Assembly: GCA_026710865.1 (NCBI GenBank)
Contig: JAPOQG010000204.1
Coordinates: 9,318 to 73,317 of the forward strand
Reading direction: 5' to 3'
DNA from: Acidimicrobiaceae bacterium
Lineage (GTDB): Bacteria > Actinomycetota > Acidimicrobiia > Acidimicrobiales > Aldehydirespiratoraceae
Length of the DNA: 64,000 nucleotides
Part shown: piece after piece, positions 1-64,000 of the stretch
Numbering within the stretch: the stretch's first letter is position 1
Layout: each line of letters begins with the position of its first letter
The notes under the pieces: model-generated
Database searches by the model: none
What the model was told of the DNA's origin: nothing
Seen by the model: the letters and a program-made list of their open reading frames with translations, nothing else
Made by a program: the position numbers and the translations under genes

Positions 1-280
1 CCACGCCGAGGCCATGGCCCGGCGCGGTTGGCCGGAGGCCTCCGCTCGGATCGTGGAGCTCTGGCGGGCCGGTCGCCGGGACGAGGCCGTCGCCGCGGTC
101 CCCGACGACTACATCGACTCCCAGTCACTGGTCGGCCCGGCCCAGCGCATCCGGACCCGCTGGCCCGGCGCGATTCCCGCGGGCCTGACCGGTGCGATCA
201 TCCGGTGCCGCCACGACGAGGGCCTGAGGCTGGCCGCCGAGCTGGCCGGCACCGGAGACACTGCGGGGGCACGCCCATGA
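1..280 (+). CDS. 3' end of a luciferase-like (LLM class, probably F420-dependent) oxidoreductase; the 5' end lies outside the window
   Basis: The frame is open to the window edge and stops at TGA 278-280. The C-terminal sequence (..VPDDYIDSQSLVGPAQRIRTRW..GAIIRC..) resembles LLM-family C-termini. Two more LLM genes are present in the window. Confidence 0.5.
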   Translation, partial: HAEAMARRGWPEASARIVELWRAGRRDEAVAAVPDDYIDSQSLVGPAQRIRTRWPGAIPAGLTGAIIRCRHDEGLRLAAELAGTGDTAGARP

Positions 281-338
281 CCGCCGAGCTGGTCCGTGCC
301 GGAGACACTGCGGGGGCACGCCCATGACCGACGAGCTG
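252..338. repeat. 47-bp-period tandem duplication of the stop/start junction
   Basis: 252-291 and 299-338 match at 39/40 positions. Both copies contain CCGGAGACACTGCGGGGGCACGCCCATGACCG, including the ATGA overlap. Confidence 0.95.
277..327 (+). other. 16-codon bridge ORF (MTAELVRAGDTAGARP) created by the junction duplication
   Basis: The ATG at 277 overlaps the upstream TGA (278-280). Its own TGA (325-327) overlaps the crotonase ATG (324-326). Confidence 0.3.
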
Positions 339-1124
339 ATCCTCATCGACGAGCCGGCCGAGCACCTCCGCCGCATCACACTCAACCGCCCCCACAGGCG
401 CAACGCCATCTCCACGCCGATGCGGACCGCGCTGCTCGATGCCCTGCACCGCTTCGACGACGACCCCGAGGCCAGGGTCACCATCGTGCGGGGCGCGGGG
501 CCCTGCTTCTCTTCGGGCTACGACCTGTCAGGCGGGCTCATGGACGATCCGCCCTACCCGTCCGCGCCCGGCGACGGCCAGTGGACCCGCCAGGCCAGCG
601 ACGGCTGGTTCTCCATCTGGGACCTGGCCAAGCCTGTCATCGCGCAGGTGCACGGGTACGCCTACGCCGGAGGCACCGAGCTGGCCACGGCCTGCGACCT
701 GGTGTACGTGGCCGACGACGCCCGCATCGGCTATCCGGTGGTGCGGGTGGCCTCGCCCCCGGACTGGCAGTACCACACGCCGCTGATGGGCCTGCGCCAC
801 GCCATGGAGGCCATGCTCACCGGCGACTCCGTCAGCGGCGCCGAGGCGGCCCGGATGGGGTGGGCCAACCGGGCCCACCCGCCCGAGGAGCTGGAGGGGG
901 CCGTGCTCGCGGTGGCGGAGCGCATCGCCGGCGTGGCCACGGACCTGGCCCAGATCAACAAGCGCATGGTGCACCGGGCCTTCGACGTGCTCGGGGGACG
1001 GGCCGCCATCCGGTCTGGTCAGGAGTTCCAGGCCCTTGCCGCTCACCAGCCGTCGGTGCGGGCCGCCATGGCCGACCTGCTGGGCTCGGTCAAGAAGGCC
1101 ATCGGCGACACCCCGCCGGCCTGA
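324..1124 (+). CDS. enoyl-CoA hydratase/isomerase (crotonase) family protein
   Basis: 266 aa. The N-terminus has the typical crotonase pattern LNRPHRRNAI..L..AL..FDDDPEARV.IVRGAGPCFSSGYDL. Confidence 0.9.
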   Translation: MTDELILIDEPAEHLRRITLNRPHRRNAISTPMRTALLDALHRFDDDPEARVTIVRGAGPCFSSGYDLSGGLMDDPPYPSAPGDGQWTRQASDGWFSIWDLAKPVIAQVHGYAYAGGTELATACDLVYVADDARIGYPVVRVASPPDWQYHTPLMGLRHAMEAMLTGDSVSGAEAARMGWANRAHPPEELEGAVLAVAERIAGVATDLAQINKRMVHRAFDVLGGRAAIRSGQEFQALAAHQPSVRAAMADLLGSVKKAIGDTPPA

Positions 1125-1332
1125 GCGGCTTCATCGAGCGCCCATCCGGGTCGACGCCCCCGAGTGGTTGCTAGAGCACAGGCGAAGCGGAGCACTGGAA
1201 TAAGTTTTCAGATTGTTTCATATAATTCTCCTTGCTTTGGGTTGCTGTTGTGGCATCAGACTGCCATGATGGTGTGACAAACCCATGAAACAGCACGATA
1301 CATGTTGTGCTACTACCCAAGGGAGGGTGTCA

Positions 1333-1608
1333 ATGGCTGGTGACATGCTGGTGATGTCGAAGTCGCAGATGGAACAGCTCGCGGTGATCTTCGCCCGGCA
1401 GAAGGAGACGGCGGAGGGGGTGATCAGCGCAATCGGCGCCGGTATCGACGGCACCACCTGGCAGGGGGCGAGGGCCGAGCGGTTCCGCCAGCTCTGGGAG
1501 ACGGAGTTCCGACCCAATCTGCGGGCACTGTGCGACGCACTGGGGGAGCACTCGGCGTTCATCACCGCCGAGCTCCAGGCGGGTGTCAGCGCGCTCGACA
1601 CCGTCTGA
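1333..1608 (+). CDS. WXG100 (ESAT-6-like) family protein
   Basis: About 91 aa, with a central W-x-G motif (TWQGARAERF). An RBS GGGAGGG lies 5 nt upstream of the ATG at 1333. The gene sits directly upstream of an EccC-like ATPase. The longer 1285 start lacks an RBS. Confidence 0.75.
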   Translation: MAGDMLVMSKSQMEQLAVIFARQKETAEGVISAIGAGIDGTTWQGARAERFRQLWETEFRPNLRALCDALGEHSAFITAELQAGVSALDTV

Positions 1609-1659
1609 GGGCCGCGGGGCGGCCCCGACCGCCGCTACGAAGCGGGGACGGCACAGCCG

Positions 1660-4600
1660 GTGCGGATCCGTCATCTCTGCAACGGCACAGAACAGACCGT
1701 GGAGATCGACTCCCGCCTCGAGGGCTACACCGTGGCGGACCTCATGGCGGCGCTCGGGAGCCGACTGGACGGACCCGGCGACAGCTCCGCCGGCGTCAGG
1801 GTCGACGGATGCTGGCACAGTGCCGGCACTCCCCTGTCCGCGGTCCCGATCTGGGAGGGGGCCCTGCTCGAGATCGCTCCCGGCTCCGGGCAGTCCCCCT
1901 CCCAGTCGCCGAAGCAGCCGGCCGGACCGGCACTCGGGGCATCGAGCCGCGGACAGGTTCTCGCGGTTGCCGCAGAGCAGCAGCCGGCCGGACCGGCACT
2001 CGGGGCATCGAGTCGCGGACAGGTTCTCGCGGTTGCGGCAGAGCAGCAGCCGGTTGGCTCGGCGCTTGGGGCATCGAGCCGCGGCCAGGTCCTCGCGGTC
2101 ACCGCGGGCTTGCGGGCCGGATCCCGTCACCGACCGCCCCCGATAGGAACCTGGACGATCGGTCGCTCGGTGAGCTGCGATGTGGTGCTCGACGACCCTG
2201 CGGTCTCCCGCCGCCATACCCGGGTCAGCGTGGAGAGGCCCGGAGCCCGGCCGGTAGTCGCCGACCTCGGCTCGCACAACGGCACCGTCGTGGCCGGCCG
2301 CGCCGTGACCGACCCGGCACCGGTGCCGGCCGGCGCCACCGTCCGGCTCGGCGCCACCTGCCTGCAATGGCGGACCGAGAGGGACGACGCGCCCGCGGCG
2401 GTGAGCGCCGGTCTGGGTGCCGCCGCGGGACGGATCCCGTTCAACCGGCCGCCTCGCCGCCGGCCCCCGACCTCGCCGGCGACGTTGCGGGTGCCGGCGG
2501 AGCCGCCGCCCCGGCCCGAGCCCGAGCCCCTGTCGTGGGCCGGGATCGCGTTGCCGGTGGTGGCCGGCCTGGTGCTGGCTCTGGTGTGGAACCCGTTCAT
2601 GGCAGTGTTCGCGGCCCTCGGCCCGCTGATCACCATCGGCACCTGGCTGGAGCGGCGCCGGCGCAGCACCCGAGCCCATCGGCGGGCCTGCGAGGACACG
2701 GCCGCGCGGGTGAAGGGCTTCGTGGCCGCGCTGCCGGCGGAGGCGGCCGCCGAGCGTCTCAGGCGGTTGGCGCTGGTCCCGGACCTGGCCGAGCTGGTGC
2801 GCCGGGCGGAGACCCCGTCGCTGCGTTGCTGGGAGCGCCGCCAGCGCGATCCCGACGCCATGCGACTCGGTGTCGGCACGGCCGATGTCCCCTACTCGCC
2901 GCCGATCGAGGTGGACGGCGACGGTGGCGCCGCGCCGCAGGCGCTCGAGGCGCTGGAGGCTCTGGAACCACTGCGCGATGTCCCGGTGGCCGTGTCGCTG
3001 GCGCCCGGAGACGTCGTCGGCATAGTCGGGCCGCTGCCCGCGGCCCGGGCGGTGGCCCGGTCCCTGGTGCTGCAGGCGGCTGTGCTTCACGGCCCGGCCG
3101 ACCTGGCCGTCGCGGGCCTCGCTCCCGGCGGGGCGCGGGAATGGTCGTGGCTGCGCTGGCTTCCCCATACCGCGGATGCGGCCGGCGGCGGCCCGGGCGC
3201 GCTGGCAGCCACCGAGGGCAGCGCCATGAGGGCCGCGGCGGAGACGGCCGCCGCGGGTTGCGCCCAGCGGATCCTGCTGGCCGTCATCGACGGAACCGAG
3301 GCGCTCACAGGCCGGTCCGCGCCGGGCCGCACGCTGCTCGCCCTGAGAAGCACCGCCGGGATCATCGTCACCACCGACGTGTGCGACCTGCCGTCCAACT
3401 GCACCACCATCGTGCAGGTCGATCATTCCGCCGGAGGGCTGCGGCTGGTCGACCCCCGCTCCGCGGCGAAGCTGGCGCCCCTCGTCGCGTGGGGCGTCAC
3501 AATCGCGACCGCCACCCATGCGGCGGCCCGCCTGGCTCGCCTCGACGACCCCGAGCTGGGTTCGCACCACGCCAACCTGCCCGAGTCGGTGTCGCTCGTG
3601 GACCTCATGGATGGCGAGCCGACCCCTGAGTCGGTGTCGCAACGCTGGCAGGCGACTCGGGGCACCGCTGACCTGCGGGTGCCGATCGGCGCCACAGCCG
3701 AGGGACCGCTGGTGCTCGACCTCGTGGTCGACGGCCCCCACCTGCTGATCGGCGGCACGACGGGCTCGGGCAAGTCGGAGCTGCTGCGCTCGCTCGTCGC
3801 CGGGCTGGCGCTGTCGGCTGATCCCGACCATCTCGCCCTGGTGCTCATCGACTACAAGGGCGGCGCGGCCTTCGACCGGTGCGCGGAGATGCCCCACGTC
3901 GCCGGGATGGTGACCGATCTCGACGACCGCCTGGCTGAGCGGGCGCTGGTGTGCCTCGAGGCCGAGTTGCGCCACCGCGAGGAGCGGCTCCGGGCTGCCG
4001 GAGCCGAGGATCTCGCCGCCTTCCGGGCCCGCAGCGGTCCCGCCGCCGAGCCGCTTCCAAGGCTGGTGGTCGTGGTGGACGAGTTCGCCACGCTGGCTGC
4101 GGAGTTGCCCGACTTCCTGCACTCGCTGGTGGGGATCGCCCAGCGGGGCCGCAGCCTCGGCGTCCACATGGTGCTGGCCACCCAGCGGCCCGCAGGGGTT
4201 GTGACCGATGACATCAGGGCGAATACATCGTGCCGGATCGCGCTGCGAGTGACCGATCGCCACGACTCCAACGATGTGATCGACTCGCCGGCCGCGGCCC
4301 GGATCCCCCGGCAGCGTCCCGGTCAGGCGCTGGCCCGGCTCGGTCCGGGTGAGCTGGTCGCCTTCCAGTCGGCCCTGGTGACCGGCACCACGCCGCGGGG
4401 CTCCGGCGGTCTGCGGGTGGGGGCCGGCGGCCAGGCTCCGGGCCAGGATCCCTCCGAGTTCCCCGGCGGATCCGGCTCCGAACCGGGAGGCGACCCGGTG
4501 GAGCGCAACGACCTGGACGCCGTGGTGGACGCGGTGACGGTCGCGCACCGGCGCCGAGGAGGTCGAGCGCCGCGCCCGCCCTGGCCGAAGCCGCTGCCCC

Positions 4601-6012
4601 TCGAGGTGTCAGCGGGCAACCTGCCGGCCAGGGTCGGACCCGGAGAGCCCGCGGCCTGGCTGGTGGACGACCCCTCGCGTCAGCGCCAGTTCGTTGGCGG
4701 ATGGCATCCCGGCCAGGGCCACCTCGTGGTTGTGGGCGGCCCCGCATCGGGCACCTCCACCACTCTGGCCTCCGTGGCTCTCGACCTCTGCCGGAGCCGT
4801 GATCCCGACGACCTTCACATCTACGCGCTCGACTTGGACGCCGGGCTGCTCACCGCGCTCGAACGCCTCCCCCACGTGGGTGCGGTCATCGCTCCGACCG
4901 ACGGCGAGCGTCGGGCACGGCTGTTGCGATTGCTCGACGACGAGGTGACCGCCCGGCGGGCCGGAGGAGCCTCAGCCGCCATCGTGCTGCTGGTGGACGA
5001 CCTCGCCGGGCTGGCACGGGCCCATGATCCGGTGCGCGACCCCGAGCCCCATCAACGCTTCGCCCGCATCTGGAGCGACGGCGCCGCGGTGGGGGTCACC
5101 GTGGCGGTGAGCGTCGCCCGAGCCGCGGACCTCCCACCGGAACTGGCCGCGTCCGCGGGTGTGGTGCTGGTCCACGCGACCTCCGATGCCGGCGACGGGC
5201 TGCGCTTCGGCCTGCGCACCCCGACAGCGGGCCTTGCCGCGGGCCGGGCCGTCAGAGCCGGCGACGGCCTGGAGGTGCAGATCGCCCGACCCGTCGGCGG
5301 CGACTTCGCGTCGGCCGCAGCCGAGGTGGCCGCCAGTGCGGCGCCGGCGGAACGAGGACCGGCCCGGATCGGCTCGCTGCCTCCCAGGGTCTGTTTCGAG
5401 GACCTGCCCGGCAGCGCCCTCAGCGAGGACCGCCGCATCGACCTCCGCTTCGCCATGGGCGATCTGAGCCTGGCGCCGACCGGCTTCGCGCTGCACGACG
5501 GCGAGCACGCCCTGGTGATCGGTCCGCCCCGCACCGGGCGCACCTGCGCCCTGGCCGCCGTGGGCGCCGCGGCCCGCTGCGCCGGAGTCGAGGTGGTCGT
5601 CGTGGGTGACCGTCCCGGCGACCTGGCGCGGCTGCTGGGGGTGGAGCCGGTCCCGGTGGGCGAACTCGACACCCCCGATGGCCGCCGGCGGCTAATGCTC
5701 GTAGACGACGCCGATCGGGTCAGCGACCCCTCCGGGCTGCTGGCTCGCCTGGCTGCCGGCGGTGACGGCTCCTGCCATCTGGTGGTCTCGGCCACCGCCG
5801 AGCGTCTCCGCTCGTCCTACGGCCACTGGCTCAACGAGATGCGAACCTGCCGGACCGGGGTGCTGTTCAGGCCGGGACCCCTCGACGGCGACCTGCTCGG
5901 CGCGGCCCTGCCGGCACGGTTGGAGCCGCTGCCGGTGCCGGGTCGGGGACTGGTGGTGGCCGACGGCGCAGCCGCGGTCGCGCAGGTGGCGCTCGTGGGC
6001 GCGGCTGCGTAG
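1660..6012 (+). CDS. eccC: FtsK/SpoIIIE-family type VII secretion ATPase (EccC/EssC-like) with an N-terminal ubiquitin-like segment and an FHA domain
   Basis: 1450 aa. FHA signature WTIGRS..DVVLDD..VSRRH..GSHNGT at about 2152-2360. Two TM helices (LSWAGIALPVVAGLVLALVW / FMAVFAALGPLITIGTW). Three P-loop modules: GGTTGSGKSE at 3751-3780, then GGPASGTST and GPPRTGRT. Confidence 0.85.
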   Translation: MRIRHLCNGTEQTVEIDSRLEGYTVADLMAALGSRLDGPGDSSAGVRVDGCWHSAGTPLSAVPIWEGALLEIAPGSGQSPSQSPKQPAGPALGASSRGQVLAVAAEQQPAGPALGASSRGQVLAVAAEQQPVGSALGASSRGQVLAVTAGLRAGSRHRPPPIGTWTIGRSVSCDVVLDDPAVSRRHTRVSVERPGARPVVADLGSHNGTVVAGRAVTDPAPVPAGATVRLGATCLQWRTERDDAPAAVSAGLGAAAGRIPFNRPPRRRPPTSPATLRVPAEPPPRPEPEPLSWAGIALPVVAGLVLALVWNPFMAVFAALGPLITIGTWLERRRRSTRAHRRACEDTAARVKGFVAALPAEAAAERLRRLALVPDLAELVRRAETPSLRCWERRQRDPDAMRLGVGTADVPYSPPIEVDGDGGAAPQALEALEALEPLRDVPVAVSLAPGDVVGIVGPLPAARAVARSLVLQAAVLHGPADLAVAGLAPGGAREWSWLRWLPHTADAAGGGPGALAATEGSAMRAAAETAAAGCAQRILLAVIDGTEALTGRSAPGRTLLALRSTAGIIVTTDVCDLPSNCTTIVQVDHSAGGLRLVDPRSAAKLAPLVAWGVTIATATHAAARLARLDDPELGSHHANLPESVSLVDLMDGEPTPESVSQRWQATRGTADLRVPIGATAEGPLVLDLVVDGPHLLIGGTTGSGKSELLRSLVAGLALSADPDHLALVLIDYKGGAAFDRCAEMPHVAGMVTDLDDRLAERALVCLEAELRHREERLRAAGAEDLAAFRARSGPAAEPLPRLVVVVDEFATLAAELPDFLHSLVGIAQRGRSLGVHMVLATQRPAGVVTDDIRANTSCRIALRVTDRHDSNDVIDSPAAARIPRQRPGQALARLGPGELVAFQSALVTGTTPRGSGGLRVGAGGQAPGQDPSEFPGGSGSEPGGDPVERNDLDAVVDAVTVAHRRRGGRAPRPPWPKPLPLEVSAGNLPARVGPGEPAAWLVDDPSRQRQFVGGWHPGQGHLVVVGGPASGTSTTLASVALDLCRSRDPDDLHIYALDLDAGLLTALERLPHVGAVIAPTDGERRARLLRLLDDEVTARRAGGASAAIVLLVDDLAGLARAHDPVRDPEPHQRFARIWSDGAAVGVTVAVSVARAADLPPELAASAGVVLVHATSDAGDGLRFGLRTPTAGLAAGRAVRAGDGLEVQIARPVGGDFASAAAEVAASAAPAERGPARIGSLPPRVCFEDLPGSALSEDRRIDLRFAMGDLSLAPTGFALHDGEHALVIGPPRTGRTCALAAVGAAARCAGVEVVVVGDRPGDLARLLGVEPVPVGELDTPDGRRRLMLVDDADRVSDPSGLLARLAAGGDGSCHLVVSATAERLRSSYGHWLNEMRTCRTGVLFRPGPLDGDLLGAALPARLEPLPVPGRGLVVADGAAAVAQVALVGAAA
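1915..2112. repeat. 3 x 66-bp in-frame tandem repeat inside the eccC-like gene
   Basis: Units at 1915-1980, 1981-2046 and 2047-2112 encode QPAGPALGASSRGQVLAVAAEQ three times. The third unit is diverged. Confidence 0.95.
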
Positions 6013-6070
6013 CGTCGGGGCTTGGTGTGTCCTACCGGACCCGCCGCAGTCGAGCCTGACGGAGCCCGCC

Positions 6071-6862
6071 GTGACGCATCCCAACATCCGAATCGAGACC
6101 TCCGGTGCGGTCACCACCGTCACCGTCGACCGGATCCGCCGCAAGAACGCCTGCACGCCGGCGATGTGGGCCGGTCTGCGCCACGGCTTCCGCGACATCG
6201 CCGAGTCCTCCGCCCGGGCGGTCGTGCTCACCGGCGCGGGCGGCGACTTCTGCGCCGGCGCCGACGTCGGCCCCGGCGACGACAACGAGGCCGGAGACGA
6301 GCCGAGCCGGCACCGGATCGACCACATGCGCGACATTGCCGACACCGTTATGGCCATCCACGACTGCCCCCGCCCAGTGATCGCCAAGGTCGACGGCGTG
6401 GCCGTGGGCGCCGGCCTGGGAATGGCCCTCGCCGCCGACATGGTGTGGTGCTCGGCGAGGGCCCGGTTCTCGCTGATCTTCGCCAAGCGGGGTCTGAGCC
6501 TGGACTTCGGCACGTCGTGGCTGCTTCCCAAGCGCATCGGCCTGCACGAGGCCAAGCGCCTGGCCTTCACCGGGGAGATCATCGGCGCCGAGCGGGCTGC
6601 GGACCTCGGCATAGTCAACGAGGTCGTGCCGGTGGAGGAGCTCGACGCCGCAGTGGACGAGATGGCGGCCGCCGTCGCGGCCGGACCCCCCATAGCGCTG
6701 GCCGGCTCCAAGCGCCTCCTCAACAACGCCTCCAACATCTCGCTGTTCCAGGCACTGGAGGCCGAAGCACTGAGCCAGGGCGTGAACTTCGCCACCGGCG
6801 ACACCAAGGAGGCCCTGCGGGCCTTCATCGAGAAGCGCGACCCCGCCTTCCAGGGCTGGTAG
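6071..6862 (+). CDS. enoyl-CoA hydratase/isomerase family protein (second crotonase paralogue)
   Basis: GTG start at 6071. VTHPNIRIETSGAVTTVTVDR..KNA...VVLTGAGGDFCAGADV is a crotonase signature. The part of the ORF upstream of 6071 overlaps the eccC 3' end and is not coding-like. Confidence 0.85.
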   Translation: MTHPNIRIETSGAVTTVTVDRIRRKNACTPAMWAGLRHGFRDIAESSARAVVLTGAGGDFCAGADVGPGDDNEAGDEPSRHRIDHMRDIADTVMAIHDCPRPVIAKVDGVAVGAGLGMALAADMVWCSARARFSLIFAKRGLSLDFGTSWLLPKRIGLHEAKRLAFTGEIIGAERAADLGIVNEVVPVEELDAAVDEMAAAVAAGPPIALAGSKRLLNNASNISLFQALEAEALSQGVNFATGDTKEALRAFIEKRDPAFQGW

Positions 6863-7040
6863 CACCACAGGCTTGGAGAGGCAATGAGTAGGAGCACCCT
6901 CCCCGTGGCTACGACCAGGCCATGGAGCCAGGAGTCGGGTGGGCTCCGAGCGGTCTCGTAGTCGCTTCTTGCCGTGTTGAGAGGCAGTTCGTGTAACGCC
7001 GCCATGCCACAACCGTGTGCAGGCGGCCTAGATTCGCCGT

Positions 7041-7694
7041 GTGGACGTCGAGCCGTCCGTAGCGAGACTGGACGAGCAAGTCCGTCGCGGACTGGCGAAG
7101 TCCTTCATCGAGGACGCCGTGATCGGCCAGTACCGTCAACTCGTGCGCTGGCAGCACATCACCGGTCAGTCAGCGCAGATCGACTCCGGTTACCTCGGCC
7201 AGCACTTGGTGAGCCTGGTCTCGGGAAAGGCGGGTCTGGGCCGAGGCAGCCGCGGCAAGGGGAACGACCTTCGCGACGGTTCGGAGGTCAAGATCGCAAG
7301 CACACTGGGCGGGGTTGACAAGCCGCGCTGGAACAACAAGCTGAGCACCGCACAGGCAGTCGCGACCTACCTCGAGAATCCTGCGATCTACTTCGGACTG
7401 TTCGACACCTTGGAGAAGGGACAAGACTTCCCCGTGCGAGTTCGCGTGTGGACTGTCGAGCCCGCGAAGGACGAGGCCTTCCGCAACGTGGTCATAAGGT
7501 GGGCGGACAGGCAGACGTCTGGCAACTTCCAACTCCATCCGCCGTGCTGGTCCGACTCCAACGTTGCTACGAATCAAAGCGGCAACATCGCGCTTCCTCT
7601 TGCGTTTCGGGCGATGCAACTGGACATCGAGGGCGTCGACTACCTCGTGGTTGAGCATTGGGATCCGGCGCCTGGCGGCTGCTCGGAGCAGTAG
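7041..7694 (+). CDS. putative type II restriction endonuclease (PD-(D/E)xK-like)
   Basis: 217 aa. Candidate catalytic block GKGNDLRDGSEVKIAS (D...E-V-K) at about 7265-7292. Convergent with, and 17 bp from, an N6-adenine methyltransferase. The region has lower GC. Confidence 0.5.
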   Translation: MDVEPSVARLDEQVRRGLAKSFIEDAVIGQYRQLVRWQHITGQSAQIDSGYLGQHLVSLVSGKAGLGRGSRGKGNDLRDGSEVKIASTLGGVDKPRWNNKLSTAQAVATYLENPAIYFGLFDTLEKGQDFPVRVRVWTVEPAKDEAFRNVVIRWADRQTSGNFQLHPPCWSDSNVATNQSGNIALPLAFRAMQLDIEGVDYLVVEHWDPAPGGCSEQ

Positions 7695-7711
7695 CTGACA
7701 GGTGCCCGCAG

Positions 7712-9667
7712 CTAGAGATCCGTCTTCAGCAGATCCGAGTACAGGTTGCGCAGGCCCCTTCTGGCGCTCGCGATGTGTTCGAGGTGGCCTCGGGCGGCCT
7801 CTCCTGCTCGCGAAGCCCACGAGTCGTCGAATGGCGGAAGCATGAGCGAGAGCACGTCCTCGGCATCGATCCGGCGGCGCGAGCTCGATGTGCCGCGGCC
7901 CAGCGGAGCGATCTGTCGACGAACAAGTGGGTGCTGGAGCAGCACAAGCGCGGTGTACGGATCAAGATCCGGACGGAACACACCAAACTCGGCAGAGCAT
8001 TGGACTTGCCCGACACGAGACGGAACGACGGCTGCCCTGAACTTGCCTGGGTTGAGCAACGAGACGAGCAGCTCGCCGGGCTCTGCCAGTTGGCCAGGGG
8101 TCACCGGCCGATGCGTCCAGGCGAGGTCCCAGTCAACTGCACCGAGCTTGTCCACATGGAGGACCGACACGAACGGCAGGCCGCCAGCCACCGGCGAGCG
8201 GCGCTTGCCGTTGAACTGAAGGATCGTCCTCGCCTCAAGGCCCCCCGCGTCCTTGAGTTCGCCGCGCGCCGCCTCAGCATCCTCGTCGAGGGTCGAAGCA
8301 TCAAGACTGCCCAAGTCGGCATACCGTCTCGTCGCCATCCGCTTCGAGGGCTGCCAGGAATCCGGGTGGGCGATGAATCGACGGATGTCCTCAGCGATCC
8401 CGGGAAGGTCATCACCGCCAGGGTCGCAGGCCGGCGAACCCTTGCTCATAACGAACCCGACGTGATCGGCTCGCGCGAGGAACACATGCTTCCTCGATTC
8501 GGCAGGCGCCTTCCGCAGAAAGGTCACGCTGGTCTTCGCCGTTGTCCCGGCTGGCGCGAATGTGGCTGGTGGAAGGCTGATGACCCCTTCCACACCCAGC
8601 GGCAGGTCAAGCCGTGCCCTGCTGAGCAGGAGTTCCCGCATCGCTCGACCGTCCCCGATGCCGTCGGGAAGAATAATGCCCGCTATGCCGCCCGGCGCTA
8701 GAAGCTCGATACAGCGAGCCACGAACGCGAGCGCCGGGTCCACACGCAGGGATCCCGCCAGGATCGGAAAGCAGTACGCCGTCTGCTCTATTCCTTCGGC
8801 GGAGTCGTACTTCTTGTCCCCGAACGGGGGATTGGTCAAGATCAGAGAGAACCTGCCGCGCTGCTGCGACACCTGCTTGTCTGTGATGGAGTCGCCCACG
8901 ACGAACACCTCCGGCGTGCGGATCCCGGCCGCCATGAGGTTCACACGCGCCATTGCGACCGACGATGCGGACTGGTCCGCGCCGAACAGCGGACCACCAC
9001 GCTCGAGCCAGCCTTCGCCGAGACCGCGTCGTCGAGCCTCGTGAAGCAGGCCGACGAGGAAGCGGCCGCTGCCACAGCACGGGTCGCCCATCAGAGTCGA
9101 GCCGTCGTTCACGAGTTCGGCCGAGAGAAGCTCGAGACCAACCGTCACCATGAGTTCGACGACACCCTCGGGCGTGAGGTAAGTCCCCAGGCCTCCGGCG
9201 TGCTCGTATTTGCCGCGCAGGAAGACATCGAAGGCCGTGCCTACAGGGTCGGACGCTCCAACAGCCCCCAGTTCGATGCCGCCAAGGATGCGCACCGCCT
9301 CCGAGAGCACGTCTGGTCTCGCAATCCGAAGGGGCTCGTCCAGCGGCCAGACCGGTTGCGCCTCGCCGCTCGGCAGCAGGGCACTCAGCGACGGCAGACT
9401 GTTCGCGACGCGGAACGCTGCTTTGGCTCGTGGGATGCTGTCGTCCGGTCTTGACGGGACGCGGTCCATGACGTCGGCGAGGCTTCCGAAGCCCGGTACG
9501 ACGGCGTCTGGCTCTCGCTCGGCCGCGATCCTCAACAGGAGCAGCTTTGTGAGTTCCTCTACCGCAGCGTTGGAGGGACGAATGCCCCCGCGCGTGTAGA
9601 GGAGCTGGTGAAGGCCATCAAGTTCTCTGGCCAGTTCAATTGGCGCAGCGCTCATCGTCGTCCTCAT
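7712..9667 (-). CDS. N6-adenine DNA methyltransferase (gamma class) with a fused C-terminal target-recognition region
   Basis: 651 aa. AdoMet motif GDPCCGSGRFLVG, followed by catalytic LILTNPPFGDKKY (about 8822-8836). About 250 aa after the catalytic core resemble an HsdS-type TRD. Confidence 0.85.
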   Translation of the reverse strand: MRTTMSAAPIELARELDGLHQLLYTRGGIRPSNAAVEELTKLLLLRIAAEREPDAVVPGFGSLADVMDRVPSRPDDSIPRAKAAFRVANSLPSLSALLPSGEAQPVWPLDEPLRIARPDVLSEAVRILGGIELGAVGASDPVGTAFDVFLRGKYEHAGGLGTYLTPEGVVELMVTVGLELLSAELVNDGSTLMGDPCCGSGRFLVGLLHEARRRGLGEGWLERGGPLFGADQSASSVAMARVNLMAAGIRTPEVFVVGDSITDKQVSQQRGRFSLILTNPPFGDKKYDSAEGIEQTAYCFPILAGSLRVDPALAFVARCIELLAPGGIAGIILPDGIGDGRAMRELLLSRARLDLPLGVEGVISLPPATFAPAGTTAKTSVTFLRKAPAESRKHVFLARADHVGFVMSKGSPACDPGGDDLPGIAEDIRRFIAHPDSWQPSKRMATRRYADLGSLDASTLDEDAEAARGELKDAGGLEARTILQFNGKRRSPVAGGLPFVSVLHVDKLGAVDWDLAWTHRPVTPGQLAEPGELLVSLLNPGKFRAAVVPSRVGQVQCSAEFGVFRPDLDPYTALVLLQHPLVRRQIAPLGRGTSSSRRRIDAEDVLSLMLPPFDDSWASRAGEAARGHLEHIASARRGLRNLYSDLLKTDL

Positions 9668-10130
9668 CGATACTTCCCTCCTGCGTTCTGTTCATCGAGT
9701 CGTCGGCTCCGCGAGGTTCCTCATCGTCCTTGGACTGTGTGACAATGGCCTGCCCACGGCCGTCGAGTCGACCGGTCCGGACCGCCCATTGACGCACATC
9801 CGGCCAATACCAGACGAGCGTGCGAGAAATTGCCGCAAGGGGCTGCGGGAACTCGCCATGGCGCCGACGCCAGTCGTGCACGACCTGGAGGCGCTTGACG
9901 CCGAGCCGCGCGGCAATCTCGGCTGCGCCGACCAACTCGTCGACATCAACGCTGCGACCCACGCCCGCATCCTGCCACACTCTGCGTACATGTTGACGCA
10001 CCCCCCGTCTCGCGAATCGGCGCTGGTCTTGGGCCGCGGCGAGGCGCTCGGATCGAGGGTCACCCGAGCTTGGCTCCGGCGCGTTCGCGGCCGCGCGGTC
10101 GGGCCTGCGGATGAAGTCGATGCCTGGCAT
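9636..10130 (-). CDS. helix-turn-helix DNA-binding protein (excisionase/MerR-like) with an acidic tail
   Basis: Starts at the internal ATG at 10130 (MPGIDF..). Contains VDELVGAAEIAARLGVKRLQVVHDWRRRHGEFPQP...WYWPDVRQWAVRTGR. Its 3' end overlaps the methylase start by 32 nt. Confidence 0.6.
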   Translation of the reverse strand: MPGIDFIRRPDRAAANAPEPSSGDPRSERLAAAQDQRRFARRGVRQHVRRVWQDAGVGRSVDVDELVGAAEIAARLGVKRLQVVHDWRRRHGEFPQPLAAISRTLVWYWPDVRQWAVRTGRLDGRGQAIVTQSKDDEEPRGADDSMNRTQEGSIDEDDDERCAN

Positions 10131-10234
10131 GTGGGCCTGAGCGGTACGAGTGCTGGGTGTGCTGAAGCGCGACGGCGCCCCGGCGACGGAGAAGTCACCG
10201 GGGCGCCCCCGCCCTACCGGGGCGTCGCTGCGGC

Positions 10235-10837
10235 TTACTGAAGTGAGCCGATGTCGCTTGCAGCGATGCCCAGGGCGTCCCACGCGGGCTCGAGAGCGGC
10301 GCGCACCTCGCCGCCGAATCCGTTCGCGCCGGGCGGGTTGTCCAGGTTGAAGACGGCGTCCATGGCGTCAGCGTCGGCGCCGGCTGGAACCATGTATGCC
10401 TCGACCACCCGCCAGAAGGCCAAGCCCTCAGCCTGGTGCTCCTTGGCCTTGGCGTCGTTGCCGTCGGCCAGGTCGCCCTCGATCAGGCTGGCGTAGCGGA
10501 TCGCCGCCTGCGAGTAGGTGATGGCCAGGCCGCGAACAGCCTCGGCGGCGGCTGCCTCCGCGCCCGCCGCGTCAATGTTGAGCAGAGCGTCGCGGCCCGC
10601 GATCATCGCGGCCAGGATCGTCTCGTTGGCCTGGGCGGTCTCGCCGTCGGCGCCGACCGTGCCGAAGTTGGCGGCCCGCTTGTTGCCGGTGGCGTAGGGG
10701 GCGCAGCCCGGCTCGGCTCCGTGGAAGAAGGCCCAGCCCTCGTCCCAGTTGTGGACCGCGCCGCCGGCCACGTCGAAGTTGCCATCGTGGGCCTTGGCCA
10801 GCGCGGCGTTGAACTCGTGGATCGTCCAGGCCACCAT
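10235..10837 (-). CDS. hypothetical protein, probably 5'-truncated; possibly an extracytoplasmic iron-related protein
   Basis: 200 aa in a very high-GC3 frame, so it is real coding sequence. There is no signal peptide. The frame stays open upstream of the first ATG into the glycosyltransferase 3' end. The gene is adjacent to an iron ABC transporter. Confidence 0.5.
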   Translation of the reverse strand: MVAWTIHEFNAALAKAHDGNFDVAGGAVHNWDEGWAFFHGAEPGCAPYATGNKRAANFGTVGADGETAQANETILAAMIAGRDALLNIDAAGAEAAAAEAVRGLAITYSQAAIRYASLIEGDLADGNDAKAKEHQAEGLAFWRVVEAYMVPAGADADAMDAVFNLDNPPGANGFGGEVRAALEPAWDALGIAASDIGSLQ

Positions 10838-12528
10838 GATCTGGTTCTGGATGCCCTTCTCCGCGCCGCATTGAGCTCCCGGTAGACGGCGGGGACCACG
10901 TTGCGCAAGTAGCGACCGAGCTTCACGAAGCTCTGACCCGTGACCCGGAAGCGGTAGCTGATCGGCACCTCGGCGTACCGGTAGCCCTTGGCCAGCAGAT
11001 CGAGAGTCAGCACCTGGGCGTAGTTGTAGTCGTGGATGATCTCCGCGTCGGCTGCGGCTGCGCCCGAGAAGGCCCGGTAGCCGGTCTGGCCGTCGGTTAT
11101 CCGCCGCCGCGCAACCAGCGAGAGCACCGCGGTGAGCACGAGGTTTCCGAACCGGCGATGCGGTCTCATGTGGTGGATCCGTCCGAGGAACCGGCTACCG
11201 GCCACATAGTCGGCGTGCCCCGCCAGCACCGGTGCCACCAGGGCAGCCAACTCCTCGGGCGGGTACTCGCCGTCGGCGTCGCAGAAGGCGACGGCCGCGG
11301 CTCCCCGCTCGACCGCGGCCGCCAGCCCCACCCGCACTGCCGCGCCCAGGCCGCGATTCTCGCCCAGGCTGATCACCTCCGCGCCCGCAGCCCGGGCCCG
11401 CGACGCAGTGGCGTCGGTCGAGCCGTCGTCGACCACGAGCACATCGACGGGCCTGCCCAGCACTTCTGCCGGTGCCCGCCGTACGCAGCCGCCCACCGAC
11501 TCCTCCTCGTTGTACGCAGGCATGAAGAGCACCACTGGAGCGTCGCCGGCCATCCCAACTGGCATGGCCGCCCCACCGGCCGACAATTCAACCGGCTCGG
11601 GAGAGTCAACCGGCTCAGGAGCGCGCCGCAGCCGGAACCGACCGGCGAGGCTGGGTGCGGGGACGAACAGAGCGATCGCGCCGGCGCCAAGCGAGTATGC
11701 GGTCTTGAGGGCGTGGGCGGCCAGCGCGGCCACCAGCGCATCGCCCGTCTCATGGCCGAGGGCGACGTAGGCCGCGACCGCGGCCGCCTCGTAGGTCCCG
11801 AATCCGCCGGGAGCGATCGCCGCCACCTGAGCGGCGACCGAGACCGCGGTGACGCCCACTGCCTCCGCGGCGGTGATCTCCAGTCCGGCCCACTGCGCGG
11901 CCTGCCATACGAGCACCGCTTCGCACAGCCAGGCCACGACCGACAGACCCAGCGCAGCCGGGCCCGGCAGCCGAACGTCGGGGCGCTGCCCGGCCAACCG
12001 GTGCAGCCACAGCCAAGCCGCCAGCGCGGCTGCGGCCACACCGGCAAACACGAACCAGCCGCTCCAACCAGCCAGACCGGCCAGCGCGGCCGGGCCTGCC
12101 ACCAGGCCCAGTCCCACCACGGCCAGCAGGTCGGCCGAGCGCAGGGCGACCACCGAGGCGGTGGCCGAGTCCAGGCTCGCTCCGGCTCGGCGGACCACGC
12201 TGACGACTCGCATCGGCTCGCCCAGGCGCAGCGGGAGCAGGTGATTGCCGCCCAGGGCCAAGTGGATCCCGCTCAGGGCGTGGCCGAAGCTCAGGCCTGG
12301 GAGTACTCGGCGCCAAGCCGCCGCCCGAAGCAGGAACGCCACGCCGAACGCTGCCACCGCCGCGAGGATCCGAACCGGCTCGCCTCGAGCTGTCCGGGCG
12401 GCCTGGGCGAGCGCTTGGCCGTCCACCGCCGACCAGATCACGGCGACCGACAGGGCGGTAACCGCTAGGACCAGCACCGGCACGACACCGCGGGGAAGGC
12501 GCTCTCTGAGCGAGGAGATCAAGTTCAC
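10603..12528 (-). CDS. fusion protein: flippase-like/lysyl-PG-synthase-type TM domain plus family 2 glycosyltransferase; the 3' end is aberrant
   Basis: GTG start at 12528. The N-terminal part is polytopic membrane. The GT2 core is VVLFMPAYNEEESV..VLVVDDGSTDAT..DADGEYPPEE. The homology-like sequence ends near YRELN (about 10875), and the last ~90 codons are an out-of-frame read-through of the neighbouring gene. Confidence 0.75.
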   Translation of the reverse strand: MNLISSLRERLPRGVVPVLVLAVTALSVAVIWSAVDGQALAQAARTARGEPVRILAAVAAFGVAFLLRAAAWRRVLPGLSFGHALSGIHLALGGNHLLPLRLGEPMRVVSVVRRAGASLDSATASVVALRSADLLAVVGLGLVAGPAALAGLAGWSGWFVFAGVAAAALAAWLWLHRLAGQRPDVRLPGPAALGLSVVAWLCEAVLVWQAAQWAGLEITAAEAVGVTAVSVAAQVAAIAPGGFGTYEAAAVAAYVALGHETGDALVAALAAHALKTAYSLGAGAIALFVPAPSLAGRFRLRRAPEPVDSPEPVELSAGGAAMPVGMAGDAPVVLFMPAYNEEESVGGCVRRAPAEVLGRPVDVLVVDDGSTDATASRARAAGAEVISLGENRGLGAAVRVGLAAAVERGAAAVAFCDADGEYPPEELAALVAPVLAGHADYVAGSRFLGRIHHMRPHRRFGNLVLTAVLSLVARRRITDGQTGYRAFSGAAAADAEIIHDYNYAQVLTLDLLAKGYRYAEVPISYRFRVTGQSFVKLGRYLRNVVPAVYRELNAARRRASRTRSWWPGRSTSSTPRWPRPTMATSTWPAARSTTGTRAGPSSTEPSRAAPPTPPATSGPPTSARSAPTARPPRPTRRSWPR

Positions 12529-12585
12529 GAGATTTCGTTAGGGTAACTTTACGATTTTCGCAAACCGACACTATAGTGATTCGCC

Positions 12586-13653
12586 ATGATCCGACCAATC
12601 CTCCCCATGATGCTTGTCACAGCCCTGATCGCAGGATCCTGCTCAGGAGGCGAGTCCCGCATGTTGGACGGGACCGCGGCGGAGATCTACGGCGGAACCT
12701 GCGCCGGATCCAACGGCCGGGAGGTCACGGTCTACTCGGGGCGGACCGAGAATCTGATCGGCCCCGCCCTGGAGGCCTTCGCCTGCGAGACGGGCACCGA
12801 GGTCGCGGTGCGGTGGGGCAGCTCCACCGACCTGGCCCTGCTGCTGGCCGAGGAGGGTGACCGTACGCCGGCCGACGTGTTCCTGTCCCGCTCGCCGGGT
12901 CCGGTCGGGTTCCTGGAGGCCGACGCCCTGCTCGGGAGCATCGACGACGATGTGCTTGCGCTCGTGGGTGTCGACAGCCGCTCGCAGTCCGGCACCTGGG
13001 TCGGCTTCTCCGGCCGCAAGCGGGTCCTCGTCCACAACCTCGACGCCGTACCGTCAGAGGAGCTGCCAGAATCCGTGTTCGACCTCACCGATGCTCGTTA
13101 CCGGGGGCGCGTGGCCATCCCGGCCACCAACGGCTCGTTCGTCGACTGGTTCACCGTGTTCCGCGACCAGTACGGCAGCGATGTCGCCTCCCGATGGCTC
13201 AACAGCATGGTGGCCAACGACGCCCGCTACTCCCCGAACAACCGGTCGATCGTCGAGGCGGCTGGTCGTGGCGAGATCGACATGGGCCTCGTGAACCACT
13301 ACTACCAGTACCAGGAGGCCGCGACCGCCGGCGACCGCCACCGGGCTGCCAACCACGATCTGGCCGACGGCGACATCGGGTCGCTTCTGATCATCACTGC
13401 GGCCACCATCACCGCGGACAGCGACAACCGGCAGGCAGCCAACGAACTGATCGGCTACCTGCTGTCCGAGCCGGTGCAGCGCTACTTCAGCGCCGAGACC
13501 TTCGAGTACCCGCTCGCCGCCGGGGTCGAGCCGGCCGATGTCCTGCCGCCCCTGAAGGCGTTGGAGATCGGCAGCGTCGACTTCGATGGTCTTGGCGGCG
13601 GCTTCGCCGAGACCATCGCCATCATCGAGGCGAGCGGCATTCTCGACCAGTGA
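12586..13653 (+). CDS. Fe3+ ABC transporter substrate-binding lipoprotein (FbpA/AfuA-like)
   Basis: 355 aa. Lipobox LIAGSCSGG. Typical iron-SBP sequence (VTVYSGR.E.LI.P..E.F...TG..V.VR), followed by a two-domain iron permease. Confidence 0.85.
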   Translation: MIRPILPMMLVTALIAGSCSGGESRMLDGTAAEIYGGTCAGSNGREVTVYSGRTENLIGPALEAFACETGTEVAVRWGSSTDLALLLAEEGDRTPADVFLSRSPGPVGFLEADALLGSIDDDVLALVGVDSRSQSGTWVGFSGRKRVLVHNLDAVPSEELPESVFDLTDARYRGRVAIPATNGSFVDWFTVFRDQYGSDVASRWLNSMVANDARYSPNNRSIVEAAGRGEIDMGLVNHYYQYQEAATAGDRHRAANHDLADGDIGSLLIITAATITADSDNRQAANELIGYLLSEPVQRYFSAETFEYPLAAGVEPADVLPPLKALEIGSVDFDGLGGGFAETIAIIEASGILDQ

Positions 13654-13784
13654 CCACCCATGGCGGGGCGACCGGGCAGCAACCACCTCGGGTGGCTGCA
13701 CGACGGAGGGGGTCTCAACGGGCGACATGTTGAGCCGTCGGCCGTCGGGGTGCCGCTGAAGGCCCGCGGCGGCATCCTCAATCA

Positions 13785-15404
13785 GTGACTGTCGAGACGT
13801 CGAGGCGATCGTTGCGCCCTTCGAGCGCTCCGCCGACGCTGCGGGCGGTCGGGCTGGCGCTGGCTGTGGCGTTCGCCTTCCCGGGGGTGTACCTCGTCTA
13901 CAGGAACTTCGCAGAGGGAGCCGATCCGGCCGGGCTGCTCCTCAGCGACCGCACCATCGGGCCGCTGTGGCGCTCGCTGCGCCTCGCGGTGTCGGTGTCG
14001 GCCGCGGCGCTCATGCTCGGCACCGCACTCGCCTGGCTGACAACCCGCACCGACCTTCCGCTCAACCGGCTGTGGCGGATCGTGTTGCCGCTGCCGTTGG
14101 TGTTCCCCACCTTCGTCGGCGCGGCCGCGTTCATCCACACCCTCAATCCCGGCGGGCTGGCCAACGACCTGCTCGGCGCCATCGGGGTTGACCGGACTCC
14201 CGAACTGCGGGGGTTCTTCGGCGCCTGGCTGGTATTGACCCTGATGACGTACCCGTACGTCTACCTGCCCGTGGCGGCCCGGCTGCGCCAGCTTCCGAGC
14301 ACCCTCGAGGAGAGCGCCCGAGTGCTCGGTGACACCGCGCTCAGGGTCTTCGGCCGGGTCTGCGTGCCCCAGACGGCCACCGCCATGGGCGCCGGAACTC
14401 TGCTGGTGTTCCTGTACACGCTCAGCGACTTCGGAGCGGTGCAGCTCATGCGCTACGACACCCTCACCCGGGCAATCGCCACCAACCAGCTCGCCAACCC
14501 GCCGGTGGCGCTGGCTCTGAGCCTGATGCTGCTGGTGCTGGCCGCGCTGGTGGTCCTCGGCGAGCGCCGGGTCTCGCACCGATTGCCCGACGCCGGCGGC
14601 GGCCAGTCGAGCCGCCCGATGATCTACGGCCTCGGCCGCTGGCGTGCCCCGGCGCTGGGGTTCGTTGTTCTGGCGGCCGGCGGTGCCGTCGGTGCGCCCC
14701 TGGTGGCTCTGCTGGACTGGGCCGCGGGCGGGTTGGCGCGGTCCGCGACCGGCGGCCGGCCCCTCACCATCGATGCGTCCAACGTGCTGGACGCCACCGT
14801 GAACACTCTGGGCGTCAGCGCGGTCGCCGCGGTGGTGTCGACAGCCGCGGTGCTGCCCGTCGCCCTGCTGGTCGGCCGCTACCGGTCGCGTGCGGGCTCC
14901 TTCGCCCACGCGGTGGTGATCAGCACCTTCGCTCTCCCCGGCATCCTCATCGCCCTATCGATGCGGTTCTGGACCCTGCGCTCGGATCTGGCGTTCGAGC
15001 TGTTCAACGACACGATGGCGCTGCTGATCTTCGCCTACGTGGTTCGCTTCGGGTCCCTGGCCATGGGAGTGACGCTGGTGGCTGTGCGAAGCGTTCCCGA
15101 CCGGCTCCACGACTCGGCCCGGATCCTGGGCGCCGGACGGGTGCGCCGGTTCTTCTCAGTCGATGTGCCCATCATGGCGCCGGGCATGCTGGCGGGCACG
15201 GGCCTCGTGCTGCTGTCGGTCATGAAGGAGCTGCCCATCAGCCTGTTCGTGTCGCCGTTGGGCTTCTCCACGCTGGCCACCAGGATCTTCGGCTCCTTCG
15301 AGGACGCGTTCATCGCCGAGGCGGGGATCATGGCGGTCGTGCTGGTGGCCCTGTCGTTCGTGTTGACGTGGTTCCTGGTGATCCGGCGCGACGATCTGAT
15401 GTGA
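13785..15404 (+). CDS. iron ABC transporter permease (two fused permease domains, FbpB-like)
   Basis: 539 aa and polytopic. Two EAA-type loops (LEESARVLGDTALRVF.. and LHDSARILGAGRVRRF..). Confidence 0.85.
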   Translation: MTVETSRRSLRPSSAPPTLRAVGLALAVAFAFPGVYLVYRNFAEGADPAGLLLSDRTIGPLWRSLRLAVSVSAAALMLGTALAWLTTRTDLPLNRLWRIVLPLPLVFPTFVGAAAFIHTLNPGGLANDLLGAIGVDRTPELRGFFGAWLVLTLMTYPYVYLPVAARLRQLPSTLEESARVLGDTALRVFGRVCVPQTATAMGAGTLLVFLYTLSDFGAVQLMRYDTLTRAIATNQLANPPVALALSLMLLVLAALVVLGERRVSHRLPDAGGGQSSRPMIYGLGRWRAPALGFVVLAAGGAVGAPLVALLDWAAGGLARSATGGRPLTIDASNVLDATVNTLGVSAVAAVVSTAAVLPVALLVGRYRSRAGSFAHAVVISTFALPGILIALSMRFWTLRSDLAFELFNDTMALLIFAYVVRFGSLAMGVTLVAVRSVPDRLHDSARILGAGRVRRFFSVDVPIMAPGMLAGTGLVLLSVMKELPISLFVSPLGFSTLATRIFGSFEDAFIAEAGIMAVVLVALSFVLTWFLVIRRDDLM

Positions 15405-16822
15405 GCATTGGACCGTGGCCCGGGTGGCGGCCGTCGCGGCTTGCGTTGGCGATGGGCGCGGTTGCGCTCTGGACCTTCGCGATGGCCTTGCCGGCCATCG
15501 GGGCCCGGGCTTCCTACGGGGCCCGCGTCACCGCGGACGAGCCCCAGTACCTCACCACCGCCATCAGCATCGGCGAGGACTTCGACCTCGACATCAGCGA
15601 TGAGCTGGCCGAGCGCCGCTTCGAGCCCTTCCACGAGACCGACCTCAACCCCCAGACCGTCCACCTCGACGATTCGGGACGGCGCGTCAGCCCCCATGAT
15701 CCGCTGCTTCCCGCGTTGCTGGCTGTGCCCATGCGCCTGGGCGGATGGGTCGCGGCCAAGGCGACCCTGGCCGCCCTCGCGGGCGCCACTGCCGCAGCCA
15801 CCCTCTGGCTGGCAGTACGGCGGTTCGCGGTGCCCGTGGGACTTGGCGCCCTGCTGGTGGGGGGCTTCTTCGCCGCGCCTCCGTTGACGGCCTACGCCAC
15901 CCAGGTCTACCCGGAGATGCCGGCCGCGCTCTGCCTGACGCTGGGACTGGGCGCGGTGACCGGTCCCCTGCAGGCCAGGGGGCGCGCTGTTCTGCTCCTG
16001 AGCGTGGTCGCCCTGCCGTGGCTGTCGGTCAAGTACGCGCCCGTGGCGGTGGTGCTGGTCGCAGCGCTCGCCGCAAGGACATGGCGGGGCAGCCGTCGCA
16101 GGCTCGCGGTCGACCTGGCGATCCTCGCAGCCGCGGGTGTGGTCTATCTGGTCTCCCACCGAGCTGTGTACGGCGGCTGGACCGCCTATGCCAGCGGCGA
16201 CCACTTCGTGGACGGCGAGCTGCTCGTGCTCGGCCGGGATCCCGACTACGCGGGCCGCAGCCGCCGGCTGGTGGGCCTCCTGGTAGATCGGGGGTTCGGT
16301 CTGGCCGCCTGGACGCCTGCGTACCTGCTCGTGGTGCCGGCGCTGGCGGCACTGGCCCGTCGGCGCCCGCCGGGCTGGTCGGTGCTCGTCGCGGCGTTCG
16401 GGGCGGGGTACGCGGTGGCGACGTGGGCCGCGCTCACCATGCACGGCTGGTGGTGGCCCGGACGCCAGTTGGTGGTCGTGCTCCCGGTGGCGGTGGTGGC
16501 CGTGGCCGTCCTGGCAGGCAGGTCTTCCCGGCTGCTGTGGCCCTCGCTGGCGGGCTGTGCGGTGGGGATCCTCAACTGGCTGTGGCTGGTGGTGGAGTCC
16601 TCGACGGGCCACCGCACGCTCGTGACCGACTTCGAGCCGACCTCCAATCCGGTGTACCGGGCCTGGAGGGTGCTCCTGCCGGATCACCGCGACTTCGACG
16701 CAACGGCAGTGAGCCTCACCGTGGTGTGGGCGCTTGTGCTGGCGGCGACTGGAGTGTGGGCCGCGCTCAGAGCGCGACCGGAACCAGACGGGGATCGTCC
16801 CGCTGCGGTTCGACACCGGTAG
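15401..16822 (+). CDS. polytopic membrane protein, candidate GT-C-type (ArnT/PMT-like) glycosyltransferase
   Basis: GTG at 15401 overlaps the permease stop (GTGA). About 12 predicted TM segments. An early DEPQY..T loop resembles GT-C enzymes. This is a weak family call. Confidence 0.45.
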   Translation: MSIGPWPGWRPSRLALAMGAVALWTFAMALPAIGARASYGARVTADEPQYLTTAISIGEDFDLDISDELAERRFEPFHETDLNPQTVHLDDSGRRVSPHDPLLPALLAVPMRLGGWVAAKATLAALAGATAAATLWLAVRRFAVPVGLGALLVGGFFAAPPLTAYATQVYPEMPAALCLTLGLGAVTGPLQARGRAVLLLSVVALPWLSVKYAPVAVVLVAALAARTWRGSRRRLAVDLAILAAAGVVYLVSHRAVYGGWTAYASGDHFVDGELLVLGRDPDYAGRSRRLVGLLVDRGFGLAAWTPAYLLVVPALAALARRRPPGWSVLVAAFGAGYAVATWAALTMHGWWWPGRQLVVVLPVAVVAVAVLAGRSSRLLWPSLAGCAVGILNWLWLVVESSTGHRTLVTDFEPTSNPVYRAWRVLLPDHRDFDATAVSLTVVWALVLAATGVWAALRARPEPDGDRPAAVRHR

Positions 16823-17817
16823 CCCGCCGGCGCCGGTGCCAGGCCCACTGCTCGGCCAGGCCCCGGTTCAGCGAGGTGACGGGGCGCCAGCCCAGCAGCC
16901 GATGAGCCGCTGAGCAGTCGGCCGACGTCGCCTGCGGGTCTCCGGCGGGGCGGGCCGCGGCCTCGACCGGCACCGGCGCGCCGGTCATCGCTCCGACCGC
17001 GGCGATGACATCGTTGAGCGACGCCGGAGCGCCTCCTCCGATGTCGAACGCCCGGCCCGATGCGGAGGCCAGCGCTCCAGCAGCCGCCGTGGCGGCTGCA
17101 ACGTCGAGCACGAACGTGAACTCCCGCGTCTGGGACCCGGAGCCCCGCCGCACGAACGCCGGGCCGTCGGGCCGCAATGACTCGAATATCCGGTGCATGG
17201 CCATGTCCGGTCGCTGGCGTGGCCCGTACACGGTGAAGTACCGCAGTGTCACGACGTCGAGGCCCCGCCGGGCGTACACGCCGGCCAGGTGCTCGCAGGC
17301 TGCCTTCGAGGCGCCATAGGGGCTGATCGGGCTCAGGGTCCGCCGGCCGTCTCTGCCGGAGGTCTCTCCGTACACGGAGGAACTCGAGGCGATGACCACC
17401 CGGCGCACCCCCGCGGCCAGAGCGGCCTCCAGCACGGCATGGGTTCCCGCCACGTTCACGTCCCAGGCGTCGGCGAAGGACCCGCCCCAGGAGTCCTGCA
17501 CGCCCGCTCGGGCCGCGAGGTGGTACACGGTCTCGGCTCCGGCGAAGCCCGGCAAGGTTGCTGTCGCGCAGGTCGCCGACCTCCAGGCGGAACCAACCGT
17601 AGGCGCCGGCTCCGATCAGGTTCGCTCTCTTCTGCTCCGGGCTGTAGGCGGGATCGAAGCAGTCCAGCCCGATGACGCTGCGGCCCCGGCCGACCAGCAG
17701 GTCGACGAGATGGGAGCCGATGAACCCGGCCGCGCCCGTAACCACGTCGAAGGCGCCTCGCCGGCGCGCGCCGCCGTGTCCGTTCGTGATATATTCGCCT
17801 GGGTCTACAGAGAGCAT
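16767..17817 (-). pseudogene. NAD-dependent epimerase/dehydratase, interrupted by a frameshift (or a sequencing error)
   Basis: The N-terminal Rossmann part (VVTGAAGFIGSHLVDLLV..GDLRDSNLAG) is in one frame, from ATG 17817. The remainder (..FAGAETVYHLAA..SSSSVYG..YGASK..) is in another frame (16767-17555). The switch lies near 17541-17565. Confidence 0.7.
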
Positions 17818-17868
17818 TAGGCTTACCTTACAAAAATTGTGGCCGCATGAGAAACCGGAGCAGTCGAG

Positions 17869-19257
17869 TTGGCTGAGGTAGTCGTCGTGGGAGCGGGCCC
17901 GGCCGGTCTCATGGCCGCGCTGCGCAGCGCGCGGGCCGGCCATCGGTGCATCCTCCTGGAGGCGGGGGAGACCGTGGGCGGCATGGCCGGCAGCTTCGAC
18001 ATCGCGGGCCAGAGGGTGGACTACGGCTCTCACCGGCTGCATCCGGCCACGCCCGAGCGGTTCCTCGAGTTGTTCCGGGAGCTGCTCGGGTCCGATCTTC
18101 AGGTCCGGCCGCGCCGCGGCCGCATCCGCCTGCGCGGGCGCTGGCTCGCGTTCCCGTTGCGGGGTGGGGACATGATCCGCAATCTCCCGGTGTCGTTCGG
18201 CGTCCGGGCCGCAATCGACGCGGCCGCACCACCGCTGCGGAGGGGCCGAGCCGTCGCGGTGTCCTTCGAGGAGGAGGTCACGCGCCGGCTCGGTCCGGCC
18301 GTGGCCCGCGAGTTCTATGTGCCCTATGCCCGCAAGCTGTACGGCGTCGAGGCCGCCCTTCTCGATCGGGAACTGGCGATGCGCCGGGTGAGCGCCTCGG
18401 GCGCGGCCGACGTGTTGGGGCGGGTCGTGCGGGCCGCTCGGCCCCAGGGCCGCCGCTTCCTGTACCCGCGGGCCGGGTACGGCCAGCTCAGCGAGGCTCT
18501 GGCCCGGGCCGCAGTCGACGCCGGTGCCGAGGTGAGGATGCGAGCTCCGGTCCGCCGGGTCGAGGCCGCCGGCGACGGTGTGGCGGTCTGCTACGACGGT
18601 ATGAGGGTTCCAGCGGATGTGGTTCTGTCGACCATGGCGGCGCCCGCGCTGGCCAGAGCCCTTGAGCCCGCTCCGCCCGTCGAGGTGCAGGAGGCACTGG
18701 GGCATTGCCGGAGCAGGGCGGTGGTCCTGGCGTACCTGGTCGTCGGCCGTGATCGGTTCACGCCCTTCGATGCTCACTACTTTCCCGGTCCGGAGACCCG
18801 GATGGCGCGGCTCTCGGAGCCCAAGAACTACCGCGACGGCGACGATCCGCCGGGACAGACCGTGCTGTGCGCCGAGATCCCCTGCTGGCCCGGCGACGAG
18901 CTGTGGCATGCGTCCGGCGACTCGATAGGCGAGATGGTGGCCGACGACCTGGAGCGGGTCGGCCTGGGCGTTCCCGAGCCCTGGCGGGTGGAGGTCCGCC
19001 GGCTTCCCGCGGTCTACCCCGTGTACGAGACGGCCACAGCCGAGGCGCGGGCGACCGTCGAGTCGTGGCTGCGATCGCTCGCCTCCGCAGGCGTCGTGTC
19101 GCTCGGGCGTCACGGCCTGGGCGTTCTCGACAACCTTCACCACATGTTGGCCATGGGGGAGGCGGCCGCAAGCTCGGTCCGTCCGTCGGGTGGTGTGGAT
19201 GCGATCGCCTGGTCCCGGTCGCTGGACGGTTTCGCCGAGCACGTCGTGGAGGACTGA
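17869..19257 (+). CDS. FAD-dependent oxidoreductase (amine oxidase / protoporphyrinogen-oxidase-like fold)
   Basis: 462 aa with an N-terminal dinucleotide-binding motif VVVVGAGPAGLMAAL..LLEAGETVGG. Divergent from the epimerase across an AT-rich 51-bp spacer. Confidence 0.8.
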   Translation: MAEVVVVGAGPAGLMAALRSARAGHRCILLEAGETVGGMAGSFDIAGQRVDYGSHRLHPATPERFLELFRELLGSDLQVRPRRGRIRLRGRWLAFPLRGGDMIRNLPVSFGVRAAIDAAAPPLRRGRAVAVSFEEEVTRRLGPAVAREFYVPYARKLYGVEAALLDRELAMRRVSASGAADVLGRVVRAARPQGRRFLYPRAGYGQLSEALARAAVDAGAEVRMRAPVRRVEAAGDGVAVCYDGMRVPADVVLSTMAAPALARALEPAPPVEVQEALGHCRSRAVVLAYLVVGRDRFTPFDAHYFPGPETRMARLSEPKNYRDGDDPPGQTVLCAEIPCWPGDELWHASGDSIGEMVADDLERVGLGVPEPWRVEVRRLPAVYPVYETATAEARATVESWLRSLASAGVVSLGRHGLGVLDNLHHMLAMGEAAASSVRPSGGVDAIAWSRSLDGFAEHVVED

Positions 19258-19319
19258 GCACTGCCTGGCGGACCGTTTTGCCCCGGCCCAACCGGACCGC
19301 TCCGGGTTAGGGTGGGGTC

Positions 19320-19790
19320 ATGCAGGGCCAACCGGAGATAATCGACTTCCTCAACGAGGCGCTGGCCGCTGAGGTGACCGCCATCAACCAGTACTTCGTC
19401 AACTCGAAGGTGTGCGAGGACTGGGGTTGGGACCGCCTGGCCGCCAAGATGCGCGAGGAGTCCATCGAGGAGATGCACGACGCCGAGAAGCTGATGGACC
19501 GCATCCTCTACCTGGACGGCATGCCGAGGCTGGAGAGCCTGGCCAGCGTGCGGGCCGGCAAGACCGTCGAGGAGCAGATGGAGAACGACCGCCGGCTCGA
19601 GGTGTCCGCCATCGAGCGCTACCGCCGGGGGGTGGCCCTGGCCGAACAGCACGGCGACGTCGGCACCCGGGAACTGCTGGAGCACCTGCTGGTGGGCGAG
19701 GAGGAGCACCTCGACTGGATCGAGACCCAGCAGAGCGCCATCGCCGACATCGGCATCCAGAACTACCTCCAGGCCCAGATAGGCGGCTGA
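19320..19790 (+). CDS. bfr: bacterioferritin
   Basis: 156 aa. MQG.PEIIDFLNEAL.AE..AINQYF...K....WG...LA......ESIEEM.HA..L..RIL.L.G.P is a classic Bfr sequence. Confidence 0.9.
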   Translation: MQGQPEIIDFLNEALAAEVTAINQYFVNSKVCEDWGWDRLAAKMREESIEEMHDAEKLMDRILYLDGMPRLESLASVRAGKTVEEQMENDRRLEVSAIERYRRGVALAEQHGDVGTRELLEHLLVGEEEHLDWIETQQSAIADIGIQNYLQAQIGG

Positions 19791-19834
19791 ACGCCCCGCC
19801 CGTCGGGTTAGTCGGGCTGAGCCGGCAGGACTAG

Positions 19835-21964
19835 GTGGATAGAACCGGATCCTTCCCGCGTCGCCAGGCCCGCACCCGGCGCTTCACGCTGGGCGAGCCC
19901 CGCGACATCCGGGTGTCCGACGACGGCTCCCGGGTGGCGTTCCTGCGCTCGTCGGGACCCGTCGACCCGGCCAACTCTCTGTGGGTGCTGGATGTGGCCG
20001 CCGGTTCGGAGCGCCTGGTGGCCGACCCCGGCCGGCTCACCGGCGACCACGGCGACCGGGATCTGCCGAAGGCCGAGCGGGCCCGCCGCGAGCGGGTGCG
20101 GGAGACCGGCTCCGGCATCGTGTCCTATGACGCCGACGCGGATCTGGGGACCGCGGTGTTCTCGCTGGGTGGGAGGCTGTGGCGGGCTGACCTGACCGGA
20201 GGCGACCGGCGGCCCGAGCCCCTCGCGTCCCGGCCTGGAGCGTTCGACCCGCGGCTCTCGCCCGGCGGCTCGCGGGTCGCCTACGTGGCCGGTCCGGTCC
20301 TGCGGGTGACCGGGGACGCCGCCGAAGACCGGGCCGTCGCCGAGGAGCCCGGCGAGACGGTGAGCTGGGGATCGGCCGAGTTCGTGGCCGCCGAGGAGAT
20401 GGGCCGCACGAGGGGCCACTGGTGGTCTCCCGACGGCCGGCGCCTGCTGGCGGCCCGGGTGGACACCGCCGGTGTGCCGCGCTGGTGGATCCCCGATCCG
20501 GCGTCGCCCGACGCCGAGCCGGTCGAGATGCGCTATCCGGCCGCCGGCGCGGCCAACGCCGAGGTGCGCTTGGCCGTTCTCGACGCCGGGGGCGACGACG
20601 GCGGCGCCGGGACCGGCCCGGTGGACGTGGCCTGGGACGAGGGCGGCTGGGAATACCTGGCCGGGGTGCGCTGGAGCGCCGACGGGCTGATCCTGACGGT
20701 CCAGACCCGGGATCAGCGCACGCTCGGCGTGTTGGAGGCCGACCCGGACACCGGGTCCTGCCGCCTCCTGCGCCGTGTCACCGACGACGCCTGGGTGGAA
20801 CTCGTTCCAGGCGTGCCGAGGCTGGTGGGATCCGGGCTCGTCACGGTCGAGGACCGGGGCAGCGCGCGCCGGCTGTGCGTGGACGGCGAGGCCCTCACGC
20901 CCGACGACATGCAGGTCCGGGCCGTTCACCATGCCGACGACGCAGGTGTCGTCGTCACCGCCTCAGCCGACCCGGCCGAGGTCCATGTCGCCCGGGTGGG
21001 CTGGGACGGCTCCGTTTCGTGGCTCACCGACGGCCCGGGCGTCAACGGGGCGGCTGCCGGTGGCGGCACGGTCGTGCTCGCCGGGCGGACGCTGGAGCAT
21101 GCAGGCCGCCGCTGCACGGTCGCGTCGCGACTGAGGCCCGGCCGGGACCACTGCATCGCTTCGTTCGCCGCGGATCCCGGCCTGGACCTGAACGTCGAGA
21201 TCGTCGAGCTTGGCGCCCGCAAGCTGGTGTCGGCCCTCGTGATGCCCTCGGCGGCGGCCTCCACCGGCGACGGGCCACTGCCGGTGCTGCTGGATCCCTA
21301 CGGCGGGCCCCACGCCCAGCGGGTGCAGCGGGCCGAGGCCCTGTTCCACACCTCGCAGTGGTTCGCCGACCAGGGATTCGCGGTGCTGGTGGTGGACGGC
21401 CGGGGCACGCCGGGCCGGGGCCCGGCCTTCGAGCGGGCCGTGCGGGGCGACCTGGCCGGCCTCGTCCTCGAGGACCAGATCGACGCCTTGAGGGCCGCGG
21501 CCGTCATCGAGCCGCGCCTGGACCTGTCGAGGGTGGCCATCCGGGGCTGGTCCTTCGGCGGCTACCTGGCCGCGCTCGGAGTCCTGCGACGGCCCGACGT
21601 CTTCTCAGCTGCTGTCGCGGGCGCGCCGGTCACCGACTGGCGGCTCTACGACACCCACTACACCGAGCGCTATCTCGGCCACCCCGCCGAGGAGCCGGCC
21701 AACTACGAGCGCACCGACCTGACCCCGCTCGCGCCCGGCCTGGAACGCCCCCTGATGCTCATCCACGGCCTGGCCGACGACAACGTGGTGGCGGCCCACA
21801 CCCTGCGGCTGTCGCGGGCTCTGACCGAGGCAGGACGGCCCCACACCGTGCTGCCTCTGTCGGGCGTAACCCACATGACCCCCCAGGAGGAGGTCGCCGA
21901 GAACCTGCTGATCATCCAGCTTCGCTTCCTGCAAGACGCCCTGCGAGTGCCCGCAAATGGGTGA
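19835..21964 (+). CDS. S9 family serine peptidase (dipeptidyl-peptidase IV-like)
   Basis: 709 aa. A DPP-IV-type beta-propeller N-terminus (WSPDGRRLL..) and a C-terminal hydrolase with nucleophile motif GWSFGGY and LIHGLADDNV. Confidence 0.85.
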   Translation: MDRTGSFPRRQARTRRFTLGEPRDIRVSDDGSRVAFLRSSGPVDPANSLWVLDVAAGSERLVADPGRLTGDHGDRDLPKAERARRERVRETGSGIVSYDADADLGTAVFSLGGRLWRADLTGGDRRPEPLASRPGAFDPRLSPGGSRVAYVAGPVLRVTGDAAEDRAVAEEPGETVSWGSAEFVAAEEMGRTRGHWWSPDGRRLLAARVDTAGVPRWWIPDPASPDAEPVEMRYPAAGAANAEVRLAVLDAGGDDGGAGTGPVDVAWDEGGWEYLAGVRWSADGLILTVQTRDQRTLGVLEADPDTGSCRLLRRVTDDAWVELVPGVPRLVGSGLVTVEDRGSARRLCVDGEALTPDDMQVRAVHHADDAGVVVTASADPAEVHVARVGWDGSVSWLTDGPGVNGAAAGGGTVVLAGRTLEHAGRRCTVASRLRPGRDHCIASFAADPGLDLNVEIVELGARKLVSALVMPSAAASTGDGPLPVLLDPYGGPHAQRVQRAEALFHTSQWFADQGFAVLVVDGRGTPGRGPAFERAVRGDLAGLVLEDQIDALRAAAVIEPRLDLSRVAIRGWSFGGYLAALGVLRRPDVFSAAVAGAPVTDWRLYDTHYTERYLGHPAEEPANYERTDLTPLAPGLERPLMLIHGLADDNVVAAHTLRLSRALTEAGRPHTVLPLSGVTHMTPQEEVAENLLIIQLRFLQDALRVPANG

Positions 21965-21991
21965 CGACCTGTCGCGTGGCAGCGGTGTCAC

Positions 21992-22086
21992 TCCCGCTCT
22001 TGTTCGCTTCGCTCACGGGCCGCTCGGGCCACGGCCTCGCTCCGTGTGTGCCGCGCCGTCCCGCCTATCCGCTCGGCCTCTGCGAG
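21992..22086 (+). repeat. interspersed intergenic repeat, copy a (medium-length form)
   Basis: Begins TCCCGCTCTTGTTCGCTTCGCTCACGGGCCGC and ends CCGCTCGGCCTCTGCGAG. It shares both ends with the copies at 34306, 39344 (inverted) and 61721. Confidence 0.85.
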
Positions 22087-22140
22087 TGCCAACATTGGCG
22101 CCTCGAGAGCAGCCGCCGCGAGACCGCGAGGGAGCAGCCG

Positions 22141-23361
22141 GTGAGTGACGAGCAGCCCGAGGCGATTGCGGGAACCGGCGCCGATGAGGCGGTGGCCGGC
22201 CTGCGCCGGGAGCGGCTGCTGGACGGGCGGTCCTGGGACGACTTCTGCGACGCGCTCAAGGCCGCGGGCCGGGTCGTTCTGCGCGAGACCCCCGACGGCG
22301 ACCCTCAGGACCGGGTGGAGGGATTCCGCTACCTCACCCGCATGATCATGATGGCCTCGGCCCGGGCCGTCGAGCGCCGGACCCCCGGCGCCCGGGCCCG
22401 GCCCGTGCGTCTCATCCCGCCGCCGCTGAGGGGCGGCCAGGGCGTGCAGTCGCCCAACCAGGACCACATCGTGCAGCCGGTGGACCCCCGCTACCGCTAC
22501 CGGGTCACCGGGACCCTCGGCAGCGCCTACACCCACCTGTCGGCGTGGAGCCCCCCCATCCCCGATGATGTGGGCGCGTTCGATGTGGGGACCGGGGCCG
22601 AGGACCATCTGCGGAGCTTCAACCCGAACATGGCGCTGACCCCCCACAGCTTCGTGCTGTCGGAGCTGGCCGCCGCCGACGGCACGGTCGACTTCGTCAT
22701 GTCGGTGACCGATCCCGGCCCCGACGAGGCGTGGTTCCCGATGACCGCGCGGACCAGGGAGCTCATGGGTCGGGTGGTGTACGAGGACCGCGGGGCCGAG
22801 TCGCCGCCCCGCCTCGAGATCTGCTGCCTCGACGAGCACCGGAGGCCGGCCACGCCGGAGCCCGACGACATGGCGGTCCGGCTGGCGGTCGCGGGGCAGC
22901 TGGTGCTCGGGCTGCTCAGCGACTACGGGGGATGGACCCGCGACCTGCTCACCCGCGAGAACCAGCTCGAGTACACCAAGGAGTGGTACGAGCGCATCGG
23001 CGGGGCGCCCGACGACCGCCATTTCGAGTTCGGCTACTGGCGCCTGGAGCCGGGCACCGCGCTGGTGGTGGAGTTCGCCGAGCCCCGCTGCCAGCACTGG
23101 AACTTCCAGCTCTGCAACCACTGGATGGAGAACCTGGCCGACTATTTCCGGGGCCGGGGCTACGTGGACAGCGAGAACGCGGCACGCACCGCCGACGGCC
23201 GGGTGCGCATTGTGGTGTCCGGGTCCGACCCCGGCGTCGCCAACTGGATCGATCCCGGCGACCGGGACCACGGCGTGATGGGCCTGCGCTTCGTACAGCC
23301 CGCGACCACCCCCGAGGTGTCCAGCCGCCTGACTCCGATCGAGGATCTGGCCGGGTCCTGA
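22141..23361 (+). CDS. conserved hypothetical protein (DUF1214-like, low-confidence family call)
   Basis: GTG at 22141 preceded by GGGAG. 406 aa with high GC3. The long ORF 20422-23361 upstream of this start is an artefact running antisense or out of frame through the peptidase gene. Confidence 0.55.
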   Translation: MSDEQPEAIAGTGADEAVAGLRRERLLDGRSWDDFCDALKAAGRVVLRETPDGDPQDRVEGFRYLTRMIMMASARAVERRTPGARARPVRLIPPPLRGGQGVQSPNQDHIVQPVDPRYRYRVTGTLGSAYTHLSAWSPPIPDDVGAFDVGTGAEDHLRSFNPNMALTPHSFVLSELAAADGTVDFVMSVTDPGPDEAWFPMTARTRELMGRVVYEDRGAESPPRLEICCLDEHRRPATPEPDDMAVRLAVAGQLVLGLLSDYGGWTRDLLTRENQLEYTKEWYERIGGAPDDRHFEFGYWRLEPGTALVVEFAEPRCQHWNFQLCNHWMENLADYFRGRGYVDSENAARTADGRVRIVVSGSDPGVANWIDPGDRDHGVMGLRFVQPATTPEVSSRLTPIEDLAGS

Positions 23362-23723
23362 GCGGCGGGGCTCGGAGCCCTGCGTGCCAGTGCGAATCCA
23401 TGATCAACATCGTTCGGGTTGTGCTCGCGCCGATAGTGCGCGAACATGGTTGGCAGCGTCTTCCTTGACCGGGGCCGCGTGGGCTTTCGGTCACCTAGCG
23501 GGGCGGTGGTGCGCACTACCGGGGGGAGGAGGTGCGCATCACCGTCACCGCACGCGGCGGTCCGCACGAGTCTGGATTCAGCCCGCGCTGCGCTGGTAGG
23601 CGGAGGTCACGAGGGTCTTCGATGCCGCAGGCATGGCCATGACTCCCATTATGTCCACGATGCCCCGGGGTCGAGGGTCGGGCTATCGTCACCGGTCACG
23701 CGACGAGCGACAGGAGCGGAGCC

Positions 23724-24488
23724 ATGGCCGAGCGTGACGGATATGACCACGGGGTCTTCAACTGGGTCGACCTGTGTACCGGCGACACCGATCAGGCCAA
23801 GGCGTTCTACGGGCCGTTGTTCGGGGTGACGTTCGCCGAGCCTGCCGACGACAACCCGTACACGGTCGCGCTCAAGGGCGAGAGGCTCGTGTGGGGGCTG
23901 ATGCCCCAGCCCGAGCATCTGGCGGGCATGCCGTACTTCTGGGAGACCTACATCAAGGTCGACGACATCGAAGCGGCCGCGGCGCGGGTGGCCCCGTGCG
24001 GGGGGACGTCCCTGGGGCCGGTGATGGACGTCGACGACACCGGCCGGCTGGCGGTGGTGGCCGACCCGACCGGCGCGGTGGTGATCCTGTGGGAGCCCGG
24101 CGACCACCACGGCGCGCACCTGGTGGACGAGCACGGCACCATGTGCTGGCACGAACTGGTCACCAGCGACGTGGACGCGGCCATGGACTTCTACTCGCAG
24201 CTGCTGGGCTGGACGGCGGTGCCCTTCGACGAGGAAGGCACCGTCGGCATCCGGTTGGGCGACGACTTCATCGGCAGCGCCACCCCCGGCGATGGCGATG
24301 TCCCGCCCCACTGGGCGGTCTTGTTCGCGGTGGACGACTGCGACGCGGTCGTGGAGAGCTGCGGCCGCTTCGGCGGGCAGACGCTGGTGCCCGCCATGGA
24401 CTTGCCTCCGGGCCGCATGGCCATGCTGGCCGACGACCAGGGCGCCATGTTCTGGGTGATCACGCCCGACCCGGACTTCTCCGTGTGA
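23724..24488 (+). CDS. VOC (glyoxalase/bleomycin-resistance/dioxygenase) family protein, two-domain
   Basis: 254 aa. The pattern F.WVDL...D...A..FY..L.G is present twice, at the N-terminus and near residue 140. Confidence 0.8.
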   Translation: MAERDGYDHGVFNWVDLCTGDTDQAKAFYGPLFGVTFAEPADDNPYTVALKGERLVWGLMPQPEHLAGMPYFWETYIKVDDIEAAAARVAPCGGTSLGPVMDVDDTGRLAVVADPTGAVVILWEPGDHHGAHLVDEHGTMCWHELVTSDVDAAMDFYSQLLGWTAVPFDEEGTVGIRLGDDFIGSATPGDGDVPPHWAVLFAVDDCDAVVESCGRFGGQTLVPAMDLPPGRMAMLADDQGAMFWVITPDPDFSV

Positions 24489-24502
24489 GCATCCCGAGTC
24501 CT

Positions 24503-25489
24503 CTAGAGGCGCCGCCAGCACTCGTCGAAGGCGTTGACCGTGGCCATCCGGTCGTTGCCCATTGGCAAGATGTTGATGGAGTCCACGCCCACGTTCTGCA
24601 GGGCGGCGAGTTGAGCCGTCACCCGGTCTCGATTGCCGGCGATCGCCATTCGCTGAACGAAGCTCGCCGGCAACAATGAGGCGGCTTCTGCGGCTTCGTG
24701 GAATTCGCCGCCGCGGTAGCGTTCTCGCACCGCTGTTGTGATCTCGGGATCGAGCCCGGCGAGATCGCAGTAGACCGGCGCGGTCTGCGGGAACCAGGCG
24801 GCGATCGAGCGTGCTCCGGCGATGGCGGCATCCTCGTCCTCGTCGATCACGCCGTAGACGAAGATCGCGACGTGTGGACGAGGTCTTTGCGCGCTTCTCG
24901 CGCCCTCATCGACGCGATCCAGCGCCCACTGGACCACCGCCGGGTCGAGGCCGCACAACAGGATCACCCCGTCGGCGACCGCGCCGGCCAGTTCGAGGGT
25001 GCGGGGCCCGCTGGCTGAGACGAAAACGGGCAGATCGGCCTTGGCGTCGAACCGCAGATGGGCATCGTCCAAGCGAAACCCGGGCCCGTCGGAAGTGACC
25101 CGTTCACCGGCCAGCAGCTTGCGGATTGCTGCGATGGCCGCCTCCAGTTCCGCAACTCGGGCGGGCTTGGCCCCCAAGGCCATCAAGGGTCGATCCCCCG
25201 CTCCGATGCCGAGGATGGCGCGGTCGCCTGCGATCTCGGAGAACGTTGCCGCCGCCACCGCGGTCAGCGCGGGATGGCGGGTGACGGGGTTGGTGACCGC
25301 AGTCCCCAGTGTCAGTTGCGTGGTGGCCCTCGCCGCGAGGGCCAGCAGCTGGTACGGGTCGCGTGCGTGCAGCGACGACTCCGTCAGCCACAGGTTGTCG
25401 AATCCGAGCACCTCGATGTGTCTCGCCATGGCGAGGAACTCATCGACCGCGTCGACGCCCTGCAGAACCACTCCCCGTCGGATACTCAT
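24503..25489 (-). CDS. LLM class F420-dependent oxidoreductase
   Basis: ATG at 25489 (MSIRRGVVLQG..). 328 aa. GFDNLWLTES..LGTAVTNP..RHPA..A...A....GDR..LGIGAG. Confidence 0.85.
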   Translation of the reverse strand: MSIRRGVVLQGVDAVDEFLAMARHIEVLGFDNLWLTESSLHARDPYQLLALAARATTQLTLGTAVTNPVTRHPALTAVAAATFSEIAGDRAILGIGAGDRPLMALGAKPARVAELEAAIAAIRKLLAGERVTSDGPGFRLDDAHLRFDAKADLPVFVSASGPRTLELAGAVADGVILLCGLDPAVVQWALDRVDEGARSAQRPRPHVAIFVYGVIDEDEDAAIAGARSIAAWFPQTAPVYCDLAGLDPEITTAVRERYRGGEFHEAAEAASLLPASFVQRMAIAGNRDRVTAQLAALQNVGVDSINILPMGNDRMATVNAFDECWRRL

Positions 25490-25529
25490 AGTCGTTGGTC
25501 CCTCTCGATGTCGAGAATCGTGCCGGCCC

Positions 25530-26708
25530 TCATCGCGTGAGCCGATCCACGAGGTCGGGCGGCACGCCGAATTCCTCAAGGACGCCGCGGGTGTGCGCGC
25601 CGAGTTCGGGGGGCCGGTCAAGGCGCGGCCGCTCCCCGTCGATGCGGAACGGCGGGTCCACCGCAGGGATGGTGCTGTCGCCGCCGTTGCTCGGTCGCCG
25701 CAGGATGTCGAGCGCCTCGACCTGGGGGGACCCGAGGGCACGGAGAAGTGTGCGGACCTGACCGGCCGGGATCCCGGCCGCATCGAAGCGGTCGAGCCAG
25801 GCGGCGGCGTCGTCGGTCGCGAGGACGGCGTTGATCGTGGCGGTCAGTTCATCCCGGTGCGAGACCCTGGCGGCATTGTCGACGAACCGGGGATCGGAGG
25901 GCAGGTCGGGCCGACCCAGGACGTCGCACAGCGTCTCCCAGAGTTGTTCGTTGCCGGCTCCGGCGAGGACGATCTCTGTGTCGCGGGCGGTGAATGCTCC
26001 GTAGGGTGCGAACGAGGGGGAGTGGCTGCCGAGCAGCCGGGGGCTGCTCCCGGTGGTCACTGCTTCGCTGGCGATCGTTGTGAACGACGCCATGGCGAAC
26101 TCCAGCAGAGATGAGCTGACCTCGCTGCCGACCCCGGTCTCCTGCCGGGCGAGATGAGCCGCCAGGAGCGCGGTCACCGTCACCAGGCCGGCGCCGATGT
26201 CCAGCATCGGCGCCCCGACCTTCACGCTGCCCGAGTCGGCGGAACCGGTCACCGACATGAGGCCGCTCTCGGCTTGGACGATGAGGTCGAAACCACCTCG
26301 GGCGGCGTCGGGGCCGAGATCGCCGAAGGCTGAGATTGAAGCGTGAATCAGCCATGGGTGCCGCTCGTGCACCGAGTCGTAGTCGAGGCTGTAGCGAGCC
26401 AAGGACCCCGGCCGGGCGTTGTGGACCATGAAGTCGGAACCCGCCAGCAGGTGCTCCAAGGCCTGCGCACCGTCGGGCAGGCGGAAGTCCACCAGGACGC
26501 TCTCCTTGCCGCGGTTGAGTGATGCGAACAGGGCGGATCCGCCACCGCCGTCGGCCAGGCCCTGGCCCCGGTAGGGGTCGCCGCTGGGGGGTGGCTCGAT
26601 CTTGAGGACTCGAGCGCCCAGGCCGGCAAGGATCATCGTGGTGTAGGACCCCGACACGTACCGGGTCAGGTCCACGACCTTGGTGCCCGCGAGCGGCCCG
26701 GCTACCAC
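25530..26708 (-). CDS. CoA transferase (family III, CaiB/BaiF)
   Basis: 392 aa. GPLAG.KVVDLT....G.Y.T..LA.LGA.V.KIE.P..GDP.R. Confidence 0.85.
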   Translation of the reverse strand: MVAGPLAGTKVVDLTRYVSGSYTTMILAGLGARVLKIEPPPSGDPYRGQGLADGGGGSALFASLNRGKESVLVDFRLPDGAQALEHLLAGSDFMVHNARPGSLARYSLDYDSVHERHPWLIHASISAFGDLGPDAARGGFDLIVQAESGLMSVTGSADSGSVKVGAPMLDIGAGLVTVTALLAAHLARQETGVGSEVSSSLLEFAMASFTTIASEAVTTGSSPRLLGSHSPSFAPYGAFTARDTEIVLAGAGNEQLWETLCDVLGRPDLPSDPRFVDNAARVSHRDELTATINAVLATDDAAAWLDRFDAAGIPAGQVRTLLRALGSPQVEALDILRRPSNGGDSTIPAVDPPFRIDGERPRLDRPPELGAHTRGVLEEFGVPPDLVDRLTR

Positions 26709-28297
26709 AGCGCCGGCTCTCGATGGGTCCCGAACGCGTTGCGGAAGACATCCGACAACTCGCCGAGAGTGGCCCCACGGCGTGCCGCCTCGATCAGGGG
26801 CTCCATCACGTTCTGGCCGGACGCCGCCGCACGCGACAACGACGCCAGAGCGTCCGATACGTCGTCACGCGCCGCGAGGTGCCGGTCCAGCCGGGCCAGT
26901 TGGCGGTCACGGCTCAGCTCGTCGAGCTCGAAGAGCCGCAGTTCCGTGGCGTCCGCCTCCTCAACGTGGGCATTGAGACCGACCTTCACTGAGGTCAGGT
27001 TGGCGACGGCCATCTCGGAGCGGTATGCGCTCTCTGCGATCCAGCGCTGGGGCACGCCTGCCTCGATGGCCGCGACCGCGCCCCCCAGCGAATCGATAAC
27101 GCCGATGAGCTCGGTCGCTCTCGCTTCGAGTTCGTCGGTCAGGGCCTCTACGAAGTACGACCCTGCCAACGGGTCCACCGTGTCGGTCACGCCGGTCTCG
27201 TGGGCGATGATCTGCTGGGTCCGCAGCGCCAGCGTGACCGCCTCGGCGCTCGGGATGGCCATGGCCTCGTCGTAGCCCATCACGTGGATCGACTGGGCGC
27301 CTCCGAGGACCGCCCCCATGCACTGGACCGTGGACCTCACGACATTGTTGAGCGGCTGCTGGGCGGTGAGCGTCGCCCCCGAGCAGCCCGAGAAGAAGCG
27401 GAGCCGCATCGCCTCGGGGTCGGTCGCCCCGAACCGGTCGCGGGCGATCCCCGCCCAGAGGCGGCGGGCGGCGCGCAGTTTCGCAACCTCCTCGAACAGT
27501 TCGAGGGTCGTCGCGAAATGGAACGAGAACCGCGGCGCGAACGCGTCGAACGAGAGCCCCCGATCGATCAGCAGCTCGGCATAGGCGATCGCGTCGCTCA
27601 TCGTGAATGCGAGCTCCTGGACGGCATCGCACCCGGCCTCCCGGGCGTGGTAGCCCGTGATCGAGATCGGGTTGAAACGCGGGACCTCTCTGGTGCAGTA
27701 CTCCACGATGTCGCCCACCAGTCGCATCGACGGCTCCGGCGGGTAGATGAAGGTCTTGCGGGCCAGGAACTCCTTGAGGATGTCGTTCTGCAACGTGCCG
27801 GCCAGCCGCGACCTGTCGGCGCCCTGCCGCTCGGCCGCGACGAGATAGAAGGCGAGGATGATGGGAGCGGTCGCATTGATGGTGAAGTTCACCGACAGAT
27901 CGTCGAGGGGGAGTCCGTCGAACAACTCCGCCATGTCGTCGGCGGTATCGATCGCAACACCGACCCGTCCGACCTCGGCCTTCGCGGCGGGAGCGGTCGA
28001 GTCGAGCCCTAGCTGGGTCGGAAGGTCGAATGCCACCGAGAGCGCCGTCTGGCCCTGCTCGAGGAGGTAGCGGAAGCGTTGGTTCGTGTCCTCCGCCGAC
28101 CCGTATCCGGCGAACTGGCGCATGGTCCAGAAGCGCTCGCGGTACATCTCCGGGTAGGGCCCGCGAGTGAAGGGCGGCTGTCCCGGAGCACCGATCCGTT
28201 CACTCAGGGCAGCCGGATCGCCGAGATCGTCCGCGGTGTAGAGCCGAGCGACCGGGATGCCCGAACCGGTTGTCGGGTTCTGGGCGGTCTCGCTCAT
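26702..28297 (-). CDS. methylmalonyl-CoA-mutase-family acyl-CoA mutase, catalytic (large) subunit
   Basis: ATG at 28297. 531 aa. PPFTRGPYPEMYRERFWTMRQFAGYGSAEDTNQRFRYLLEQGQTALSVAFDLPTQ is diagnostic. Confidence 0.9.
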   Translation of the reverse strand: MSETAQNPTTGSGIPVARLYTADDLGDPAALSERIGAPGQPPFTRGPYPEMYRERFWTMRQFAGYGSAEDTNQRFRYLLEQGQTALSVAFDLPTQLGLDSTAPAAKAEVGRVGVAIDTADDMAELFDGLPLDDLSVNFTINATAPIILAFYLVAAERQGADRSRLAGTLQNDILKEFLARKTFIYPPEPSMRLVGDIVEYCTREVPRFNPISITGYHAREAGCDAVQELAFTMSDAIAYAELLIDRGLSFDAFAPRFSFHFATTLELFEEVAKLRAARRLWAGIARDRFGATDPEAMRLRFFSGCSGATLTAQQPLNNVVRSTVQCMGAVLGGAQSIHVMGYDEAMAIPSAEAVTLALRTQQIIAHETGVTDTVDPLAGSYFVEALTDELEARATELIGVIDSLGGAVAAIEAGVPQRWIAESAYRSEMAVANLTSVKVGLNAHVEEADATELRLFELDELSRDRQLARLDRHLAARDDVSDALASLSRAAASGQNVMEPLIEAARRGATLGELSDVFRNAFGTHREPALW

Positions 28298-28707
28298 CGC
28301 TGCGCCTGCCGTCCGTCGGCCAGGGCGGTGACGCGCCTCACGACGTCGGCGATGGCCGTGCCCGCTGGAAAGACGTCGTCGACGCCGATCTCGAGGAGGC
28401 GCTCGACGTCGCGGGGCGGCACGATCCCGCCCACGACCACGGGCACGTGTTCGAGGCCGGAGCGGGAGCGTTCCGCGATCAGGTCGGAGGCGATCGACAG
28501 ATGGGCCCCAGAGAGGATCGAGGCCCCGATCACGTCGGCGTCCTCGTCGGTGGCCACCGCCATTATCTGAGCCGGGGTGGATTGCAGGCCGAGGTAGATG
28601 ACCTCGCAGCCGGCGTCGCGCAGTGCGAACGCCACGACCTTCGCTCCACGGTCGTGGCCGTCGAGACCCGGCTTCGCGATGACGATGCGCCGCCGGCCTG
28701 TAGTCAC
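28294..28707 (-). CDS. cobalamin-binding small subunit of the acyl-CoA mutase
   Basis: 137 aa. RIVIAKPGLDGHDRGAKVVA.ALRDAG.EVIY.G is the B12-binding DxHxxG-type motif. An ATGA overlap links it to the large subunit. Confidence 0.9.
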   Translation of the reverse strand: MTTGRRRIVIAKPGLDGHDRGAKVVAFALRDAGCEVIYLGLQSTPAQIMAVATDEDADVIGASILSGAHLSIASDLIAERSRSGLEHVPVVVGGIVPPRDVERLLEIGVDDVFPAGTAIADVVRRVTALADGRQAQR

Positions 28708-29897
28708 TCGTGCGCTGCCAGGGCCAGTGCTGCAAAGACTGCGTACACCTGTGTCGCCTCTTCGATGTCGGCCACCGGGAGGTTCTCGTCGGCACAGTAC
28801 ACGGGCTCACCGCCGGGGCCGAAGATGACGGTGGGTATGTCTTCGCCGAAGCTGGCGGTGTCACCGAGCCAACCGGCTGCCATCAGCTCGGGTTCCCGGC
28901 CGCGAACCTGGCGGACGGCCTCGACCATGGTCTGCACGACGGCCGAGTCCGGATCGGCGACATACGGCGCCTTGACGTCCACCAACTCGACCTCGGCGCG
29001 GAAGCGTCCGTCGCGGTGCTTGGCCTTCTCGAGGCAGCGGTCGATCTCGGCCCTGACGGTATCGACCGACACGCCGGGCTGGGGCCGGCAGTCGACTCGG
29101 ATCACGCACTCGTCGGGAATCATCGACGGGCCTCCCGGAGGGAGTCCGCCGTAGACCCGGCCGGGAGCCATCATGGTCTCGGTGCCGAAGAGCGCTTCGA
29201 CCTCGGGGTTCAGTGCGGGCTCGAGCCTCGACGCATCCAGCTCGAGAATCGCCTGTGCGGCCAGCGTGTTGGCGTTGACGGCCTGGCGCTTGTGGCACGT
29301 GTGCGCAGACCGGCCCTGTGTGGTGATGTCGAAGTAGTAGCGGCCGCGGTGGCCGAGGAAGATCTCGTTGTCCGACAGTTCACCCAGCACGCACAGATCG
29401 GCACGATGGCGTTCGAAGTACCGGATGCTCCCCGTCTGGTCCCCCATGTGGTCGCTGACCGCTGCCATCGCCAGGGTTCCCCTGAGCGGCAGGCCGCAGT
29501 CGCGGACGGCCTCGATGGCGGTGATCTGGCATGCGAGGGCGGCCTTCATGTCCATGATTCCGTGGCCGTAGATGCGCCCGTCGATGAGATCGCCGGAGAA
29601 GGGCTCGGCGACCGTCCAGCCGATCGAGACCGGCTTGGTGTCCATGTGGCCGGTCATGACGACGCGGGGACCGTCACCGAAGGAGACCTCGCCGATGGCG
29701 TTGGGGCGTTCCGGGAGCACCGGTTGCAGCTCGACGTTGGAGAAGCCGCGGTCGCTCATCGACGCGGCCAGGAAGTCGGCGAGGTCCCCCTCAGCGCCGA
29801 GGATGCTGGGGATGCGGCAGACCTGCCGCGTCAGGTCGACCGCTCGTTGAGTGTCGACGGCCGCAAGAACACGCGCCGCAACCTCTGATGGCTCCAT
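28704..29897 (-). CDS. M20 family metallopeptidase (ArgE/DapE/acylase-like)
   Basis: 397 aa. RPN.IG......GP.VV..GHMDT.P, later HRGRYYF and GEP..CADEN. A 4-bp overlap with the downstream gene. Confidence 0.8.
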   Translation of the reverse strand: MEPSEVAARVLAAVDTQRAVDLTRQVCRIPSILGAEGDLADFLAASMSDRGFSNVELQPVLPERPNAIGEVSFGDGPRVVMTGHMDTKPVSIGWTVAEPFSGDLIDGRIYGHGIMDMKAALACQITAIEAVRDCGLPLRGTLAMAAVSDHMGDQTGSIRYFERHRADLCVLGELSDNEIFLGHRGRYYFDITTQGRSAHTCHKRQAVNANTLAAQAILELDASRLEPALNPEVEALFGTETMMAPGRVYGGLPPGGPSMIPDECVIRVDCRPQPGVSVDTVRAEIDRCLEKAKHRDGRFRAEVELVDVKAPYVADPDSAVVQTMVEAVRQVRGREPELMAAGWLGDTASFGEDIPTVIFGPGGEPVYCADENLPVADIEEATQVYAVFAALALAAHE

Positions 29898-29952
29898 CGA
29901 AGCCTCGTCTCAACAGTGTTGTTGTCCTGCCGGAACTCTGGCACACGAGATC

Positions 29953-31092
29953 TTAGGAGTTGGCGTCAGGGCGCTTGGCATCGGCCTCGGCCTCACTCGG
30001 ATCTGGGCGCTTGGCATCGGCCTCGGCCTCACTCGGATCTGTGGGCGGGCACATGATTCTTGTGGCCGGAACCGGCACAGAGTCGAGCGTGAGCGTCGCG
30101 TCGCGCATGACGCAGTCGAGATGCGCTCGCGCCGCGACGGTTCCTCCGTAGGCGATCGAATTGCCGAGAGCTATGTGGGCGGTCCCCAGCGACGACTCGG
30201 TCTCCATCGCGACCTCGCAGACATGACCGGCGGGGTTGAGCCCTAGGGAGACCTCGGCGAAGTTGGTCATCAGCTCGTCCCCGCAGCGCTCGAGCATGCC
30301 GGTGAGGCGGCGGATCTCGGGTCCGGCAGCGTCGACGAGGCGCCCCTCGTCGAACGTGAGCACCACCGGGTCGGCCAGCGGGCCCACCCCCATGAACAGC
30401 AGATCAGCGTCGATGACAGCGACACCGTGGGTGGTGCCCTCCACCGGCGCGGTGCCCGCCTCGATGTCGGGAGGCGCCATGTAGGACCCGGCCGTCCGGC
30501 AGATCCCGTGAAGCACACGGCCAGGCCGTCCCGATACCGAGCCTCGGAGATCGGTGCCGGCCGCGCTGGTGAGTCGAAACTCCGACGCCTGAGTCCACAG
30601 TTCGCCGATCTGGTCGGCCCGCGCCCGGAGTTCGTCGAAATCGACCGACAGGGGACCGTCGGTCCGCAGCGTGTCCAACGTGATCCCCGGCATGGCCAGG
30701 TAGCGGACGCCCACCGCGTTGGCGTCGCGGCGGGCCTGGTTCGAGCCGATGAAGATCGATGTCAACTCGATCACGGCATCGCTCTGTGCCATCGTTCTGG
30801 CCACATCGGGGGAGACTTCCGCTCCCGGAATGTCGAGCGGGGCCATCTCCAGTGTCGAGACGACCGCCGACCGCGCCTGCGCCCCGGCGCGCAACAGTTC
30901 CGCGACCCGGCGGTCGCTGCCGGAGTCGGTCATCAGCACCACGCGCTCACCCGGTCGGACGCCCAGGCAGCGGTCGAGCACGTTGGCCACCGCGGCGGGT
31001 ACGTCCATACGCTGCCTCCTTGGTAGCGGCGCAGCGGCACGACCATCAAACGGCACCGACGATGCCGCCGCTCCCGTCCGTGTCGCGCTCAC
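29953..31092 (-). CDS. aminopeptidase-T-like (M29/COG2309-type) protein; the start is uncertain
   Basis: 379 aa from 31092. An alternative ATG at 31008 gives MDVPAAVANVLDRCLGVRPGERVVL, the typical family N-terminus. The C-terminus carries a 12-aa tandem duplication. Confidence 0.6.
   Translation of the reverse strand: MSATRTGAAASSVPFDGRAAAPLPRRQRMDVPAAVANVLDRCLGVRPGERVVLMTDSGSDRRVAELLRAGAQARSAVVSTLEMAPLDIPGAEVSPDVARTMAQSDAVIELTSIFIGSNQARRDANAVGVRYLAMPGITLDTLRTDGPLSVDFDELRARADQIGELWTQASEFRLTSAAGTDLRGSVSGRPGRVLHGICRTAGSYMAPPDIEAGTAPVEGTTHGVAVIDADLLFMGVGPLADPVVLTFDEGRLVDAAGPEIRRLTGMLERCGDELMTNFAEVSLGLNPAGHVCEVAMETESSLGTAHIALGNSIAYGGTVAARAHLDCVMRDATLTLDSVPVPATRIMCPPTDPSEAEADAKRPDPSEAEADAKRPDANS
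29969..30040. repeat. perfect 2 x 36-bp in-frame tandem duplication at the 3' end of the aminopeptidase-like gene
   Basis: GGGCGCTTGGCATCGGCCTCGGCCTCACTCGGATCT occurs at 29969-30004 and again at 30005-30040. It encodes DPSEAEADAKRP twice. Confidence 0.95.
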
Positions 31093-31325
31093 CTGCGGTC
31101 AGCATCGCGTGCCGCGAGGATCTCCTCCGTAGTGACGGCTGCGTCTGACGATTCCTTGCGCTGTCGAACCTCTCGCATCAACATCTCGACCGAGGGGAAG
31201 GACACGAGGCGCTCCAGTTCCCCTCGGAGGTACTCCTGCATGGATTGGCGCTTCGCCGCGGCTCGGGCCGCCAACTCGTCGCGGACCTCTTCGGGGACGT
31301 TCCTGATGGTGATCTGGACCGGCAT
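31089..31325 (-). CDS. ribbon-helix-helix antitoxin-like protein (FitA/VapB-type), no cognate toxin adjacent
   Basis: 78 aa. MPVQITIRNVPEEVRDELAARAAAKRQSMQEYLRGELERL is a typical FitA-like RHH antitoxin N-terminus. The stop overlaps the long-form start of the aminopeptidase-like gene. Confidence 0.7.
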   Translation of the reverse strand: MPVQITIRNVPEEVRDELAARAAAKRQSMQEYLRGELERLVSFPSVEMLMREVRQRKESSDAAVTTEEILAARDADRR

Positions 31326-31331
31326 GACAGC

Positions 31332-31360
31332 ATTATGACTGCGTTGCCGGCGATTTACAA
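31332..31360 (-). promoter_or_regulatory. candidate promoter giving a leaderless transcript of the RHH gene
   Basis: On the minus strand: TTGTAA (31360-31355), 17-nt spacer, CATAAT (31337-31332), 6 nt, ATG (31325). It lies in an AT-rich spacer with no RBS. Confidence 0.4.
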
Positions 31361-31379
31361 GCAGCTATTTCCTTTACTA

Positions 31380-32423
31380 TCAGGTGACCACGGTCAGCTC
31401 GGTGGCCTTGACCGAGGCCCAGATGGTGAGCCCCGGACACAGCCCGAGTTCGTCGGCGGAGCGGCGGGTGACGTCGGCCCTCACTTCGGCCGGCGCGCCG
31501 AGATGCACCCGAGCCCTCTCCCCGTCGACATCGACCCGCTGGAGCTCGGCCTGCCAGGTGTTGCGGGCGCTGCCTGCAGGCCGGTCGCGATGCAGGGTCA
31601 CGGCGTGGGCCGGGAAGGTCACGTAGACGGGCCCGGCTGCCTCGGTGGCCACGGTGAGAACCAGACCGGTCTCGGCGGTGACGGCTGTGCCCTGGGCCTG
31701 ACCCGGCACCACGTTCGCGCCCAGGAACGTGGCTGCCCACTCGCAGCCCGGCGAAGCGGTCACCTCCGCGAGCGAGCCTCGGCCGGCCACCGCGCCACCG
31801 TCGAGCACGACCAGTTGGCGGGCCAGCGTGGCCACATCGACGGGATCATGGGTGATCAGCAGGGTGTGGCGGGCCGGCGACTCGCCGATGAGAGCCCGCA
31901 GCTGGGCCCGGCCCGAGGAGTCCACCGAGGCCAGCGGCTCGTCCACGATCAGCACGCCGGGCTCGGGGGCCAGGGCCCGGGCGATGGCCACTCGCTGGCG
32001 CTGGCCGCCTGAGAGCGCCGCCGGGCGCCTGGACCAGGTCTCAGAGTCAAGACCGACGCGGTCGAGCATCTCACGGGCCCGTCGCCGGGCCGCAGCCCGG
32101 TCCGCGCCGGCCCGGCGAAGTCCGAAGGCCACGTTGTCGATCACCCTGAGGTGGCCGAAGAGCCGGTGGTCCTGGAACACCATGCCGACACTGCGCCGGT
32201 GGGCCGGCACGAACACTCGGGCGGCGGGGTCGTCGGCCACCGTGTCCCCGATGACCAGGCGGCCGCTGGCCAGACGGTCGAGCCCGGCCACGGTCCGTCC
32301 CAGCGTCGTCTTGCCCGAGCCGTTGGCTCCGACGACGGCCGTCACGCCCTCGCCGATCTCCAGCCCGTCAACCCGCAGCATCCAGCCGGACCGGGCCACG
32401 CACCCGTCGAGCAAGACCGTCAT
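31380..32423 (-). CDS. modC: molybdate ABC transporter ATP-binding protein with a C-terminal TOBE domain
   Basis: ATG at 32423 (MTVLLDG..). Walker A GANGSGKTT, signature LSGGQRQRVAIARAL, Walker B LIVDEP, and a TOBE-like tail. Follows modA and modB. Confidence 0.85.
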   Translation of the reverse strand: MTVLLDGCVARSGWMLRVDGLEIGEGVTAVVGANGSGKTTLGRTVAGLDRLASGRLVIGDTVADDPAARVFVPAHRRSVGMVFQDHRLFGHLRVIDNVAFGLRRAGADRAAARRRAREMLDRVGLDSETWSRRPAALSGGQRQRVAIARALAPEPGVLIVDEPLASVDSSGRAQLRALIGESPARHTLLITHDPVDVATLARQLVVLDGGAVAGRGSLAEVTASPGCEWAATFLGANVVPGQAQGTAVTAETGLVLTVATEAAGPVYVTFPAHAVTLHRDRPAGSARNTWQAELQRVDVDGERARVHLGAPAEVRADVTRRSADELGLCPGLTIWASVKATELTVVT

Positions 32424-32590
32424 CGCGGCATCACCAGCAAGAATTGGCAGCAATATGCACGCATAGCGAGCACTGCGCTGCCAATTCGGATCGGTGCCCT
32501 GGCCGCAGGATGGAATTGGCAGCAATATGCACGCATAGCGTGCGAAACGCTGCCAGTTCCGGCTGGGGTGGACGGAGCGGCGACGGTCAT
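32420..32590 (-). other. 56-codon bridge ORF spanning the whole modB-modC spacer
   Basis: The ATG at 32590 overlaps the modB TGA (ATGA). Its own TGA (32422-32420) overlaps the modC ATG (ATGA). Peptide: MTVAAPSTPAGTGSVSHAMRAYCCQFHPAARAPIRIGSAVLAMRAYCCQFLLVMPR. GC3 is only moderate. Confidence 0.3.
32441..32560. repeat. two tandem 72-bp-period hairpin units in the modB-modC spacer
   Basis: Unit 1: an 11-bp perfect stem, GAATTGGCAGC (32441-32451) with GCTGCCAATTC (32477-32487). Unit 2: a 12-bp stem, 32512-32523 with 32549-32560, with one wobble. The loops share AATATGCACGCATAGCG. Confidence 0.9.
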
Positions 32591-33468
32591 CGCGGCATCC
32601 AGCGGTCGCGCAGGGTCACCAGCACCGCCAGGGCCACCGCCATCAGCACCAGGCTGATGGCCACCGCCGCCTCCGGGTTGCGCTCCAGGGCCAGGTAGGT
32701 CTCCAGCGGAAGGGTGCGGGTGCGGCCCGGGAAGTTCCCGGCGAAGGTGAGCGTGGCCCCGAACTCTCCGAGGGCTCGCGCCCACGACAGCGCGGCGCCG
32801 GCCGCCAGCGCGGGACGGATCGTGGGCAGCACGACATGCACGACGGTGGCCCAGGGTCCGGCGCCCAGCGTTGCGGCCGCCTCGTCGAGGTCGTCGCCGG
32901 CCTGGCGCAGGGCGGCCTCGACCGTCACGACGAAGAAGGGCAGGGCCACGAACGCGGCCGCAACCACGGCTCCGGCGGTGGTGAATGGGAGGCTGACGCC
33001 GAACCAGGTGTCGAGCCACTGGCCGACCAGGCCCCGCCGACCCAGCGCGAACAGCAGGGCGGTGCCGGCCACCACCGGCGGCAGCACCATGGGCAGCATC
33101 ACCACCGCTCGCGCCACCCGGGGGGACCGCAATCGGCGCCGGGCCAACACGAACGCCAGGGGAAGGCCCAACACGACACACGCCGCAGTGGCCGCCACGC
33201 TCACCACCAGCGACAACCGCAGCGCCTCCAGCACCTCGGACTCGCCCAGCAGCGTCGGCAGCGACGACCACGGCGTCCGCTGCAACAGCCCGACGATGGG
33301 CAGCGCCAAGAGGCCGAGGGCCACGAAACCCACGACGGTCAGCGCGGCGGGCAACTGGCTGGCGGACCGTGCCGGACCGGGCTCAGCGGCGTCGTCGGGC
33401 GGACTCGCGGCCGTCAGCGCCTGGATGTGCCGTGGACGTTGTCGTTGTCTCATGCTGGTACCGGCCAT
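32587..33468 (-). CDS. modB: molybdate ABC transporter permease
   Basis: 293 aa and polytopic, with an EAA-type loop (..LDEAAATLGAGPW..). Sits between modA and modC. The exact start is uncertain. Confidence 0.85.
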   Translation of the reverse strand: MAGTSMRQRQRPRHIQALTAASPPDDAAEPGPARSASQLPAALTVVGFVALGLLALPIVGLLQRTPWSSLPTLLGESEVLEALRLSLVVSVAATAACVVLGLPLAFVLARRRLRSPRVARAVVMLPMVLPPVVAGTALLFALGRRGLVGQWLDTWFGVSLPFTTAGAVVAAAFVALPFFVVTVEAALRQAGDDLDEAAATLGAGPWATVVHVVLPTIRPALAAGAALSWARALGEFGATLTFAGNFPGRTRTLPLETYLALERNPEAAVAISLVLMAVALAVLVTLRDRWMPR

Positions 33469-34259
33469 ACGGGCCGGCGGTCCGAGCCCAGGAAGCCGTA
33501 TGCATAGAGGGCCTTGGCGCCGACGCTGCCGAGCACCGTGAAGTCCTCGATCACCGCCTGTATGTGCGGCGGGGGTTCTGCCGACACCGACGCTATGTAG
33601 TAGCCGTTGACGTGGTCGCTCAACTCCGGGGCGTCGACGGTGGCGAGTCCCGCCATCCTCGCGTCGGTTGCGTACACAAGTCCGGCATCCAGCTCACCCA
33701 GCGACAGCTTGGTTGCCAGGGCGCGCACGTTGAGCTCCAGCGTGTCCGCGGAGGGCGCGATTCCCGCTTCGTCGAGCGCTTGGCGGGCCAGTGTCCCGCA
33801 CGGGACCTCTGCTGCGCACAGGCCGGTCAGGAGGTCTCCGCGGCCCAGGTCGGCCAGCCCGGTGACCCCGCCCGGATTGCCGGCAGGAGTTGCCAGCACG
33901 AGCACGTTGACCGCGATCAGCACCGGCTCTCCATGCACCGACCCTTCGGAAACGGCCTGCTCCATGGTGGCCGAATTGGCGGTGATCAGAACGTCGGCGC
34001 CGGCGCCGGCGGCGAGCTGGGCCACCAGCGTTGAGCTCCCCGCGATCACGGGGGTCACGCTGTCACGGCCCTCGAACACGGTCTCGATCACGTCAGTAAG
34101 CGACGAGGCGGCCATCACCACCACATCCCGGCCGGCACCATCGTCCGCGGTGTCGCCGCATCCCGACACGAGCATCGCCACCGCGGCCGACACGACCGCT
34201 GCCGCCCTCAGTCCGGTCGGCCCCCGGTGGCACCTTCCGGTGACGCTGACGGCCGTCAT
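33450..34259 (-). CDS. modA: molybdate ABC transporter substrate-binding lipoprotein
   Basis: ATG at 34259. Lipobox LVSGCGD, then VVVMAASSLTDV..E.VF is ModA-like. The ORF part upstream of 34259 merely reads through the intergenic repeat. Confidence 0.85.
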   Translation of the reverse strand: MTAVSVTGRCHRGPTGLRAAAVVSAAVAMLVSGCGDTADDGAGRDVVVMAASSLTDVIETVFEGRDSVTPVIAGSSTLVAQLAAGAGADVLITANSATMEQAVSEGSVHGEPVLIAVNVLVLATPAGNPGGVTGLADLGRGDLLTGLCAAEVPCGTLARQALDEAGIAPSADTLELNVRALATKLSLGELDAGLVYATDARMAGLATVDAPELSDHVNGYYIASVSAEPPPHIQAVIEDFTVLGSVGAKALYAYGFLGSDRRPVWPVPA

Positions 34260-34305
34260 AGGGACCGAATCTACCCAAGTCGTGATGCGGCGCTGCTTCC
34301 GTGTC

Positions 34306-34423
34306 TCCCGCTCTTGTTCGCTGCGCTCGCGGACCGCCCAAACCAAGGCAACACAGCCCACGGCATGGCTCGTTGGCTCCCAGATTCTAGGGAATCGTGC
34401 TCCATCCGCCCGGCCTCTAGGGT
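34306..34423 (+). repeat. interspersed intergenic repeat, copy b (long form)
   Basis: TCCCGCTCTTGTTCGCTGCGCTCGCGGACCGCCCAAACCAAGGCAACACAGCCCACGGC....CCCGGCCTCTAGGGTG. The first ~60 nt are nearly identical to copy d. Confidence 0.85.
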
Positions 34424-35539
34424 GTGGCGATGCTCGCACTAGCTCAAACATCGGCCAGTACAGGACTCGCGGACGCCTGCGGTCAGACGAACCGCGGCTT
34501 CGTCTGCGAGAGGGTCTTCGACTGGACCGGAAACGCCGGCTTGGCCACCGCGGCCGACTGGCTGCTCGACCGTCCCATCCGCATCGCGCTGGTCCTGGTG
34601 GCGGCCTGGATCGTCACCCGCATCGTCAAGCGGGCCATCTCGCGGTTCACCACGCGCATCGCTGCCGCACCGAGCAGCTCGCGGTTGCAGAAGCTGCGAG
34701 AGAAGGGTCCGGTGCGCGCGCTCTCCGATGAGGTCGAACGCTCCCGGTCCGAGTCCCGGGCCGAGACCCTCGGCAGCGTGCTGCGCAGCGTGGCGGTCGC
34801 TCTCATCTGGACGTTCGCGGCACTGATCGTGTTGGGCGAGATCGGCGTGAACCTCGGGCCGCTGATCGCCGGGGCCGGCATCGGCGGCATCGCACTGGGC
34901 TTCGGCTCCCAGGCGATAGTGAAGGACTTCCTGTCGGGCCTGTTCATGCTGATCGAGGACCACTACGGCGTCGGCGACTACGTCGACCTGGGCTACGCCT
35001 CGGGCACGGTCGAGGAGATGTCGCTGCGTTCCACCACGATCCGGGACATCAGGGGCACGGTGTGGCACGTCCCCAACGGCGAGATCTCACGGGTCGGGAA
35101 CTACTCGCAGCTGTGGTCGAAGGCGCTGGTCGACATCGAGGTGGCCTACGGCACCGACGCCCGCCTCGCGATGGGCATCATGCAACAGGTGGCCAACGAC
35201 CTCTGGAACGACCCGGAGTGGGGCGGCGACGAGCTCTCGGAGGCGCCGACGGTGTTCGGCATACAGAGCCTGGGCGCGTCGGGCGTCGGCCTCCGGCTGG
35301 CGGTGAAGACCGAGCCGTCGATGCAGTGGGCGGTGGAGCGGGAGATCCGGCTGCGCATCAAAGAAGCCTTCGACGCGGCCGGCATCGAGATCCCGTTCCC
35401 GCAGCAGACCACCTGGCTCCGCGACGACAGCGGATTCTCCGCCACCACGCTCTCAGAAGCCGAGCAGGACGCCTTCCGGGCGCTCTACGAGGAGCAGCAC
35501 GGCCCGAAGCCCGAGGACGACTTCTCCGAGGAGCGCTAG
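34424..35539 (+). CDS. mechanosensitive ion channel (MscS family) protein
   Basis: 371 aa with an N-terminal TM region and the conserved core GIALGFGSQAIVKDFLSGLFMLIEDHYGVGDYV..G.VEE..LR.T..R...G....VPNG. The start may be the ATG at 34430. Confidence 0.85.
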   Translation: MAMLALAQTSASTGLADACGQTNRGFVCERVFDWTGNAGLATAADWLLDRPIRIALVLVAAWIVTRIVKRAISRFTTRIAAAPSSSRLQKLREKGPVRALSDEVERSRSESRAETLGSVLRSVAVALIWTFAALIVLGEIGVNLGPLIAGAGIGGIALGFGSQAIVKDFLSGLFMLIEDHYGVGDYVDLGYASGTVEEMSLRSTTIRDIRGTVWHVPNGEISRVGNYSQLWSKALVDIEVAYGTDARLAMGIMQQVANDLWNDPEWGGDELSEAPTVFGIQSLGASGVGLRLAVKTEPSMQWAVEREIRLRIKEAFDAAGIEIPFPQQTTWLRDDSGFSATTLSEAEQDAFRALYEEQHGPKPEDDFSEER

Positions 35540-35601
35540 GAGGCCGAGGCCAGCGGTCGGGTCATTCTGCGTGCATTGGCGGGTCGCGCTCCGGGCTCCT
35601 C

Positions 35602-35630
35602 TTGACCGGTCGAGATTTGTAAGGTAATGT
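35602..35630 (+). promoter_or_regulatory. candidate promoter of the ROK regulator gene (near-leaderless)
   Basis: TTGACC (35602-35607), 17-nt spacer, TAATGT (35625-35630), then 10 nt to the ATG at 35641. There is no RBS. Locally AT-rich. Confidence 0.45.
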
Positions 35631-35640
35631 TACTAACAAT

Positions 35641-36834
35641 ATGGCGGAGGCTTCCGGATCAGGAGTGCTGAGGCTGCTCAGCGGGCAGCGGATAGTCGAC
35701 GCGCTGTTCGTGTCGCATCCCCGCCAGATGTCCCGGGCAGGGATCGCCCGCGCCACCGGCCTCTCGAAGCCCACCGTGTCAGCCCTCATCGCGGACATGG
35801 AGTCGGCGGGGCTGGTGCGGGTGTCCGATGAGAGTCCCAGTTCGGGATCGATCGGCCGGCCCGCTGCGCTCTACGAGCTGGTCCCCACGGCCCGGCACTC
35901 GGTGGTGGCCGACATCGGCGCCACCAAGATCCTCGTCGGGCTGTGCGACCTGTTCGGCGACCTCGTCGCGGAGCAGGAGCTCGAGACGGGCCCCAACGCC
36001 GGTGCGGCGCTGAAGCGGCTCACGGGGGCCGGATCGGAGATGCTTCGAGCCGTCGACGGTTCATGCCACGCGGTGTGCGTGGGGGTGCCTGGCATCTACC
36101 GACCCGACCAGGACCGTGTCGAGCAGGCCTTCAACCTGCCGGGCTTCGCCGGCCTGGCCCTGCGCGCCCGTCTGGCCGAGCACTTCGACGCTCGCATCCA
36201 TGTCGAGAACGACGTGAACCTGGCCGCGCTCGGCGAGCTGACTCGAATGGGAGACGAGCAGGCAGGCGGGGACTTCGCCGCGATCTCGGTGGGTACCGGC
36301 ATCGGCTTGGGGATGGTCGTCGGAGGAGACCTCTACCGGGGCGGCACCGGATCAGCGGGCGAGCTGGGGTCTCTGCTGCTGGCGCGGCCGGAGCCGGGCG
36401 CGCCGCCGGTGACGCTCGAGGACGTGGCCTCCGCCCCCTCGATCCGCAAGCGGTTCGGTCGAGCCATCGAGGATGGTCACCGCACGACGGTCGACGCCGG
36501 CGCAGATGTACCGGAGATTTTCGGGGCCGCCGCGTCCGGGGACGAGGCGGCCGCGGCCGTGCTGGACGAGGTAGCCGCGTCGATGGCGCTGGCGGTGTCG
36601 CACCTGTGTCTCATAGCCGACCCGACGCGCATCGTGTTCGGCGGGGGAGTGGGGGCCAACCCCACCTTCGTCGACGCCGTTCGCGGGCACCTTGCCTCGC
36701 TGGTCGCCACCCCGCCCGAGCTGGCTGCCTCCACCCTGGGGCGCAGGGCCGCGTTGGTGGGCGCGGTGTCCATGTCGCTGCGGTTGGTGCACGAGTCCCT
36801 GGTGGCTGAGATCCTCGGAGACCAGCCGCGATGA
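35641..36834 (+). CDS. ROK family transcriptional regulator (NagC/XylR type)
   Basis: 397 aa with an N-terminal wHTH (..SRAGIARATGLSKPTVSALIADMESAGLV..) followed by a ROK sugar-kinase-like fold. Confidence 0.85.
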   Translation: MAEASGSGVLRLLSGQRIVDALFVSHPRQMSRAGIARATGLSKPTVSALIADMESAGLVRVSDESPSSGSIGRPAALYELVPTARHSVVADIGATKILVGLCDLFGDLVAEQELETGPNAGAALKRLTGAGSEMLRAVDGSCHAVCVGVPGIYRPDQDRVEQAFNLPGFAGLALRARLAEHFDARIHVENDVNLAALGELTRMGDEQAGGDFAAISVGTGIGLGMVVGGDLYRGGTGSAGELGSLLLARPEPGAPPVTLEDVASAPSIRKRFGRAIEDGHRTTVDAGADVPEIFGAAASGDEAAAAVLDEVAASMALAVSHLCLIADPTRIVFGGGVGANPTFVDAVRGHLASLVATPPELAASTLGRRAALVGAVSMSLRLVHESLVAEILGDQPR

Positions 36835-36837
36835 ACA

Positions 36838-38127
36838 GTGCGGTTCGAATCTGCACGACGCCCTCCGACGAGGCCGGTCGTGAGCGCCGCTAGCCGGGTC
36901 GCCGAGGCCGTGGACGGCGAGGCCGTTGTCGGGTTGGTCCGCGAGGCCGTCCGCATTCCCAGCGTCACACCCGACGAGGAGGACTTCGCGCGCTGGGCCT
37001 GGCGCCAGATGCAGGAGTCGGACGCCTTCGACTCGGCCGACCTCTTCGAGTGCGAGCCGGGCCGTCCCAACGTGTGCGGCACGGCCGGGGACGGCGCCGG
37101 AAGGTCGCTGCTGCTGGCCGGGCACCTCGACACGGTCGCGGTCGACGACTGGCGCCGGCACTGGCGTGGCACCGACCGGGAGGATCCCTTCGGTGCCCAT
37201 GTGATCGACGGCGAGATCTGGGGTCGGGGAGTCGCCGACCAGAAGGCGGGGATCTGCGCCACCATCGAGGCGGTCCGGGCCTTCGGCCGAGCAGGCCTCC
37301 GGCCGGCCGGCCGCGTGTCGACCCTGTTCGTGTGCGACGAGGAGTCGGGCCGGCCCGGCAGCGGCGTCTCGGCCGGCATGCGGGCCGCGGTCGAGGGCCG
37401 TGCCGGGCCGCGCCCGGACGCCGACTTCGCGATCTACACCGAGCCGACGACATCGGCCATCTACACCGCGCAGATGGGTTTCCTCATCGCCGACATCGCC
37501 TACACGGGCACCTCCGCGTACTTCGGCCGGCCCGAGCTCGGCGTCGACGCCCTGAGGGCCGGGCACCGCCTGCTCGACCGGCTGTGGCAGCACTCCGACG
37601 ACCTGCGAGCGTCGGTGCCCGCCCATGAGCTGCTGGGCGAGGCCTTCCTGCTGGTCACCTCGGTCACCTCTGGAGGCAACATTGCCGTGCCGGGCCGCTT
37701 CGACCTGTCCTTGATCCGCAAGATCCTGCCCGGCGAGAGCCTCGACGGCGCCGCTGACGGCATCCGGGCCGTCGCCGAGGAGGTCGCGGACGAGCACGGA
37801 GTGGAGTGCGCGGTGGAGTTCAGCGCGCCCCGGGACCACCCGCTCGGGGGCACTGCCGACGAGCTCGACGCCGGTCATCCGGCAGTGGCTGCGCTGGCGG
37901 GGTCGATCGAGGCGGTGACCGGCGAGCCGGCCCGCATCGAGGGAGCGCCCTACTGGTCCGAGAAGCCGTTCCTGCGGGACCGGCAGATACCCGGCGTCTA
38001 CTTCGCTCCCGGTGACATCTCCGACTGCCACACCCCGTTCGAGCGGCTCGCGATCGACGAGCTGGTCACCGCCACCCGCACCCTCTCGCACTTCATCGCC
38101 CGATGGTGCGGGACCCACGATCCATAA
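36838..38127 (+). CDS. M20 family metallopeptidase / deacylase
   Basis: 429 aa (the start may instead be the GTG near 36880). LVR..SVTP.E..F.......M.....D....E..PGRPNV.G......GRSLLL.GHLDTV, GRG..D.K. Confidence 0.8.
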   Translation: MRFESARRPPTRPVVSAASRVAEAVDGEAVVGLVREAVRIPSVTPDEEDFARWAWRQMQESDAFDSADLFECEPGRPNVCGTAGDGAGRSLLLAGHLDTVAVDDWRRHWRGTDREDPFGAHVIDGEIWGRGVADQKAGICATIEAVRAFGRAGLRPAGRVSTLFVCDEESGRPGSGVSAGMRAAVEGRAGPRPDADFAIYTEPTTSAIYTAQMGFLIADIAYTGTSAYFGRPELGVDALRAGHRLLDRLWQHSDDLRASVPAHELLGEAFLLVTSVTSGGNIAVPGRFDLSLIRKILPGESLDGAADGIRAVAEEVADEHGVECAVEFSAPRDHPLGGTADELDAGHPAVAALAGSIEAVTGEPARIEGAPYWSEKPFLRDRQIPGVYFAPGDISDCHTPFERLAIDELVTATRTLSHFIARWCGTHDP

Positions 38128-38149
38128 GCCGGACCCAAAGGGAGGGGTC

Positions 38150-39340
38150 ATGACAACCAAATCCAAGAGGCCCAAGTGGCTGCTGCTCGTCTCGTTGCTC
38201 GCGGTGTTCGCGGTCCTTGGGGCCGCGTGCGGCGACGATGACGACGACGCCGCGCCGACCACCACCGCCGCGCCCGCGACCACGGCCGCGCCGACCACCA
38301 CCGCCGCGCCTACGACAGTCGCGCCGGAACCGGCCCCCGAACCGCCCAGGACCCAGGGACCGGGCGGCGAGGAGGCGGTGCCGTCCAGCGAGATCACCCT
38401 GAGCAGCGAGGAGATCGGCGAGGTCCAGGCAGGGGGCTACACCGCCGCGCTGCTGTGGCACACCTCGGGAGCGTTCACCGACGCGGTGAGCCAGGGCGCC
38501 CGGGACGCCTTCGCAGAGCTCGGGATCGAGGTCGTCGCCGAGACCAACGCCAACTTCGACGCGGCTCAGCAGGCCAACGACGTGGAGACGGTCATGGCGC
38601 AGAGCCCGGACATCATCATCAGCCTGGCCATCGGCCCCGACGCCGGCGCTGAGGCGTTCCGGCCCGCCGTCGACGCGGGCGTGCAACTCGTGTTCCTGTC
38701 GAACGTGCCCCAGGGCTACGTCCACGGCCAGGACTATGTGGGCATCGTCACCGACGACCTCGCGGCCATGGGTATCACCGCCGCGGACCTGCTCGCAGAT
38801 GCGCTCGGAGGCGAGGGAGAAGTGGGCTACATCTTCCACGACGCCGCCTACTACGTGACCAACCAGCGCGACCAGGCCTTCAAGGCATGGATCGAGATCA
38901 ACTACCCCGGCATCGAGATCGTCGCCGAGCAGGGCCTCGCCGACCCGGCCGCCGCGGAGGAGATCGCCTCGGCGATGCTGACCCGCAATCCCGGTCTCGA
39001 CGGCATCTACGCCCCGTGGTCGGCGGGCCCCGCCGACGGCGTGCTGGCCGCGCTGCGAGCCGCCGGAGCCTCCGACGTGGCCCTGGTGACCATGGACCTC
39101 GACACCAACGTGTCGCTCGACCTCGTGGAGGGCGGCAACGTCGTGGGAATAGCCGCCGACGAGGCCTACAACCTCGGTCGCACCATGGCCGTCGAGGGCG
39201 CCTACGGGCTGCTCGGCAAGCCTGCTCCGGCCTTCGCGGTGGTGCCGGCCATCGGCGTGACCGCTGACAACATCGTCGAGGGCTACCGCCAGTCGCTGGT
39301 CGCGGATCCGCCTCAGGAGGTCCTCGACGCCCTCGGCTGA
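38150..39340 (+). CDS. sugar-type ABC transporter substrate-binding lipoprotein (periplasmic binding protein type I)
   Basis: ATG at 38150 with RBS AAGGGAGGGG. Signal peptide plus lipobox LGAACGDDDD, then a Thr/Ala/Pro-rich linker and an RbsB-like body. Confidence 0.85.
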   Translation: MTTKSKRPKWLLLVSLLAVFAVLGAACGDDDDDAAPTTTAAPATTAAPTTTAAPTTVAPEPAPEPPRTQGPGGEEAVPSSEITLSSEEIGEVQAGGYTAALLWHTSGAFTDAVSQGARDAFAELGIEVVAETNANFDAAQQANDVETVMAQSPDIIISLAIGPDAGAEAFRPAVDAGVQLVFLSNVPQGYVHGQDYVGIVTDDLAAMGITAADLLADALGGEGEVGYIFHDAAYYVTNQRDQAFKAWIEINYPGIEIVAEQGLADPAAAEEIASAMLTRNPGLDGIYAPWSAGPADGVLAALRAAGASDVALVTMDLDTNVSLDLVEGGNVVGIAADEAYNLGRTMAVEGAYGLLGKPAPAFAVVPAIGVTADNIVEGYRQSLVADPPQEVLDALG

Positions 39341-39343
39341 GCC

Positions 39344-39384
39344 AGAGGCCGAGCGGCCAGTGAGCGCAGCGAACAAGAGCGGGA
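39344..39384 (-). repeat. interspersed intergenic repeat, copy c (41-bp mini form, inverted orientation)
   Basis: The reverse complement reads TCCCGCTCTTGTTCGCTGCGCTCACTGGCCGCTCGGCCTCT. This is the left end joined directly to the right end of the long form. Confidence 0.85.
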
Positions 39385-39411
39385 AACAGAGGCAGACTTG
39401 CCCCCCAGGCT

Positions 39412-39442
39412 CCGGCGGCAACGAGGGTTGAGTTGCCGCCGG
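39412..39442 (+). terminator. strong intra-operon hairpin between the SBP and permease genes (attenuator or mRNA stabiliser)
   Basis: A perfect 11-bp stem, CCGGCGGCAAC (39412-39422) with GTTGCCGCCGG (39432-39442), and a 9-nt loop. There is no U-tract. Confidence 0.4.
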
Positions 39443-39470
39443 GGCTCAGGGCAGGCTCAGTGAGGAACCC

Positions 39471-40472
39471 ATGACTGAAGATTCCGCCGCGGCCGCGCCG
39501 GGGTTCGTGGCAGCCCGGCAATGGCTCGATCGGCGTCGCCAGGACGCGGGACTGCGCCCCTACGTCGTGTATGTCGCCGCGGCGCTCATCTTCGGGCTCT
39601 TCGCGGTGATCCTGCGACACGACGGGTTCCTCACCGCGTCGAACCTCCTCAACATCGGCCGCCAGGCCGCGCCGATCGCCGTCATGGCGGCGGGGATGAC
39701 CTTCGCCCTGGCCGCGGCGGAGATCGACCTGTCGATCGGGTCGACCACGGCGCTGTCCTCGCTGGTGGCGGCCGAGGTCGTGGGAGAGTACGGGTTCGTG
39801 GCCGGCGCCGCGGCGGCGCTGGCGGTAGGAGCCGGCATCGGCGCGGCCAACGGCCTGATCACGGTCAAGGTGCGCATCCCGTCGTTCCTGGTCACCCTCG
39901 GGACGCTCGGGATCGTCAGCGGGATCGCCCGCAACATGAACAACCTGCAGTCGCTGCCCATACGCAACGACACGTTCCTGGCCGTGTTCGGTGCCGGATC
40001 TCTCGGACCGGTGTCGTCGCTGCTGCTCTGGACCGTCGTCGTCGGCCTGTTGGGACATCTCGTGCTGCACCAGCTCCGGTGGGGGCGTCACGTGCTGTCG
40101 GTGGGCGCCGACCGGAACGCCGCCGCGGCCCTCGGGATCAACACCGCACGCATCCGCGTCACCGCGCTGATGACCAGCGCGGCCGCCGCGTCGTTCGCGG
40201 GCGTGCTGCTCGCCGGCCGGCTGGCCATCGGCCGGCACGACCTGGGCGAGAACCTCCTGCTCACGGTGATCGCGGCGGTGGTCATCGGCGGGACCAACCT
40301 CTTCGGCGGCCGGGCCTCGGTGGCCGGCGCAGTAGCCGGGTCGGTGGTCATGGCCATGCTCAACAACGGCCTGATCCTGATGGGCCTCCGGGTCGCCGAC
40401 CAGCTGATCGCGCGGGGCGTGATCATCATCCTGGCGGTTGCGCTGAGCATGAGAGAGCAGAAGGAGCGCTGA
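39471..40472 (+). CDS. sugar ABC transporter permease (RbsC/branched-type)
   Basis: 333 aa and polytopic. IDLSIGS and ..VIGGT.L.GG.G.. motifs typical of ribose-type permeases. Confidence 0.85.
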   Translation: MTEDSAAAAPGFVAARQWLDRRRQDAGLRPYVVYVAAALIFGLFAVILRHDGFLTASNLLNIGRQAAPIAVMAAGMTFALAAAEIDLSIGSTTALSSLVAAEVVGEYGFVAGAAAALAVGAGIGAANGLITVKVRIPSFLVTLGTLGIVSGIARNMNNLQSLPIRNDTFLAVFGAGSLGPVSSLLLWTVVVGLLGHLVLHQLRWGRHVLSVGADRNAAAALGINTARIRVTALMTSAAAASFAGVLLAGRLAIGRHDLGENLLLTVIAAVVIGGTNLFGGRASVAGAVAGSVVMAMLNNGLILMGLRVADQLIARGVIIILAVALSMREQKER

Positions 40473-40473
40473 C

Positions 40474-41682
40474 ATGTTTCTGAGGTCCCTGACAGAGCGC
40501 AACCCGAGGCTCGTGCAGGCCGCGATCGAACTCCATCAGGCAGGCGAGATCCCGGCCAACAGCTGCGTGCTCGACCTCGACGCGACCGAGTCGAACACAG
40601 CCGGGCTGTGCCGGCAGGCTCACCGCCTGGGCCTCACCGTGTACGCCATGACCAAGCAGCTCGGACGGGCTCCGGGGGTGCTGGCGGCCATGGCCGCCGG
40701 CGGCGTCGACGGCTTCGTGGCCGTCGACATGGCCTGCGCGCGACCGATCGTCGCCAACGGCCACCGCCTCGGCCATCTCGGTCACCTGGTGCAGGTGCCC
40801 AGGGCCGAGGCTGCCGAAGCCGCCGGGCTGGAACCGGACTATTGGACGGTGTTCTCCGAGAACAAGGCCGCGGAGGCTGCCGCCGCGGCCCGCTCCCGCG
40901 CCCGGCAACAGCGGCTCCTGGTGCGGGTGTTCGCCGGCGGCGACGAGTTCTACCCCGGACACGAGGGCGGCGTGGTGCTCGAGGACCTGCCGGCGATGAT
41001 CGATCGCATCGCCGGGATGGAGGGTGTGGAGTTCGCCGGGCTGACCACCTTCCCGGCCCTGCTGTTCGACGCGTCCACCGGCGGGGCCAGGCTCACCCCG
41101 AACGCCGACACCCTGGCCCGGGCCGCGGAGATCGCCCGCCGCCATCCGGCCTGCCCCGAGCGCCTGGAGATCAACGCGCCCGGCACCACCTCCACCGAGG
41201 TGCTGGGGTTGCTGGCCTCCTCCGGCGCCACCCAGGTCGAGCCGGGCCACGGTCTCACCGGCACCACGCCGCTGCATGCCGTGCAGGAGCTTCCCGAGGT
41301 CCCCGCCGTGCTCTATCTCAGCGAGGTGGCCCACGTCCACCAGGGCGTGCCGCTGTGCTTCGGCGGAGGGCTGTACGTGGATCCGGTGTTCGGCGACTAC
41401 GGGGTGCGAGCCGTCGTGGCCCACGATCCGTCGGAGGCCTCGACCGAGCCGGTGCCGGTGGACATGCCTGATCCGGCCGGCATCGACTACTACGCCCGCT
41501 TGCATCCCGACGGTCACCGGTCGGTGGCCGAGGGCGCGACGGTGATCTTCGGCTTCCGCGTCCAGGCCTTCGTCACCAGGGCTTCGGTGGTGGGTCTTGC
41601 GGGCGTGTCCGAGGGCCGGCCCCGGGTCGCGGGAGTGTGGAACGGCTTCGGCGACCCTGCACCCTTCGGGACCGGCCAGTGA
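40474..41682 (+). CDS. fold-type III PLP enzyme, alanine-racemase-N-domain-like (YhfX-like)
   Basis: 402 aa. The N-terminal pattern FL..L..RNP.L...A..LH..G.I..N..V.D.D....N......A...G......MTKQ resembles YhfX-type putative amino-acid racemases. The family call is from memory. Confidence 0.6.
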   Translation: MFLRSLTERNPRLVQAAIELHQAGEIPANSCVLDLDATESNTAGLCRQAHRLGLTVYAMTKQLGRAPGVLAAMAAGGVDGFVAVDMACARPIVANGHRLGHLGHLVQVPRAEAAEAAGLEPDYWTVFSENKAAEAAAAARSRARQQRLLVRVFAGGDEFYPGHEGGVVLEDLPAMIDRIAGMEGVEFAGLTTFPALLFDASTGGARLTPNADTLARAAEIARRHPACPERLEINAPGTTSTEVLGLLASSGATQVEPGHGLTGTTPLHAVQELPEVPAVLYLSEVAHVHQGVPLCFGGGLYVDPVFGDYGVRAVVAHDPSEASTEPVPVDMPDPAGIDYYARLHPDGHRSVAEGATVIFGFRVQAFVTRASVVGLAGVSEGRPRVAGVWNGFGDPAPFGTGQ

Positions 41683-42461
41683 CGGCAGTGGCGACGGATG
41701 ACCGGGCCGCGCTCGAGGTGTCGGGCCTGTCGAAGTCGTTCCGGGCCGTGCGGGCGCTCGACGATGTGGCCATCGACCTGCGCTACGGACGGGTGACCGC
41801 CCTCCTCGGCGACAACGGCGCCGGCAAGTCGACGCTCGTGAAGTGCATCTCCGGGATATACGCACCCGACTCGGGGGTGGTGCGGGTCAACGGCGTCGAG
41901 CGGTCGATCCCCTCTCCGGAGGCTGCCCGGTCATTGGGCATCGAGACCGTTCATCAGACCCTGGCCGTCATCGATCCGCTCGACGTGGTCGAGAACCTCT
42001 TCCTCAACCGGGAGCACACCAGGGGAGGGCGGCTCGGTGCCCGGCTCGGAGTGCTCGACAAGAAGCGGATGCGGGCCGAGTCCAGCGAGATCCTCGGCCG
42101 GCTGGACATCCGCATCCCCTCGCTGCGCCGGTCCATGAGCGCGCTGTCGGGCGGGCAGCGGCAAGCGGTGGCGATCGGGCGGGCGGCGGCCTGGGGCCAG
42201 CAGATCGTGCTGCTCGACGAGCCCGCGGCCGCCCTGGGGGTGGAGCAGGCGGCCCGTGTGCTGGACCTGATCCGAAGCCTGCGCGACGCGGGCGTGGCCG
42301 TGCTTCTCATCACCCACAACATGGACCGTGTCACCGAGGTCTGCGACCGGGCCGTCGTGCTGCGCCAGGGCCGCAAGACCGCCGATGTCGATGTGGGCGC
42401 AGTGACCAAGGACGATCTCGTCGCCTACATAACCGGCGCCAGGTCGGGCGGGCTCGCATGA
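41679..42461 (+). CDS. sugar ABC transporter ATP-binding protein (single-domain)
   Basis: GTG at 41679 overlaps the preceding stop (GTGA). Walker A GDNGAGKST, signature LSGGQRQAVAIGRA, Walker B LLDEP. Confidence 0.9.
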   Translation: MTAVATDDRAALEVSGLSKSFRAVRALDDVAIDLRYGRVTALLGDNGAGKSTLVKCISGIYAPDSGVVRVNGVERSIPSPEAARSLGIETVHQTLAVIDPLDVVENLFLNREHTRGGRLGARLGVLDKKRMRAESSEILGRLDIRIPSLRRSMSALSGGQRQAVAIGRAAAWGQQIVLLDEPAAALGVEQAARVLDLIRSLRDAGVAVLLITHNMDRVTEVCDRAVVLRQGRKTADVDVGAVTKDDLVAYITGARSGGLA

Positions 42462-43240
42462 GCGACGGGTCGGCGACGCAGCTCGGCATCGACGTCGGAG
42501 GCACCAGCATCAAGGGCGCCGTGGTTGATCTCAGCGCAGGCGGTCTGGCCGGTGCCATCCACACCGAGCCCACGCCTCCGACCGCGACGCCCGGCGATGT
42601 GGTCGCCTCGATCGGTCGCATCGCGGTGGCCGCGGGCTGGTCGGGCCCGGTGGGCGTGGCCCTTCCGGGTGTGATCGACGGGTCGTCGCTGCGGCACGCG
42701 CCGAACCTGTCGGCGTCCTGGGAGGATCCCGACGCCCTGGGGTGCCTCCGGTCTGGCGACGGCGCCAACGCGGTGCTGATCAACGACGCCGACGCGGCCG
42801 GCCTGGCCGAACTCACCTACGGCGACGCCGCGATCGACAGCGAAGGGCTCACGATCGTGTTGACCTTCGGCACCGGAATCGGCAGCGCCCTGCTCCACAA
42901 CGGGGACCTCATCGCCAACTCCGAGCTCGGCGGTCTCGTCGGCGCGAACGGGCGCTTCGAGGAGATCGCGTCGGGCAGGGCGATCTCCGTCGAGGGCCTC
43001 ACCCCGGTGGAGTGGGCCCGGCGCGCCCAGCCCTTCTTCGACGAGCTGGAGGCCATCCTCAACCCGTCCCGCTGGGTCGTGGGCGGGGGGCTGAGCGAGA
43101 ACTTCGACCGGTTCGCGTCGAGGCTCCGGTTGTCGAAGGCCATCTCGGTGGCCCACCTCGGAGTCCACGCCGGAATCGTCGGAGCGGCCGTGGCCGCCCG
43201 CCGGGCGGGCCGCGGCTCGGGGGGCGCCGCCTCGCGGTGA
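42458..43240 (+). CDS. ROK family sugar kinase (polyphosphate/ATP glucokinase-like)
   Basis: The ATG overlaps the preceding stop (ATGA). LGIDVGGTSIKGAVVDL, NDADAAGLAE, TFGTGIGSAL. About 260 aa with no HTH. Confidence 0.8.
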   Translation: MSDGSATQLGIDVGGTSIKGAVVDLSAGGLAGAIHTEPTPPTATPGDVVASIGRIAVAAGWSGPVGVALPGVIDGSSLRHAPNLSASWEDPDALGCLRSGDGANAVLINDADAAGLAELTYGDAAIDSEGLTIVLTFGTGIGSALLHNGDLIANSELGGLVGANGRFEEIASGRAISVEGLTPVEWARRAQPFFDELEAILNPSRWVVGGGLSENFDRFASRLRLSKAISVAHLGVHAGIVGAAVAARRAGRGSGGAASR

Positions 43241-44031
43241 GGGTTGTCGTCGCCGAGTCTGGAGATGCGGCCGGGCGCGTGGCCGCGGACATGGTTGAAC
43301 GGTTCATCGGCGACTCGGTATCGCCTGCTCTCGGTCTGGCTACCGGGGAAACGATGCAAGCCGTGTTCTCCGAGTTGGTCCGGCGCCACCGTGAGAACGG
43401 GCTGAGCTTCGCGGGTGTCCACGCCTTCCTGCTCGACGAGTACCTGGACCTCGACCGGCACGACCCGTGCGCCTATCGAAACGTCGCGCACCGGGTTCTG
43501 GCCCGTCACGTCGACATCGGGCCCGGCGCAGTCCACGGCCCGAACGCCCAGGCGGACGACCTTGACGCCGAGTGCGCCCGCTACGAGCGCGAGGTCCGGG
43601 ATGCGGGGATCGGGCTGCAACTGCTGGGCATCGGATGCAATGGCCACATCGCCTTCAACGAGCCCGGCTCGCCGCTGGCCAGCACCACCCGCGTAGTCGC
43701 ATTGAGCGACCGGACCCGGGCTGACAACGCCCGGTTCTTCCCGGACGGGCAACCGGTGCCGGACCGGGCCATCACTCAGGGCATCGCGACCGTCGGCGCT
43801 GCAGGCGAACTCGTGCTGTTGGCCTGTGGTGAGCACAAGGCCGACGCAGTGGCCCGAGCGGTCGAGGGGCCGGTCACGCCTGGCCTGCCCGCCTCCGCCA
43901 TCCAGTTGCACGCCAACGTCACCGTGGTACTGGACCCGCCCGCGGCGTCCGGTCTCGGTTGCCCGCGTGTGGCGCCTGCGCCCCGGGGTTCTGACGAAGG
44001 GATGCTGATCGGGCCCGCTGGCGATATCTAG
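43237..44031 (+). CDS. nagB: glucosamine-6-phosphate deaminase/isomerase family protein
   Basis: GTG overlaps the preceding stop. LGLATG.T....F..L........SF..V..F.LDEY, then LLGIG.NGHIAFNEPGS is the diagnostic NagB motif. Confidence 0.85.
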   Translation: MRVVVAESGDAAGRVAADMVERFIGDSVSPALGLATGETMQAVFSELVRRHRENGLSFAGVHAFLLDEYLDLDRHDPCAYRNVAHRVLARHVDIGPGAVHGPNAQADDLDAECARYEREVRDAGIGLQLLGIGCNGHIAFNEPGSPLASTTRVVALSDRTRADNARFFPDGQPVPDRAITQGIATVGAAGELVLLACGEHKADAVARAVEGPVTPGLPASAIQLHANVTVVLDPPAASGLGCPRVAPAPRGSDEGMLIGPAGDI

Positions 44032-44046
44032 GCTGGCTGGCCTCCG

Positions 44047-44826
44047 ATGCGATACGGCCGAATTTCCCTCGACGGTGAGCCCCGCTGGGTCGAAGTGGGC
44101 GACGAAGCTGTCCATGTGCTGCGGGACTCTCCGCTCGAGGGCGATCCCGTGATCGAACGTTCCGTGCCTCTCGAGGGCGCTGCCTTCCTGCCGCCGGTGG
44201 TGCCGTTCGTGTTCTACGCGGTGGGCCTGAACTACCGCAGCCACATCGAGCATCAACGGGCCGCGGGGCGTGACGTTGCCGTCCCCGAGCGCCCCGAGGT
44301 CGGCTACCGGGCCAACAACGCTCTGATCGGGCACGGTGAGACGATTCTCGTGCCCCCGGGCGTCACCGGCCGCTTCGAGGCGGAGGGCGAGGTGGTGGCG
44401 GTCATCGGCCGCCGGGTCCGCAACGCGTCGCGGGCCGAGGCCCAGGAGTCCGTGTTCGGCTGGACGATCGGCAACGACGTGAGCGCCCGCGAGTGGCAAC
44501 GCGCCGACCGGTCGTTCTGGCGCAGCAAGAACAGCGACACGTTCAAGCCGATGGGGCCGTGGATCGAGACCGATGTCGACCCGATGGCCCAGACCACCTA
44601 CGTGCGGGTGGACGGCGAGACCCGGGCCGAGTTCGCCACCGGCGGCATGGTCTTCGACCCGTGGGACTTCATCGTCGAGGCGTCCCGCTACATCACCTTC
44701 CATCCCGGCGACGTGCTGTGGATGGGAGCGGACTCGAACTGCCAGATCGGGCCGGGCGATGTCGTCGACATCGAGGTCACCGGCATCGGCGTGCTCTCGA
44801 ACCCGGTGCGGCTCGACACTCGTTGA
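44047..44826 (+). CDS. fumarylacetoacetate hydrolase (FAH) family protein
   Basis: 259 aa. ..NY..H..E.........P..P..F.K......G....I..P......ELE.E...VIG, and W...K..D.F.P.GPW. Confidence 0.85.
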   Translation: MRYGRISLDGEPRWVEVGDEAVHVLRDSPLEGDPVIERSVPLEGAAFLPPVVPFVFYAVGLNYRSHIEHQRAAGRDVAVPERPEVGYRANNALIGHGETILVPPGVTGRFEAEGEVVAVIGRRVRNASRAEAQESVFGWTIGNDVSAREWQRADRSFWRSKNSDTFKPMGPWIETDVDPMAQTTYVRVDGETRAEFATGGMVFDPWDFIVEASRYITFHPGDVLWMGADSNCQIGPGDVVDIEVTGIGVLSNPVRLDTR

Positions 44827-44848
44827 GGCCTGGCCGCGCCTTCTTCGT

Positions 44849-45511
44849 TCAGGGGGTTCGGTGGGAGATCACCGACAGGCCGTCGCCCACCGGCAACAGG
44901 GCCACGAGCACCCGCTCGTCGGCGGCCACGCGGGCGTTGAAGGCTCGCAGCTGCTCGGTGGTGGAGTCGGTCTGGGCAGGGTTGGCGACGTGGCCGTCCC
45001 ACAGCGTGTTGTCCACCAGGATCACGCCCCGCGCCGACAGCCGGGACACCAGCTCCTCGTAGTAGGCGATGTAGGACCCCTTGTCGGCGTCGATGAAGGC
45101 GAGGTCGACAGCGGGCTCGGAGGGCAGGGAGCGCAGCGTGTCGAGCGCAGGCCCGATGCGCAGGTCGATGCGATCGGCCACGCCGGCGCGTTCCCAGTGC
45201 TCGCGGGCGATGGCCGTCCACTCCTCGGAGATGTCACAGCACAGCAGCCGGCCGTCCGGCGGGAGCCCCCTGGCCACCGCCAGAGCCGAGTAGCCCGTGA
45301 ACGTGCCCACCTCCACTGCGAAGCGCGGCTGGAGCAAAGTGGTGAGCAGGGTCATGAGGGCGCCCTGGGCAGGGCTGATCTGCATGATGCTCGCATCACC
45401 GAGAGCGGCCGTGGCCTCGATCAGTTCCCGCTGCACCTCGCCGGGGGCGGTGCAGTGGGCCTCGATGTAGGCGGCGAGAGCATCGTCGAGGAACACCGAA
45501 CGGGAACTCAT
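44849..45511 (-). CDS. class I SAM-dependent O-methyltransferase (caffeoyl-CoA OMT-like)
   Basis: 220 aa. ..MQISP.QG.LM..L......R..VE.GTFTGYSAL..A..LP.DG.L...D.......A...W..AGV...I.L..GPA..TL, FIDADK..Y..YYE. Confidence 0.85.
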   Translation of the reverse strand: MSSRSVFLDDALAAYIEAHCTAPGEVQRELIEATAALGDASIMQISPAQGALMTLLTTLLQPRFAVEVGTFTGYSALAVARGLPPDGRLLCCDISEEWTAIAREHWERAGVADRIDLRIGPALDTLRSLPSEPAVDLAFIDADKGSYIAYYEELVSRLSARGVILVDNTLWDGHVANPAQTDSTTEQLRAFNARVAADERVLVALLPVGDGLSVISHRTP

Positions 45512-45523
45512 GGTCTGCCGATG

Positions 45524-45709
45524 CTAACGACGAATCCGCTTCGGCGGCATCGGGACGAAGGCGCTGGTGCGGGCCGCGTGCTCCGCATGGCCGGGGCGCC
45601 GCTTGCCGATGCTGCGCTCCAGCACGGCCACCCCCGGCACCCGCAGCGCCAGGATGGTCATCCTCGGCACCTGCAGCGCCAGGATGGTCATCAACAGCGG
45701 TCCGGCCAC
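45524..45709 (-). CDS. 61-codon high-GC3 ORF: a small hydrophobic/basic protein, or a relic of a truncated gene
   Basis: GTG at 45709. Third-codon positions are almost all G/C, unlike the other five frames. Contains an in-frame 10-aa duplication (MTILALQVPR / MTILALRVPG). No family recognised. Confidence 0.35.
   Translation of the reverse strand: MAGPLLMTILALQVPRMTILALRVPGVAVLERSIGKRRPGHAEHAARTSAFVPMPPKRIRR
45635..45694. repeat. 2 x 30-bp tandem duplication
   Basis: CGGCACCCGCAGCGCCAGGATGGTCATCCT (45635-45664) against CGGCACCTGCAGCGCCAGGATGGTCATCAA (45665-45694). Confidence 0.9.
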
Positions 45710-45773
45710 GGTCCACCATGCGCCGGCAGACGTGCGGACCAGTGGCTGAGAGTGTGCCTCGCAGGCTGGAACT

Positions 45774-46211
45774 TCACTGGTCGCGAACGGGATTGAACCA
45801 CGTGAGGCCCTCGAATCGGGCGAAGCCGGCGTCGGCGGTGGCGACTCGGGCGCCGGAGGTGACGGCCAGCGCGGCGATCCACGCGTCGGGCACGAGGTTG
45901 CCGACCAGGCAGGAGTCGTTGCCGATGAACCAGGCGAGCCGCCGCCACGCTGCGCCGGTCGGGCTCAGGGCGCGGCTGACGGGCGACGCCCGCAGCGCCT
46001 CCACGAACGACAGAGCGGTGCGCGCCGGCGCGGGGTCGCTGAAGATCCTGCGGTTGGTGACGACGCGGAGGAAGCCGGTGAGCACGACGTCCGGGAGCAG
46101 CATCGGCTCGGAGCCTGCCAGGACCGAATCAAGCCAGTCGGCGTAGCGCTCGTGGTCCGGGGTGTCCCGATGGAAGGCGTAGACGAGCGCGTTGACATCG
46201 GGCAGGATCAT
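45774..46211 (-). CDS. vapC: type II toxin-antitoxin system toxin, PIN-domain VapC
   Basis: 145 aa. MILPDVNALVYA......H......WL........L....V..GFLR..T......P......A..F.......P, D.WIAALA. ATGA overlap with the upstream antitoxin. Confidence 0.85.
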   Translation of the reverse strand: MILPDVNALVYAFHRDTPDHERYADWLDSVLAGSEPMLLPDVVLTGFLRVVTNRRIFSDPAPARTALSFVEALRASPVSRALSPTGAAWRRLAWFIGNDSCLVGNLVPDAWIAALAVTSGARVATADAGFARFEGLTWFNPVRDQ

Positions 46212-46462
46212 CGAATGCCGTCAGCGTCGAGTGCCTCGCCCACGGCCCCCTTGTCCGTGGGGTCCACGAGCAGGCGTCCGCCGGCGCCGCCGTGGCGGGG
46301 CAGCTCGCCGGGCGGGGCGCCTTCGACGGGGTTGCGCAACACGAGGTGCAGACCCTCCACGACCAGTGCCGTGAAGGTGCACCCGCGCTGCGCTGCATGC
46401 CGCTTGACCTCCTCGCCGAGGCCTTCAGGCAGATTGATGGTTGTCCGCATATGCCTAAGCAT
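46208..46462 (-). CDS. vapB: VapB-type antitoxin
   Basis: MRTTINLPEGLGEEVKRHAAQRGCTFTALVVEGL is typical of an RHH/VapB antitoxin. The start is either ATG 46462 or ATG 46450. The rest of ORF 46208-46636 is upstream read-through. Confidence 0.7.
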   Translation of the reverse strand: MLRHMRTTINLPEGLGEEVKRHAAQRGCTFTALVVEGLHLVLRNPVEGAPPGELPRHGGAGGRLLVDPTDKGAVGEALDADGIR

Positions 46463-46580
46463 ATCATCGGTCTCTGGCCCGGGGTTGTGCTTGCAAACAA
46501 CACCGCATATATTCAAAGTAGACCTGTATCGCGGCCTTTCGTCTGGGCGCCAAGTATCGGCTCGACTAGGAGAAGCCAGC

Positions 46581-46949
46581 ATGGCGCCGCTGTTGATAAT
46601 CGCTGGGTACGCGTTCTTCGGAATGGCAATGTTCAACCTGGGGCTGCTCGTCCCCTTCCTGAGGAACCGGTGGTACTACCGCCGCCTCAGACGCGAGCGG
46701 GCCGGCCGAGGCGCCGGCAGGACCATCACCAAGGACGACATACGCGAGGAGCTGTGCCGTGACCCCGTGGCCATGGACATGTTCATGGACGACAGGACGC
46801 CCGACGACGTCCAGCGCTACCTGTACCTGGAGGCCGAGCGCCGGGCGATCATGCGCAAGCGCCAGCAGCTCGCCGACAACGAGAACGACTTCTTCGCCCC
46901 GCCCCGGCGCCCCGGGCCCGACCCGGGCTTCAGCGGCTGCCGCAGCTAG
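46581..46949 (+). CDS. hypothetical small membrane protein
   Basis: ATG at 46581 with RBS AGGAGAAG. 122 aa with one N-terminal TM helix followed by a charged region. No family recognised. Confidence 0.5.
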   Translation: MAPLLIIAGYAFFGMAMFNLGLLVPFLRNRWYYRRLRRERAGRGAGRTITKDDIREELCRDPVAMDMFMDDRTPDDVQRYLYLEAERRAIMRKRQQLADNENDFFAPPRRPGPDPGFSGCRS

Positions 46950-47001
46950 CCGGCCCGGGCCCCGCCCGCGGCGGCCCGGCGCGCCGTAGCATCGGGCCGC
47001 G

Positions 47002-47955
47002 ATGGCTGCGATCACACCGACGGGCGGATGGACCCACGGCGTCGCGCTGCCCGTCCACACGCTCACCGCCACCCTGGCGGACCCCTGGGAGCACACCGCC
47101 ACCGTCGACGACCTGGTGCGGGTCGCCCGCAGGGCCGAGGCCACCGGGCACCACTTCGTGGGCGTGACCGACCACGTCGCCATACCCGACAACGAGTACG
47201 CGGCCCACATGAGCACCGTCTGGTACGACACGGTGGCCACGCTGGCCTACCTGGCCGCCTGCACCGAGACGGTCAACCTGGCGTCGGTGGTGTGGATCGC
47301 CGCCTACCGCCACCCGCTCCAGACCGCCAAGTCGTTCGCCACCCTAGACCACCTGTCGGGGGGCAGAGCCATCCTCGGCGTGGGTGCGGGGCATGTGGAG
47401 GCCGAGTTCGACGCGCTCGGCGTGGACTTCGAGGTCCGGGGCAGGCTGCTCGACGAGACGCTGGAAGCGGTCCGGGGCGCCTTCGACAGCCGCTATGTGA
47501 GCCACACGGGTGAGGCGTTCAGCTATCACGACATGGGTGTGGGCCCCGCCCCGGTGCGGGAGCTTCCCGTCTGGGTGGGAGGCAGCGGCCGGGCCGCCTG
47601 GCGGCGCGCCGGACGCCTGGGCGACGGGTACGTGCCGATGGGCAACCCGGTGTCGCAGTACGGCGAGATCATCGACGCCATGAACTCCGCCGCGGCCGCA
47701 GCCGGGCGTGACGGTGCCCGCTTCGACGTGGGGTTCATGCCGCCGTGGTGCTATCTGCTGGCCGACGCCGCCCCCGAGGGCCTTCCGCCGGTGATGGCGT
47801 GCGGCGCCGAGCCCCTGGCCGCCAGCATCCGGGCCGGGCGAGAGGCCGGGGCCAACACCTTCCATCTCAAGTTCCGGGCCCGCACCCTCGAGGAGTACCT
47901 GGAGCAGTTCGACGTCTTCGCCGAGTCCGTCGTCCCCCTGGTGAACGAGCCCTGA
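47002..47955 (+). CDS. LLM class F420-dependent oxidoreductase
   Basis: 317 aa. ..HH.VGVTDHV..P........M...WYD...TLAYLAA.TE.V.L.S.V...AYRHPL..AK..ATLD.LSGGR.ILGVGAGH...EF..LG. Confidence 0.85.
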   Translation: MAAITPTGGWTHGVALPVHTLTATLADPWEHTATVDDLVRVARRAEATGHHFVGVTDHVAIPDNEYAAHMSTVWYDTVATLAYLAACTETVNLASVVWIAAYRHPLQTAKSFATLDHLSGGRAILGVGAGHVEAEFDALGVDFEVRGRLLDETLEAVRGAFDSRYVSHTGEAFSYHDMGVGPAPVRELPVWVGGSGRAAWRRAGRLGDGYVPMGNPVSQYGEIIDAMNSAAAAAGRDGARFDVGFMPPWCYLLADAAPEGLPPVMACGAEPLAASIRAGREAGANTFHLKFRARTLEEYLEQFDVFAESVVPLVNEP

Positions 47956-48005
47956 CCCCTCGCCCGGTCTGGACGGTTAGTTCCAAGGGAATAGGAAGAG
48001 CATCG

Positions 48006-49151
48006 TCATCCGCTGCAAGCGGCTCGCCGCAACTCGGGCCACCAGCCGACCATCTTGCTGCATATGTCCGCGTAAAGGCGCTCGGTCGCGCCAGCTCCGA
48101 AGGCGGCCTCTGGCGCGACATCGAACGCGTGGTGCAGCAGTGTGGGAGTGTCCGTCTCGATCATCAGGTCGATGACCAGCGGGTTGGGCGAGACACCTGC
48201 GGTCTGATCGGTGTCGAACACGAGAATCCAGGCCGTAGCCTCCTCGGTCAGCCCGACGCCGTCCGGTCGAGGCAGTGATCGAAGTGTCCGATCACGAGGG
48301 TCAACCTGTAGCTGCGGTCCCCCGAGATGTGGCTGCCAGGAGTTCCAAACCGCACGCGGAAGCGCCAACACGGTTCCTGCGCAGTTCGCGTGGAGGCCCA
48401 GCTGAAACTTGAAGATCATCTGGTAGAAGGTTCGCTTGAACGTGTCGGCGATGCTCGGCCCTTGGATTTCCCTCCCGGCCCACTCGGGGTTCTCGCCGAC
48501 CTGGTCGGCGAATCCTGACTGATGCAGGTCGAGCGCGTTACGCAGCGCCGTCGTCGCCTGGCCGTACGACCCGTGGAACTCCATCGTCTGCACTTCCACG
48601 ATGGCGTACCGACCGATCTCGGGATCGCCCGAACCCGGCAGCAGCTCAACCATCGTGATGTCGAACGAGAACTCTGGCGACCGGTCGGTCGGGCTCAACG
48701 AGATCTCTCCGCCAAGGCGAGCACGGAAGTAGGCGAACGCCGGCGCTCCGGCGGCGAGCGCCGCTCGAATGCGCGACCGCGTCGCCGGTTCGTCAAGCGT
48801 CACTGCGGCGACGATCAGCGCGTCAGCATCGACGGCACCATCGAACAGGTGACGCGCAACCTCGTTGAGCAACCCGTGGTCGAGTGTGCGGTACGGGCAG
48901 ACCAGCCAGTCGATCGAGCCTTCGTCCACGCCATACCGCCGCGCGTCCTTGCTGGTGATCGTGCATACGCCTTGGGAAGGTGTCGCCTTGATGCACGCCT
49001 GGGCTTCACCGACTGCGTCGGTCAGGAACGGACACAGATGAGTCCGCATCGCCTCCAGGGACGCGTCGCCGAGTTGCACTTCGGGGTAGATGCGCTGCCC
49101 GAACCACTCTCCCACGTAGTGGTTCGGCTGACGCGAGCTACGTCGAGGCAT
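48006..49151 (-). CDS. NotI-family type II restriction endonuclease
   Basis: ATG at 49151, 381 aa. Blocks EWFGQRIYPEV, CPFLT, DWLVCPYR, SPEFSFD, VEVQTMEFHGSY and FKRTFYQM match, from memory, the conserved blocks and N-terminal Cys cluster of NotI. A 14-bp overlap with the upstream methylase. Lower GC. Confidence 0.75.
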   Translation of the reverse strand: MPRRSSRQPNHYVGEWFGQRIYPEVQLGDASLEAMRTHLCPFLTDAVGEAQACIKATPSQGVCTITSKDARRYGVDEGSIDWLVCPYRTLDHGLLNEVARHLFDGAVDADALIVAAVTLDEPATRSRIRAALAAGAPAFAYFRARLGGEISLSPTDRSPEFSFDITMVELLPGSGDPEIGRYAIVEVQTMEFHGSYGQATTALRNALDLHQSGFADQVGENPEWAGREIQGPSIADTFKRTFYQMIFKFQLGLHANCAGTVLALPRAVWNSWQPHLGGPQLQVDPRDRTLRSLPRPDGVGLTEEATAWILVFDTDQTAGVSPNPLVIDLMIETDTPTLLHHAFDVAPEAAFGAGATERLYADICSKMVGWWPELRRAACSG

Positions 49152-50196
49152 CAGGTCGAGCGCTGGTCGGCGACCGCCAGGCTGTGCGCCCGTCTGGCGA
49201 GATCCCTGTCGCCGCCCACAGCGTCGAAGTCGAGCGCTGGTCGGCGGCCGCCAGATCCTGCCTGGCAACTTCTGCGAAGGACTCAGCCATCTCAAAGCCG
49301 ATAGCGGTGCGCCCATGCTCGGCGGCGACCGTGAGCGCGCGTCCGGTGCCGCAGAACGGGTCGAGGACCACACCGCCGACCGGCGACGACGACAGGATGC
49401 GGGGTCGGATCAGGTCTGGCGGGAACGTCGCCGAGTGTCCGTGCGCACCTGAGCGAGCGTTGACTGTCACCACGTCGCGGCCACCGGGTTCGGCTTCGTC
49501 CAAGTCGTAGAAGTAGGTGGCCCGACCCTCCTTCGGCCGGTGCACGAAGTGGAACAGGTGCTCGTGGGCCAGCCGCAGGCGATCCTTCTCGGGGCGGGGC
49601 GGAACGTTCGGTTTCGACCAGATGAGATCGTTCCGCAGAATCCAGCCACCGTCCTGCATCAAGATCGCGAACCGTGCGGGCACCATCAGCAGCTGCTTCT
49701 CCTGCCGGTAGCCCCCCATCGGCGTTCGCCGTCTGACCCGGCGTGTGTCGCCGAGACCTTGCCGCCCCTCGGGGCGGATGCTCGCCCAACGCGCGAAGTA
49801 GGTGTCGCCGATGTTGACCCATACGCTCCCGCCGGGCTTGAGGACAGTGCGTGCTCGGTCGAACCACTCGACCAGGTGGGCCACGTACCAGTCGGGCGTC
49901 GGCTCCAGGCCCAACATGCCGCCGTTCGCTCGATACCAGTCGTACGGCGGGGCATCATCGAGCGACTCGCCCTCGCGGCGCCATGCATCCTGAATCGCCC
50001 AGTTGTGATCCTCCTGCCCCTCATAGACGCGTTGGCACCAATACGGCGGGCTCGTCACGATCAAGTCCACGGACGACTCAGGGAGCTTCTCGATCAGATC
50101 GAACGCGTCGCCGCAGTAGACAGCCGATTCTCGGGGTGCCGACGTGTCTGCGGATCGACCACTCATGCGACCCACAATAGAGTCGGGGTGTGACAC
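49138..50196 (-). CDS. DNA methyltransferase, beta class (N4-cytosine or N6-adenine), SPPY type
   Basis: 352 aa. Catalytic VDLIVTSPPYW (about 50041-50070) precedes the AdoMet motif VLDPFCGTGRAL, which is the beta-class order. SPPY favours m4C. Confidence 0.85.
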   Translation of the reverse strand: MSHPDSIVGRMSGRSADTSAPRESAVYCGDAFDLIEKLPESSVDLIVTSPPYWCQRVYEGQEDHNWAIQDAWRREGESLDDAPPYDWYRANGGMLGLEPTPDWYVAHLVEWFDRARTVLKPGGSVWVNIGDTYFARWASIRPEGRQGLGDTRRVRRRTPMGGYRQEKQLLMVPARFAILMQDGGWILRNDLIWSKPNVPPRPEKDRLRLAHEHLFHFVHRPKEGRATYFYDLDEAEPGGRDVVTVNARSGAHGHSATFPPDLIRPRILSSSPVGGVVLDPFCGTGRALTVAAEHGRTAIGFEMAESFAEVARQDLAAADQRSTSTLWAATGISPDGRTAWRSPTSARPDAST

Positions 50197-50259
50197 AGTA
50201 GCGGACGGGTGTCGTCCAGCGGCCCGGCTGGGACGAGGCTCTTCGTTTGGGCGCGGGCG

Positions 50260-51879
50260 CTAGTTGATGCGGCGGTCGCGGCCGGCCCAGAGCCGGTCGC
50301 GCAGGGCGAACTTCTGGATCTTGCCGGTGGCCGTCTTGGGCAAGTCGCCGAAGGTGACCGACTTGGGGGCCTTGAAGCGGGCGATGCGGGACTTCACGTG
50401 CTCCACCAGGTCGGCCTCGGTCACCGCCGAGCCCGGTCGCAGCACCACGAACGCGGCCGGCACCTCGCCCCAGGTGTCGTCGGGCGCGGCCACCACCGCG
50501 CACTCCACCATGTCGGGATGCGACGCCAGCGCCTGCTCCACCTCGATCGAGGCGATGTTCTCGCCGCCGGAGATGATCACGTCCTTGGCCCGGTCGCGCA
50601 CCTCGACGTAGCCGTGGTCGTGCATCACCGCCATATCGCCGGTGCGGAACCAGGTGCCGCCGGGACCCTCCACCGAGGCGGCCGCGGTGGCGTCGGGATC
50701 CTTGTAGTAGCCGAGCATCACGTTGTTGCCCCTGATGGCGATCTCGCCCTGGGTGTTGCCGTCGGCGGGCACGTCGGCCCCGTCGGCGTCGACCACACGC
50801 ACTGAGGACGTCACCAGCGTCCCCACCCCCTGGCGGGCCTTGATACGGGCCTGCTCGCCGGCCGGAAGGCCGTCCCACTCGCGGCGCCAGTCGCAGATCA
50901 GCGACGGCCCGTAAGTCTCGGTCAGCCCGTATAGGTGGGTGACATCGATGTTGAGTTCGGCCAGTCGGGCCAGCAGCGTCGGCGACGGCGGCGCGCCCCC
51001 GGTGGCCACCTTCACCGTCCGGGGGGCCGGCGCGGCGTCCGGGTGGTTGACGAGGCCGATCAGCACGGTGGGGGCTGCGTTGAAGTGGGTCACGCCGTCG
51101 TCGCGGATATGGCGCCACACGGTGCCCGGGTCCGGGGTGCGCAGCATCAGGTGGGAGCCGCCCACCGCAGTGACCGCCCACGGGAAGCACCAGCCGTTGC
51201 AGTGGAACATCGGCAGCGTCCACAGGAAGGCGGTGTCGCTGTCGAGGCCGCACTGGGCGGCCATGGCCAGGGCGTTGAGGTTGGCGCCCCGGTGCGAGTA
51301 CATGACTCCCTTGGGGTTGCCGGTCGTGCCCGAGGTGTAGTTCAGGCTGAGCACGGCGTGCTCGTCGGCGACCTCGGCCCGGTGGGGCCCGGCCGCGGCC
51401 AGCAGGGCCTCGTACTGGCAGCCGGAGGCGCCTGAGACGCCGGCGTCGCTCGACACCACCAGCCGCAACCCCGGCACTTGCTGCTGGACCGATCGGGCCA
51501 CATCGGCGAGGGCATGGTCCGCGAACAGCACCCTCGATCCGGCGTGGGCCACGATCCAGGCCAACTCGCCGGCCGCCAGCCTGGAGTTGAGGGCGTTGAA
51601 CACCACCCCGGCCATAGGAAACCCGAACGCCGCCTCCAGGGCCATCGACACGTTGGGGGCCAGCACCGATACCGCGTCGCCGGGCTCGAGACCCAGCTGG
51701 AGCGTGGCTCCGGCCAGGCGTTCGCAGCGCTCGGCGAGCTCCTCGTAGCTGCGCGTAAGCGGCCCGTCGATCACTGCGGGGCGGTCACCGTGCACCACCC
51801 GGGCCCGGTCGAGGAACGAAGCCGGCGTGAGCGGCACCGGCACGAACGGCGACGTTGCGGGGTCTCGACCCGAGGCCAT
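50260..51879 (-). CDS. AMP-dependent acyl-CoA synthetase/ligase
   Basis: ATG at 51879. LNYTSGTTGNPKGVMYSHRG (the AMP-binding motif), YGLTETYG, TGD......DGY..V.DR.KD.I.SGGENI. Confidence 0.85.
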   Translation of the reverse strand: MASGRDPATSPFVPVPLTPASFLDRARVVHGDRPAVIDGPLTRSYEELAERCERLAGATLQLGLEPGDAVSVLAPNVSMALEAAFGFPMAGVVFNALNSRLAAGELAWIVAHAGSRVLFADHALADVARSVQQQVPGLRLVVSSDAGVSGASGCQYEALLAAAGPHRAEVADEHAVLSLNYTSGTTGNPKGVMYSHRGANLNALAMAAQCGLDSDTAFLWTLPMFHCNGWCFPWAVTAVGGSHLMLRTPDPGTVWRHIRDDGVTHFNAAPTVLIGLVNHPDAAPAPRTVKVATGGAPPSPTLLARLAELNIDVTHLYGLTETYGPSLICDWRREWDGLPAGEQARIKARQGVGTLVTSSVRVVDADGADVPADGNTQGEIAIRGNNVMLGYYKDPDATAAASVEGPGGTWFRTGDMAVMHDHGYVEVRDRAKDVIISGGENIASIEVEQALASHPDMVECAVVAAPDDTWGEVPAAFVVLRPGSAVTEADLVEHVKSRIARFKAPKSVTFGDLPKTATGKIQKFALRDRLWAGRDRRIN

Positions 51880-52021
51880 GGAAGCCAACGCTATGTGACG
51901 AATATCACGAATGCGACGAGCCCTGGCGGCCATATGTTCAACGACAGGACAGTGGAACGAGACGAGTGAATCGGCTCATGGCAAGTCCGGTCGAAGAGCA
52001 AGGAGAAGAGGAGAAGAGGAA

Positions 52022-52381
52022 ATGACATACACCCTGATCGCCGTCGTGGTGTTCCTGGCGCTGTCCGCAGTGGGCGCAGCGGCGCGGATCACCGCCCACT
52101 ACCGCCACGGAGCGCACGGTCGCCCCGACCTCGAAGCGGGCCACACACGAGTCTTCAGCCCGGCCGAGGCCCGTTCTCGTGCCCGGCATCCCTCGATGAT
52201 GGCTGAGGTCGATGCCTCCGGCTCGCGGGCCCGCACCAAGACCCGCCCGGCCACGCTGAGGCCCGTCTTCCACATCGGGGCGACACCGGCCCCCGAGCGG
52301 GTCAGCCCGTGGCCCTCCGACGAGCACATCCGCGAGGAGTTCGGCCTGGACAGCGCCGACCATCGAGGCCGAGCCGCCTAG
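52022..52381 (+). CDS. hypothetical single-pass membrane protein
   Basis: ATG at 52022 after GGAGAAGAGGAGAAGAGGAA. 119 aa with high GC3 and an N-terminal TM helix (TLIAVVVFLALSAVGAAA). Confidence 0.55.
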   Translation: MTYTLIAVVVFLALSAVGAAARITAHYRHGAHGRPDLEAGHTRVFSPAEARSRARHPSMMAEVDASGSRARTKTRPATLRPVFHIGATPAPERVSPWPSDEHIREEFGLDSADHRGRAA

Positions 52382-52403
52382 AGCGCCCATTCGCCCCCCC
52401 AAG

Positions 52404-52458
52404 CCCGAAATCCCTGTAGCCAGTGACCTGTAGAGTCCTCAGCTACAGGGATTTCGGG
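52404..52458. terminator. bidirectional hairpin between convergent genes
   Basis: A perfect 17-bp stem, CCCGAAATCCCTGTAGC (52404-52420) with GCTACAGGGATTTCGGG (52442-52458), and a 21-nt loop. The right arm encodes the last codons and stop of the ligase gene. Confidence 0.6.
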
Positions 52459-54236
52459 TGGGCGGCGGCGTTGCTCAGCCGGGCCCGAAGTTCGTGCTTG
52501 AGCACCTTGCCTGAAGCGTTGAGAGGGAGTTCGGTCACGAAGGTGATGCCCCGTGGGGCTTTGTAGTTCGCCATCCGCTCCCGGCACCAGTCCACCAACT
52601 CGGCACTGGTCGCCTCGTCGGCGGCCGCGCCGGCGGCGGGCACCACGAAGGCGTGGCCCACCTCGCCCAGCCGCTCATCGGGCCGGCCCACCACCGCCAC
52701 CTGGCCCACCGCTGGATGGGCCAGCATCATCGACTCGATCTCGGCCGGATAGGCGTTGAAGCCGCCGCAGATGAACATGTCCTTGAGCCGGTCGGTGATG
52801 GCCACGTACCCGGCTGCGTCCATGGTGCCGATGTCGCCGGTGTGGAGCCAGCCGTCGGCGTCGATGGTGGCCGCAGTGGCGTGGGGGTCGTCGAGGTAGC
52901 CGTCCATCACGTTGTAGCCCCGCACCACGATCTCGCCCGGCTCCCCCCGCGGCATCGCCGCTCCGTCGGGGCCGACGACCCGCACCTCCACGTCTTCGAT
53001 GGCCCGTCCAGAGGTGGTCGAGATCGTCTCGGGCGGATCGTCGTGACGGCACATGGTGGCTATGCCCGACGCCTCGGTGAGCCCGTAGCCGGTCACGATC
53101 ACCTCGAAGCCCAACCGCTCCCGCATGGCCTCGATCATCGGCACCGGCACCGGGGCGGCGCCGGTCACCGCCAGCCGCAGGGTGGACATGTCGAAGCTGT
53201 CGAGGTCGGGATGGGTGAGGATGGTCTGGTAGACGGCGGGCGGGCCGGGGAGCACCGAGATCCGCTCGGCGGGGACCCGGGCCATCACCGACGGCACGTC
53301 GAAGGTGGGATGGGGCACCATGGTGGCCCCCGTCATCAGGCAGGCCAGGATGCCGGCGTTGAGGCCGAAGGAATGGAAGAACGGGTTGACGATCAGGTAG
53401 CGGTCGTCGTGGCGCAGCCCGATCACCGAGGCCCAGCTCCGGTAGGCCCGGCACACCGCCCCGTGGTTGAGCAGCACCCCCTTGGGGCGCCCGGTGGTGC
53501 CGGACGTGAACATGATGTGGCAGGGGTCGCTGCGCCACACCGGGCGGCTGGGGCTCGGCTCGGCCGTGGCCGAGTCCATGAAGTCGGCGTAGCCGATCGC
53601 GCCCGGCGGCACGGGGCCGCGCATGACCACGGTTGCTTCGAGCGACTCGGGCATGCCGCCCTGGACCGCCCTGAGCAGGCCCAGATGGTCCGCGCCCAGA
53701 AAGTCGGTGACACAGAACAGGATCCGGGCCCGGGCCGCGCTGAGCACGTAGGCGGTCTCGTCTCCCTTGAAGCGGGTGTTGATCGGCACCACCACACCGC
53801 CCATGGCATGCACGCCGAGCGCTGCGACGGCCCACTCCCAGGTGTTGTGGCCCCACACGGCGGCCCGGTCGCCGGGGGCGAGTCCCCAGGCCCTCAAGGC
53901 CTCGGCCATGGTGCCCACCCGGTTGCGCAGCTCCGTGAACGTCATCCTCGCATCGCCGTCCACCAGGGCCTCAGCGTCACCGAAGCGGGCCGCGGCGTCG
54001 TCCAGCAGCGCTGGGATGGTGTCGGGCAGCCCGGGGGCTGCATGAGTGCTGCGGGGGGTGCCGGCCGATGACGGGACCGCGGCGAGCGGGCCGCCGGTGT
54101 CGGCCAGACGCCGGCGCGATCGGTTGCCGGTGAGGGTGTGTTCGGGGCCCGGGCCGGCCGATGCCGCCGGCGGGTTCGCAGGATTGTCACGGGCCTCGTC
54201 CACCGCGGCGGTCTGCCGGCGCCGATTGTCAGGCAT
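52443..54236 (-). CDS. AMP-dependent acyl-CoA synthetase/ligase
   Basis: ATG at 54236 overlaps the P450 stop by 8 nt. IMFTSGTTGRPKGVLLNHG, GYGLTEASG, TGD.G..D..GY..I.DR.KD. The first ~75 aa are low-complexity, so the true start may be later. Confidence 0.85.
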   Translation of the reverse strand: MPDNRRRQTAAVDEARDNPANPPAASAGPGPEHTLTGNRSRRRLADTGGPLAAVPSSAGTPRSTHAAPGLPDTIPALLDDAAARFGDAEALVDGDARMTFTELRNRVGTMAEALRAWGLAPGDRAAVWGHNTWEWAVAALGVHAMGGVVVPINTRFKGDETAYVLSAARARILFCVTDFLGADHLGLLRAVQGGMPESLEATVVMRGPVPPGAIGYADFMDSATAEPSPSRPVWRSDPCHIMFTSGTTGRPKGVLLNHGAVCRAYRSWASVIGLRHDDRYLIVNPFFHSFGLNAGILACLMTGATMVPHPTFDVPSVMARVPAERISVLPGPPAVYQTILTHPDLDSFDMSTLRLAVTGAAPVPVPMIEAMRERLGFEVIVTGYGLTEASGIATMCRHDDPPETISTTSGRAIEDVEVRVVGPDGAAMPRGEPGEIVVRGYNVMDGYLDDPHATAATIDADGWLHTGDIGTMDAAGYVAITDRLKDMFICGGFNAYPAEIESMMLAHPAVGQVAVVGRPDERLGEVGHAFVVPAAGAAADEATSAELVDWCRERMANYKAPRGITFVTELPLNASGKVLKHELRARLSNAAAHPKSL

Positions 54237-55515
54237 CCCAGGCCACCAGCAGGTTGCGGGGACCGCGGAAGGTGATGTTGGCGAACCGTTCCAGGCTCTG
54301 GCCCTCCACCAGCCGCAGCGACGGGACCCGCTCGGTGAGCACCTCGAGGGCCACCGTCGCCTCCAGCCGGGCGAGGCGGGCGCCGAGGCAGAAGTGGATG
54401 CCCTTGCCGAAGGAGATGTGGTTGCGGGCATTGGACCGGTGGATGTCGAAGTCGCCGGGGTGGTCGAAGACGTCAGGCTGGTGGTTGGCCGCGGCGAGGC
54501 TCATGAAGATGTTGGTGCCCGCGGGCACCTTCACCCCGGCCACCTCGGTGTCGGTGTTGGCCACCCGCCGCCAGCTCGTCTGGGGCGACTCGAAGCGCAG
54601 GACCTCTTCGAGGGCGGCGCCGATGAGCGACCGGTCCGCGCACAGCTCGTCCCACTGGGCGGGCCGCGACAGCAGGCAGATCAGCGCGTTGGACAGGAAG
54701 TGGCTGACGATCTCGTGGCCCGCGAACGACAGGCCGTAGACGATCGACTCCACCTCCCGGTAGGTGAGTTCGGCGGGGTCGTCGGCGTGCACGGCCAGCA
54801 GCTCGGAGGTGAAGTCGTCGCCGGGGTCGTCGACCTTGGAGGCCACGAAATCGCGGCAGTAGCGCCAGTAGCCGAGCATCTTGTGGGCGATCTCTGTCTG
54901 TTCGGCCTCGGTGGGCTTGCCCCAGCTGAAGGCCAGACGGTCGGAGCACCACTCCTTGAGCTTGTCGTCGTCGCTGGTGGGGAAGCCGATGAAGCGGAAG
55001 ATCGTCTCACCCGGCAGCGGATGCGCGAACACGGGCACGAAATCGGCGGGCGGGCCCTCGGCCAGCAGGGCGTCGACGAGGTCGTGGCTCCGGCGGCGGA
55101 TGTAGGGCTCGAGGATGCGCATGCGCCGGTTCGAGAAGCCCTGCTTGGTGTGGTTGCGGATCCGTCCGTGGTCGGGGGGCTGGCGATTGGACATGACCGC
55201 CACCGGGTTGAAGTCCGGCGCGGCCAGCACCGCGTGGGCGGCCGGGCACAGCGGGAACACGGGATCCTGCACGTTCTGGGAGCCGAACGCCTCGGGGTCC
55301 AGGAACACGTCGCTGACGTCCTCCATGCGGGTGACCACCAGGTAACCCAGCTCGCGGGAGTAGAAGACCGGCGTGTCCCGCAGCTCGTCGAGCACCGCAT
55401 AGGGGTCGGCCAGGTAGTCGGGCGCGAACGGTGTGAAGCCGTTGACGGGGCATCCCGGCGGCGGCGGCGGCACCTCGTCGGGCACCCGGTGATAGGACGC
55501 CTCGGTCTGCGTCAC
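54229..55515 (-). CDS. cytochrome P450
   Basis: Heme-binding loop FGKGIHFCLGARLAR, an EVLRFESP (ExxR) motif, and an I-helix-like SFAGHEIVS. I prefer GTG 55515 as the start. The longer 55578 start would leave only 5 bp to the divergent glcD. Confidence 0.9.
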   Translation of the reverse strand: MTQTEASYHRVPDEVPPPPPGCPVNGFTPFAPDYLADPYAVLDELRDTPVFYSRELGYLVVTRMEDVSDVFLDPEAFGSQNVQDPVFPLCPAAHAVLAAPDFNPVAVMSNRQPPDHGRIRNHTKQGFSNRRMRILEPYIRRRSHDLVDALLAEGPPADFVPVFAHPLPGETIFRFIGFPTSDDDKLKEWCSDRLAFSWGKPTEAEQTEIAHKMLGYWRYCRDFVASKVDDPGDDFTSELLAVHADDPAELTYREVESIVYGLSFAGHEIVSHFLSNALICLLSRPAQWDELCADRSLIGAALEEVLRFESPQTSWRRVANTDTEVAGVKVPAGTNIFMSLAAANHQPDVFDHPGDFDIHRSNARNHISFGKGIHFCLGARLARLEATVALEVLTERVPSLRLVEGQSLERFANITFRGPRNLLVAWDA

Positions 55516-55583
55516 GGGCCGGCTCCTCTCGTTGAGGCGGCAGCGTAGCCGGGCCGGGGTCTGTACTCCCAGCGGCACGCGTT

Positions 55584-57125
55584 ATGGTCAGAGTCGTGGC
55601 CAGGACGCTCGCCGAAGCGACCCGCAGGGTCTTGGGATCGCGCCGCCGGACCGGCCGCGGGCCGGCGGCGGCCGAGCCGGCCCAGGCTGGCGACGCAGCC
55701 CTGGCAGCCGATCTGGAGGCCGCCATCGGCGCCGACCGGGTGCGCTCCGATGCGGCGGCCCGCTACCTGGCCTCCCGCGACGCCTCCATCTACCGGGAGG
55801 GCAACGCCGGTCCGGTCTGCTATCCGGACTCGACCGCCGACGTGGTGGCCTGCGTGCAGGTCGCCGCCCGCCACGGCCGGGCCGTGTCCCCCCGGGGCGC
55901 GGGCACCGGCCTGGCCGGCGGCGCGGCCCCGCTGGGCCGGCCGGTGGTGCTGTCGATGACCCGCATGGACAAGCTGCTGGAGATCGACGTCGACAACGGC
56001 GTGGCCTGGGTGCAGCCCGGCATCGTCAACCTCGACCTCACCCGGGCGCTGGCCCCCCACGGGGTGCATTATGCGCCCGATCCGTCCAGCCAGGCGGCCT
56101 GCACCATCGGCGGCAACGTGGCCAACAACTCCGGCGGTCCCCACTGCCTGGCCTACGGGGTGACCAGCGCCCACGTGCTGGCTGTGGAGGTCGTGCTCTC
56201 CGACGGGTCGGTTGTGACGCTCGGCGACCTGAGCGCCGAACCGGTGGGCTACGACCTGCGAGGGGCCTTCGTCGGCTCGGAGGGGATGTGCGGGATCGCC
56301 ACCGCAGTGGCCGTGCGCCTCACGCCCGACCCGCCCGCGGTGCGCACTATGCTGCTGTGCTTCGACGACGTGTCGGACGCGGCGGCCACCGTCAGCGCCA
56401 TCATCGCCGACGGGATCGTGCCGGCGGCCATCGAGATGATGGACCAGCGCTGCGTGAGAGCGGTCGAGGACTTCGCCCAGGCCGGCTATCCCGAGGACGC
56501 CGCCGCGGTGCTGCTGGTCGAGGTGGACGGACCCGCGGGCGGCGTGTCCATCGCCTCCGAGCGCATCGCCGGCATCGCCCGGCGCTATCAGGCCATGAGC
56601 GTGCGAACGGCCGCCGACGAGGATGAGCGGGCCCGGCTGTGGAAGGGCCGCAAGAGCGCGTTCGGGGCGGTGGCCAACGTGATGCCCGACTACTACCTGC
56701 ACGACACGGTCGTGCCCCGCACCCGGCTCGTGGAGGTGCTCGAGAGCATCTACGAGATCGTCGACCGCTACGACCTGATCGTCCTCAACGTCTTCCATGC
56801 CGGCGACGGCAACCTGCACCCCATCCTGGCCTACGACTCCAGGGTGCCCGGCGCCGACGAGCGGGTGCACGCCGCGGGCCGCGAGATCATCACGATGTCG
56901 CTGGACATGGGCGGAGCCCTGACCGGCGAGCACGGCATCGGGGTGGAGAAGCGCGAGCACATGAGCCGCATGTTCAGCGAGGTGGACCTCGATCAGCAGG
57001 CGCGGCTGCGGGCCTCGTTCGACCCGTACTGCCGCATGAACCCGGGCAAGGTGCTGCCCAGCGCGCACAGCTGCTCGGACATCGCAGCGTTGCGGGCCTC
57101 CGACGCGTCCGGCGTCTGGGGCTGA
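55584..57125 (+). CDS. glcD: FAD-linked oxidase, glycolate oxidase subunit GlcD-like
   Basis: 513 aa. PRGAGTGLAGGA, then ...YAPDPSS...CTIGGNVANNSGGPHCL.YG, and a C-terminal GEHGIG..K. Confidence 0.85.
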   Translation: MVRVVARTLAEATRRVLGSRRRTGRGPAAAEPAQAGDAALAADLEAAIGADRVRSDAAARYLASRDASIYREGNAGPVCYPDSTADVVACVQVAARHGRAVSPRGAGTGLAGGAAPLGRPVVLSMTRMDKLLEIDVDNGVAWVQPGIVNLDLTRALAPHGVHYAPDPSSQAACTIGGNVANNSGGPHCLAYGVTSAHVLAVEVVLSDGSVVTLGDLSAEPVGYDLRGAFVGSEGMCGIATAVAVRLTPDPPAVRTMLLCFDDVSDAAATVSAIIADGIVPAAIEMMDQRCVRAVEDFAQAGYPEDAAAVLLVEVDGPAGGVSIASERIAGIARRYQAMSVRTAADEDERARLWKGRKSAFGAVANVMPDYYLHDTVVPRTRLVEVLESIYEIVDRYDLIVLNVFHAGDGNLHPILAYDSRVPGADERVHAAGREIITMSLDMGGALTGEHGIGVEKREHMSRMFSEVDLDQQARLRASFDPYCRMNPGKVLPSAHSCSDIAALRASDASGVWG

Positions 57126-57154
57126 CCGGACGGGCATGACCGGGACCGGCTGCA

Positions 57155-57262
57155 GTCGCATCCTCGAACATGCGTCGACACCCTCGGGCGCGGTCCTGTT
57201 GGCGGTCTGTGAGCGTGACATTTCCGGTCGCATCCTCGAACATGCGTCGACACCCTCGGGCG
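57155..57262. repeat. 72-bp-period duplication in the glcD-glcE spacer
   Basis: GTCGCATCCTCGAACATGCGTCGACACCCTCGGGCG is present at 57155-57190 and identically at 57227-57262. Confidence 0.95.
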
Positions 57263-57269
57263 TCCGGGA

Positions 57270-58208
57270 GTGACGGTGGCGGACTTCGATGAGGCTCTGA
57301 CCGCGTTCGCGGCCGAGGTCGGCTCGGAGGGCCCGGTGTGCGTGCGAGGCGGCCGCACCCGCTGGAGCCTCGGCGGCGACATGGCGCCGGGCACTCGCGA
57401 GGTCGCCGCCCCGGCCGGGATCGTCGCGTTCGAGCCGGCCGAGATGACGGTGCGGGTGCGGGCCGGCACGCCGGTGACCGAGCTCCATGAGGCGCTGGCC
57501 GGGTCCGGGCAGCGGACTGCCCTGCCCGAGCGTCCGGGCGGGACCGTCGGCGGAGCGTTGATGGCGGGGGAGTCGAGCATCGCCCGGCTGGGGCTCGGCC
57601 CGGTGCGAGACGGGCTGCTGCAGGCCCGCTACGTGTGCGCCGACGGCCGGATCGCCAGCGGCGGCGCCGGCACCGTCAAGAACGTCAGCGGCTTCGATCT
57701 GTGCCGGCTGCTGGTCGGCTCGCTCGGAACCCTCGGACTGGTGGGAGAGGTGCTGCTGCGCACCATGCCGGTGGGGGAGGTCGAGCGCTGGGTGCATGTG
57801 CCGGGGGCCGCCCCGGACCCGGCACGGTCGTGTCACACGGCTGCGTCGCTGCTGTGGGACGGCACCGATCTGTGGGCGTTCCTGAGCGGCTACGGGGTCG
57901 ACGTGGACGAGGACCTGTCACGCCTGGCAGAACTCTCGTCAGGACCGCCCGAGGACGTGGACGGACCCCCCGACCTGCCGCCTCACCGCTGGTCGTGCAC
58001 CCCGTCGGAAGCGGCTTCGTTCGGGTCGGGGAACGGCGCGGCGGGCCGCTTCGTCGCCGAGGTCGGCGTCGGCGTGGTGCACGCCTCCGAGCCGCAGCCT
58101 GCCCGTCCGGTCGAGCCGGGCGTCGGGGAACTGAATCGCCGCTTCAAGGAGCGCTTCGACCCGGCCGGCCGCCTCAACCCCGGCCGCGACCCTCTGAGGA
58201 AGCCGTGA
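57270..58208 (+). CDS. glcE: FAD-binding oxidoreductase, GlcE-like subunit
   Basis: 312 aa. VRGGRTRW, a VKNV.G.DL..LL.GS.GTLG motif, and its position between glcD and glcF. Confidence 0.75.
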   Translation: MTVADFDEALTAFAAEVGSEGPVCVRGGRTRWSLGGDMAPGTREVAAPAGIVAFEPAEMTVRVRAGTPVTELHEALAGSGQRTALPERPGGTVGGALMAGESSIARLGLGPVRDGLLQARYVCADGRIASGGAGTVKNVSGFDLCRLLVGSLGTLGLVGEVLLRTMPVGEVERWVHVPGAAPDPARSCHTAASLLWDGTDLWAFLSGYGVDVDEDLSRLAELSSGPPEDVDGPPDLPPHRWSCTPSEAASFGSGNGAAGRFVAEVGVGVVHASEPQPARPVEPGVGELNRRFKERFDPAGRLNPGRDPLRKP

Positions 58209-58231
58209 TGCTCCCGCGGGGGCCCCGCCGG

Positions 58232-58283
58232 CGAAATTGGTGCCGATTCGGTGTGTCCAGTGCCCATTTGGTCGCCAATTTCG
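58232..58283. other. lower-GC hairpin element in the glcE-glcF spacer
   Basis: A 9-bp stem, CGAAATTGG (58232-58240) with CCAATTTCG (58275-58283), and a 34-nt loop. The AATTGG...CCAATT termini resemble the modB-modC spacer hairpins. Confidence 0.6.
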
Positions 58284-58299
58284 ATTCTGGGATGCGTTG

Positions 58300-59472
58300 A
58301 TGGACCTCGGACTGAACGACGACGAGCTGGTCGCCTGCGTGTCCTGCGGGCTGTGCCTGCCGCACTGCCCGACGTTCGTGGTCACCGGACGCGACACCGA
58401 ATCGCCCCGGGGCCGGATCGCACTGATGAGGGCGGTCCAGAACGAGGGCGCACCGGTGACCGACGACCTGATCCGGTCGATGGAGACCTGCGTGCAGTGC
58501 CGGGGATGCGAGACGGCCTGTCCCAGCGCCGTGCCGTTCGGCCATCTGATGGAGGGAACCCGGGCCGCGTTGGCGGCTGAGGGCCGGATCACCCCCCGCT
58601 GGCAGCGGCTGGCGCTGAAGGGGCTGCGCCACCGGTGGCTGCTGATGGCCGGCTCCACCCTGCTGGCTCTGGCCATCCGCCTGCGGCTGGTGCCGACCCG
58701 GCGGCTCGGGCTGCCGGCCCGCATGGCGCTGCGGCGGCCGCGGCTGCGCACCTCGGGCACCGACGTGTGGCTCTTCACCGGCTGCGTCATGGACGCCTGG
58801 CAGCGCGATGTGCACCTGGCGGTGCAGCGGGTGCTGGAGGCGGCCGGCGCCGGCGTCGAGCCCACCGGCGGGGCCGCTCCGTGCTGCGGCGCGCTGCACA
58901 TCCACGCCGGTCTCGAGTCCGAGACCAAGGCCATGGCCCGCCAGGTGATGGCCGGGCTCTCCGGAGACGGCCGCCCCATCCTGGTCGACGCGGCCGGCTG
59001 CGGCGCGGCGCTCAAGGACTACGGCCACCTGCTGGGCACCGACGAGGCCCGGGCCTTCTCGGCCCGGGTGTACGACGTGCACGAATGGCTGGCCGGCCGC
59101 CTCGGCGAGTTGCAGTCCCAGCATCCGGTCGATCCGCTGGACGTGACCGTGGCCGTGCAGGACCCGTGCCATCTCCGCCATGTGCAGCGGGCCCATCAGG
59201 CGGTCCCCGAAGTGCTGCAGCCGTTCGTTGCGAGCGTGGTGGCCCTCGACGACGACGGTCTGTGCTGCGGGGCCGGCGGCGCCTACTCGGTGATGGAGGC
59301 CGATCTGTCGAGGGCGATCCGGGAGCGCAAGACCGCGGCGGTGGCCCGGTCGGGAGCGTCGGTGGTGGCCAGCGCCAACCCGGGCTGCTCGCTGCACCTC
59401 GCGGCGGCCGGCCTCGACGTCCGCCATCCCCTCGAGCTGGTCGACCAGGCCCTCTCAGCCTCCCGCGTCTAG
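58300..59472 (+). CDS. glcF: (Fe-S)-binding protein, GlcF-like subunit
   Basis: ATG at 58300. Two ferredoxin-type clusters (CVSCGLCLPHCP and CVQCRGCETACP) and two CCG-type Cys-rich repeats. Confidence 0.8.
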   Translation: MDLGLNDDELVACVSCGLCLPHCPTFVVTGRDTESPRGRIALMRAVQNEGAPVTDDLIRSMETCVQCRGCETACPSAVPFGHLMEGTRAALAAEGRITPRWQRLALKGLRHRWLLMAGSTLLALAIRLRLVPTRRLGLPARMALRRPRLRTSGTDVWLFTGCVMDAWQRDVHLAVQRVLEAAGAGVEPTGGAAPCCGALHIHAGLESETKAMARQVMAGLSGDGRPILVDAAGCGAALKDYGHLLGTDEARAFSARVYDVHEWLAGRLGELQSQHPVDPLDVTVAVQDPCHLRHVQRAHQAVPEVLQPFVASVVALDDDGLCCGAGGAYSVMEADLSRAIRERKTAAVARSGASVVASANPGCSLHLAAAGLDVRHPLELVDQALSASRV

Positions 59473-59474
59473 TC

Positions 59475-59494
59475 CCCCGCCCTGAGTGGCGGGG
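59475..59494 (+). terminator. short GC hairpin just after the glcF stop
   Basis: CCCCGCC (59475-59481), 6-nt loop, GGCGGGG (59488-59494). There is no U-tract, so this is a weak call. Confidence 0.35.
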
Positions 59495-59510
59495 AGCCCG
59501 CGGCGCCCTC

Positions 59511-59564
59511 CGGCATTGTGGCGTCCTTCGGCATTGTGGCGTCCTTCGGCATTGCGGCGCCCTC
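59511..59564. repeat. 3 x 18-bp tandem repeat in the glcF-vWA spacer
   Basis: CGGCATTGTGGCGTCCTT twice (59511-59546), then a diverged CGGCATTGCGGCGCCCTC (59547-59564). The preceding 10 nt repeat the end of the third unit. Confidence 0.9.
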
Positions 59565-59681
59565 CGGCGCTGGACCGGTGGCCGGGTTTCTTGGGGCGCC
59601 CGGGAACCGGCCGCCGGTTCGCGTCGTCGTAGGGAGCGATCGGGCGCAGAGGGTGCCCGCCATCTGGAGGAGGGTGACCGA

Positions 59682-61577
59682 ATGGGAACCACAGGACTCA
59701 ACGGACTCGAAACGAGCTCGAAGGTGCGCAGGGCCTGGCTCGGCGCGGTGCTGGTGCTGATGCTGCTGGCGGTGTCGTGCTCGGGAGGCGACGACGCCGA
59801 CGAAGCCGCGTCCCCGGCGGGCACGGACTCCTACGCCGCCTCGCCTAGCGTGGACTCCTACGCCGCCTCGCCTGATGATGCGGAGCATTCCGACGTCAGC
59901 GGGGACCGCGACAGCTCGGGCAGCGTCGACGTGGCTCCCACGACATCGCCCAGCCGGAGCTACGAGCCGCAGCCCGCCGAGGAGCCGATGGACGAGGTCG
60001 GGCTCTCGGCCGCGACGGCATCGAGTGACAGAGATGGCGGTGACGCTGCGGTCGCTGCACTCGAGGAGGCGGTGGCGGCCGCCCAAGCCGAGGCCGCGGC
60101 GGAGAGCAGCAGCGGTGTGTCCCGGGCGGATGCGGCCGCGTCGGACAGGGAGACCTCAGAGGCCCGCCGGAGGTGCCCGGAATGCCAGTCCAACACGTTC
60201 GAGGACTACGGCGTCAACCCGTTCGTGGACACCTACGAGGACGATCTGTCCACCTTCGCCCTCGACGTGGACACCGCGTCCTATGTCGTGACCCGCAACT
60301 ACCTCGAGGGCGGCCAGCTCCCGCCCATCGACGCCGTGCGGGTGGAGGAGTTCGTCAACTACTTCGACGGCGGCTACCAGCCGCTGATCGACGAGTTCAA
60401 CATCACCCTCGAGGCGGCCCCGACGCCGTTCAGCGATCCCGACCGGGTGATGCTGCGGGTCGGCGTCCAGGCGCCCGAGGTGCTGTCGGACCTGGTGATC
60501 CCCGACAGCGTGGTGCTGGTGCTGGACCGCTCCGGGTCGATGGGCGAGTCCGCGGGTTCCGCAGACCGGCCCATGGAGCGCATGAGCCTGGTCCACGAGT
60601 CCGTCGAGCTGCTGCTCGACGGCCTGCCGGGACGCACCCGGGTCGGGGTCGTCGCCTACAACGACCGGGCCGGCGTCATCGTCGAGCCGACCAGGGTGTC
60701 CGGCAATGCGGGCTGGATCATCGACGAGGTCCGCAGCCGTGTCCGTCCCGGTGGCAGCACCAACGCCGAGGCCGGCCTGGTGTGGGGGTTCGACATGGCC
60801 CTGAGCGAGGCCGACGGCGGCCGCAACGTGCTCGTGCTGCTGCTGTCGGACGGGGTTGCCAACGTGGGCGCCACCCGCACCGACGACATCCTCGAGGAGA
60901 TCGGCGAGCGGGGCGACATCGGCCTGTCCACCGTCGGCGTGGGCCTGGGCCCGTTCAACGACGAGCTCATGGAGCAGCTGGCCAACCGGGCCGACGGCAC
61001 CTACCACTACATCGACACGCCCGACGAGGCCCGGCGCATCTTCGTCGAGAACCTCAACGCCATGCTGGCCTCGGTGGCCCGCGACGCCAAGATCCAGGTC
61101 TCCTTCGACCGCGACAAGGTGATCTCGTACCGGCTGCTCGGCTTCGAGAACCGGGCCATCGCCGACGAGGACTTCCGTGACGACACCCGCGACGCCGGCG
61201 AGGTCGGTGCGGGCCAGAGCTCGACCGCCCTCTACGAGGTGACCCTGGACCGGGGTTGGGACCGCAGCCGCGGTGCGATCGCCACCGCCACCCTGCGCTA
61301 CCGCCGGCCGGCCAGCGAGCGGATCACCGAGACGTGGGCGAGCCTGCATCCCGACGATGTGGAGCCTTCGTTCCGTGACGCCGGTGCCCACTTCCGGCTG
61401 GCCGTGGTGGCCGCCGAGTTCGCCGAGGTGCTGCGGGACAGCCCCTTCGTGGAGGATCGCAGCATGGAGGAGCTCGGCTACCAGGCCGACCGGGTGGCCG
61501 ACGACCTGCGCCGCGACGCCGACGCCGAGGAGCTCGCCGACCTGATCGACGCCGCCAGGCGCATCCGCCGCCGCTAG
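59682..61577 (+). CDS. von Willebrand factor type A (vWA) domain lipoprotein (YfbK/BatA-like)
   Basis: ATG at 59682 with RBS GGAGGAGGG. Signal peptide plus lipobox LLAVSCSGG. An acidic low-complexity linker with duplicated DSYAASP. Then NPFVDT..D.LSTFALDVDTASY.....L..G.LP....VR.EE..NYF, and the vWA MIDAS motif VLVLDRSGSM. Confidence 0.8.
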   Translation: MGTTGLNGLETSSKVRRAWLGAVLVLMLLAVSCSGGDDADEAASPAGTDSYAASPSVDSYAASPDDAEHSDVSGDRDSSGSVDVAPTTSPSRSYEPQPAEEPMDEVGLSAATASSDRDGGDAAVAALEEAVAAAQAEAAAESSSGVSRADAAASDRETSEARRRCPECQSNTFEDYGVNPFVDTYEDDLSTFALDVDTASYVVTRNYLEGGQLPPIDAVRVEEFVNYFDGGYQPLIDEFNITLEAAPTPFSDPDRVMLRVGVQAPEVLSDLVIPDSVVLVLDRSGSMGESAGSADRPMERMSLVHESVELLLDGLPGRTRVGVVAYNDRAGVIVEPTRVSGNAGWIIDEVRSRVRPGGSTNAEAGLVWGFDMALSEADGGRNVLVLLLSDGVANVGATRTDDILEEIGERGDIGLSTVGVGLGPFNDELMEQLANRADGTYHYIDTPDEARRIFVENLNAMLASVARDAKIQVSFDRDKVISYRLLGFENRAIADEDFRDDTRDAGEVGAGQSSTALYEVTLDRGWDRSRGAIATATLRYRRPASERITETWASLHPDDVEPSFRDAGAHFRLAVVAAEFAEVLRDSPFVEDRSMEELGYQADRVADDLRRDADAEELADLIDAARRIRRR

Positions 61578-61720
61578 CGGCGACCGGGGCTCCTCCTTCC
61601 CTGCGACTCACCCCTGGAGGGGCCCTTACAGGGCTCGGCGGCCCGGTCTGGAGGGGACTGGGCCGCCGAGCCATGCCCGCGCCCGGGCGGCCTGGAGGCT
61701 GGTCTCGGAGGCGTTGACAT

Positions 61721-61837
61721 TCCCGCTCTTGTCAGCTGCGCTCACGGGCCGCCCAAACCAGGCGACACTGCCCACGGCCTCGCTCGGCGACTGGCGAGTC
61801 TTCAGACCATGTGCCGCCTACTCGCTCGGCCTCTAGG
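61721..61837 (+). repeat. interspersed intergenic repeat, copy d (long form)
   Basis: TCCCGCTCTTGTCAGCTGCGCTCACGGGCCGCCCAAACCAGGCGACACTGCCCACGGCCTCGCTC....CTCGCTCGGCCTCTAGG. The last bases supply the TAG stop (61833-61835, minus strand) of the adjacent gene. Confidence 0.85.
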
Positions 61838-63278
61838 CGAATCCGAACAGGGGCGGGAAGGCGACCACCACCACGGCGGCCCACACCGCGTAGACGGGTG
61901 CGTAGGCCGTCTGCCAGCGCTCCAGTGACGCGATGGGTCGACGGCCCCGAGCGAACCCGAGGTAGAGCCACGCCGACACGGACAGGTTGGCGAGCAGGAC
62001 CACGTTCTCGCCGAGGGCGGCGACGCGGTTGGGGGTGAGGCCGAGGTCCGACACCCGGCTCGCCACGGCTGCGAGCATCACTGCGTCCGCGACCAGGGCG
62101 CTTACGACCAGCACGAGCTGCAGCAGGTCGAACGGGCCGTAGGGCTGGCGGGGGTCGCGGGCCGATATGGCGTAGAGCAGCAGGCCGAGGACCAGCGCGA
62201 GCACCAGGTCGAAGACGATGAGGATGTCCCGGTCGAAGTCGATGCCTCGCCTCGTCCACACCATGGCCCCCAGCAACGCCACCAGCATCGCGGCGAACAG
62301 CGGCGTGAACAGCCGTGTGAGCACCGGCGCCATGTTCTCGATGACGCTCTGCTTGGCCTCGACCAGCCACGAGGCCACCACCACCGCGCCGAGGGCGCCG
62401 CAGGCCAGCACCCACGACGAGACGAATTCGCCGGCGTCGATGCCTATGGCCGAGAAGGCCACCTGCGTCAAGGAGGCCAGAACCCCGCCCCCGAGCGCGA
62501 TCAGCACGTAGTAGACGAACCACTCGCCGCTGAAGCGCACGTAGTCCATGCGCCGGCGGCTCGACCGCCAGTCGCCTCCGGCGTAGGCCACGCCGACCAG
62601 CAGCCACAGGGCGATCGGCAGGTGCAGCACGGCCAGCACCTCGGTGTCGGAGCCGTCCTCGAACGGGTAGACGTTGACGACGACCGCGGCCGCGATGAAG
62701 GGGGCTGCCAGCAGACGGAGGGCCCGGGCCGCGGGCAGGCCGCGCCTCCACACGAAGTAGCCGGCCAGCGGCACCAGCGCGAACAGGCTGAGGTTGCGGG
62801 CGTAGAACTCGCCGTCGTCGACGAGGCTCGCGCCGAATATCTCGGGGACCTTGACCGCGGCCGCCGCCAAGCACGCGAACCCGATCATCACCAGGAAGCC
62901 GTGGGTGGCGGGCTCGGCTGCAGGCTCCGGTGCGAGCCGCTTCCAGAGCCGTTCGGAGTGCTCCTGGGCGAACTCGCTCGACAGGTCGTCGACGCTGCCC
63001 ATCCGCTTGACCGCGATGAGGAAGGCCTCGTCGGGTGCCAGGCCCGCCTCGCCCAGGTCGGCGATCCGGTCTCGCAGATGTCCCTCGAGCTCGTCCAAGT
63101 CGGTGGCGTCGACGGCGGGCTGCTGCTCCAGGCGGGCTCGCCACCGAGCGATCAGGGCCTCAAGCTCGGGCGCCTCGTGGTTGGGGGCTTCAAGCTCGGG
63201 GGTCTCGCGGTCGAGCGCCTCGTGCTCGGGGGTCTCGTGCTCGGGGGTCTTGCGCTCGCCCGGCCCGGCGGTAGTCAC
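61833..63278 (-). CDS. polytopic membrane protein (DUF4153-like) with a PadR-associated N-terminal cytoplasmic domain
   Basis: GTG at 63278, 5 nt after the PadR stop. The N-terminus has TPEHE/APELE repeats, then ..LDELEGHLRD......GL..DEAFLIA.KR.G (a permease-prefix-type helix), then about 10 TM helices. Confidence 0.7.
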   Translation of the reverse strand: MTTAGPGERKTPEHETPEHEALDRETPELEAPNHEAPELEALIARWRARLEQQPAVDATDLDELEGHLRDRIADLGEAGLAPDEAFLIAVKRMGSVDDLSSEFAQEHSERLWKRLAPEPAAEPATHGFLVMIGFACLAAAAVKVPEIFGASLVDDGEFYARNLSLFALVPLAGYFVWRRGLPAARALRLLAAPFIAAAVVVNVYPFEDGSDTEVLAVLHLPIALWLLVGVAYAGGDWRSSRRRMDYVRFSGEWFVYYVLIALGGGVLASLTQVAFSAIGIDAGEFVSSWVLACGALGAVVVASWLVEAKQSVIENMAPVLTRLFTPLFAAMLVALLGAMVWTRRGIDFDRDILIVFDLVLALVLGLLLYAISARDPRQPYGPFDLLQLVLVVSALVADAVMLAAVASRVSDLGLTPNRVAALGENVVLLANLSVSAWLYLGFARGRRPIASLERWQTAYAPVYAVWAAVVVVAFPPLFGFA

Positions 63279-63283
63279 GGCGG

Positions 63284-63652
63284 TCAGCTCCCCTGCAACG
63301 CGGGGCTCGGCGGCGGCGACATCTCGTGCCACAGGTCGCCCAGCGCGCCGGTGATCACGGCCCACTGGCGGCGCTGCTCGGAGAGGGCCCGCCGACCGGG
63401 CTCGGTGATCCGGTAGTACTTGCGCCGCCGCGCCCGGCTGCCGGCCGGGACCTTCCAGGCCGCCTCGGCGTAGCCCAGCCGCTCGAGCCGGTGCAGCAGC
63501 GGGTAGAGCATCCCGTCGGTCCATTGCAACTCGCCGCCGGAGAGCTCGTTGACTCGCTTGAGGATCGCGTATCCGTAACTCTCACCCTCGGTGAGGATGC
63601 CCAGCACGAGGGGTGTTGCCGACGCGGCGACGAGATCCTTCGGGATGTGCAT
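63284..63652 (-). CDS. PadR family transcriptional regulator
   Basis: 122 aa. PLVLGILTEGESYGYAILKRV.ELSGGELQWTDGMLYPLLHRLERLGY......V.....RRKYY.IT..G is a textbook PadR sequence. Confidence 0.9.
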   Translation of the reverse strand: MHIPKDLVAASATPLVLGILTEGESYGYAILKRVNELSGGELQWTDGMLYPLLHRLERLGYAEAAWKVPAGSRARRRKYYRITEPGRRALSEQRRQWAVITGALGDLWHEMSPPPSPALQGS

Positions 63653-63657
63653 TCCTT

Positions 63658-63688
63658 GGACTATACCTAGAACTGCTAGGTATAGTCC
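63658..63688. promoter_or_regulatory. candidate PadR operator overlapping its own promoter
   Basis: A perfect 13-bp inverted repeat, GGACTATACCTAG (63658-63670), 5 nt, CTAGGTATAGTCC (63676-63688), lying 6 nt upstream of the PadR ATG. On the minus strand the proximal arm contains TATAGT 7 nt before the ATG, consistent with a leaderless layout. Confidence 0.6.
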
Positions 63689-64000
63689 ATTGGCGGTCGG
63701 GCGCCGGCGGCGGCTTGAATGGGGAGTGTGCCCTGGTTGCGTCGGCCGGCGCTGCGGCAGCCGAGTTGACTGACAGATATTCTGCTGCTACAACGAACCT
63801 ATCGCTTCGTCATGATGCACTCATGACCATCCTGCACATACCTTCGATAGCTCCTCATATCATCGAGCGTGTCGGCGAAGCCCCGTCAATCATGACCGTA
63901 CCGCGGCGGGCTTGGGCGAATTGCAGGCACGACCCGTTCCCGAGGAGGTTTCCCCGCGGTGCCTGCCACCACACTGTCAGCCAGCCAGGGAGGATGTGAC

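Follow-up and report, generated by a model that had tools for sequence, protein, structure and literature searches.

A miniature non-coding transposon family with TNA target duplications at gene ends of sponge-associated Acidimicrobiales

The Correia elements (NEMIS) of Neisseria are miniature inverted-repeat elements (MITEs) of approximately 100-150 bp with inverted ends and a short, TA-containing target duplication. Their copies number in the hundreds and lie at the ends of genes as well as inside operons; they include internal deletion variants and can alter the expression and the ends of neighbouring genes. The maize transposon PIF and its derivative mPIF prefer the target CWCTTAGWG, which has the same CTC-TNA-GAG shape as the insertion site reported below. 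Among insertion sequences, members of the IS5 family that belong to the IS1031 group favour 5'-TNA-3' as their target, and the direct repeats that they generate are exclusively 3 bp long (PMC12016507). Canonical Harbinger elements also produce 3-bp duplications and cluster with IS5 (PMC12730594). Here, we analysed a stretch of 64,000 nucleotides from an Acidimicrobiaceae bacterium, referred to as the window, in which a sequence-only reading had pointed out four related repeats (copies a to d). These repeats are copies of a previously undescribed miniature non-coding transposon family with a length of approximately 50-170 bases. In the literature on the host genera and on MITEs in sponge Acidimicrobiia, we found no description of the repeat.

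The window has a G+C content of 70.5%, and a scan of it for tRNA and tmRNA genes detected none. The degenerate 23-mer TCCCGCTCTTGTYMGCTKCGCTC matched at four positions of the window (21992+, 34306+, 39384-, 61721+) compared to 0.00 matches expected from dinucleotide shuffles, and an nhmmer profile of the 49-nt core returned exactly the same four sites. All four repeats were present as they had been described, each with the right end CCGCTCGGCCTCT at 0-1 mismatch, and the extra block common to copies b and d, CCAAACCA(A)GGC(G/A)ACAC(T/A)GCC, was confirmed. Further copies were found in the genomes and their relatives, with 336 core matches to the nhmmer profile in approximately 1.8 Mb of sponge-symbiont Acidimicrobiia genome and metagenome DNA. 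When the 23-mer was run against a species-representative genome collection, at least 117 stretches were recovered. The hosts were Candidatus Aldehydirespirator, Candidatus Poriferisodalis and bins assigned to Acidimicrobiaceae or Acidimicrobiia, and among the matches listed all were metagenome-assembled Acidimicrobiia with one chance exception. This exception, a Nitrospirae metagenome-assembled genome (L043), matches the 23-mer only and was rejected as a member of the family. As an ascertainment control, metagenome contigs were scanned with the other half of the core, CACGGGCCGCTCGGGCCACGGCCTCGC, which yielded at least 120 stretches; the core half that had not been used for selection showed at most one mismatch in 88 of 120 copies among the matches listed. 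The carriers span at least two families of Acidimicrobiales, and nothing similar was present in the plasmid, phage and viral-contig collections that were searched. As far as the searched collections reach, the MITE family is restricted to sponge-associated Acidimicrobiales.

An alignment of approximately 100 copies revealed that the full element measures approximately 125-170 nt and consists of four parts. The left arm of 45-65 nt (GAG(C/G)..GCGCGGATAGGTGAG...GTGTCAT; in the fuller consensus with the target, T-N-A followed by GAG(C/G)..GCGCGGATAGGTGAGAGCC.GTCGCG.CGCAGCGG.GTCAT) is followed by the 49-nt core (TCCCGCTCTTGTTCGCTGCGCTCACGGGCCGCTCGGGCCACGGCCTCGC), a variable stretch of 15-50 nt that defines the subtypes, and the right end (...CGCCTATCCGCTCGGCCTC adjoining T-N-R), with GAGGCCGAGCGGATAGG as the element end sequence. 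Counted from the start of the core to the right end, the subtypes are 86-89, 95-101, 65 and 57-61 nt long. What had been taken for the left terminus of the repeat is the start of this internal core, and copies a, b and d have a left arm of 45-65 nt upstream of it. The left arm imperfectly matches the right end when the latter is reverse-complemented (AGAGGCCGAGCGGATAGG..., AGAGGCCGAGCGGATAGGCGAG), and the two arms show 74% complementarity over approximately 30-45 nt. The element therefore has terminal inverted repeats. The sequence-only reading had seen neither terminal inverted repeats nor a target duplication; both are present once the left arm is included.

Position-specific information showed that conservation begins with C-T-N-A-G-A-G on the left and ends with C-T-C-T-N-R-G on the right. 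The element termini are GAG...CTC, with a 3-bp TNA duplication within a C-TNA-G target, and the target is uninformative outside C-TNA-G. The two variable bases, N in the left T-N-A and N in the right T-N-R, agreed in 26 of 46 copies, which was reached in 0 of 10,000 shuffles (p < 1e-4), and the same held for 22 of 48 copies in an independent metagenome set (p = 4.5e-4). In an in-register comparison of the junctions of 94 copies, excess identity was observed at N only (48 matches versus 23 expected), and the full three bases of TNA were identical in just 17 of these copies. Copy a is an exception with an 11-bp repeat that has TGC instead of TNA, and approximately eight other copies have in-register flanking repeats of 8-16 bp. 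Across loci, the right end typically adjoins a stop codon, and the left arm carries stop codons approximately 48 nt upstream of the core.

Copy a is a full-length element on the plus strand (approximately 21942-22083) comprising a TGC repeat, the left arm (21945-21991), the 49-nt core (21992-22040), a variable middle, the right end ...CCGCTCGGCCTC (to 22080) and a second TGC repeat, all in plus orientation. It is surrounded by an 11-bp direct repeat on the same strand, CTGCGAGTGCC (left 21941-21951, right 22080-22090), which is single at empty orthologous sites. The neighbouring genes encode an S9 peptidase and a DUF1214 protein. The left arm supplies the TGA stop (21962-21964, plus strand) of the prolyl-oligopeptidase gene (19835-21964); the earlier description of the sites as intergenic does not strictly apply to this copy. 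Copy b (approximately 34261-34417, plus strand; flanks ATA and TAG) has a variant core with a 15-nt insertion (34306-34369) and is located between a minus-strand solute-binding-protein gene (probable start CAT, 34257-34259) and an MscS-type channel gene (ATG at 34430). Copy c, a short form on the minus strand (39341-39388), consists of TGTT, core positions 1-27 and the right end. It directly follows the TGA stop (39338-39340) of an ABC-transporter periplasmic binding-protein gene, upstream of the gene for its permease. Copy d lies on the plus strand at approximately 61668-61833, where the left boundary is approximate, between genes for a vWA protein and an unassigned protein; its left arm is degenerate, its core is the variant (61721-61783), and the last base of its right end overlaps the stop codon (61833-61835) of a convergent minus-strand gene. 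Furthermore, a minus-strand remnant resembling the right end, GAGGCCGAGGCC (35540-35551), follows the TAG stop (35537-35539) of the MscS gene, and a full element is found at this position in the related locus L033. The genes beside the four copies are ordinary. As had been noted, the family gives rise to a spurious peptide: RERSEQERE is the translated reverse strand of the core, and in copy b it is in frame and artificially extends the open reading frame 33450..34451(-).

Comparison with related genomes revealed filled and empty orthologous sites. The empty site of copy a is exact in L238 and L239 (GACGCC-CTGCGAGTGCC-AACATT), and in the window, L240 and L241 the element lies between two CTGCGAGTGCC repeats. 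Most orthologs of the upstream peptidase end with ...ALG/RxPxLAP.EQ.PR..EGAAGE/D*, and the window peptidase and four close relatives end with ...VPANG*. The insertion of copy a swapped the ancestral tail ...VPTLAPREQPPRD.EGAAGE* for ...VPANG*, truncating the protein. The C-terminal forms seen in the orthologs P0001-P0120 were PPLAPxEQQPRRDEGAAGD, VPANG, MPAGE/MPPRE/MPARE and LQSSTTGG..., of which VPANG alone was traced to the element; the short MPAGE tail looks like an in-frame deletion. The two flanking repeats of copy a change together, with CTGC.. in both repeats of the window and CTGG.. in both repeats of L240, which suggests conversion or an excision that was followed by re-insertion.

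Copy c represents a 50-nt insertion relative to the empty ortholog site in L033, GGCTGAGGCAGAC. A clean TGA/TGA duplication was detected when L108:4651 was compared to L098, where the target is the stop codon of a metK-like gene ending with ...KSALGL*, and L021 versus L098 is a second clean pair of a filled and an empty site. Several of the 'empty' sites retain a right-end-like remnant. Together with the inverted ends and the TNA duplication, these pairs bear out the earlier suggestion of a MITE-like interspersed family. Copy b is filled in all three syntenic genomes. Its variant core with the 15-nt insertion also occurs in copy d, L003 and L117, whereas the orthologs of copy b in L033 and L085 are filled with a standard core, which makes conversion or replacement between copies a real candidate. 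At the stop codon of the gene next to copy d, L025 (positions 1-300, orthologous to window positions 61840-62500) contains two tandem elements in the orientation opposite to that of copy d; this stop codon must therefore have been hit more than once, independently. The orthologs of window positions approximately 23400 and 34300 are approximately 2.9 kb apart in L085 and approximately 11 kb apart in the window. Thus, the minus-strand gene block at approximately 24.5-33.7 kb is an insertion or a rearrangement relative to L085. Copies or remnants of the element are located near both borders of this block (L085:3661 and copy b).

The size series had been ascribed to internal deletions, and the short forms fit this explanation. 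CCGCTCGG occurs both in the core (positions 29-36) and in the right end. In copy c, the first 27 nt of the core directly abut the right end, as the earlier reading had it, and the junction reads ...GCGCTCAC-TGG-CCGCTCGG-CCTCT. This is the product expected from a deletion between the CCGCTCGG direct repeats, and the forms of 57-61 nt ('T4') are similar. The first part of the core was also found in tandem arrays of up to four units with periods of 27, 42, 45 and 48 nt, all of which are multiples of three (L027, L083:1592-1726, L108:395-487 and 4651-4699, L088, L066, L092:518-599 and L240/L241). No sign of translation was seen in these arrays. At two loci (L030:4314-4400 and L092:417-500), the core is interrupted by a small common sequence, ...AAATCTGTAGAGAAACCCGTCACAGAGAGGCAAGATCCAACAGATTT..., with inverted ends of its own (AAATCTGT/ACAGATTT), which may be a second small mobile element that targets the first. 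Two inverted elements around approximately 400 nt were observed in L205:1669-2382 and L237:8021-8734. Their outward ends match at 18 of 20 positions, and the arrangement looks like a composite transposon made of two MITEs.

From the observed repeat family with its target consensus, insertion polymorphism and deletion derivatives, we infer the identity of the mobilising enzyme. The inverted ends, the GAG termini and the TNA duplication suggest that the family is non-autonomous and is probably moved in trans by a DDE transposase of the IS5 family (IS1031/IS427 group, PIF/Harbinger-like). Such a transposase would bind the inverted ends and insert the element at C-TNA-G, duplicating TNA. In a genome with 70% G+C, TNA triplets would mostly be stop codons, and copies would therefore accumulate exactly at gene ends, where the TNA duplication or the arm would preserve or supply a stop codon. 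After insertion, the left arm would decay, deletions between the CCGCTCGG direct repeats would lead to the short forms, and slippage would lead to tandem cores.

No gene for a transposase flanked by ends like those of the element was detected, either in the window or across the approximately 1.8 Mb of loci. Candidate parents, defined as inverted end-like 17-mers at a distance of 400-3000 nt, were rejected, as they turned out to be ordinary genes between separate copies. A generic search for GAG...CTC inverted repeats spaced 700-1800 nt apart revealed chance pairs and the L205/L237 composite only, and when the window and the genome-scan loci were compared all against all by megablast, synteny alone emerged, with no repeated segment of the size of an insertion sequence. 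Further observations do not sit well with mobilisation by an IS5-type enzyme. These include the small number of copies with a full TNA match (17 of 94) and the right-end-like remnants at several 'empty' sites. The repeats of 8-16 bp at some copies and the 11-bp TGC repeat at copy a speak against a 3-bp staggered cut, and copy c and L116 were apparently inserted without a left arm, beside a GCCTC-like sequence. In addition, a selfish MITE is predicted to have its ends best conserved; here, the core and the right end are conserved and the left arm is not, which counts against the model.

This pattern of conservation is pronounced. Within the commonest subtype, mean pairwise identity was 48% in the left arm, 98.7% in the unselected half of the core, 71% in the middle and 86% in the right end, while random flanks showed 28% in the same comparison. 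Overall, identities ranged from 97-99% in the core and 82-86% in the right end to 41-48% in the left arm. In four orthologous filled pairs, the core was 97.4% identical, compared to 82.4% for both the left arm and the adjacent flank (Fisher p ~1e-7 for the core versus either the left arm or the flank). The contrast between core and arm indicates that the core is either constrained or homogenised. Within the core, the terminal motif CCGCTCGG(G)CC recurs in direct orientation, and our best guess, which builds on these internal copies, is that the core is a putative array of extra transposase-binding sites and that its homogeneity may be kept by conversion between copies and/or selection at the level of the host.

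The orientation of the element is biased as well. Between co-directional genes, it was antisense to transcription in 60 cases versus 27, and an independent set gave 29 versus 11 (combined p = 7e-6, a ratio of approximately 70:30). Symmetric DDE insertion should be neutral with regard to orientation; hence, the bias suggests selection after insertion. In 178 of 295 cases considered over all loci, the plus strand of the element was the one that is locally richer in C (p = 5e-4). This skew may be a restatement of the gene-orientation bias, or it may relate to the direction of replication. It may be speculated, though with considerable doubt, that the core and the right end constitute a domesticated module under purifying selection at hundreds of gene ends in at least two families of Acidimicrobiales. 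The domesticated core would then be a putative sequence-specific site for a protein, either from the host or derived from a transposase, or it would act in RNA as a strand-specific signal, for instance as a C-rich site for Rho loading. If this were true, the MITE would be the vehicle that wires a genome-wide regulatory or chromosome-organising signal.

A further step in this direction would be to regard the conserved part, i.e. the core and the right end, as primarily functional for the host, spread by transposition and kept by purifying selection, with its effect on the flanking genes as its main role. We consider this unlikely. Binding of a protein is a possible role of a core with this degree of conservation, and the other options would be an element at mRNA ends or a signal for termination or for the loading of Rho. 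The identity of the core in the orthologous filled pairs compared to arm and flank argues for such a function, as do its near invariance across two bacterial families, the reproducible orientation bias between co-directional genes and the fact that copies are found inside operons as well as at the stop codons and starts of genes. Copy c, for instance, lies between a binding-protein and a permease gene, comparable to the REP sequences that lie in malE-malF. However, both orientations and all gene contexts occur, and the variant core of copy b suggests conversion, which could explain the homogeneity without any function. Scans of copies a and b for sigma-70-like promoters and intrinsic terminators detected nothing, and in Rfam 15 there was no match at the gathering score in the whole window, with copy a giving noise only at E-values of up to 10. 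Copy a folded no better than its shuffles on both strands (z = +0.67 and +0.61), RNAalifold predicted short local stems only for each subtype and no arm-to-arm helix, and the mutual information within the core showed no covariation. Arms were not more complementary to the arm of their own copy than to arms of other copies. Among the arm mismatches, G-U pairs numbered 131 on one strand versus 112 on the other, with 476 other mismatches, and there was neither a strand preference nor compensatory change. The structured small RNA that had been offered as an alternative thus finds no support in the fold energies (z of approximately +0.6), in the pattern of change between the arms or in the Rfam search. 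A coding function of the core was rejected based on its codon composition and the variety of its contexts; the third-position G+C content of the one open frame of the element is far below the approximately 90% of the genome, and no context of a protein family was detected. An integron attC site was dropped on sequence alone, since GTTRRRY/RYYYAAC core sites are missing, the copies point in both directions and their neighbours are ordinary genes.

Other modes of transfer would explain some of the junctions differently. Site-specific or homology-guided recombination by a tyrosine or serine recombinase or an IS110-type enzyme would integrate the element via a sequence common to its joined ends (...GGCCTC-TNA-GAG...) and a look-alike target, and the apparent duplication would be the crossover core. 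The 11-bp identical repeat at copy a would fit, as would the 11 bp (CGGCCTCTGAG) that L108:4651 and its empty site have in common, the frequent resemblance of targets and 'empty' sites to the right end, the many head-to-tail arrays and the joint difference of the two copy a repeats between lineages. The empty loci L238 and L239 have the derived R allele of the filled window, which suggests a precise excision. Nevertheless, we regard recombination as quite unlikely: the in-register excess among the 94 copies is found at the N of TNA only and does not extend over 7-11 nt, the element ends in inverted repeats like DDE elements do, the target beyond C-TNA-G is uninformative and no recombinase gene was seen beside any copy. 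Much the same material could be read as a REP/BIME-like or IS200/IS605-derived palindrome that is moved as single-stranded DNA by a hairpin-recognising RAYT/HUH Y1 transposase. The element is extragenic, located at gene ends and in arrays, and palindromic overall; the right-part stem of a short subtype changes from GGCC...GGCC to GGCT...AGCC, and some insertions are located 3' of a GCCTC motif that resembles the right end of the element itself. Yet HUH elements would not be expected to leave a TNA duplication, decay of the arms is not offset by compensation, and arms pair no better with their own partner than with mixed arms. Furthermore, folding is not unusually stable, no RAYT gene was noticed and, with approximately 150 nt, the element is several times as long as a REP. 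This origin hence appears very improbable. Chance similarity or a duplicated gene fragment, the latter of which the earlier reading had listed among the refuting outcomes, has a practically negligible probability. Apart from the reading of the reverse strand as the peptide RERSEQERE, nothing speaks for it: zero matches were expected, hundreds of copies lie beside unrelated genes in many genomes, and the presence/absence polymorphism at orthologous sites has already refuted it.

A MITE family mobilised by an IS5-type transposase would be a clean example of how a T-N-A target makes the stop codons of a high-G+C genome landing pads. The family explains spurious extensions of open reading frames and variable protein C-termini in these metagenome-assembled genomes, and the peptidase tail occurs in at least three forms. 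The element is likely to break short-read assemblies, and annotators of sponge-symbiont genomes should therefore mask the family. That nearly unchanged elements occur in different families from the same hosts suggests either that mobile DNA is exchanged among members of the sponge microbiome or that the element has a function. An invariant core next to decayed ends, together with the orientation bias, is unlike a purely selfish MITE and makes the element a concrete candidate for exaptation.

Several known repeat families resemble the element in part. Rickettsia RPEs and mycobacterial MIRUs likewise overlap coding ends and supply or replace stop codons and tails, as copy a does for the peptidase. 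RPEs, however, insert in frame inside genes and are translated, whereas the element is found at stop codons and only truncates tails, and MIRUs are tandem minisatellites, unlike the element. The extragenic placement at 3' ends and within operons, the clustering and the palindromic character are similar to REP/BIME sequences with RAYT. The element differs in its much greater length, in its TNA duplication and in lacking the 5' GTAG-type tetranucleotide and the tight hairpin; REPs are palindromes of 20-40 nt that are kept as a hairpin, whereas the arms of the element are not kept as a stem. Correia elements are unrelated to it in sequence and belong to a different phylum. Their ends are well conserved and form RNA hairpins that are cleaved by RNase III, in contrast to the element, which shows no stable fold or compensatory change. 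IS5-derived MITEs (IS1031/IS427) and the Tourist MITEs of PIF/Harbinger differ from the element in that its core is far better conserved than its left inverted repeat and that a minority of its copies have flanking repeats of 7-16 bp. They are like the element in being small and non-coding with terminal inverted repeats, and they are alike in the 3-bp T-N-A duplication, the GAG...CTC termini and the short palindromic C-TNA-G target.

What the first reader, a model, noticed from the sequence alone, without database searches (positions are those of the whole stretch)
32415..32599. modB-modC ATGA junction duplicated 167 bp apart, with two 72-bp hairpin units in between and one open relay ORF across the whole insert
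The 18-mer GAC(C/G)GTCATCGCGGCATC occurs at 32415-32432 (covering the modC start) and again at 32582-32599 (covering the modB stop). On the coding strand both copies read GATGCCGCGATGAC.GTC, with an ATGA overlap.

This implies that modB and modC were originally coupled by a single ATGA and were then separated by ~150 bp of lower-GC DNA. That DNA consists of two tandem 72-bp units, each folding into an 11-12-bp stem (GAATTGGCAGC...GCTGCCAATTC).

A 56-codon frame runs from the first ATGA to the second. The spacing, 167, is 2 mod 3 as required, and the internal 72-bp duplication is in frame. Ribosomes terminating modB could therefore relay through to modC. GC3 of the bridge is only moderate, so the open frame rather than the peptide may be what is maintained.

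The flanking duplication resembles a target-site duplication, so the hairpin unit could be a small mobile element.
Basis: partly seen in the sequence, partly recalled or inferred. Interest (0 to 1): 0.65.

Follow-up and report, generated by a model that had tools for sequence, protein, structure and literature searches.

The report
Mobile hairpin repeat splitting modB–modC overlap
Two copies of a previously uncatalogued mobile hairpin repeat of marine and sponge-associated Acidimicrobiia sit inside the modB–modC stop/start overlap. The overlap was duplicated, and a junk reading frame runs from one copy to the other, apparently passing ribosomes on to modC, much as proposed for mycobacterial MIRUs.

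Summary
modB (32587..33468, -) and modC (31380..32423, -) each carry an ATGA overlap inside a duplicated junction, 167 nt apart. Between the copies lie two 47-nt hairpins and an open 56-codon frame.

The hairpin is not local. The outer stem GAATTGGCAGC/GCTGCCARTTC with a variable, compensating inner stem-loop occurs at more than 113 places in Acidimicrobiia genomes. It occurs as 1-5 tandem units with a 71-72 nt period, almost always just after a stop codon. It has no Rfam match, and no paper in the searched library describes it.

Of 14 modB–modC orthologues, 6 have one plain ATGA junction and 8 are filled. The duplication is 24 nt of target. An empty site (L200) nests with 97-100% bootstrap among filled ones, so the insert can be lost precisely.

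Six of the 8 filled sites keep an exact ATGA-to-ATGA frame (one as a chain of two ORFs) despite differently placed indels. The other two end within 11 nt of the modC start. The encoded peptide is not conserved.

The same NTGA–ORF–NTGA layout recurs at about six other operon junctions (Fisher p = 2e-4).

This is a new repeat family behaving like MIRUs. The relay is inferred, not measured.

The parts
33450..34451 (-). modA, the molybdate-binding protein and first gene of the modABC operon. The start codon is uncertain.
   Evidence: NCBIfam TIGR01256 modA, E 5.9e-12. PF13531 lies on the orthologous gene.
32587..33468 (-). modB permease. Its stop TGA is at 32589..32587.
   Evidence: TIGR02141 modB_ABC, 214 bits, above the cutoff. 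GC1/2/3 is 0.75/0.55/0.90.
32582..32605 (-). Left (modB-side) copy of the duplicated 24-nt junction, CCGCTGGATGCCGCGATGACCGTC. It contains ATGA no. 1 (32590..32587), which is the modB stop plus the bridge-ORF start.
   Evidence: Direct repeat D2. The sequence was read. It equals the single junction of empty orthologues such as L114...CCGCTGGATGCCCCGATGACGGTC....
32560..32581 (-). 22-nt linker between the left junction copy and hairpin unit 1. It ends ...CCCCAGCCG, as in L196, L019 and L202.
   Evidence: Junction print-outs.
32513..32559 (.). Hairpin unit 1 (modB-proximal), 47 nt: GAACTGGCAGC-[25 nt]-GCTGCCAATTC on the coding strand.
   Evidence: the repeat finder D1/I2. Covariance model R1 scores 62.5 bits, E 1e-15, higher on the - strand. 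Fold energy is -24.9 kcal/mol.
32488..32512 (.). 25-nt linker between the two units.
   Evidence: Array linkers across the family are 24-25 nt.
32441..32487 (.). Hairpin unit 2 (modC-proximal), 47 nt.
   Evidence: the repeat finder D1/I3. R1 scores 62.7 bits. Fold energy is -27.8 kcal/mol in the mRNA sense.
32415..32440 (-). Right (modC-side) copy of the duplicated junction, TTGCTGGTGATGCCGCGATGACGGTC, directly abutting unit 2. It contains ATGA no. 2 (32423..32420), which is the bridge-ORF stop plus the modC start.
   Evidence: In L019 the right copy is 21/24 identical to the left copy and also abuts the unit.
32420..32590 (-). Bridge ('relay') ORF of 56 codons, MTVAAPSTPAGTGSVSHAMRAYCCQFHPAARAPIRIGSAVLAMRAYCCQFLLVMPR*. 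It runs from ATGA no. 1 to ATGA no. 2 through both hairpins.
   Evidence: Translation. No Pfam or NCBIfam hit. No codon-position GC signature. Orthologous bridges are open but read the units in other frames.
31380..32423 (-). modC, the ATPase subunit, 347 aa.
   Evidence: TIGR02142 modC_ABC, E 2e-61. Identical to database protein P0001, which is carried by 18 contigs.

Best explanation
The 149 bp between modB and modC are two units of a dispersed, REP/MITE-like palindromic repeat that populates intergenic DNA of marine and sponge-associated Acidimicrobiia. The unit is a 47-48 nt hairpin. Its 11-bp outer stem is conserved (GAATTGGCAGC/GCTGCCARTTC), and its inner stem-loop varies with compensating changes.

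An ancestor of this lineage had modB and modC overlapping in a single ATGA. A piece of such a repeat array (13-22 nt, unit, 24-25 nt linker, unit) entered that junction with duplication of 24 nt of target. The ATGA and the 16 nt before it therefore now exist on both sides (shown).

The inferred mechanism runs in three steps. A ribosome terminating modB at UGA no. 1 reinitiates at the overlapping AUG, exactly as it once did for modC. It then translates a meaningless 56-codon frame through both hairpins, melting them and keeping the gap covered by ribosomes. It terminates at UGA no. 2 and reinitiates at the overlapping modC AUG.

What is selected is therefore the phase (spacing of 2 mod 3) and the absence of stops, not the peptide. 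The insert can be lost again precisely by recombination or slippage between the two 24-nt copies, which restores the single ATGA (shown by phylogeny).

This is the strategy proposed for mycobacterial MIRUs, carried here by an unrelated, palindromic element.
For: **Repeat family**
- More than 113 genomic stretches match, where about 1 is expected by chance. Nearly all are Acidimicrobiia MAGs.
- There are 125 arrays of 1-5 units, with periods of 71 nt (52 cases) and 72 nt (35 cases). Units usually lie 0-35 nt after a stop codon.
- Copy number varies between orthologous sites, from 0 to 4 units.
- The inner stem covaries. Pair 16-33 shows six standard pair types, with both sides changed in 34 sequences.
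- There is no Rfam family and no paper.

**Junction history**
- Among 14 orthologues, 6 are empty with one ATGA and 8 are filled.
- The duplication is 24 nt and abuts the unit.
- In the bootstrapped NJ tree, {window, L196, L200} has 100% support. {L196 filled, L200 empty} has 97% and {L114, L197 empty} has 99%.
- The arrays of window, L196, L019 and L202 share linker motifs. This points to one gain followed by precise losses.

**Relay**
- Spacings are 167, 158, 155, 155 and 116 nt, plus 77+71 nt as two chained ORFs in L199. All are 2 mod 3 and open.
- The indels are placed differently: window 31/25/17, L196 22/24/18, L019 22/24/15, L040 20/24/17.
- P(at least 6 of 8 in phase at 1/3 each) = 0.02.
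- In the two exceptions the bridge ends 7 nt before the modC AUG (L202) or 8 nt after it (L205).

**Generality**
- In 19 co-directional arrays the upstream stop is [AGT]TGA. In 16 of them the ORF from that start spans all units.
- In 8 of them that ORF's stop overlaps the first start codon of the downstream gene. The background from control frames and other arrays is 11/152, giving Fisher p = 2e-4. Counting independent junctions (6 of about 14) gives p = 9e-4.
- NCBIfam profiles start within about 10 residues of those starts for L087, L029, L102 and L010.
- The empty orthologue of the L003/L069 site (L009) has a single ATGA.

**Background knowledge**
- Termination-reinitiation coupling needs overlaps or very short gaps (PMC10666635).
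- MIRUs insert at start codons with a -4 coupled ORF (PMC12548453, citing Supply et al. 1997).
Against: - No expression or ribosome data exist. Everything rests on sequence from metagenome-assembled genomes.
- An open frame is cheap here. About 70-75% of units are stop-free in all three frames on either strand, and every co-directional array has at least one open sense frame.
- The phase argument rests on 8 related loci, with perhaps 5-6 independent indel histories, so p is only about 0.02-0.05.
- Two of the 8 filled sites are not in exact phase.
- The duplicated 24 nt also copies whatever initiation signal modC had, so modC might initiate independently.
- Long flanking duplications are absent at most other loci.
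- No transposase was identified.
- The constant 71-72 nt period is unexplained.
- Downstream start codons at the other relay junctions were assigned from sequence and profile coverage only. One of them (L060, AspRS) may start 33 nt further on.
Confidence: 0.68

Rival explanations
1. The insert is a tolerated passenger. It is selfish or neutral repeat DNA, and modC is translated independently because the 24-nt duplication carried its own initiation region along. The open, in-phase frame is a by-product of a stop-poor repeat and of chance.
For: Units lack stops in most frames on both strands. Two of the 8 filled orthologues are out of exact phase yet retained. The insert was lost repeatedly without visible consequence. 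The bridge has no coding signature.
Against: Six of 8 junctions are in phase despite non-3n indels at different places (p about 0.02). In the two exceptions the bridge still ends within 11 nt of the modC start. The exact NTGA–ORF–NTGA layout is enriched at other junctions (p = 2e-4). No Shine-Dalgarno-like or promoter consensus lies before modC.
Confidence: 0.2
2. The hairpins act mainly at the RNA level, like enterobacterial REP elements. They would form a stable intra-operon stem-loop that protects the upstream modAB message from 3' exonucleases or attenuates read-through. This would set a modAB:modC expression ratio, with the relay frame secondary. This reading is compatible with the main explanation for the family as a whole.
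For: Most of the 125 arrays lie just after a stop codon, including 22 between convergent genes where no relay is possible. One strand is G/T-rich, so its RNA hairpin is more stable (-27.7 against -21.7 kcal/mol, 160 of 165 units). That strand is the sense strand in 42 against 20 co-directional arrays (p = 0.007). The commonest mismatch in the outer stem is T·G.
Against: There is no U-tract or terminator consensus. A third of co-directional arrays have the weaker orientation. This reading does not explain phase conservation at modB–modC or the NTGA brackets elsewhere. A ribosome translating the bridge would melt the hairpin.
Confidence: 0.25
3. The bridge ORF encodes a functional small protein, for example an accessory subunit of the transporter.
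For: The ORF is open and translationally coupled, and cysteine-rich motifs repeat within it (AMRAYCCQF twice).
Against: Orthologues read the same units in different frames, giving unrelated peptides (RIGSVLLAMRA..., NWQRFAPYACILLPI..., ELAASCSLCVHSAANS...). There are no Pfam or NCBIfam hits. GC3 is 0.60 against 0.90 in the neighbouring genes. The ORF is absent from 6 of 14 orthologues.
Confidence: 0.02
4. The palindromes are a protein operator (for example for a molybdate regulator) or a miniature CRISPR-like array specific to this operon.
For: The palindromic repeats are regularly spaced (47-nt repeat, 24-25-nt spacer).
Against: The same hairpin lies next to over 100 unrelated genes, including ribosomal proteins, acyl-CoA ligases, cobT and aspS. 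Linkers within an array are near-identical rather than unique. Arrays hold 1-5 units and are scattered round the chromosome. The inner sequence differs between orthologous sites. There is no match in viral contigs.
Confidence: 0.02

Closest known systems
MIRU, mycobacterial interspersed repetitive units (Supply et al. 1997, Mol Microbiol 26:991; summarised in PMC12548453 and PMC3184786)
   Same: Both are short (40-100 bp) units scattered through the genome and often tandem with variable copy number. Both lie between genes of one operon. The unit carries an ORF whose start and stop overlap the stop and start of the flanking genes by 4 nt. Filled and empty sites occur in relatives. Both are read as a way to insert without breaking translational coupling.
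   Different: This element lives in a different class (Acidimicrobiia, not Mycobacterium). Its unit is a strong 47-48 nt palindrome with an invariant 11-bp outer stem, whereas MIRUs are described as direct repeats with only imperfect inverted repeats. It also occupies convergent and divergent intergenic regions. Its target duplication here is 24 nt, against tetranucleotide direct repeats reported for MIRU. The reading frame through its unit is not fixed. Sequence relatedness to MIRU was not tested.
REP / REPIN elements mobilised by RAYT transposases (enterobacteria, Pseudomonas)
   Same: Both are imperfect palindromes of tens of nucleotides in extragenic DNA just after genes, at many copies per genome, singly or in clusters. 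One strand tolerates G·T mismatches. Both have a possible role as RNA stem-loops at 3' ends.
   Different: No RAYT or any other transposase was found near the units. REPs are not reported to make long target duplications or to sit inside stop/start overlaps with a relay ORF. The regular 71-72 nt tandem period is not a REP feature I can document.
MITEs that end up inside reading frames: Rickettsia palindromic elements (RPE), Correia/NEMIS, RUP/BOX/SPRITE (reviewed in PMC3184786)
   Same: Both are small non-autonomous palindromic elements with terminal inverted repeats. They can be co-translated with host genes because they lack stop codons. Presence and absence vary between relatives.
   Different: At 47 nt the unit is below the usual MITE size. 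No parent insertion sequence with the same ends is known. The element does not fuse into a protein. Instead it forms a separate ORF bracketed by two stop/start overlaps.
Translational coupling by termination-reinitiation at ATGA overlaps, and engineered 'bicistronic design' leader ORFs (PMC10666635, PMC12548453)
   Same: A short upstream ORF delivers the ribosome to the next start codon and removes inhibitory RNA structure.
   Different: Here two such junctions operate in series, created by a duplication, with the intervening ORF made of mobile repeat DNA.

Membership tests
MIRU-type intercistronic repeat (functional class) | Short unit lying between co-transcribed genes, dispersed at many loci. 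| tested here: met
   The hairpin occurs in more than 113 stretches. 71 of 125 arrays lie between co-directional genes.
MIRU-type intercistronic repeat (functional class) | An ORF through the unit whose start and stop overlap the stop and start of the flanking genes (-4). | tested here: met
   This holds at modB–modC in window, L196, L019, L040, L203 and L199. It also holds at L087, L029, L010, L102/L095 and L003.
MIRU-type intercistronic repeat (functional class) | Variable number of tandem units, and filled and empty sites between relatives. | tested here: met
   Orthologous sites carry 0-4 units. At modB–modC, 8 sites are filled and 6 are empty.
MIRU-type intercistronic repeat (functional class) | Sequence homology to the Mycobacterium MIRU consensus. 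| not tested
The host class differs and the unit architecture (perfect 11-bp inverted ends) differs from the published description (PMC3184786).
REP/REPIN–RAYT system | Short imperfect palindrome, extragenic, many copies per genome. | tested here: met
   At least 8-12 blocks per complete chromosome, spread along it.
REP/REPIN–RAYT system | A cognate Y1 (RAYT) transposase gene flanked by the repeats. | tested here: inconclusive
   Genes lying between neighbouring arrays were inspected. They are ribosomal proteins L21/L27, an SDR and a PIN toxin-antitoxin pair, with no transposase. Whole genomes could not be scanned.
REP/REPIN–RAYT system | Insertion without target duplication. | tested here: not met
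   There is a 24-nt duplication at modB–modC and 10-13 nt flanking repeats at L082, L057 and L110. Most other loci do show none.
MITE | Terminal inverted repeats. | tested here: met
   The ends are GAATTGGCAGC ... GCTGCCAATTC, invariant or nearly so in the 92 units aligned. The search pattern required most of this, so the invariance is partly circular.
MITE | Target-site duplication of fixed short length at every copy. | tested here: not met
   Flanking repeats of at least 12 nt occur at only 4% of arrays, against 0% in controls. No common short duplication was seen.
MITE | A related autonomous insertion sequence with the same ends. | not testable with these tools
   This needs whole-genome searches.
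CRISPR array | Unique spacers, long arrays, a leader and cas genes. | tested here: not met
   Linkers within an array are near-identical. Arrays hold 1-5 units at over 100 scattered loci.
Intrinsic terminator | GC-rich hairpin followed by a T-run. | tested here: not met
   No terminator-like sites were found in 31300-34700. The units are followed by G-rich, not T-rich, sequence.
Any Rfam RNA family | A match to a curated covariance model. | tested here: not met
   There is no hit at E <= 1 in 31000-35000 and none at gathering score in the whole window.

The most novel reading that the evidence does not exclude
The hairpin is a new kind of miniature mobile element built to be invisible to translation. 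Under this reading it is stop-free in all frames and enters stop/start overlaps, or the first codons of a gene. Its insertion machinery makes a staggered cut of about 24 nt. That same length would set the 24-25 nt linker of every tandem array. The element could also excise precisely. This would imply an unknown transposition or repair-mediated mechanism with a fixed molecular ruler, acting genome-wide in sponge-associated Acidimicrobiia.
Probability: 0.2. Interest if true: 0.8.

Novelty: new variant of a known kind. Interest (0 to 1): 0.62.

Why it matters
Three points stand out.

- **A natural test of ribosome relay.** Evolution has repeated one experiment many times here. It asks whether a ribosome can be handed across 116-250 nt of strongly structured RNA by a throw-away ORF bracketed by two ATGA overlaps. 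Filled and empty alleles of the same operon exist in close relatives, so reporter constructs can be designed directly.
- **An independent case of the MIRU idea.** MIRUs have long stood as the only example of a repeat that protects its host operon by keeping translational coupling. An unrelated, palindromic element in another actinobacterial class points to convergent evolution. It also suggests the strategy may be more widespread.
- **An uncatalogued repeat family.** The family is abundant in largely uncultured sponge symbionts, with variable tandem copy number. That variation could serve for strain typing. The repeat also affects gene calling: N-terminal extensions such as P0082 and P0050 run into the repeat.

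Tried and rejected
1. **General target-site duplication.** I scored the best direct repeat between left and right flanks of 122 arrays against shuffled pairings. Only the modB–modC loci and three others stand out. Filled/empty alignments of intergenic sites were too diverged to show duplications.
2. **Linker as a copy of the target (T-U-T-U-T model).** Flank/linker identity is 0.38 against 0.31 in controls and fades within 3-10 nt of the unit. The model is not supported as a general rule.
3. **A longer hairpin hidden in the linkers.** There is no excess complementarity beyond the 47/48-nt unit.
4. **Replication-strand bias of unit orientation on complete chromosomes.** Counts were 20:19 against 8:16 by chromosome half, which is not significant, and the origins are unknown.
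5. **Transposase between neighbouring arrays.** Only housekeeping and toxin-antitoxin genes were found.
6. **Promoter or terminator inside the insert.** None was found.
7. **Rfam, tRNA and viral contigs.** There were no matches.
8. **A naive test of 'bridge stop overlaps a start codon of an open downstream frame'.** It proved uninformative because a control frame passed almost as often, 14 against 17. I replaced it with the stricter 'first start codon after the array' test.
9. **Other copies in the window.** Covariance model R1 with filters off finds only the two units.
10. **Exact look-up of ModB as called from the window.** It failed because the start differs. ModC was used instead.
Full report
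**Observation**

The window is high-GC (70%) DNA of an Acidimicrobiia MAG. Its ModC is 100% identical to a protein named as from 'Acidimicrobiaceae bacterium', which is carried by 18 contigs.

On the minus strand lie modA (33450..34451), modB (32587..33468) and modC (31380..32423), all recognised by NCBIfam. The modB stop and the modC start each sit in an ATGA.

The 18-mer around them is repeated 167 nt apart with one mismatch. On the coding strand the duplication extends to 24 nt, CCGCTGGATGCCGCGATGAC(C/G)GTC, and the right copy directly abuts the second hairpin.

Between the copies are two 47-nt near-palindromes, 72 nt apart. A 56-codon frame runs from the first ATG to the second TGA. GC falls to 0.60 in the insert, and the frame has no codon-position signature.

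**What the hairpin is**

About one match was expected by chance. All but one came from Acidimicrobiia MAGs: Ca. Aldehydirespirator, the sponge 'SB06xx' bins, and marine bins.

In those loci I counted 125 arrays of 1-5 units. The start-to-start period is 71 nt (52 times) or 72 nt (35 times). Arrays usually begin 0-35 nt after a stop codon. 71 lie between co-directional genes, 22 between convergent genes and 22 between divergent genes.

The outer 11-bp stem is fixed. The inner 25-26 nt fall into several subtypes that all keep a second stem through compensating changes.

One strand is G/T-rich, so as RNA it folds better: -27.7 against -21.7 kcal/mol. That strand is the sense strand in 42 of 62 co-directional arrays (p = 0.007).

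Orthologous sites differ in unit number from 0 to 4, and even in inner-loop subtype.

The family matches nothing in Rfam. It is absent from viral contigs. I found no paper describing it. In the 64-kb window the two modB–modC units are the only copies, even with an unfiltered covariance-model search.

**History of the modB–modC site**

I recovered the junction from 13 further orthologues, with ModC 73-90% identical to the window's.

- **Empty (six):** L114, L197, L198, L200, L201 and L204 have a single ...CGCTGGATGCC(C/G)CGATGACGGTC... junction.
- **Filled (eight):** window, L196, L019, L040, L202, L203, L199 and L205. L199 and L205 carry decayed units, and L205 has an additional nested copy of another repeat.

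About 75 more distant actinobacterial modB–modC pairs nearly all overlap as NTGA with no insert. The single overlap is therefore ancestral, and the flanking repeat is a duplication of the target.

The filled arrays share linker motifs such as ...CCCAGCC next to unit 1, which argues for common descent. In a bootstrapped tree of 1,551 nt, the empty L200 is sister to the filled L196 (97%) inside a clade with the window (100%). The empty pair L114+L197 (99%) is the next branch.

At least one clean loss that restores the single ATGA is therefore well supported, and several are likely. Loss by slippage or recombination between 24-nt direct repeats around a palindrome is an ordinary event (inference).

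**The relay**

Spacings between the two ATGAs are:

| Locus | Spacing (nt) | Phase |
|---|---|---|
| window | 167 | 2 mod 3, exact |
| L196 | 158 | 2 mod 3, exact |
| L019 | 155 | 2 mod 3, exact |
| L040 | 155 | 2 mod 3, exact |
| L203 | 116 | 2 mod 3, exact |
| L199 | 77+71 (two ORFs chained through a third ATGA) | both 2 mod 3, exact |
| L202 | 157 | out of phase; bridge stops 7 nt before the modC ATG |
| L205 | 247 | out of phase; bridge stops 8 nt inside modC (an 11-nt overlap) |

All bridges are open.

The three variable segments have different lengths in different lineages. Window is 31/25/17, L196 is 22/24/18, L019 is 22/24/15 and L040 is 20/24/17. Frame-shifting indels have therefore been compensated several times. 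Six or more of eight in phase has p = 0.02 at 1/3 each.

The units are read in different frames in different orthologues, so no peptide is conserved. None matches a protein family.

An open frame alone means little, because the units are stop-free in most frames on both strands.

**The same layout elsewhere**

Among 57 co-directional arrays close to an upstream stop, 19 have a start codon overlapping that stop ([AGT]TGA). In 16 of these the ORF from that start spans the whole array. In 8 its stop overlaps by 4 nt the first start codon of the downstream gene.

The background from control frames and other arrays is 11 of 152, giving Fisher p = 2e-4. Collapsed to independent junctions, p = 9e-4.

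Examples:

- L087: GTGA – 61 codons – ATGA (acyl-CoA ligase)
- L029: TTGA – 76 codons – ATGA (enolase-superfamily dehydratase)
- L010: TTGA – 54 codons – GTGA
- L102/L095: GTGA – 54 or 30 codons – GTGA (cobT)
- L003: ATGA – 72 codons – GTGA

Family profiles begin within about 10 residues of those starts. For the L003/L069 site, an empty orthologue (L009) again has a single ATGA.

The modB–modC case is therefore one instance of a recurrent arrangement.

**Mechanism**

Shown:

- The element is dispersed and polymorphic.
- The target was duplicated.
- The insert is lost precisely.
- Phase is kept.

Inferred:

- Ribosomes ending modB restart at AUG no. 1, as they did for modC before the insertion.
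- They translate through and unwind both hairpins. They stop at UGA no. 2 and restart at modC.
- This keeps coupling that would otherwise fail across more than 100 nt. Coupling by termination-reinitiation needs overlaps or very short gaps (PMC10666635).

The same hairpins probably also act as RNA stem-loops at ordinary 3' ends. That would explain their orientation bias and their presence between convergent genes. The two roles are compatible.

**Comparison with known elements**

The nearest precedent is the MIRU. [quoted passage not shown] 1997; see also PMC3184786).

The present element works like a MIRU but differs in several respects:

- It is a strong palindrome with invariant ends.
- It lives in another class.
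- It occurs in every kind of intergenic region.
- It made a 24-nt duplication here.

It resembles REP/REPIN and small MITEs in form. However, no transposase was found and a fixed short target duplication is lacking. It is not CRISPR, a terminator, an operator or a small-protein gene.

**Open points**

- The constant 71-72 nt period with array-specific linkers is unexplained.
- Inner loops are replaced at orthologous sites by an unknown process.
- The mobilising enzyme is unknown.

All sequences are from MAGs. The window's junction is nevertheless reproduced on independent assemblies.

**Verdict**

This is a real, well-supported feature. It is a new repeat family that reproduces the MIRU strategy, and the relay itself still awaits experimental test.

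Noticed in passing
window 234-342 (ATGA at 277-280 and 324-327): This is a second junction duplication, without any hairpin. A 47-nt tandem repeat (47 = 2 mod 3) spans the stop/start overlap of two genes. The upstream gene ends ...GTGDTAGARP* in the first ATGA. A 16-codon chimeric mini-ORF (MTAELVRAGDTAGARP*) runs to the second ATGA, where an enoyl-CoA-hydratase-like gene starts (MTDELILIDEPAEHL...). It is the same relay logic, produced by a plain tandem duplication.
   Followed up: partly
window 21931-22110 (core 21991-22042); partial copies at 39349-39384, 61711-61752 and 34305-34337: This is a second dispersed repeat family, with core TTGTTCGCTTCGCTCACGGGCCGCTCGGGCCACGGCCTCGCTCCGTGTGTGC. 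It is present in 27 of the fetched Acidimicrobiia loci. It is tandem with a 45-nt period in L063 38-209. It appears nested inside the modB–modC insert of L205.
   Followed up: partly
L024 2357-2474, L017 156-275, L086 2278-2396 (also L015/L092 and L036/L107): Orthologous intergenic sites carry two units with the same outer stem and similar linkers. The inner stem-loops, however, are entirely different in different genomes. This suggests replacement by re-insertion or gene conversion.
   Followed up: no
window 29969-30041: A perfect 36-nt tandem duplication lies at the 3' end of the NicX-like gene 29953..31092(-). It repeats the peptide PDPSEAEADAKR.
   Followed up: no
window 1913-2099: A 66-nt tandem repeat is present at 2.8 copies and 90% identity. 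Its nature was not examined.
   Followed up: no
window 31089-31325 (-): A FitA-like ribbon-helix-helix antitoxin gene lies directly downstream of modC (PF22513, E 6.5e-11). Relatives (L197, L202, L203, L205) have a PIN toxin next to it, which is not obvious in the window.
   Followed up: no
window 32415-32426 / 32577-32588: The one mismatch between the two junction copies makes GACCGTC (left) the reverse complement of GACGGTC (right). The two junctions can therefore pair and enclose the insert, including the modC AUG, in a long-range helix (I7; MFE). L196 shares this, but L019 and L040 do not.
   Followed up: partly
L109 6842-7825; L081 2996-4510: Arrays flank the ribosomal protein genes rplU–rpmA (L109) and a PIN toxin-antitoxin pair (L081). 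In dense regions the repeat brackets whole small operons.
   Followed up: no
P0082 and P0050 (ModC orthologues of 384 and 360 aa): Gene callers have extended some ModC proteins upstream into the repeat (N-termini MRAFCCQFPLEMQAQPELAALCSLCVHSAANS... and MPLSVQFLDVA...). This is an annotation artefact caused by the stop-free units.
   Followed up: partly
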